NCBI GenBank assembly: GCA_033764315.1
Contig: JANRJA010000127.1
Location: 1-25,401 of the forward strand
From: Oculatellaceae cyanobacterium bins.114
GTDB taxonomy: Bacteria > Cyanobacteriota > Cyanobacteriia > Elainellales > Elainellaceae
Reading direction: 5' to 3'
DNA length: 25,401 nt
Shown here: in pieces, positions 1 through 25,401 of the stretch
Numbering within the stretch: the stretch's first letter is position 1
Layout: each line of letters starts with the position of its first letter
Program-made: the position numbers and the translations under genes
Notes under the pieces: model-generated
Databases searched by the model: none
What the model saw: only the letters and a program-made list of their open reading frames with translations
What the model was told of the DNA's origin: nothing

Positions 1-171
1 CGAGGTGACAAAGGTGGTTCCAGTCAACCAGCCACCTAGTGCTAAATAAGCACAGGGAAACAGCAGGATGCCTGACCAGCCAACGAATACAAATCTATCG
101 CGCTTGAGCCAGTCGTCGAGGACGTCAAACCATCCTCGCTCTGCTTGCGCGCGCCCCATTGCTATGGTCAT
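1..171 (-). CDS. psbD: Photosystem II D2 protein, 5' part (runs off window start)
   Basis: Minus-strand translation from ATG at 171: [57 protein letters not shown], the D2 N-terminus. GGAG SD lies upstream. Confidence 0.97.
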
Positions 172-274
172 AGCGCGGATCTCCAAAAATAAATTATGAG
201 TACAGATTGAAGTTACTGCTCTTGCGACCCATTTCTTGAGGTAATGCAAAAAATGGGACTGAATATGAACAGTA

Positions 275-292
275 TTTACGTTTCTTTACCTT
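275..292. promoter_or_regulatory. Putative HLR1 (RpaB-binding) direct repeat upstream of psbD
   Basis: TTTACGTT-tc-TTTACCTT, 10-bp periodic, similar to the (G/T)TTACA(T/A)(T/A) HLR1 repeat found at photosystem gene promoters. Confidence 0.45.
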
Positions 293-526
293 GTTATGAA
301 TTATATCGATATCTCTTCAGATTTTGCATCGTTACTGACCTAAATTAATGGCTTTAGACAGGGGAAAATTAGGAGATCTGGCTTTTCCCAGTTCTGATAT
401 AGCTTTTTACGGTTGTGGCGATCGCCCCATCCTGACCAATATTCATGACCAATCCTTTGAGATTGAGCAACTTCTGTAGACATTTGAGATACTAGAGATC
501 GGTTTGCATTAGCTAGTGAATGCCTC

Positions 527-802
527 ATGTTTATTATTGATATTGCTCTGAGAAATACCCCTGCGATGTTATCTGTGCAACGGAAGACCGTTGAGGATGC
601 TGAAGCGGTTTACAAAGAAGTGCTGGATGCCATTCGCTCAGGTAGTCCGGTCATTTTAGAGTTGACTTGCGAAAAGCAGCCCGACAAAAAAACGGGGATT
701 TTGGTCAGCGAGATTTCAGCCGTTCAACTATCTGAGAAGTCTGGAGCAGGTACGTCATCCGGTAGACCTCCTGGATTTTTTGCATTGACTGCTGAGGCAT
801 AA
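527..802 (+). CDS. Conserved cyanobacterial small protein (UPF0367-like)
   Basis: 91 aa with SVQRK...AEAVY...LELTCEKQPDKK...PPGFF, a pattern recalled from this family. Confidence 0.75.
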   Translation: MFIIDIALRNTPAMLSVQRKTVEDAEAVYKEVLDAIRSGSPVILELTCEKQPDKKTGILVSEISAVQLSEKSGAGTSSGRPPGFFALTAEA

Positions 803-824
803 TTCTCATTTTTGGGCTGACATT

Positions 825-1499
825 ATGAGTGAATCGGCGATCGCCATCCGCAATCTCAGCTTTGAGTGGTCAACTCAGTCGCCTGTGTTGCAATCTTGCT
901 CATTGGAAGTACCCAAAGGGCAGTTTTGGATGTTATTGGGAACCAATGGCAGTGGCAAGTCCACCTTGCTGAAACTACTAGCGGGGTTATTGCCGATTCA
1001 ATCGGGAGAGATCGAGATCCACAAACCCGTTGGCTTTGTGTTTCAAAATCCTGATCATCAATTGGTAATGCCCACTGTCGCAGCCGATGTTGCCTTTGGT
1101 CTGGTTGAAGAAAAACTGCCATTAGCTGAAGTGCGGCGGCGGGTTGAAGACGCCCTAGCGGCTGTCAATCTGTGGCACCTGCAACGTCGCCCAATCTATG
1201 CATTGAGTGGTGGGCAAAAACAGCGCATTGCCCTGGCAGGGGCGATCGCACGTCATTGCGAGGTGTTGCTGTTAGATGAACCCACGGCTTTATTAGATCC
1301 GGAGAGCCAACTGGATTTGGTGGCTCAGGTGCAACGATTAGTCAAAAGCCGTGGATTAACCGCTCTATGGGTGACACATCGGTTAGATGAGTTGGAGTAT
1401 TGTGACGGGGCCTTCTTGCTAGAGCAAGGACATGTCGTCGAGCAAGGCGACCCCCAACGACTAAAACAACGGTTAATTAGCAGTCAACCTGCCGCATAA
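825..1499 (+). CDS. ABC transporter ATP-binding protein, EcfA/CbiO-like
   Basis: Walker A GTNGSGKST, VFQNPDHQ Q-loop typical of ECF ATPases, LSGGQKQR signature, LLLDEPT Walker B, VTH H-loop. Confidence 0.9.
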   Translation: MSESAIAIRNLSFEWSTQSPVLQSCSLEVPKGQFWMLLGTNGSGKSTLLKLLAGLLPIQSGEIEIHKPVGFVFQNPDHQLVMPTVAADVAFGLVEEKLPLAEVRRRVEDALAAVNLWHLQRRPIYALSGGQKQRIALAGAIARHCEVLLLDEPTALLDPESQLDLVAQVQRLVKSRGLTALWVTHRLDELEYCDGAFLLEQGHVVEQGDPQRLKQRLISSQPAA

Positions 1500-1510
1500 A
1501 GCAGCAGGCT

Positions 1511-2314
1511 TTAGGTGGATTGTGCCCCAACCTTAGTTAACGGGTCTGTTGCAGGCAACGACGATAGACCGAATTCTTCCTGAATCGAGGGAGTCAAGGG
1601 GCGAAAATTGACAAAAAAGGTTTTGACCCGATCGATCATATTTCCTACCGTTGGCTTGTTGCGATTACCAGACGCATTTTCGCCATGCGCATAGGTATAT
1701 AGCGCACCCGCAAAGGGTAACGGTTCGAGTGGGGTACCCTTCTCAGCAAATAGTTTCTCAACGGTGGAATGCTTGGTGTAATAGCCAGAAAAATCTAACG
1801 CTTGATCATGCAAGTCGTCAGGCACTTTGACCAAATCTGACCGCAAAATATTACAACTGCCGCACCGTCTGTAAAAGTCGTTGTGAGCCAGATAAATTTG
1901 TTTACTGCCTTCTGCATACAAATAGCCTTGCCGCATATACCATCCATTTGCTGTAGGATGTTGCCCAACATATTCTGTTAGACGACGACTCACCAAATCA
2001 TCAGCATCAACCTTCATCACATGGGTAGGATTTGATTCCAAAGCATATTTAAGAGCCGTGAGATGTTTCCGCATGCGATCGCGCACTTTTTCAAAGCGAA
2101 CATCTGCGGCTGGCACCGGAAAATCTACCGGAATGTAAGTGATCTTGGGATGATGAAAGTCAATCTCTGGTTTCTCGTGGCAAGCTACCACAACATTAAA
2201 GTCAGATGAGGTTTGATTACAAAGCGAGCGGAGGGTGCGTTCAAAGAGTAGCGTCACTGTATCCCATGACTTAGAAACCTTTGAACTTTGTAATGGAATC
2301 ACGAAAGATAACAT
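1511..2314 (-). CDS. Glycosyltransferase, GT-A fold (family 2-like)
   Basis: N-terminal FVIPL beta strand, TLRSLCNQT motif and DADD (DxD) motif. Confidence 0.7.
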   Translation of the reverse strand: MLSFVIPLQSSKVSKSWDTVTLLFERTLRSLCNQTSSDFNVVVACHEKPEIDFHHPKITYIPVDFPVPAADVRFEKVRDRMRKHLTALKYALESNPTHVMKVDADDLVSRRLTEYVGQHPTANGWYMRQGYLYAEGSKQIYLAHNDFYRRCGSCNILRSDLVKVPDDLHDQALDFSGYYTKHSTVEKLFAEKGTPLEPLPFAGALYTYAHGENASGNRNKPTVGNMIDRVKTFFVNFRPLTPSIQEEFGLSSLPATDPLTKVGAQST

Positions 2315-2478
2315 AGGTGCTTCTCCATACCCCTATAAAGGTGAGCCATGAATTGCAATCGAAGTGGTGGACTCAATCAATCCAAGCGCAAAAGTCTTGA
2401 ATTGTCGGTGGAGATGCACGAGTATGTTTCTCAAAATCTGATAGCTATGAGTCCATGACAACCCGAAACCCTCAAACT

Positions 2479-2554
2479 TGTAGCAGCCCTAAAGCAATTG
2501 CGAAATAGGTACACCTCTCACAACCCTCTTGCGATGGCTTTTGCGATGGCTATA
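2479..2554. mobile_element. Degenerate copy of the TATAGC-ended MITE-like element (cf. 17377-17454)
   Basis: tgtagcagccctaaagcaattgcgaaa...ggtacacc...tctcacaa...gcgatggctata shows the same end and central motifs as the element at 17377. Confidence 0.4.
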
Positions 2555-2778
2555 CGAGGCTTACAACTGATATGAAGCTTATTGAAGCTTATAGTGTCAA
2601 CTTGGTTTTAGCACGTTTTTAGAAAGGAGAAGCCTGAACCTGATGAACTTGACTAAACCTACAGAAAATTTCATTGAACCTTCACACCATGTTGCCCTTA
2701 TTCCATCAACGGTCGTGAGTTGAAAGTAAGGATTTTGGAGTAAGGATGATGACCGCAGCGAAGCACATTTATCCTTGT

Positions 2779-3414
2779 TTATTTCGTTCCATAAAGGCGA
2801 TCGCCTGCATCGCCCAATCCTGGAATAATGTAGCCCCGCTTATCTAAATACTGATCAATTGAAGCAGTATATACAGGAATTTCAGGATGTTGTTCATGAA
2901 AATGCTGCAATCCTTCTGGTGCTGCTAGTAAACAGACAAACTTAATCGATAAAGGGTTTGCTTCCTTTAAACGATCAACCGCTGCAACAGCAGAGTTACC
3001 TGTTGCCAACATCGGATCAACCACTAACATATCGCGCTTTTCGACATCAACTGGCAACTTCAAATAATACTCAACCGCAGTTAATGTAATTGGTTCACGA
3101 TATAGACCAATATGCCCGACTTTTGCATTTGGAATTAGCTCTAACATGCCATCTAAAAGACCCTGTCCGGCACGCATGATTGAGACAATCACCATATTTT
3201 TATCAGCCGCCAAAATAGGAGCCTCCATATCAGTTAAAGGAGTCTGAATCGTTTCATATTTCAATGGCAAATCTCGCGTTACTTCGTAGGCCAGTAACAT
3301 TGATATTTCCTTCAGTAACCGACGGAAATCTTGGGTATTAGTTTGTTTTTGGCGCATAAGCGTTAGCTTGTGCTGCACCAAAGGATGCTGAATGACTGTT
3401 ACCTCTGCTGCCAT
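2779..3414 (-). CDS. upp: Uracil phosphoribosyltransferase (URC6/FUR1 equivalent)
   Basis: [19 protein letters not shown]-binding [10 protein letters not shown] and C-terminal [21 protein letters not shown] at 3414 is preferred over TTG at 3423. Confidence 0.96.
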
Positions 3415-3615
3415 TGATATCAACTCAATTTATTGGAAACTACTAAAAAATAGATGCCATATTGTATAGGTGAAAATCAAAATAAGCAAGCAGTACACAA
3501 CCCCCCATTTTAATCATTTACAAAGGTTGGAGAGCTGATATTTCCTCACTTTAATTACCTCTGCTTAATTGTCACTAATTGTGTAAGTGAATAACAATTC
3601 CAGAGGTTTGGAGTA

Positions 3616-3629
3616 GTAGAATAATGTAC
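3616..3629. promoter_or_regulatory. Possible NtcA box (GTA-N8-TAC) in the divergent upp/URC1 intergenic region
   Basis: GTAgaataatgTAC, overlapping a TAGAAT -10-like hexamer (3617-3622) on the + strand. Confidence 0.35.
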
Positions 3630-3659
3630 CATCAGTATGCAGGGTGCACCGTCATTCAT

Positions 3660-4919
3660 ATGACCGCAAATCAGCCAAAACCAAAATCAAAGCATATTAT
3701 CTTAACGTCCCACCAAAATAATGCCGGCACAAAAGTGCCACCTATTGTGTGGGGAGCTGCCGACCCTCGCGATCGCGGTCCTATTGTTAGTTCTGTCAGG
3801 AGTACGGCGGGTCGCAATGTGATTGGTACACATGGTGGGTCTTACAGTGTTTATCGGGCGTTAGCTGTTGCCAGTGGAGTTTTAGATCCCGATCATCGGG
3901 CTGACTTAACCAATACATCACCCATCGTTCATATTGGTCCTTATCCCAGTTGGAGCGATGCCGAAAAAATCGTCTCGCTCGATCCATTTGGGGCGATCGC
4001 TGGAGAGGTATTTGCCCATCACTATCCCACTGATTACGACATTCGCCCGACCATTGCCGTTACCAAAGCCCACATCACCATTCCTGAATTTAAAGATGAA
4101 ATTGCTGCTGGGCGACTGCACGTAGATGGCAAACTACTCAAATCAGACGGCAGTTTATTAGTAACAAAAGCGGCGATCGACCCAGTATGGTATCTCCCTG
4201 GCATTGCCAAACGCCTGAGCGTGGACGAATGGGAACTGCGGCGCATTCTGTTTCAACAAACAGGCGGCATGTTTCCTGAGTTGGTCACTCGCCCTGACTT
4301 ACACGTCTTTTTGCCCCCCATTGGAGGCACAACGGTTTATATCATTGGCGATGAAACCACAATCACCGATCCGACAAAACCGCTAGCGGTGCGGGTGCAT
4401 GATGAATGCAACGGGTCTGATGTGTTTGGGTCTGATATTTGTACCTGTCGTCCTTACCTGGTACACGGGATTGAGGTTTGCATTCAAGCGGCTCAAGCCG
4501 GAGGAGCTGGAGTCATCGTTTATTGCCGCAAAGAAGGACGTGCTCTGGGCGAAGTCACTAAGTTTTTGGTCTATAACGCTCGCAAACGTCAAGAGGGGGG
4601 CGATCGCGCCGATGCCTATTTCATTCGCACAGAATGCGTGGCAGGGGTTCAGGATATGCGCTTTCAGGAACTGATGCCAGATGTCTTGCTCTGGTTGGGC
4701 ATCACCAAGATCGACCAGTTAGTCTCAATGAGCAACCTGAAATATAACGCCATTACCAATGCGGGCATTGCAGTTGTCAAGCGCATCCCGATTCCACCTG
4801 AATTCATTCCGGCAGATGCCCAGGTTGAGATCGAAGCCAAAAAAGCCTCTGGTTACTACTCTGACAACGGGGTTTTAGAGCAAGATTTGCTGGCACAGGT
4901 CAAGGGGCGAGATTATTAG
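3660..4919 (+). CDS. URC1-type GTP cyclohydrolase II-family protein (putative cyclohydrolase of uracil catabolism)
   Basis: Long N-terminal extension (WGAADP..RGP, RNVIGTHGGSYSVYRALA) plus GCH-II core VRVHDECNGSDVFGSDICTC and KEGRALGEVTKFLVYNARKR. Neighbours are URC4 and upp. Start placed at ATG 3660. Confidence 0.9.
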   Translation: MTANQPKPKSKHIILTSHQNNAGTKVPPIVWGAADPRDRGPIVSSVRSTAGRNVIGTHGGSYSVYRALAVASGVLDPDHRADLTNTSPIVHIGPYPSWSDAEKIVSLDPFGAIAGEVFAHHYPTDYDIRPTIAVTKAHITIPEFKDEIAAGRLHVDGKLLKSDGSLLVTKAAIDPVWYLPGIAKRLSVDEWELRRILFQQTGGMFPELVTRPDLHVFLPPIGGTTVYIIGDETTITDPTKPLAVRVHDECNGSDVFGSDICTCRPYLVHGIEVCIQAAQAGGAGVIVYCRKEGRALGEVTKFLVYNARKRQEGGDRADAYFIRTECVAGVQDMRFQELMPDVLLWLGITKIDQLVSMSNLKYNAITNAGIAVVKRIPIPPEFIPADAQVEIEAKKASGYYSDNGVLEQDLLAQVKGRDY

Positions 4920-4977
4920 GGAGTGGGGAGTCGGGTAAAGCTCCTTTTATCCTTTAGCCTTTAGCCCTTATCCGTCT
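4920..4977. repeat. STRR-like heptamer repeats between convergent URC1 and URC4
   Basis: ggggagt ggggagt followed by tttatcc tttagcc tttagcc cttatcc. Confidence 0.7.
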
Positions 4978-6234
4978 CTAAAACACGGTGCCATCACTCT
5001 GAATCTGGATGGGGGGTTTGCCTCCGGGTCGCTTTTCGGCGGCGATCGCTCGACCTGCTGCCCAAGTGCCTCCTTCTAACACCTTCACCAGAGGGAGCTC
5101 TAACGGAGACATGCCCAATGTTTGACGAATCGTATCGGCGATCGCGTCTAACAAAACTACCGTCAAGGCTCGCCATTCGACAATCACCTCTGAGCCAGGA
5201 AGATGGGTGTCAGTGGTCACCTCTGGCTGTTTTGCCTGGATCAACCCCATATCAACACACAAGCCTCCATTGCGATATTCGGCTAAACCCGTCAGTTGAT
5301 CTAGCCCGGTGATGGTGATGCCTAACTCTTGCAGCGGTTCTAACAATGAGTAAGTCAGCCACTGAGATAGTTTGTGAAAGGGAACAAGTTGTGACCCCAA
5401 AGCCGTTTGGGGCAATGCTGAATGAACCCAGACATCTCCCAAATTGACTCCCGCGATCGCCACTCGCCCTGCCCAAATCTCGCTTAACCCCCGCAAAACA
5501 GCCGCAAATACGGTGCTTGCCGCTAGCTGCTGATGATGGGCCTGTTGCACCAAATAATCGACCAAATATCCCGGACGGGGATTTGTTTCCCCAAATAATT
5601 GAGGATCGTTGTGTAAGACCTGCCCCAGTTGTTGCAACAGCTTCAATCGCCCTTCAAGCCCCACTAAAGGATTGTCTGTTGTCACCTGAAACCCTTGAGC
5701 GAGAGCGTCTTTAGTCAATTGTTGTAACCCTGTTGCATCGACTTGAAAAGGACGCTCTAGATCACTGGAAAATAACCCTTGACTAACCATATTAAAGCTA
5801 GCGATCGCCAACCCCTCTGATCGCCGAAAGACTTGACCTGTCTCAGCTTCAACATAGCTCCAGGAGGCTCCGGCTCCAGCATCTAACAACACACTGGCGA
5901 TCGCCAAATCAAACTTGGCTCTAGCTTGTTCCAATGCATTTAGATGAGACACCGACTGCTGTAATCGGGCAACACGGGCCACTCCACCCACATCAAAATG
6001 CCGCCAGCGACTATGAAATGGCACTTGCAGGTCGGGATAATTGGCTTGCATGACTTGCAACACAAAAGCAGCCGTTGGCTCTAACTGGCTCAAATCACAC
6101 CGAAAATATTGCAATCGATCTTGCTGAGCCAACTCAAATAACTGACCACAGCGATCGCGAATAGCTTGAGGAGATCGAAGATAGGCGATCGTGGCTTGCT
6201 CTGCCGAAGACACATCCTGAAAATTAGCTACCAT
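4978..6234 (-). CDS. URC4/Urg3 family protein (DUF1688)
   Basis: PFHSRWRHF, SVLLDAGAG, RSEGLA, VPFHKLSQWLTYSLLEP, LTGLAEYRNGGL, EWRALTV and C-terminal SDGTVF are hallmark URC4 motifs. Confidence 0.93.
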   Translation of the reverse strand: MVANFQDVSSAEQATIAYLRSPQAIRDRCGQLFELAQQDRLQYFRCDLSQLEPTAAFVLQVMQANYPDLQVPFHSRWRHFDVGGVARVARLQQSVSHLNALEQARAKFDLAIASVLLDAGAGASWSYVEAETGQVFRRSEGLAIASFNMVSQGLFSSDLERPFQVDATGLQQLTKDALAQGFQVTTDNPLVGLEGRLKLLQQLGQVLHNDPQLFGETNPRPGYLVDYLVQQAHHQQLAASTVFAAVLRGLSEIWAGRVAIAGVNLGDVWVHSALPQTALGSQLVPFHKLSQWLTYSLLEPLQELGITITGLDQLTGLAEYRNGGLCVDMGLIQAKQPEVTTDTHLPGSEVIVEWRALTVVLLDAIADTIRQTLGMSPLELPLVKVLEGGTWAAGRAIAAEKRPGGKPPIQIQSDGTVF

Positions 6235-6330
6235 AATTCACAGCACCCCATTTGCTCTTCATCACAATAGCTTGTTGTGGAGCTAAGGAGAGCAGGGTTA
6301 AGAGCAATCAGGCGATCGCGCATTGGTAAT

Positions 6331-6378
6331 CTAGTGCATGTTCTAGTGCATAGTTTAGGGCATGGTCTAGTGCACGAT
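6331..6378. repeat. 4 x 12-bp imperfect tandem repeat
   Basis: ctagtgcatgtt ctagtgcatagt ttagggcatggt ctagtgcacgat. Confidence 0.8.
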
Positions 6379-6411
6379 ATTCTGCGGTTTTTGCTCCCCT
6401 TTTTCCGGCTT

Positions 6412-6816
6412 CTACACTCGCAGTTTCGGTTCAGTTTGCATAGCCGCCGTGTAAGCTCTCCACCCACCCCATGACGTAATCTCTGGTTGATTTTCACAGA
6501 GAAAGGGTTCGCCTAACACCCCCAAAACTGTTTCACCATCAATCAGCCGCACCTTACCAATACAAAGTCCCGGGGGTTCCCACAATAAAATAGTGCAAAT
6601 TCCGGCAGGGGGCACTGCCCACACTTCAACAGCGATCGCCCGCCCACCCTGAGTCACCCGCAGCATCGCAGGATGGCGATCATTAATAGACCACAGCCGA
6701 TAACTCGGTTCTGTGAAGGTTTCCTGCAAAAACGTTGCACCTGCATTTAAGAGATTTTGATTTAACGCCAACCCCCGCATCAGGGTGCCGTTCACTGCCA
6801 AATTAATTGCTTCCAT
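6412..6816 (-). CDS. Stand-alone allophanate hydrolase C-terminal-domain protein (GGCT-like fold)
   Basis: LAVNGTLMRGLALN, YRLW, IAVEVWAVP, PPGLCIGKVRL.DG..VLG.LGE and ITSWGGWRAY match the C-domain of AtzF/urea amidolyase. No amidase domain is present. Confidence 0.8.
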   Translation of the reverse strand: MEAINLAVNGTLMRGLALNQNLLNAGATFLQETFTEPSYRLWSINDRHPAMLRVTQGGRAIAVEVWAVPPAGICTILLWEPPGLCIGKVRLIDGETVLGVLGEPFLCENQPEITSWGGWRAYTAAMQTEPKLRV

Positions 6817-6864
6817 GCCGAAGCCGTTTCACTCCTGATTGACTCAATAAATATTGTTTTTGAT

Positions 6865-7560
6865 CTAGACGGCGATCGCGGGTTGAGTTGCCAACTCCAA
6901 CGCCTCAATCACAGCCGCAGCCGGAGCCGTCCAACCAACGATGCCACCCTGCGCCAGCACCATCTCTAAGGTCGATTGCTTAAACTCTGGGAAATAACTC
7001 TCGGTGCAGTCTTCCACCATGAGACACTCATAACCGCGATCGTTTGCCTCGCGCATTGTGGTTTGAACACACACCTCAGTCGTCACTCCCGTCACCAGCA
7101 AATGCGTAATGCCCTTTTCCTTGAGCAAAGTCTCTAGAGGTGTGGCATAAAATGCACCTTTACCCGGCTTGAGAATCACAACCTCATCTTGAAGGGGTGC
7201 CAATTCTGGAATAATGCCGTTGCCCGGTTCACCCATGACCAAAATTCGCCCCATCGGTCCCTCGTCGCCAATCTTAAGAGACCCCTTACCCCGATTAAGC
7301 TTTGAAGGTGGACAATCTGACAAGTCAGGTTTATGACATTCAATGGTGTGAAAGACGGGTAAGCCCTTGGCTCGGAAGGTTTCTAAAAGTTGCTTTAAAG
7401 TCGGCACGATCGCCTGCAACCGCGACACATCATTACCCAACGCATCACCAAAGCCACCCGGCTCCATAAAGTCGCGTTGCATATCAATAATAATCAACGC
7501 CAAAGAACCCAAGTTTTGAGGCAATTCATAGTCATAAGGCTGAGCAGAAATAGAAACCAT
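6865..7560 (-). CDS. trtA: Cysteine hydrolase (isochorismatase family), triuret hydrolase-like
   Basis: D-K-C triad motifs IIDMQRDF / KPGKGAFY / GVTTEVCV, plus [28 protein letters not shown] and AQGGIVGW, which resemble TrtA as recalled. Confidence 0.8.
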
Positions 7561-7650
7561 AGGTAAAAAGGAAGATAGAAGATAGAAAAAAGAAGCAAGA
7601 GTCAGGTTGGGAAATATAGGGATAAGCGAAAAGGTTTAAGGGGGTGTGAT
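7561..7650. repeat. Purine-rich heptamer arm left of the four-helix-bundle gene
   Basis: gaagata gaagata gaaaaaa gaagcaa gag. Confidence 0.65.
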
Positions 7651-8010
7651 GTGGGAGAGAATTTAAAGAAAAGAACGAAAGATTTTGCCCTCAGAATCAT
7701 CAAGTTGTATGGTGCTTTACCAAGCTCTGTGGAAGCACAAGTGATTGGCAAACAAATTTTACGGAGTGGCACATCTGTAGGTGCTCATTACCATGAATCA
7801 TCGCGTAGCCGCTCTAAAGCAGAGTTCATCAGCAAAATTCAAGTTAGTCTTCAAGAATTAGAAGAAACCATTTATTGGCTTGAACTGCTAATTGCATCTC
7901 AACTGGTTCACGAAAGCAAACTGACAAAATTGTTGGAAGAGAGTAAAGAACTGATTGCTATCTTGGCAACTTGCATGAAAAGAGCCAAGGAATCAAAAAC
8001 TATGCGGTAA
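7651..8010 (+). CDS. Four helix bundle protein (23S rRNA IVP / Avd-like family)
   Basis: LKKRTKDFALRII, IGKQILRSGTSVGAHYHE, RSKAEFISK, ELEETIYWLELL and ELIAIL are canonical. The gene is antisense to the surrounding operon. Confidence 0.92.
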   Translation: MGENLKKRTKDFALRIIKLYGALPSSVEAQVIGKQILRSGTSVGAHYHESSRSRSKAEFISKIQVSLQELEETIYWLELLIASQLVHESKLTKLLEESKELIAILATCMKRAKESKTMR

Positions 8011-8058
8011 TCTCCCTGATTCCCTCCTCTCTTCTCTCTTCTCTCTTCTCTTTTTTGT
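8011..8058. repeat. Pyrimidine-rich heptamer arm right of the four-helix-bundle gene
   Basis: ctcctct cttctct cttctct cttctct tttttg. Confidence 0.7.
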
Positions 8059-9624
8059 TTAATGTCCCGCCATGCTGTGACCGATCGCCACAAAGTCGGC
8101 TTCACCAATGGGGCTTTCATAGACAAACTTGCCACCGCTAATCACCACAATGCGATCGCTCAATTTAAGCAATTCATCCAGATCTTCGCTCACTAGCAAC
8201 ACGGCAACACCACGATTACGAGCATCGACGATCTGACCGTGAATAAAGTCCACAGCAGCAAAGTCAAGGCCAAAACAAGGGTTTGCCGCAATCAGCAAGC
8301 GAATGTGGTCTTCTGATAATTCTCGTGCCAACACTGCCCGTTGCACGTTGCCGCCTGACAGGTTGCTGATGGGGGTTTCGTGGGACGGAGTTTTAACAGA
8401 AAACCGAGTAATCAACGTCTGTGCCATCTGGCGCATGGCTTTGAGAATGAGGAATACACCTTTTGCCTGAGGGGGGCGATCAAAGGTTCGCAATGCCATG
8501 TTTTCTGCCACACTCATATGCGGCACACAGGCATTGCGCAAGGGTTCTTCTGGCAGAGCAAACACCCGATGCTTATACATTTCAGCTCGTGTCGCTCCAT
8601 AGGCTTCGCCATTCACCACAACCGTTCCAGCGGTCGGTTCGCGTTGACCTGCCAATACCTCAACCAGCTCTCGCTGACCGTTGCCAGAGATGCCTGCAAT
8701 TCCAACAATTTCACCTGCATGAACGGTGAGAGAAACACCCTTAACCGCTTCTAAACCGTTGTCTTTGTTAGCGTGCACCTCTTTCACTTCTAAAACAGGC
8801 ACCGCTTCAGGATGCACCACTTTTTCAACGGGTTTTGGCTCTTTCTTTTCGCCCATCATCATTTCTGCCATGTCAGAAACGGTGAGGTTTTTGACTAGAC
8901 CATGTCCGGCAAACTTGCCTTTTCGCAAGACTGTGATTTCATCAGCAAACGCCATCACCTCGCGGAATTTGTGTGAGATCATCAACACACTCAACTGTCC
9001 GGCAGTGACCTGTTCACGCAACAAGCCCAACACCTCGTCTGCCTCACCAGGGGTTAAAACCGAGGTTGGCTCATCCAAAATCAAGATACGGCTATGGAGA
9101 TAGAGTTGCTTGAGAATTTCGAGTTTTTGTTTTTGTCCAGCCGCCAATTGGGCGATCGGCGTTTCAAGCGGCACTTGAAACGGTGAGGTTTCCATAAACG
9201 CCCGCAAGCCTTCCATTTCCTTTTTCCAGTTGATCAGCGTAGGGCTGTCAAAGCGTGAAAGCACAAGGTTTTCTGCAACAGTCATAGCAGGCACTGAAGT
9301 AAAGTGCTGATAGACCATGCCGATGCCATATTTGTGGGCATCTCTGGGGTTGGGAACTGCCACCTTGGTGCCATTGATGTAAATATCACCAGAGGTAGGC
9401 GTATAGAACCCCATGATGCACTTTACTAGCGTGCTTTTTCCGGCTCCATTTTCTCCTAAAAGGGCATGAAAGCTCCCTGGTTTGAGAGTCATCGAGACAT
9501 CATCAAGCGCCACAAGAGAACCAAACTGCTTGGTCATGCTAACTACAGCGAGTTCAGCTGGTTTGATCGCTGTTGCTGTTGTGGACGAGGCTTGAGCGGT
9601 ATGGGTATCGATAGTTTCAGTCAT
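8059..9624 (-). CDS. ABC transporter ATP-binding protein with two NBDs (CUT2/nucleoside-BMP type)
   Basis: GENGAGKST, GIGMVYQHF, ILDEPTSVL, second NBD GISGNGQ.EL, LSGGNVQR and LLVSEDLDEL. Confidence 0.95.
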   Translation of the reverse strand: MTETIDTHTAQASSTTATAIKPAELAVVSMTKQFGSLVALDDVSMTLKPGSFHALLGENGAGKSTLVKCIMGFYTPTSGDIYINGTKVAVPNPRDAHKYGIGMVYQHFTSVPAMTVAENLVLSRFDSPTLINWKKEMEGLRAFMETSPFQVPLETPIAQLAAGQKQKLEILKQLYLHSRILILDEPTSVLTPGEADEVLGLLREQVTAGQLSVLMISHKFREVMAFADEITVLRKGKFAGHGLVKNLTVSDMAEMMMGEKKEPKPVEKVVHPEAVPVLEVKEVHANKDNGLEAVKGVSLTVHAGEIVGIAGISGNGQRELVEVLAGQREPTAGTVVVNGEAYGATRAEMYKHRVFALPEEPLRNACVPHMSVAENMALRTFDRPPQAKGVFLILKAMRQMAQTLITRFSVKTPSHETPISNLSGGNVQRAVLARELSEDHIRLLIAANPCFGLDFAAVDFIHGQIVDARNRGVAVLLVSEDLDELLKLSDRIVVISGGKFVYESPIGEADFVAIGHSMAGH

Positions 9625-9791
9625 AGGAGGAGGGGGAGGGGAAAGGATAAGGGATTAAAGGAAAGGATGAAGGATGAAAAAAGAAGAGGGAAAAAGAAGG
9701 AAGGGTAAAAAAGAGTGAAGGATGGCAAGAAGGTAGATGATCAGGGATGAAGGAAGAATAGGTTTAACTTTTAGCCTTCATCCTTCAGCCT
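9625..9791. repeat. STRR-like inverted heptamer arms between biuH and the ABC ATPase
   Basis: Purine arm with ggataag/ggatgaa units, followed by complementary tttagcc ttcatcc ttcagcc tttagcc. Confidence 0.75.
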
Positions 9792-10481
9792 TTAGCCTTT
9801 TGTATGTATGGCTTCTAGCAGTGCCGCCGAATCAGCCACGGCTCCAAATACTCCCCCTTGCATTTTGATCATGCTTAGGGCAGCCAGATGGTTACTATAG
9901 TCGGTTGCTGCTGTGCAGTCTGACAGCAATAAGCATTCGTAACCGCGATCGTTGGCATCACGCATGGTGGTGTGAACGCAAACATCGGTCGTGATGCCTG
10001 TAAGAATGATATTTTGAATGCCTTTGAGCTTTAGTAGCATGTCTAAATCAGTGGCATAAAAAGATCCTTTTCCTGGCTTGTCGATAATGGGTTCGCCGGG
10101 AAGAGGAGCGAGTTCTGAGATAATCTCCCAACCTGGTTCACCCCGCACCAAGATTTTGCCACAGGGACCCGGATCTCCAATGCCTGCCCCAATTTGGCGC
10201 GATCGCCAGCGTTTGTTGTCGGGTAAGTCTGACAGGTCAGGACGATGTCCTTCACGAGTATGGATGATGGTAAAGCCCTCTGCCCGCATCACAGTTAACA
10301 ATCGTTGCAACGGGGCGATCGGAGCACGAGTCAGGGACAGGTCATAACCCATTTGATCTACATATCCACCCTCGCCACAAAAATCGGTTTGCATGTCAAT
10401 GATGATCAACGCCGTGTTTTCAGGGCGCAAATCTCCGTTGTAGGGATATTTGTAGGGTTCGGCGTTGACGTAGAAAGGCAT
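9792..10481 (-). CDS. biuH: Biuret amidohydrolase (cysteine hydrolase)
   Basis: [70 protein letters not shown] and KMQGGVFG closely match the Rhizobium BiuH sequence as recalled. Confidence 0.88.
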
Positions 10482-10502
10482 AGAAAAAAAGAAGAATAAG
10501 GG

Positions 10503-10551
10503 AGAGACGCGATTGATCGCGTCTGTACATTTAATCGCGTCTGTACATTTA
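10503..10551. repeat. REP/SDR-like palindrome with an 18-bp tandem duplication
   Basis: agacgcgatt-gatcgcgtct palindrome. atcgcgtctgtacattta occurs twice (10516-10533, 10534-10551). A related copy lies at ~16071-16094. Confidence 0.7.
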
Positions 10552-11568
10552 GCCTTTTAAGATGGCGGTTAGTTCTTCACCGCTATAGAGGCGAGTTGGG
10601 GCAGGAAATCCACAGGAGGTGCCGTCGGTATGAACGACTTCATCTTCCCAAGGCAGGCGATAGTTGCCGTTCACCATATCTTGCATATAGGTATAGGGGC
10701 AATCTTGTGCACCACCCTTAACAGCTACATAGCCCCGATGCCCAAACTGATAGATATTGTTCTCAACACCCCAGTGTTTACGGGCTTCTCGCACCAGGTC
10801 AGGGCGCAATTCAGCCGTGATGATTTCATCAGGACGGTGACTGCCCATGACTAATGGGGTGCCATCAAAGTTGACAAACATGCCTTCACCCATTGAGTCA
10901 AAGGAACCATCGCTGCCACACATACACACTGATGCGGTATACATCAAATTGCAGAAGGCATTGGTTTGGTTAGTAATTTGCCAGGTATGCCGAATTGGGG
11001 CAGTGTACCCTGCGGTGCGAATCATAATTTCTGCCCCTTTGTAGGCGCATTCGCGTGCCATTTCAGGGAACATGCCATCGTGGCAAATGATCAGGGCGAT
11101 CGCACTACCATTGGGGCCTTCACAAACAGGTATGCCAATATTTCCAGGTTCCCAAGGCTCCACAGGCACCCAGGGGTGCAGCTTGCGATAATAGAGCCGC
11201 AATTCCCCTTGGTCATCGAGAATGATGCCGCTGTTATAGGGATTGCCAGTGGGGTTGTACTCCATGATAGAGAAACATCCCCAAATTTTGTTGTCACGAC
11301 AGGCTTGACTAAACGCCGCCACTTCAGGGCCATCCAGCTTGCACATGATCTCTGGGTTAGTATCCATCGACAAACCGTGCAACGCATATTCTGGAAACAC
11401 CACGAGATCCATCGTGGGCATATTGCGGCGTGCCTTGCCGACCATATTGCAAATGCGTTGGGTTTGATCGGTCAGATCATCGGGGGTCACAACGTTGGGC
11501 AATTGCAGTTGCACCATCCCTAAGACAACGCCATTTGGAGATTTGTTGAGTCCGCCAAGACCACTCAT
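10549..11568 (-). CDS. amiF: Formamidase (nitrilase superfamily)
   Basis: [11 protein letters not shown]-terminus and E-K-C triad motifs FPEY / YRKLHPW / ICHDG (CHDG is AmiF-type). Confidence 0.9.
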
Positions 11569-11664
11569 AAGGAAAAAAAGAAAAAAGAAAAGGAAAAAAG
11601 AACAAGGAAAGAAGGAAAAAAAGAAAAACTAGATCAACTATTCGATCTTCTTTCTTCTTTCTTT
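11569..11664. repeat. STRR-like inverted heptamer arms between the permease and amiF
   Basis: aaaaaag aaaaaag ... gaaagaag arm, then cttcttt cttcttt ctttt arm. Confidence 0.7.
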
Positions 11665-12600
11665 TTAGCTGCCCGTCCCTAAGGCTCCCGGAGCACCTGT
11701 CAGAGTGCGTTTGGGTGAGCAGGTGATCACCATGATGACGAGGGTCAAGACATAGGGTGCAGCGTTAAACAGGTAATAGCCTTCTTTGATGCCGACGGAT
11801 TGCAATGCCGGACCGAGGGCTTGTGCGCCGCCAAACAGTAGCGATGCCCAGAGACACTGAACTGGATTCCAGCGGGCAAAAATAACGAGGGCAACCGCCA
11901 TTAAGCCTTGACCACTAGAGATTCGCTCAGTCCAGACGCCAGGATAGTAAAGCGATAGAGAGGCACCGCCGATTCCAGCCAAGAAGCTGCCTGCGATCAC
12001 ACTTAACATCCGCACTTTGAAGATTGAAACGCCCATTGCCCTGGCCGCTTCAGGGCTATCACCCACGGCTCGAATAAACAAACCCCAACGAGTGGATTGA
12101 AAGAACCACTGCATAATAGGGGCGATCGCCAACCCTAACAAAAACAAGGGACTGATTTGTAACGCCGCTTGCAGAGCTGGGGGCAATCCATCTGCTCCTA
12201 AATTGAGGGTTGCCAGTTGTGGGGCAGACGGTTGAATGAAGGGTTTTCCAAAAAAGAAAGCGATGCCACTGCCAAAAATGATCATGGCAATGCCGACAGC
12301 CACATCATTCACTCGCGGTTGTTGCGAGAGCCAGCCGTGAATCACCCCCAAAAGACAACCCGCCACTCCAGCCACCAATACGCCTAACCAGGGAGAGCCT
12401 GTGAGATAGGAAACCCCATAAGCACTCATCGCCCCCGTCAGCAGCACTCCCTCTAGACCGAGGTTGATTTTGCCGCTTTTTTCAGTTAGACACTCGCCTA
12501 AACTGACAAACAAAAATGGAGTTCCACCCCGCATGGTGCCAGCGGCGATCGCCAACGGCACGCCCCACCATCCCAACGCTTCTGCTGCTTCTGCTGTCAT
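11665..12600 (-). CDS. ABC transporter permease (BMP/nucleoside type)
   Basis: GECLTEKSGKINLGLEG, IRAVGDSPEAARAMGVS, GQGLMAVALV and PYVLTL motifs. Multiple TM helices. Confidence 0.93.
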   Translation of the reverse strand: MTAEAAEALGWWGVPLAIAAGTMRGGTPFLFVSLGECLTEKSGKINLGLEGVLLTGAMSAYGVSYLTGSPWLGVLVAGVAGCLLGVIHGWLSQQPRVNDVAVGIAMIIFGSGIAFFFGKPFIQPSAPQLATLNLGADGLPPALQAALQISPLFLLGLAIAPIMQWFFQSTRWGLFIRAVGDSPEAARAMGVSIFKVRMLSVIAGSFLAGIGGASLSLYYPGVWTERISSGQGLMAVALVIFARWNPVQCLWASLLFGGAQALGPALQSVGIKEGYYLFNAAPYVLTLVIMVITCSPKRTLTGAPGALGTGS

Positions 12601-12641
12601 CGCACTTATTTCCTAACTAAAGATTGCTTGCTTGAGATTGC

Positions 12642-13754
12642 TTAAGCCACCACAACAGGCTCTTGACCCGGTGACGGAGGGGGAGAGGGCGGAGCCACGA
12701 GAGTTGGCTTTTCCTTAAAGAAGGGAAAACGGCCATACAGCGAGTCGCTATACATTACGACCAAGAACACCAATCCCTGAAACACCAACACCGTTGCGTC
12801 GGGCAAATTGTGCGATCGCTGCAAAATGCCACCACTCGCCAAAATGCCACCCAAGAGCAGAGACACTACCGAAGCCGCCAGTGGGTTGTGACGAGCCACA
12901 AACGCCACCAAAATGCCGCCGTAACCATATCCTACGTTCAACGATTCGTTAGCTGAACCTTGGACTGCCGCAATCTCGACCATGCCCGCTAGACCTGCAC
13001 AAGAGCCCGCCAAAAAGCAAATGATGACGGTCAATTGCCCCACTGGCAACCCGGCAATCCGGGCCGCTCGAATATTACCGCCAGCCGTACGAGCGGCGAA
13101 CCCAAAGGTGGTGCGTTGAATCAACACATAGGCAATCACACAAGCAACCAACCCATACAACAGCCCCCAGTGAACTCGCGTTCCGGGCATATTGCCCAAC
13201 ATGTCTACCTCTGGCAAGGGAAAGGTAGAAGGTTTATTTAACGAACTGGGGTCACGCCAGGGACCACCGACCAGATGGTTTAACAGAGCGATCGCCACGT
13301 AGTTTAACAACAAACTGCTGATGGTTTCATTGACCGCTCGATAATGGCGCAATGCTCCAGCGATCGCAATCCAGATGCCACCTGCAATCATCCCTGCCAA
13401 TGCCATACCCAACTGCACCCCAGTCGCAGGCACACTCCCTGACAAAGACAAGCCAACGGCGATCGCCGCCAACCCTCCAACGACCAACGCCCCCTCATTA
13501 CCAATAATCACCAACCCCAATCGAGCAGGCAATGCCGTACACAGCGCACACAACATTAGAGGAGCCGCCCGAATCAGGCTATTTTGTAACGTGCTCCAAC
13601 TACCAAAGGCTGCTTTCCAAATAGAAGCATAGACCCCAAAGGGATTAGCTCCCGCCAGAGCACAAAAAACGCCAAACAAAATCAATGAAAAGATGAGTGC
13701 CGAAACTGGCAATACAATCGACTCTAATGTGCGACGCCAAGCATAGCTGTTCAT
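12642..13754 (-). CDS. ABC transporter permease (BMP/nucleoside type)
   Basis: IGNEG, VNETISSLLLNY, RTTFGF...G.N..AARIAG and GYGYGGILVA motifs. ATG at 13754 is chosen because the upstream extension is translated repeat. Confidence 0.92.
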   Translation of the reverse strand: MNSYAWRRTLESIVLPVSALIFSLILFGVFCALAGANPFGVYASIWKAAFGSWSTLQNSLIRAAPLMLCALCTALPARLGLVIIGNEGALVVGGLAAIAVGLSLSGSVPATGVQLGMALAGMIAGGIWIAIAGALRHYRAVNETISSLLLNYVAIALLNHLVGGPWRDPSSLNKPSTFPLPEVDMLGNMPGTRVHWGLLYGLVACVIAYVLIQRTTFGFAARTAGGNIRAARIAGLPVGQLTVIICFLAGSCAGLAGMVEIAAVQGSANESLNVGYGYGGILVAFVARHNPLAASVVSLLLGGILASGGILQRSHNLPDATVLVFQGLVFLVVMYSDSLYGRFPFFKEKPTLVAPPSPPPSPGQEPVVVA

Positions 13755-13902
13755 AAGCAAGAAAGAAAAAAAAGAAAAGAGAAAAAGCAAGACCGAAGGT
13801 AGAAAAGCAAAAAGGGAAGGTGGAGATCTTAATGAAGACCATTAGAAGATTTGGCAACCAGACCTTGATTCCTTCTTCGTTCTTCCCTTTTCGTTCTTCT
13901 TC
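13755..13902. repeat. STRR-like inverted arms between the BMP gene and the permease
   Basis: A/G-rich arm (gaaagaa aaaaaag aaaagag aaaaagc...) then cttcttcgttcttcccttttcgttcttcttc. Confidence 0.65.
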
Positions 13903-15090
13903 TTAGCTTCCAACCGAGCCAATTACCCCTTCTACGAGGTAATTCATTCCTTCCAGTTTTGGATCTTGCTGCTTTAACTCTTCTCCAGCCGCAACGACCA
14001 CATTGCCTTCGTTGTCTTTCATCTCACCCTTATAAATCACCAGGCTGCCATCCATCAGTTGAGCTTTAGCTGCATCAGCCGCCGTTTTAGCTTCGGCACT
14101 CACCGCCGGGCCGTAATCCGAGATCTTACAGAACCCATCCTTTAAGCCACCTCGCAACAAGTGAGGAATGCTGCCATCCATTAAATTCTTGCCAGAGTTA
14201 ATCTCTTCTGCCAGTTGAGTGTAGATGTTCACCCAATCCCACTCTGCTCCAGTGAGATAGCCTTTAGGCGCAAGTTGAAGCTGATTGGCGTGATAACCAG
14301 AACTGAAAATGCCCCGCTTTTCTGCCGTTTCCATCACCACTTTAGGGCTGTCTACGTGGCAGGTAACGACATCAATTCCTTGGTCTACCATGCTGTTTGC
14401 GGCTTCTGCCTCTTTGATTGGCTCTGCCCAGTTTCCGGTAAAGACCACTTGAGTTGTGATTTCAGGATTCACACTGCGAGCACCCAGGGTAAAACTGTTG
14501 ATGTTACGCAGCACCTGAGGGATGGGCTTAGCTCCAATAAAGCCCAATTTGCCTGACTTAGAGGTTAAGCCCGCAACGATGCCAGAGACATATTGTGCTT
14601 CATCGATGTAACCGTAATAGCTGCCCACGTTTTTAGGATGGGTGCCATCGATATACAAACCACCGCAGTGGAAGAATTGCACCTCTGGATATTCCTCTGC
14701 CAGTTTGAGAATGTGGGGATCAAAATAGCCAAAGGATGTGGGGAATAACACCTTGGCCCCATCAATGTCGATCATGCTGCGCATGGACTCAGCAACGGCA
14801 GTTGTCTCAGGAACGTTGGCTTCTTCGACCAACTTGACCCAGGTCAACTTGCTTGCCATTGCAGCGGCTCCCTCGGCATGGGCCTGGTTATAGCCGTAGT
14901 CATCTTTGGGACCCACGTAGATAAAACCGATCGTTAGCCCCTCACTGTCACCAGTCGCAGCATCTCCTGAGCTGGATGGCTCACTGCTACATGCTGTCCC
15001 TAATCTTGCCGTAACTCCAAATGCGGTGGTGGCTAAAATACCACGAATAACTTGACGACGAGATAAGCCTAAAAACCGATTACTGCTCAC
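13903..15090 (-). CDS. BMP-family ABC substrate-binding lipoprotein with twin-arginine signal
   Basis: SRRQVI Tat motif, LGTAC lipobox, GFIYVGPKDDYGYNQAH, TSFGYFDP and RNINSFTLGARSVNP. GTG start with GGAG SD. Confidence 0.93.
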   Translation of the reverse strand: MSSNRFLGLSRRQVIRGILATTAFGVTARLGTACSSEPSSSGDAATGDSEGLTIGFIYVGPKDDYGYNQAHAEGAAAMASKLTWVKLVEEANVPETTAVAESMRSMIDIDGAKVLFPTSFGYFDPHILKLAEEYPEVQFFHCGGLYIDGTHPKNVGSYYGYIDEAQYVSGIVAGLTSKSGKLGFIGAKPIPQVLRNINSFTLGARSVNPEITTQVVFTGNWAEPIKEAEAANSMVDQGIDVVTCHVDSPKVVMETAEKRGIFSSGYHANQLQLAPKGYLTGAEWDWVNIYTQLAEEINSGKNLMDGSIPHLLRGGLKDGFCKISDYGPAVSAEAKTAADAAKAQLMDGSLVIYKGEMKDNEGNVVVAAGEELKQQDPKLEGMNYLVEGVIGSVGS

Positions 15091-15190
15091 TGCTTCGCTC
15101 TCCAGATTAGTGGGATTAGGTTGTGCTGCTCAGGGCGTGATTCTAAATGTGCCTGTTGAATTCAGTAGGGTACAGGAAGCAAGTGAATAA

Positions 15191-15223
15191 TTAGGGAAAA
15201 ATTCGGGAAGAAATCGGGAAGAA
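15191..15223. promoter_or_regulatory. 3 x 11-bp direct repeat upstream of the transporter operon (possible regulator site)
   Basis: ttagggaaaaa ttcgggaagaa atcgggaagaa, lying between two minus-strand TAGAAT hexamers (15140-15145, 15236-15241). Confidence 0.35.
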
Positions 15224-15294
15224 GAGCTGTTTGGCATTCTAATGTACTAGTAGACCCCAATTTTTGGTGTGCAGAAGATTGGGAAACAACGGTT

Positions 15295-15336
15295 CAACCA
15301 AGTGTTGCAGAACGTTTTGTTTGCAACACTCGGTTG
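15295..15336. repeat. Inverted repeat / hairpin
   Basis: caaccaagtgttgca-N12-tgcaacactcggttg (14/15 complementary). Confidence 0.7.
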
Positions 15337-15371
15337 GGATAGACTGCTTAAAACCTCTGCGATCGCTGATT

Positions 15372-16046
15372 ATGACCTCCCGACAACAGCTCGACGTGAT
15401 TATTGTGGCGGTGTATCTGATCTCCGTTGCCTATGTGCTGTATCGGGCTTATCAGTCGATTTCAGAATATGTTGAAGAACAAATGACCATTAGCTTTGAC
15501 AAAGCAGGACTGGAGAGTCAACTCAGCGATCGCCAGTTAAAGGATGTAATTGACGTCAATTTTGGCTTTGGTGGACGCTATAGCTTTGATCAACCCCAAG
15601 AAATCGCCATTATGGTTGTGAATAAATCGAAAGACAAAACCCTAGAGATTGATTGGGATCGCTGTTCCATTCAATCAGATGGGCGATCGCGCCGGGTGAT
15701 TCGGTTTCCGCCCGATCGTCGGGTCGATCTATCCCAACGCCAAGTGTTTAGCACCATTCCTCCTGGTGGCGTGATTCGAGAACGAGTCAGTGCCGAAGAT
15801 TTATTAAAACTAAACGCCAATAACGTCCTTGAACCTAAGGGGCCTCTAGTCACGATCGCGGCTCTACCGGGTCCTGTCAAAGCAGCTTTTCTAGAATCCA
15901 AAGCTGAGCTGAAATTTTCCATGCGAGTCGCCGTGTGGATCGCGGAAGATATTTCAGACGATCGCCCCAATAACTTACAAATGCTAAATTGTGAGTTTGC
16001 TATTAAACGTGTACCGCTGAGCGAATACCTGCCCTGGAAACGGTAG
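15372..16046 (+). CDS. Hypothetical protein with N-terminal TM helix
   Basis: ATG 15372 (MTSRQQLDVIIVAVYLISVAYVLYRAY...), then IDWDRCS...SRRVIR..PD...DLSQ.QV.S.I.PG. The upstream TTG extension crosses a hairpin and is unlikely. Confidence 0.75.
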   Translation: MTSRQQLDVIIVAVYLISVAYVLYRAYQSISEYVEEQMTISFDKAGLESQLSDRQLKDVIDVNFGFGGRYSFDQPQEIAIMVVNKSKDKTLEIDWDRCSIQSDGRSRRVIRFPPDRRVDLSQRQVFSTIPPGGVIRERVSAEDLLKLNANNVLEPKGPLVTIAALPGPVKAAFLESKAELKFSMRVAVWIAEDISDDRPNNLQMLNCEFAIKRVPLSEYLPWKR

Positions 16047-16135
16047 GGGGTGATGGGGTGTGGGGTGTGAAGAGATGCGATTAATCACGTCTCTTCCTGC
16101 CTCCTGTCTCCTGCCCTCTGCCTGCTTCCTCAGCA
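16047..16135. repeat. STRR heptamers flanking an SDR/REP-like palindrome
   Basis: ggggtgat ggggtgt ggggtgt, then agagatgcgattaatcacgtctct, then cctgcct cctgtct cctgccc. Confidence 0.65.
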
Positions 16136-16154
16136 CTCAGCGTAAACTAAAGAT

Positions 16155-16601
16155 AGGGCAAGAGTAGGCGCAGGTGGTTGCAGACGCCTTTTCCATTGGG
16201 CGAGGTGATTTGAGGAAAGTCCGGGCTCCCGAAAGACCAGACCTGCTGGGTAACGCCCAGTGCGAGCGATCGTGAGGATAGTGCCACAGAAAGATACCGC
16301 CAGGAGAATTACGAATTTTGAGTTATGAATTTTGAGTTAACTCAACACTCATAACTTAGAACTCAAAACTCTCTTGGTAAGGGTGCAAAGGTGCGGTAAG
16401 AGCGCACCAGCAACATCGTGAGGTGTTGGCTCGGTAAACCCCGGTTGGGAGCAAGGTCGGAGGAACTAGGGTTGGTCTTTTTCCAGTTCCGCTTGTAGGC
16501 ACCGCTAGAGGCGTTTGGTAACAAACGTCCCAGATAGATAACCGCCCTCTCAATGCATGGCGTTGAGAGAACAGAACCCGGCTTATGTCCTGCTCTTCCC
16601 T
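16155..16601 (+). ncRNA. rnpB: RNase P RNA (bacterial type A)
   Basis: Universal GAGGAAAGTCCGGGC, GTGCCACAGAAA, GGTAAACCCC and ACAGAACCCGGCTTAT motifs. P1 agggcaagagtagg pairs with cctgctcttccct. TAAACT -10 at 16143-16148. Confidence 0.97.
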
Positions 16602-16637
16602 TCTTTAAATCCTGAGAAATGAGCCATTTACCGTTGC

Positions 16638-17348
16638 ATGATTGCTGATCCCCGTCGTCTTAAACAACTTCACCAATTGATCCAAAAACTGGGCTTGCCT
16701 GAATCAGCACCCGTGCAATGGCGATTGCTTGATTTAGCCTTGACCCATGCCACCATCTCTGTTGAGGCAAACTATGAACGATTGGAGTTTGTAGGAGATG
16801 CCGTGATTCGCTTAGCCGCCGCCGAATTTCTGTATGAGACCTATCCTGACGCTGATGAGGGAGAATTAGCTGCCATTCGAGGAGCACTGGTGAGCGATCG
16901 CATTCTGGCTCAAATCGCTGAGTGCTATGGACTCGATCGCTACTTGTTAATCACAGCACATGCCTCGAACGACAAAGTTGGGCGAGAAACTCGCTTAGCC
17001 GCCACCTTTGAAGCTGTGTTAGCCGCTTTGTATCTCAGTACTCACACCCTCGATTTGGTGCGCCCCTGGCTGACGGGGCACTTGCAACAGATGACAGATA
17101 TCATTCGCCGCGATCCAACCCTGCAAAACTATAAAGGGGCACTGCAAGCCTGGACTCAAGCTCATCATCAAACCTTGCCAGAATATCGAGTGACAGAAGT
17201 TGGGCAGGTTTATGGAGATACAGAACGGTTTGTCGCAGAAGTTTGGTTAAATGGACAACAACTAGGGCAGGGTAAAGGGCAATCTAAAAAAACCGCCGAG
17301 CAAGCCGCCGCAAAAGTTGCGTTTCTAACCTTACAACAGGCTGTTTAA
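16638..17348 (+). CDS. rnc: Ribonuclease III
   Basis: ALTH, NYERLEFVGDAV signature, FEAVLAALYL and C-terminal dsRBD NYKGALQ...P.Y...G.G.SKK.AEQAAA. Confidence 0.96.
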   Translation: MIADPRRLKQLHQLIQKLGLPESAPVQWRLLDLALTHATISVEANYERLEFVGDAVIRLAAAEFLYETYPDADEGELAAIRGALVSDRILAQIAECYGLDRYLLITAHASNDKVGRETRLAATFEAVLAALYLSTHTLDLVRPWLTGHLQQMTDIIRRDPTLQNYKGALQAWTQAHHQTLPEYRVTEVGQVYGDTERFVAEVWLNGQQLGQGKGQSKKTAEQAAAKVAFLTLQQAV

Positions 17349-17376
17349 GACTGATTTCAATTAGCTGACGCGGATA

Positions 17377-17454
17377 TATAGCAATCCCAAATGGGTTGTG
17401 AGAGGTGCACCCCTCACAATCTGCTAATCTCACAAATGATTTAGGACTGCTATA
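17377..17454. mobile_element. MITE-like element with TATAGC ends
   Basis: 27-bp imperfect TIR: tatagcaatcccaaatgggttgtgaga versus the reverse complement of the right end, tatagcagtcctaaatcatttgtgaga (22/27). TA at both ends. Confidence 0.7.
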
Positions 17455-17537
17455 GTAATCAGGCTAGTAATCAGGAAAAGACTGACACCACAACACCAGG
17501 GATGCAACCGCAATTCATGAGTAGGAGACTCTAAATT

Positions 17538-18587
17538 TTGCAACAGCAACCATTGGGCATAGCGATCTTAGGTGCAGGGCGATGGGGTGTCCACCTCATT
17601 CGTAATTTTCTCAATCACCCCCAAGCACGCATCGTGGCGATCGCTGACCTCCACCGCGATCGCCTGCAAGCCTTGGCTCAACAGTTTAACCTCTCACCTG
17701 ACATTCAACTCATCACCGACTGGCAACTAGCGTTACAAGCCCCCGCAGTCGAAGCCGTGGCGATCGCCACCCCCGCCGCAACCCACTTTCAACTGATTCA
17801 AGCCGCACTCCAACAAGGGCACCACGTTCTCGCCGAAAAACCCCTCACCCTCAACGAGCAAGACTGCATTGAGCTTTGTCGCCTTGCCGAGCAACAGCAA
17901 CGGCAACTGGTGATCGACCACACTTATTTGTTTCATCCTGCGGTTCAACAGGGTAAACAGGCAATCCAAACCAATCTGGTAGGTGAACTACGCTACGGAT
18001 ATGCCACCCGCACCCACCTCGGCCCGGTTCGCCAGGATGTCGATGCCCTTTGGGATTTAGCGATTCATGACATTGCTATTTTGAATCACTGGCTGGGTCA
18101 AATTCCGAGGTATGTGCAAGCCCAAGGCACAATCTGGTTGCAGCCTCAGAGCTACAATCCAGTTCTCTTTCCCCACGGATTGTCTGATTTAGTGTGGGTC
18201 ACACTCACCTATCCCAGCGGCTTTCAAGCTTTTGTTCACCTCTGTTGGTGCAACCCTGATAAACAACGACGGCTGTGTGTCACAGGAGATCAGGGCACCC
18301 TGATTTTTGATGAAATGATGGCCACTACTCCACTCACCGTTCAACAAGGGGTTCTGGAGCGATCGCCACAACACTTTACTCCCACCAACCAACACCGCCA
18401 CACCTTGCCCCTTGAGGCAAACGAACCGCTCCAGCAAGTCTGCGACCACTTCATCACCTGTGCTCGTCAAAACATCCCCTCATCCATTTCATCAGGATGG
18501 GTTGGCACACAACTCGTCAAAATTTTGAGTGCCCTCACCACATCTTTGAATAGCGGTGGGCAGAGAGTAGAGATCACAGACAGCTAA
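17538..18587 (+). CDS. Gfo/Idh/MocA family oxidoreductase
   Basis: GAGRWG Rossmann motif, IATPAATH, HVLAEKP and DLAIHD. TTG start with AGGAG SD. Confidence 0.92.
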   Translation: MQQQPLGIAILGAGRWGVHLIRNFLNHPQARIVAIADLHRDRLQALAQQFNLSPDIQLITDWQLALQAPAVEAVAIATPAATHFQLIQAALQQGHHVLAEKPLTLNEQDCIELCRLAEQQQRQLVIDHTYLFHPAVQQGKQAIQTNLVGELRYGYATRTHLGPVRQDVDALWDLAIHDIAILNHWLGQIPRYVQAQGTIWLQPQSYNPVLFPHGLSDLVWVTLTYPSGFQAFVHLCWCNPDKQRRLCVTGDQGTLIFDEMMATTPLTVQQGVLERSPQHFTPTNQHRHTLPLEANEPLQQVCDHFITCARQNIPSSISSGWVGTQLVKILSALTTSLNSGGQRVEITDS

Positions 18588-18589
18588 GT

Positions 18590-18754
18590 AACGGCAGTTC
18601 GGTTTAAGAGCCTAGCGAATAAATTCGCAGCTATCAGAGCGAAGTTCGCCTTCGCGAACTACGGAGAATCACGGGTTGAGTGAACCGACGCAGGTCGGTT
18701 TGGCTCCTGTAGTTGCGGTTTCAACCGCCAAAATCCTTATCCCGAATTCACGTT
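18590..18754. mobile_element. 165-bp MITE with 19-bp imperfect TIRs, a 4-bp AAGT target duplication and internal REP-like hairpins
   Basis: aagt|aacggcagttcggtttaag ... cttatcccgaattcacgtt|aagt (14/19). Internal palindromes gcgaataaattcgc, agttcgccttcgcgaact, aaccgacgcaggtcggtt and gcggtttcaaccgc. Confidence 0.75.
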
Positions 18755-18918
18755 AAGTACAACTCGTCGTAAATAGGGGTGGGAATTTGGGGTGCAGGGG
18801 TTTTATTTCCGAACCCTATCTGTGAAAAGCAGTACTAAGAAGGCTTAAAGCAGAGGAATAACCCATCATTGAACCATTGCCCCCTAACTCTTTTGCACTC
18901 AATACTCAACTCTCATCC

Positions 18919-20904
18919 CTAGCTCCGGCTCACCGACGTTGATACCTCAGGAGTGCCATCCACAACCGGAGATTCTGACGACAATTCAGACGCTTCTACA
19001 ATCGGCAGGGCAATCTCAACAGTGGTTCCTTTGTCTGCCCCTTCACTCTGAAGCGTAATGCTGCCTCCCATCATCTCAACCAAATTGCGAGAGATCGCCA
19101 GTCCTAACCCGGTTCCTTCATACTTGCGGGTAGTAGTGCCATCTACCATGACAAATGGACGGAACAATTTGTGTTGCTGTGCTGGATCAATCCCAATACC
19201 CGTATCTTGCACCGAGATCACAATCCAGGATTCAGAATACAAGGCATCCTGCCGTCCATTTTGCCCATCGTTGTGGGGTGCAGAACCCACAGCAGTTTCG
19301 ACGCGGGTCTTTAATGTAATGCCGCCTTTGTCTGTAAATTTTGTGGCATTGTAAACAACGTTTAGAAACACCTGTTTTAAGCGAGCCGGATCAACTCGCA
19401 CCATGATTGGATGAAGCAGCTCAGGAACGGTCAACTGCAACCCTTTTTGTTGAATCTGCACCGCTTGAATATCAATCACTTCTTTGATGATGGTTCGCAG
19501 GTCAACCAGTTCGATTGAGAGTGGCAAACCTTTTTCTTCAATTCTGCGAATATCCAACAAATCATTAATAATCTTGAGCAGATGAACGGCAGCTTTATCG
19601 GCTTGCTCTAAAAACTCTTTTTCTTCTTCACGAGTATCACAGCAACCATCCTGCACCAATCGAATGCAACCAATAATGGCGTTTAGCGGAGTTCGCAACT
19701 CGTGCGAAGTATTCGCCAAAAACTCACTCTTCAGTTGGTTAGCCGCCTCAGCCTCTTGCCAAGCGGCCTCCAGCTCTCTAGCTCGTTCTTCTAGGCGGCT
19801 GACCATATTATCGAGAACCCCAGACAGTTGGTTTAGCTCTCGAATTTTAAAGTTTTTAGGGGCTCGCTCTAAAGGCCCCCGTTTGTGAATACGGCGGGCG
19901 TATTTACCCAGTTGTTCGATTGGAAGAGACAGATCACGAGCCATGTAGAGCATGGCCAGCAAGTGAGCTGACAGCAATCCTGTCGTCAAAATGACCAGGA
20001 TTTGAGTAATTGACTGTAACCCTTGCAGGGCATTGTCCAGAGGCGTTGCTGCTAAAACGACCCAAGTATGGGTTTCTGTTGCAGAGATCGGAATTTCAAC
20101 AGGAGTAAAACCAGCCAGCCACTCTGTCTCATCGCCTATAAAATCAAACAGGTGACGAGTCGCTCGTTCATTTCGGGAGGCACTAGAGAGGATATTTTGA
20201 AACCGTTCAGAGTCAGAGGCTTCTGAAATATTACGTCCCAGCCAACTCGGAACTGGATGTGCCAAAAATGTACCATCCTGGTCAAGGACGACGGTATAAC
20301 CCAGTAGCGACCAAGGTTCAGCACTTTCAAGCTGCTTTACCACGGCCTGAGCCGTCAAGCCATATCGCAACTTTCCATTCACATAGACAGGAGTACTCAT
20401 GTCAAGGATCAATTGGCTTTGCATCTCAGCCTGCATCTCTTGATTAGAGGTGTCAATTGACAAGAGATGGGCTTTGAGGGAGTCATTATTAGACTGTGTA
20501 GGTGAGAAGGTATCCTGAGTGATAGAGGTTAGAGCGGTCGTTCCACAGGTGCTGGCAACTAACTGATTGGTCTGCAAATCAGTCAACTGCAAACAACGGA
20601 CATCAGTGGGCAGTTGGGGCAACAGTTGAGTTAAAAACGATTGAGATTCGGGGCTAGATCCTGATTGCAAGACTGAGGTTTGGCTGGCGATCGCCAAACT
20701 CGTTTGCAGAGCCTCGATCGAAGATTGAATCGTATCTGCCTTCCGAATCGCACTCTCCATCAAGTTTTGGCGTGCAGTATCGAGCAAACTAGTACGAGCC
20801 TTGCGAAAGGTCACCGCCACGCCCAGTAACAGAATGGGGATACTGAAGATGAGAATTCGCGACAAGAGGATGCGGCGAAAGGAGGATTGACCTAGCATAG
20901 CCAT
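18919..20904 (-). CDS. Membrane sensor histidine kinase (TM-Cache-like-TM-HAMP-HisKA-HATPase)
   Basis: H-box SHELRTPL, N-box QVFLNVVYNATKFT, G1 DTGIG, G2 GTGLGL and two TM segments. Start is ATG 20904 or GTG 20925. Confidence 0.93.
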   Translation of the reverse strand: MAMLGQSSFRRILLSRILIFSIPILLLGVAVTFRKARTSLLDTARQNLMESAIRKADTIQSSIEALQTSLAIASQTSVLQSGSSPESQSFLTQLLPQLPTDVRCLQLTDLQTNQLVASTCGTTALTSITQDTFSPTQSNNDSLKAHLLSIDTSNQEMQAEMQSQLILDMSTPVYVNGKLRYGLTAQAVVKQLESAEPWSLLGYTVVLDQDGTFLAHPVPSWLGRNISEASDSERFQNILSSASRNERATRHLFDFIGDETEWLAGFTPVEIPISATETHTWVVLAATPLDNALQGLQSITQILVILTTGLLSAHLLAMLYMARDLSLPIEQLGKYARRIHKRGPLERAPKNFKIRELNQLSGVLDNMVSRLEERARELEAAWQEAEAANQLKSEFLANTSHELRTPLNAIIGCIRLVQDGCCDTREEEKEFLEQADKAAVHLLKIINDLLDIRRIEEKGLPLSIELVDLRTIIKEVIDIQAVQIQQKGLQLTVPELLHPIMVRVDPARLKQVFLNVVYNATKFTDKGGITLKTRVETAVGSAPHNDGQNGRQDALYSESWIVISVQDTGIGIDPAQQHKLFRPFVMVDGTTTRKYEGTGLGLAISRNLVEMMGGSITLQSEGADKGTTVEIALPIVEASELSSESPVVDGTPEVSTSVSRS

Positions 20905-21249
20905 ATCGATTCTACTCAGAGGCACGGAACCCGCTTCTACAGATTAATATCCAATTATCTTGAGAAGAGGGAACATCTGTACAAAAAGAAGGGTTTTTCA
21001 AAGACTCTTCATCTGCATAAAGAAATAAATGCGTTCCCACACCTAGATCGAATACCGACAGCAATTGATGCGTTGGGTTTAGACCTATCCAAAAGCCTAA
21101 TATAGCAGTCTTAAATCAGGTATGGGGATGAGTAGCTTGAGTTGAGACGAATTAAAAACATTACCACAGCTTCGTTGCTTGGAAATCACCACAAGATTTC
21201 AAATGAGTTTTGTAGACAAATGAATTCTCGATTTAGCAAATTCACGCGA

Positions 21250-21348
21250 TATGCAACTTAGAGGTTTAGATCCCCGGTTGCTCGTTCAGCATCCTCAAAG
21301 TAGTCTGATTTGCGTCACAGCAACCGGGGATCTGGGGAAAGTCGCATA
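21250..21348. repeat. REP-like inverted repeat element
   Basis: Perfect 15-bp IR agatccccggttgct (21268-21282) / agcaaccggggatct (21319-21333), nested in an outer IR tatgcaactt / aagtcgcata. Confidence 0.7.
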
Positions 21349-22015
21349 CAGTTATCAACTATTTGACAAAAAGCTGCAACTCCTGTTGACCCAATCGATT
21401 AATCTCAGAGATTGAAAGTGATCGGCATCACTCACTATATAAGATCAATATCACATTTAATTTGGCTTTAAATCACTTGATCTTGACTAAGAACTTGAGA
21501 TTCTTGATCTTGGCAATATTGCGGCTATTCTGGAGTTCAGGGTGTTTAGCTATCAGCGATCGCGTTCCTGAGTGCCAATTGTCAGGAAAAAATCTACTGC
21601 ATCAGCATCAGTTGACTAGCCCCGCGATCGCACCTGATTTTAGATCCTTCCATCAGTGAGCTTCTCTAGTGGCTTTTGGCTCTCAAGCTCAAGTAACAGT
21701 GTTTTGAATTGATCCATGAACTCGGCATCAAGCAGCAGTTTTGAGGAAGTCTTTAACCTGAAATATGAAATTAACCATCAAAGAACAGGTTGCTGTAAGA
21801 CTGTTGGCAATCATTGCCTTGGGCTGTCTTACAGTGTTAACTTGCAATCTCATCTATCCCGAAAATATCGAGAGCAGCGTCCCCAAAACACAGCGTCAGT
21901 AGTATCAACCAAGATCAGTATTAACAAACATCACCTGATTAGGTGAGCAAGATGGGTGAAGTGAAAGCAAAGTTGATTACTGTAGTCTGATACGTAACGC
22001 TCTAGAACGACCTAC

Positions 22016-22037
22016 GCCCGGAAACTCCGGGCTTTTT
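22016..22037 (+). terminator. Rho-independent terminator with no recognisable upstream gene (candidate sRNA end)
   Basis: gcccgga-aac-tccgggc-ttttt. Confidence 0.7.
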
Positions 22038-22160
22038 ATTTATATAACGATCGTCGAATCAGATTTTTGAACACGCCATACAGCTTGCACAATCACCTGC
22101 ACATCTAGTGCTCTAAACTTCGTGACTATACCTGTGACTACACCTTTAGAGCGGTAGTCT

Positions 22161-22195
22161 AAGCACCAATTATGGTTGAGCCATAATTGGTGCTT
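22161..22195. terminator. Perfect 15-bp inverted repeat just downstream of the alr0857-like gene
   Basis: aagcaccaattatgg-ttgag-ccataattggtgctt. Confidence 0.6.
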
Positions 22196-22205
22196 TTCAA
22201 TAGCC

Positions 22206-22592
22206 TCATGAACGCAAGGATGGAATGTGAGCTTGAGTCTCTTGCCACAGTTTGACTAGGACAAACTCAGTGCGATGACTCAAGGTCGCTACAAACACAC
22301 CCAATTCATTGGAATGTGAAGGGAGCCAAATGCCTTTGACACTGACTTCCAAATAGGATTCATCTGCGATCGCCACTTCCAACAAATCGCTGGATTCTTG
22401 CCGTGCAGCCCGTTCTAATGCATATAACTGGACTAGATGCGCGGGCAACAAAATAGAAGCACTGCCATGTTCCAGAACAACTCGCTGAGCCGTCCGCACT
22501 GACAAAATGACTCGCAGTGTAATCCATTCTTCTAATGATTGTGCAATTTGTTCTAAATGCACACTTGTTTCGGTATAGGTAAACTTCAACAT
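22206..22592 (-). CDS. alr0857-family cyanobacterial protein
   Basis: MLKFTYTE...LE....SLEEWI..RVILSVR...E...ASILLP...EVS.KG.W...GVFV..L..RTEF.L.KLW pattern recalled for this family. GAGGA SD. Confidence 0.75.
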   Translation of the reverse strand: MLKFTYTETSVHLEQIAQSLEEWITLRVILSVRTAQRVVLEHGSASILLPAHLVQLYALERAARQESSDLLEVAIADESYLEVSVKGIWLPSHSNELGVFVATLSHRTEFVLVKLWQETQAHIPSLRS

Positions 22593-22688
22593 ACTGGGAC
22601 TTCCTCAACGTTGAGATTGTGGCGTTCACACCAGAACTGTTTCAACACGACTTCACGACAACTTGGGTCAAATTCTGAAACTGACAGC

Positions 22689-22723
22689 AAAACCCCCGCT
22701 TCTGTGGGTTAGAAGCGGGGGTT
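22689..22723 (-). terminator. Terminator / attenuator hairpin between the leader ORF and the alr0857-like gene
   Basis: Minus strand: aacccccgcttct-aacccac-agaagcgggggtt-tt (13-bp perfect stem). Confidence 0.75.
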
Positions 22724-22754
22724 AAATAAAGAACTCCGTTGGAGTGCTTTTAAC

Positions 22755-23006
22755 CTATATCGGTACAGCAGTTCTAAACCTGTACCTCCCGCTCTGCCCT
22801 CTGACCACTGCCGATTTTTGCCCCAACAGGGTTTCATCAAACATGCCGCTGATCAGGATGGGGGACTCCGTGGAGCCAATGCGATCGCTAAACGAGCTAT
22901 AGCCACCACCAACAGCCGCAAGCAACGCATCAATCTGGCAATGGCGATCGCCAAGCCAATTGAGCGGTTGTTGGGCTAACTGTTGGGTGATTTGGTAACT
23001 CATCAT
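22755..23006 (-). CDS. Putative leader peptide / small protein (83 aa from ATG 23006)
   Basis: MMSYQITQQ...AAVGGGYSSF...LLGQKSAVVRGQSGRYRFRTAVPI*, positioned between a strong promoter and a terminator. Confidence 0.5.
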   Translation of the reverse strand: MMSYQITQQLAQQPLNWLGDRHCQIDALLAAVGGGYSSFSDRIGSTESPILISGMFDETLLGQKSAVVRGQSGRYRFRTAVPI

Positions 23007-23085
23007 CTGAACCCTAGCGTTTGCATTAACGGTCAACGGATGTCTCTCGTGGCAGACTCATCAGAGAATCTCGCGGGAGTAACAC

Positions 23086-23132
23086 TTGCATCTAGCTGTC
23101 AACATACTACACTTGTATTACGAAAGTGTCCA
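23086..23132. promoter_or_regulatory. Overlapping divergent sigma70-type promoters with a palindromic operator (putative TrcR site)
   Basis: Minus strand: TGGACA(23132-23127)-N17-TAGTAT(23109-23104). Plus strand: TTGCAT(23086-23091)-N16-TACACT(23108-23113). The imperfect palindrome TACTACA-ct-TGTATTA (23105-23120) overlaps both -10 boxes. Confidence 0.65.
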
Positions 23133-23208
23133 GATTCTTTGCAAACTTTTTTGCCCACTTTCCTATTGTCAACACTTGAAACAGTCAATTATTTAGGAGG
23201 ACGTCATA

Positions 23209-23544
23209 ATGTATACCCTCAGTCGCACTGCCACCACTGAAATGGAAGTCACCAGCATTCGCTTAGAGCGAGAGCTAAAGGAAAAGCTGAAAGATTTGGC
23301 TGGCAATCAAGGGTATCAAGCCCTCATTCGAGATGTGCTGTGGAACTATGTGCAGCAAAAATCAGGAGATTATCACCCCCAAATCTCCCGTGATCAGATT
23401 CGAGCCAGTGTTGCCGCAACAGCCCAACAAGAAGAGAGATGCGCTCTAACAGGCGCAGTGATTAAGCCTCAAGAGCCAATGTTATTAGGGTTAACCACTA
23501 ACGGTGAAATGATACCGTTGAGTGTCAGCAGCTTAGCACCATGA
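23209..23544 (+). CDS. trcR: Ribbon-helix-helix transcriptional repressor, TrcR (All0854)-like
   Basis: EVTSIRLERELKEKLKDLA..QGYQALIRDVLWNYV RHH fold and AGGAGG SD. It is divergent from an alr0857-like gene, consistent with the Anabaena all0854/alr0857 neighbourhood as recalled. Confidence 0.7.
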   Translation: MYTLSRTATTEMEVTSIRLERELKEKLKDLAGNQGYQALIRDVLWNYVQQKSGDYHPQISRDQIRASVAATAQQEERCALTGAVIKPQEPMLLGLTTNGEMIPLSVSSLAP

Positions 23545-23757
23545 GATTTTTGCCACCAGAGATGGAGCTACTCCAGCGATCGCGCCACAGCTAGAGCTTC
23601 CGTTTTCCAGGCTCCCATAGCAATCCCCAATCCGTTGCAAGATACGTGGGTTGCTCTGTCGAGATGGGTATCTAGACGACTAAAATCGCTACAGAACCTA
23701 TCAAAACGCCCATCTCGACAGATTGTGGCTTGTGTTATTAGCGTTAACCCCAACTGA

Positions 23758-24207
23758 ATGAATAATGTCACCCTTGAAATCGTTGCCTATTCTGAGGCAA
23801 TGATAGCCATCCAAAAGATTCGATGTGCCGTCTTTCAAATTGAACAATGTGTTGACCCAGACCTCGACTTTGACGGACAAGACCCTGAAGCCATTCATCT
23901 ATTGGCTTATGTAGAACATGAAGCGATTGGTACAGCCAGAATTCGATATTTAAGCGACTGTCTAGCAAAAATTGAACGCGTTGCGGTGATACCCACTTAT
24001 CGAGGACAAGGCATCGGTAAGCAAATCATGGACTATGCGATCGCGTTTCTGAGTCGTCAGAAGATTTCCGAAATAAAAATTAACGCTCAAGTCCATGCCA
24101 AAGCTTTCTATGAAAAGCTTGGTTTTCAGCAATATAGCGAAGAGTTTGATGAGGCAGGAATTCCACACATTGAAATGAGAATCAAAAATCCCGTTCCATT
24201 TCTTTAA
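23758..24207 (+). CDS. GNAT N-acetyltransferase (ElaA/YjcF-like)
   Basis: IR..VF..EQ, IGTAR, KIERVAV...YRGQGIG, AQVHAKAFYEKLGF and FDEAGIPHIEM. Confidence 0.92.
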   Translation: MNNVTLEIVAYSEAMIAIQKIRCAVFQIEQCVDPDLDFDGQDPEAIHLLAYVEHEAIGTARIRYLSDCLAKIERVAVIPTYRGQGIGKQIMDYAIAFLSRQKISEIKINAQVHAKAFYEKLGFQQYSEEFDEAGIPHIEMRIKNPVPFL

Positions 24208-24582
24208 AGAGTTATTAGACTAGAGACACAGGAGCGTATATTTAATTGTTTCTACAACGAAGCGATTAAGAGTATTTTTGTTATTTTCGTCACATTTTTA
24301 TAACTGCTTAAGTCTTGCCGTAGTGAGATCTGGAATGAGTTCATCATTTGATGAAGTAGGTTAAGAATAGCCTTCTAAATCTCACAATTATTAATAGTTT
24401 TTAAGCAGCGTCTCACAATTCATTTACTAAACATTATGGGGAGTATTACCCGCCTAGTTTAGGTAAGTATCCTCCTTGTATTTCAAGAGTGAGATTGTAA
24501 TGCTAAAGAAACAGTAGGAATGATTTTTATATCTGAATCGGATCGTTACTCTACTTCGTTCTTAATCCACTTTTAAGATGCT

Positions 24583-24762
24583 ATGAATACTTGCCCTTGC
24601 TGTTCAGAACAGTTGCTCCGTCACGCTCGTAACAAAAATATCTATTGGTTTTGTCCACGCTGCTGGCAAGAAATGCCCAATTTTTCAGTAGGCATTATTA
24701 ACGAACATACACCTAAGAAAACCTTAAGCCAGCTTGGCGGTGATCTTAGATTAGTTCAATAA
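24583..24762 (+). CDS. 59-aa C4 zinc-finger-like microprotein (below ORF-track cutoff)
   Basis: MNTCPCCSEQLLRHARNKNIYWFCPRCWQEMPNFSVGIINEHTPKKTLSQLGGDLRLVQ*, with a CxCC...LLRH...YWFCxxCxQEMP pattern. Confidence 0.8.
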   Translation: MNTCPCCSEQLLRHARNKNIYWFCPRCWQEMPNFSVGIINEHTPKKTLSQLGGDLRLVQ

Positions 24763-24926
24763 AACATCCCCCTGCTGAACAAATCTATTTTTGATTCCAG
24801 TATTTGTAGATCGAGTTATTGCTTAATCACTGAGCATTTGCATTGAGATTTGTTTAAGATGATGCAGTATTGAACGCCTGGTGATATAAACTATCCCAGG
24901 TTTCATCCTGCGTTTCCCGACTGAGT

Positions 24927-25401
24927 ATGAATTTACCTCTCGTCTTCGATATTGCCACAGGCATCATCTTTATTTATTTAATTCTCAGTTTATTAACATC
25001 TGAAATTCAGGAAATTCTGGCTACTTTATTGCAATGGAGAGCAGAACATCTCAAGAAATCAGTAGAGATTTTGTTGACAAATAATATATCAGACGAGCCA
25101 AATGCTTATCGGTTTGCTGATGATTTATATAGTAGTTCAACCATTCAATCACTCAATCAAGAAGCAAAGGGTCCTTTTGCCCGCTTATTTCGCACCTTAG
25201 GTCATCGAGTCGGAGACGCCTATCGAACTGTCAGCGGCAACCGCAACGTTTTTGGACGAGAGCGTAGTGGTCCCTCTTACATTCCCGCAGACTCCTTTTC
25301 AACCGCTCTACTCCAAAAGCTCAATGTTGAAACTGTTTCTTATCGAGTCAGTGAACTCACTCTACAAAAGTTTATTGACGACAAAATGGAGCAACTGCAA
25401 G
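24927..25401 (+). CDS. Conserved hypothetical membrane protein, 5' part (runs off window end)
   Basis: Open frame from ATG 24927: MNLPLVFDIATGIIFIYLILSLLTSEIQEILATLLQWRAEHLKKSVEILL...SGPSYIPADSFSTALL, with an N-terminal TM helix. Confidence 0.85.
   Translation, partial: MNLPLVFDIATGIIFIYLILSLLTSEIQEILATLLQWRAEHLKKSVEILLTNNISDEPNAYRFADDLYSSSTIQSLNQEAKGPFARLFRTLGHRVGDAYRTVSGNRNVFGRERSGPSYIPADSFSTALLQKLNVETVSYRVSELTLQKFIDDKMEQLQ

Follow-up and report, generated by a model that had tools for sequence, protein, structure and literature searches.

To our knowledge, cyanobacteria lack Rho, almost no conditional terminators have been described in them apart from a few riboswitches, and the TrcR regulon is the only translation-stress regulon known in the phylum. 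In Anabaena sp. PCC 7120, the regulon includes a locus with the order trcR, small ORF, HNH gene and alr0857, with a TrcR operator and a divergent promoter region (PMC10272220). Loss of TrcR raised the expression of asr0855 (252 nt) from 23.4 to 214.6, of alr0856 (546 nt) from 97.1 to 701.5 and of alr0857 (390 nt) from 46.8 to 397.1 (units not stated; PMC10272220, Supplementary Data 2), which corresponds to increases of 9.2, 7.2 and 8.5 fold, respectively. In the parts of that paper drawn on here, asr0855 is annotated as a protein gene, the three genes are regarded as a possible operon, the route by which stress reaches TrcR is stated as not understood, and no terminator, leader function or RNA structure is described.

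Leader-peptide attenuators of the trpL, hisL, pheL and leuL type, known from amino-acid operons of enterobacteria, consist of a translated leader of 14-30 codons, an intrinsic terminator ahead of the structural genes and, upstream of this terminator, a segment that can pair with its 5' arm, and their stop codon is placed so that the position of the ribosome can select the helix. In pyrBI of E. coli, the outcome is set by the closeness of ribosome and polymerase and not by an amino acid, and the terminator hairpin is itself blocked directly by the ribosome. Among drug-response genes, attenuation mediated by the ribosome is represented by the erm and cat leaders and by attenuators detected with Term-seq. 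In the bmrB-bmrCD operon of Bacillus subtilis, the translation status of the leader, when disturbed by drugs that target the ribosome, is described as setting read-through of a terminator (PMC4191407).

We analysed a stretch of 25,401 nucleotides from Oculatellaceae cyanobacterium bins.114 (the window), which contains a locus with the synteny of the Anabaena TrcR locus; unlike the latter, it has no HNH gene. The organization shares with the trpL-type attenuators a leader that is probably translated, a putative terminator ahead of the regulated gene, an upstream segment complementary to its 5' arm and a stop at which the position of the ribosome could select the helix. Unlike in these, the leader is 60-165 codons long across loci and has no regulatory codon run, no region 1 is present to sequester the antiterminator, the predicted antiterminator forms an arm of a three-way junction, the segment that switches is within the ORF and upstream of its stop, and the signal would be translation in general rather than one amino acid. 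As in attenuation of the bmrB-bmrCD type, the unit belongs to a regulon induced by translation inhibitors. In contrast to the drug-response attenuators (bmrB-bmrCD, erm and cat), there is no conserved arrest peptide, the genes regulated encode an HNH nuclease and an unknown protein and not a resistance pump, and the unit is combined with a dedicated repressor, TrcR, in another phylum. The likeness to pyrBI is that ribosome-polymerase closeness would set the outcome. However, the leader stop is always 22-55 nt ahead of the CCCCC in the terminator 5' arm, and thus before the terminator, so that a ribosome could act only through a short segment at the end of the ORF (Box 1) and the junction that it forms.

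The features of the locus are listed in Table 1. A preliminary description of this DNA, made from its letters, had proposed a minus-strand promoter followed by an 83-aa ORF, a terminator and a TrcR-like repressor, and both the promoter-like sequence and the ORF were found as described. The published TrcR motif ATACTACACTTGTATTAC (PMC10272220, section 7) occurs with 0 mismatches at 23104-23121, compared to a mean of 0.01 matches in shuffled sequences, and this exact operator match supports control by a TrcR-like repressor. The -10 box of the leader promoter-like site lies inside the operator, and the site has the same sequence in the congener; the promoter scan returned 4 sites in the region as against 2.6 in shuffles. 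The TrcR-like protein is 92% identical to that of the congener, 67-85% identical across the family and 75-83% identical to named records from Nostoc, Calothrix and Phormidium, and a Pfam search with it gave no match. The alr0857-family protein matched NF045647 with 141 bits (cut-off 75) over positions 1-121 of 121, and the family is present in 170 of 301 sampled genomes. Neither Pfam nor PADLOC provided a function for it. Its AlphaFold model (pLDDT 89.4) had no Foldseek match at E values up to 0.001, and the best Z in a wide VIA search was 5.0, where the rows were generic alpha/beta ones and no clear fold match emerged.

Table 1. Positions of the features of the trcR-alr0857 locus in the window
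Feature	Position	Strand	Details
alr0857-family gene, presumed regulated gene	22206..22592	-	128 aa; NCBIfam NF045647
Promoter-like TTGAAA-N18-CACAAT, spacer before the alr0857-family gene	22616..22645	-	9/12 matches
Terminator-like hairpin and tail TTTTGCTGT	22683..22723	-	13 bp, loop of 7, -23.4 kcal/mol
Hairpin 2	22720..22755	-	core ACTCC/GGAGT 22745-22733, extended by GGTTAAA/TTTAACC
Leader stop codon TAG	22755..22757	-	joint between hairpin A and hairpin 2
Leader ORF, 83 codons and stop	22755..23006	-	ATG 23006, stop TAG 22757-22755
Hairpin A, second junction arm	22762..22786	-	GGTACAG, loop of 11, CTGTACC; -8.8 kcal/mol
Box 1, 5' strand of antiterminator helix P1	22784..22795	-	AGAGCGGGAGGT, core AGCGGG
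Putative TrcR operator	23104..23121	no strand	exact match to published 18-nt motif
Promoter-like TGGACA-N17-TAGTAT for leader transcript	23104..23132	-	9/12 matches in promoter scan
trcR-like ribbon-helix-helix repressor gene	23209..23544	+	111 aa, divergent from leader; from ORF listing

Between trcR and alr0857 lies an element of about 105 nt, which comprises Box 1, hairpin A, hairpin 2 and the terminator. Searches with nhmmer detected it in 42 of 45 loci, and then in 122 of 125 trcR-alr0857 loci, which gave 109 distinct sequences. Alignment A2 was built from 108 of them, L074 being dropped because the element could not be mapped to locus coordinates, and five loci without the anchor pattern were left out of one scoring. 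A covariance model found the element in 61 of 150 sampled cyanobacterial genomes (approximately 40%). Of 31 loci matched by the model, 29 have a same-strand gene of the alr0857 family downstream. The source genome has two copies, the second of which carries the TrcR motif with 2 mismatches. Sequence is conserved in the stems (P1 and the terminator) and variable in loops and joints. When regions upstream of alr0857 homologues were aligned across cyanobacteria, the end of the ORF, the terminator and the complementarity of Box 1 were all conserved. A search of Rfam at E values up to 10 returned only noise and no family match, and full-text literature searches found neither a description of the element nor a leader-ORF attenuator in cyanobacteria. 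The window region is one member of a conserved and putatively cis-regulatory unit of cyanobacteria.

The leader ORF is the positional counterpart of Anabaena asr0855, with similarity undetectable outside the genus. Its product had no Pfam or NCBIfam match, a protein search found it in only 2 of 41 relatives, and an alternative TTG start at 23036 would extend it to 93 aa. The bodies of the leader ORFs fall into 23 groups without mutual similarity and are unrelated between genera. dN/dS, estimated from a sample of 400 of 2378 pairs (352 usable), was 0.92 for the leader body and 0.62 for the whole leader ORF, compared to 0.07 for trcR and 0.15 for alr0857, and the body thus appears to evolve almost neutrally. 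In 117 of 122 loci, the frame that contains Box 1 stayed open for longer than the other two (median 71 codons, as against 3 and 7.5), and the same held for 41 of 46 further divergent matches (3-16 codons in the other frames of both sets). A frame kept open in this manner across loci suggests that the leader is translated. The stop is positioned 9-15 codons past the AGC of Box 1 in 106 of the 122 loci, and 3-5 codons past it in 12.

Conservation within the ORF is confined to its end, RGQSGRYRFRTAVPI in the window, and follows the RNA. Of 108 sequences, 97-107 retain the third codon positions that lie within helices, those of Box 1 being invariant, and the residues of the tail vary at exactly those bases that are unpaired, with R, G or W at the bulge and T, P, S or A before V. 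The bulge falls on a first codon position and is A in 58 sequences, G in 44, C in 5 and T in 1, and divergent members retain only S-G of the tail. The conserved C-terminus expected from the preliminary description is therefore present across cyanobacteria, but as a by-product of RNA constraint with no peptide signal; the tail appears to reflect RNA pairing and not a constraint on the peptide. A comparison of leader tails across loci found no conserved stalling nascent peptide, and an arrest-peptide leader of the erm, cat, SecM or TnaC type was rejected since tail variation tracks RNA pairing. A codon run for a sensed amino acid, as in trp or his leaders, was also absent; codons are conserved only where they take part in the RNA helices.

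Box 1 was located where it had been proposed, as agagcgggaggt at 22795-22784 inside the last codons of the ORF, and the 13-bp hairpin was likewise confirmed, with AACCCCCGCTTCT (22723-22711), a loop of 7 and AGAAGCGGGGGTT (22703-22691); the hairpin begins 31 nt past the stop and is followed by TTGCTGT. The description of Box 1 as nearly identical to the 3' arm was loose, as one deletion and one insertion separate the two. In the window, Box 1 pairs with the 5' arm through 10 Watson-Crick pairs and one G-U pair with a bulged A, and the duplex energy is -17.4 kcal/mol compared to -24.5 kcal/mol for the terminator arms. When the 283 nt upstream were dinucleotide-shuffled 2000 times, 114 of the shuffles yielded an equally strong duplex, and from the window alone this complementarity does not reach significance. 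It is conservation across genomes that shows these features not to be accidental. Box 1 was the segment that paired best with the terminator 5' arm in 106 of 108 loci, and 89% of Box 1:5' arm cells were paired as against 49-60% when the partner was slid. P1 cells changed on both sides numbered 20 (9.2 expected; 0 of 500 shuffles as high), and no shuffle of 500 reached the observed pairing of P1 on three measures. Covariation of P1 on the 108 sequences of alignment A2 was below significance, and is thin because the P1 columns are nearly invariant. Thus, across loci, the complementarity predicted for an antiterminator is conserved but its covariation is modest. Box 1 and the terminator 3' arm have the word GAAGCGGG in common and change together: by eye, L007 and L222 have C to T in one strand and G to A in both partners, and a three-way change is likewise seen in L047, L055 and L057. 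Counter-examples for P1 are one mismatch each in L204 and L221.

The terminator hairpin has 92-93% of its cells paired, with 5 to 9 of its 13 pairs compensatory, and a median energy of -22.1 kcal/mol across loci. For hairpin A and the terminator taken together, 10 of 20 and 16 of 20 pairs were compensatory, values reached in 0 of 500 shuffles. The U tract is weak in the window and in the family (6 of 9); the number of T in the 9 nt after the stem has a median of 6 in loci without an HNH gene and 7.5 in loci with one, and the congener tail is ATTCTGCTG. A scan of the window region for terminator-like structures did not list the hairpin.

Hairpin A is also where it had been placed (22786-22780 and 22768-22762), with 96.5% of cells paired and 5 of 7 pairs compensatory, rising to 7 of 7 in a wider set. 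It had been taken as a competitor of the antiterminator, a role at odds with the predicted folds, in which it stands beside a shorter Box 1 helix within a three-way junction. RNAalifold predicted P1 in the nascent RNA, enclosing hairpin A. Divergent members, in which compensatory changes preserve hairpin A, have lost the three extra P1 pairs GGT:ACC that overlap it. Competition is weakened as a candidate mechanism by this co-existence and by the dispensability of the overlapping pairs. Hairpin 2 is variable in sequence, with an A-rich 5' side and a T-rich 3' side. By eye, other loci have a differently sequenced hairpin at this position, where the alignment is poor. Box 1 and hairpin A are both inside the ORF, and the path of the ribosome therefore overlaps the switching segment.

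Two alternative folds are available to the element. When the RNA was cut before the 3' arm, 7 or more pairs between Box 1 and the 5' arm were present in the minimum free energy fold of 99 of the 108 loci, and with the full element the terminator won the fold in 96 of 108. When a ribosome footprint at the stop was masked, 7 or more Box 1 pairs persisted in the nascent RNA of 94 of the 108 loci (11 pairs in the window). An upstream segment sequestering Box 1 was not found beyond the level of shuffles (median z +0.62; 1 of 108 loci below -2).

Transcription of alr0857 from its own promoter past the hairpin had been named as an objection to attenuation. Most loci have no room for such a promoter, as an HNH gene follows right after the stem and a strong U tract in 80 of 109 loci. 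In 35 of these loci the distance is 22-24 nt, and in a further 30 it is 40-46 nt; the second copy in the genome likewise lacks promoter room after its hairpin. In the window the objection retains some force: the spacer of 98 nt between the hairpin and the alr0857 start codon contains the site TTGAAA-N18-CACAAT, whose score is at chance level for the region and which is identical in the congener. This site may be a promoter of the alr0857-family gene itself.

Published expression values bear on the direction in which the element might work. In RNA-seq of unstressed Anabaena, RNA does not fall past the terminator (values from PMC10272220). The lack of an excess of leader RNA indicates that termination is not the default in unstressed cells, and a strong terminator without lowered downstream RNA implies that something must override it. 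The preliminary description had normal translation lead to termination, a polarity that is not supported: it predicts far less downstream RNA in unstressed cells, and the Anabaena values show no such decrease. These data contradict a simple terminating model, unless leader translation is sparse or the terminated RNA is unstable.

The element looks like an undescribed leader-ORF RNA switch before alr0857 that is read by the ribosome. The reading that fits the region best, to which we assign a probability of about 0.55, is a ribosome-gated terminator/antiterminator switch, an undescribed form of leader-ORF attenuation. A TrcR-repressed promoter would drive a translated leader ORF whose amino-acid sequence is hardly important, and whose last 13 or so codons overlap the RNA element. 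In the nascent RNA, Box 1 would pair with the terminator 5' arm and form, with hairpins A and 2, a three-way junction antiterminator, which the more stable terminator hairpin could displace once the 3' arm is made. A ribosome on Box 1 would block the junction, and RNA polymerase would terminate. A ribosome at the stop, between hairpins A and 2, would unfold both junction arms, again with termination. A point against the scheme is that, by the footprint geometry of ribosomes, a terminating ribosome would not itself cover Box 1 with the stop 12-14 codons past AGC. If Box 1 were free of ribosomes as the 5' arm emerges, the junction would form and transcription would continue into alr0857, by way of the HNH gene in loci that have one. 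Termination in vivo, gating by the ribosome and, above all, the physiological state that reads through are what we infer in this scheme.

The same switch may operate with the opposite polarity, such that an in-step ribosome favours the antiterminator and an untranslated or lagging leader terminates, a translation check that would provide a built-in polarity device without Rho. Full read-through in normally translating Anabaena (PMC10272220 values), a stop just 3' of hairpin A in most loci and the Box 1 pairs kept under a footprint masked at the stop are in keeping with this. We nevertheless consider it unlikely. The junction also forms in naked nascent RNA, so lack of ribosomes alone does not favour the terminator, and no upstream segment sequesters Box 1; moreover, divergent members lack the extra pairs that would become available on melting of hairpin A, and in the 12 loci with a stop 3-5 codons past AGC, a terminating ribosome would cover Box 1. 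Alternatively, the three-way junction could bind a trans-acting factor, either a ligand or HNH/Alr0857 in feedback, which chooses the fold and makes leader translation secondary. Conserved stems with varying loops and joints are the reverse of known aptamers, Rfam has no match, and the open frame with its fixed stop would be left unexplained, which makes this distinctly unlikely in spite of a compact junction adjoining the terminator, a shared word in Box 1 and the 3' arm that could be two copies of a protein site, and the strict association with alr0857.

An ordinary layout, in which an asr0855-like small protein gene is followed by a leaky terminator or stabilising hairpin and the complementarity of Box 1 has no regulatory role, would account for the annotation of asr0855, for the joint 7-9 fold increase of three genes and for the lack of an RNA drop past the hairpin in the Anabaena data (PMC10272220), as well as for a complementarity that is within chance in the window alone. 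Such a protein would have a near-neutral body unrecognisable between genera, with nucleotides rather than residues conserved at the end of its ORF, and a plain terminator would preserve neither the sequence of its stem nor a box upstream that matches it from one family to the next; we regard this explanation as quite improbable. The least probable of the readings, in our estimate, is that the folds act on the finished mRNA as a processing site, a 5' hairpin that protects the HNH-alr0857 part or a control of HNH translation, and not on transcription. A signal of the downstream genes equal to or above that of the leader in Anabaena (PMC10272220 values) would agree with it, as would a hairpin 22-46 nt ahead of the HNH start in many loci; against this, a hairpin with 7-8 T in a tail of 9 has the canonical form of an intrinsic terminator, and in the window the distance to the alr0857 start codon is 98 nt.

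The ribosome-gated switch is unusual in design, in that a long leader is kept only as an open frame and the antiterminator is a three-way junction. The element is a concrete cis-acting candidate tied to a translation-stress regulon, and is open to test with the mutants that exist in Anabaena PCC 7120. The annotated small protein asr0855 probably has no function of its own as a protein, and if so, the annotation of many genomes would be affected. A doubtful extension is that the unconstrained leader serves to load ribosomes and the element acts as a gauge of the coupling between transcription and translation, in which read-through depends on where the ribosomes stand with respect to RNA polymerase at Box 1, the HNH and Alr0857 proteins lower TrcR, and the attenuator is the primary stress sensor. 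If this were true, the products of the HNH gene and alr0857 would be the missing link that lowers TrcR protein under elongation stress, and the attenuator, not TrcR, would be the first to sense translation stress in cyanobacteria.

All of the minus-strand features named in the preliminary description were located in the window, where they lie beside a divergent TrcR homologue gene and an operator that matches the footprint motif of Anabaena TrcR taken from Wang et al. (PMC10272220). That description had further pointed out that Box 1, a segment within the end of the leader ORF, could pair with the 5' arm of the terminator as an antiterminator (helix P1). This complementarity was correct as observed, but 114 of 2000 dinucleotide shuffles gave a duplex as good, so that it is not significant by itself in the window.

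Features of the leader unit and its surroundings in the window
Feature	Position	Strand	Basis or remark
Promoter-like TGGACA-N17-TAGTAT	23132..23104	minus	sequence scan
Leader ORF, 83 codons, end RGQSGRYRFRTAVPI	23006..22755	minus	ORF reading
Box 1 AGAGCGGGAGGT	22795-22784	minus	pairs with terminator 5' arm, -17.4 kcal/mol, one bulged A
Hairpin A, GGTACAG/CTGTACC	22786-22762	minus	sequence
Small hairpin (hairpin 2), ACTCC/GGAGT	22745-22733	minus	sequence
GC-rich 13-bp hairpin, then TTGCTGT	22723-22691	minus	sequence
alr0857-family gene, 98 nt past the GC-rich hairpin	22206-22592	minus	NF045647, 141 bits (cut-off 75)
TrcR homologue gene, divergent	23209..23544	plus	homology
TrcR operator motif, 0 mismatches; includes the leader promoter -10 box	23104-23121		

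The operator heptamer CAAGTGT (23109-23115) is repeated 27 nt downstream in the leader 5' region (23082-23088, minus strand, ..gatgCAAGTGTtact..), identically in a relative of the same genus (the congener), and this copy may be a second TrcR half-site. A GNAT acetyltransferase gene (23758-24207, plus strand) adjoins the 3' side of trcR on the same strand in the window and the congener, and may be co-transcribed with it in the window; according to PMC10272220, a GNAT gene, alr1537, heads the Anabaena operon with the strongest TrcR repression.

Homologous loci were collected as 45 oriented trcR-to-alr0857 regions and 80 further trcR loci from named records; in 77 of the latter, alr0857 is divergent from trcR and at most 2.2 kb away. 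A search with nhmmer, using 136 nt of the window as query, detected the element (Box 1, hairpin A, hairpin 2 and terminator) in 42 of 45 loci, and a profile search detected it in 122 of 125, yielding 109 distinct sequences; the profile did not find it in L062, L133 or L139 (128 nt of the region searched in L139). Of 150 cyanobacterial genomes sampled evenly, 61 gave hits to a covariance model of the element, and a single genome could contain as many as five copies. An alr0857-family gene lay downstream on the same strand in 29 of 31 model-hit loci, and trcR adjoined 18 of them. Rfam 15 contained no match at E values up to 10.

A second complete unit occurs in the organism's own genome (locus L144, contig C117:810-3927), without an adjacent trcR; a gene upstream of it, in the same orientation, encodes a hybrid histidine kinase/response regulator. 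The unit has two operator-like motifs, one described with 2 mismatches, and runs from an operator-like motif through a 72-codon ORF and the element (tail TTATTTTTT) to GAGGAG and the start codon, ATG, of an HNH gene (HNH_5 in Pfam), followed by a 137-aa alr0857 paralogue. Extra alr0857 copies in relatives often accompany a more distant TrcR-like gene of 50-60% identity (e.g. G002:C109:7157-7516 and G020:C104:184709-185122), and in these relatives duplication seems to have involved the entire module. Two loci of genus g41, L053 and L056, each contain one TAG within the trcR match (open frames of 125 and 181 aa), which could reflect a broken trcR or alignment past the stop.

Pairing in hairpin A and the terminator was maintained: 93.6% of cells were paired in 108 sequences, with both-side changes in 10 of 20 pairs (0 of 500 shuffles as high), rising to 16 of 20 pairs in a wider model-fitted set of 100 full copies and 9 partial rows. 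Box 1 and the 5' arm were paired in 87% of cells in 42 sequences and in 85% in 108, with core pairs (AGCGGG) kept in 93-100%. Covariation across homologues, to which the preliminary description had looked, did not exceed shuffles here in the 108 sequences, because the columns hardly vary, but did so in the wider set: 89.0% were paired compared to 49-60% with the partner slid, and 20 cells had changed on both sides compared to 9.2 expected (0 of 500 shuffles as high by three measures). The latter suggests moderate support for P1, since related sequences can exceed shuffles. By eye, Box 1, 5' arm and 3' arm had changed jointly in L007 and L222, in L047/L055/L057 and in L212; mismatches in L204 and in L221 were counter-cases. 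In 106 of 108 loci, no stretch of the 250 nt before the 5' arm formed a better duplex with it than Box 1 (median -19.1 kcal/mol), and no upstream segment sequestering Box 1 was found.

For RNA ending ahead of the 3' arm, 99 of 108 loci had seven or more pairs between Box 1 and the 5' arm in their minimum-energy fold; in the whole element the terminator (median -22.1 kcal/mol) displaced them in 96 of 108. The predicted nascent fold of the window is a three-way junction that combines P1 (AGAGCGGG paired to CCCGCUUC) and hairpin A with an extended hairpin 2; it is predicted to switch after synthesis of 10 nt of the 3' arm. For 48 nascent RNAs, RNAalifold placed hairpin A inside P1. Hairpin A had been taken for a competitor of the antiterminator. 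The three additional GGT:ACC pairs proposed for the latter can form in about 77-89% of copies, and divergent copies lose them yet retain hairpin A by compensatory change, which indicates that hairpin A is a junction partner and not a competitor.

In a protein search of 41 genomes, the leader ORF was found in 2, with no match beyond the congener (65% identity), and it belonged to no Pfam or NCBIfam family. An ORF ending ..SG(R/G)YRxRxxVP.. was present in nearly all loci, very variable in length and sequence; once the last 15 residues were removed, the ORFs fell into 23 groups between which similarity was undetectable. The AGC-GGG-AGG frame was nevertheless the longest upstream open frame in 117 of 122 loci (median 71 codons; the two alternative frames reached 3 and 7.5), the exceptions being L044 and four loci in which Box 1 has lost 1 nt, and also in 41 of 46 additional, more divergent copies. 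The stop fell 9-15 codons past AGC in 106 of 122 loci, and 22-55 nt before the terminator C run in every locus. Between window and congener, dN/dS was 0.92 for the leader body and 0.62 for the whole ORF, compared to 0.07 for trcR and 0.15 for alr0857; the leader median was 0.55 in frame and 0.67 when these alignments were shifted out of frame (352 usable pairs from a sample of 400, of 2378 in total). These comparisons point to selection on the act of translation and its end point, rather than on a protein.

Within the helices, between 97 and 107 of the 108 sequences kept their third codon positions. The base in the bulge occupies a first codon position and varied (A in 58, G in 44, C in 5 and T in 1), so that its codon reads R, G, R or W, respectively. 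The residue ahead of V-P was T, P, S or A, from an NCT codon whose CT lies inside the stem. By these features, the conserved 'peptide' mirrors the constraint on the RNA. In divergent copies S-G alone remains of the tail.

In 80 of the 109 distinct loci, the gene after the hairpin encodes an HNH nuclease and starts about 22-24 nt (35 loci), 40-46 nt (30) or 52-156 nt (11) from the stem, or at negative values (4). The tail is then T-rich (median 7.5 T in 9), leading directly into AAGGAG in Nostocales, and promoter space is absent between hairpin and gene. The HNH gene is lost in the window's family, where the tail is weaker (median 6 T of 9; window TTTTGCTGT, congener ATTCTGCTG) and the spacer to alr0857 measures 46-381 nt. 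A run of the heptamer GATTGGT occupies part of the 381-nt spacer in L026, also without the HNH gene. The window spacer contains a promoter-like site at chance level, and an own promoter for alr0857 is possible. The model of the window's alr0857-family protein (pLDDT 89.4; strand-strand-helix-strand-helix-three strands-helix) had no convincing match among solved structures; invariant residues include E21, R33, E82, G87, W89 and W116.

Because the leader frame crosses one antiterminator strand and ends within the switch, with the terminator next, the unit has the predicted anatomy of a ribosome-gated attenuator. We favour, at a probability of roughly 0.55, a reading in which ribosome occupancy of the Box 1 region gates junction against terminator, a model that assumes the geometry of the ribosome footprint. 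If Box 1 were unoccupied when the 5' arm emerged, the junction would form and polymerase would read through. A ribosome on Box 1 would prevent the junction, and one at the leader stop would keep hairpin A unfolded together with the first part of hairpin 2; in either case the local terminator would prevail. The reading as a whole is compatible with every locus, also with the 12 of 122 in which the stop comes early.

The preliminary description had proposed termination as the default under normal translation and read-through on stalling. In the values of PMC10272220 (Supplementary Data 2, units not stated), the sole in vivo data found, the leader-position ORF asr0855 (252 nt) stands at 23.4 in wild type and 214.6 in the trcR mutant, alr0856, the HNH gene (546 nt), at 97.1 and 701.5, and alr0857 (390 nt) at 46.8 and 397.1. 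By these values, leader RNA is not in excess over the downstream genes in unstressed Anabaena cells, which argues against termination as the default. It also suggests that something overrides a canonical terminator here, and fits an active antiterminator. The same switch may also operate with opposite polarity; a trans-acting factor could decide the outcome, or the element could have a post-transcriptional role.

Full-text literature searches found no work on these genes other than the TrcR paper (PMC10272220); since most subscription journals lie outside those searches, 'not in print' is limited to them. The paper regards asr0855, alr0856 and alr0857 as possibly forming an operon, and its abstract, sections 7, 10 and 13, parts of section 8 and supplement rows make no mention of a terminator or leader function. 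Leader-ORF attenuation as such is already known; new in this family are the long unconstrained leader, the junction-type antiterminator and the place in the TrcR regulon.
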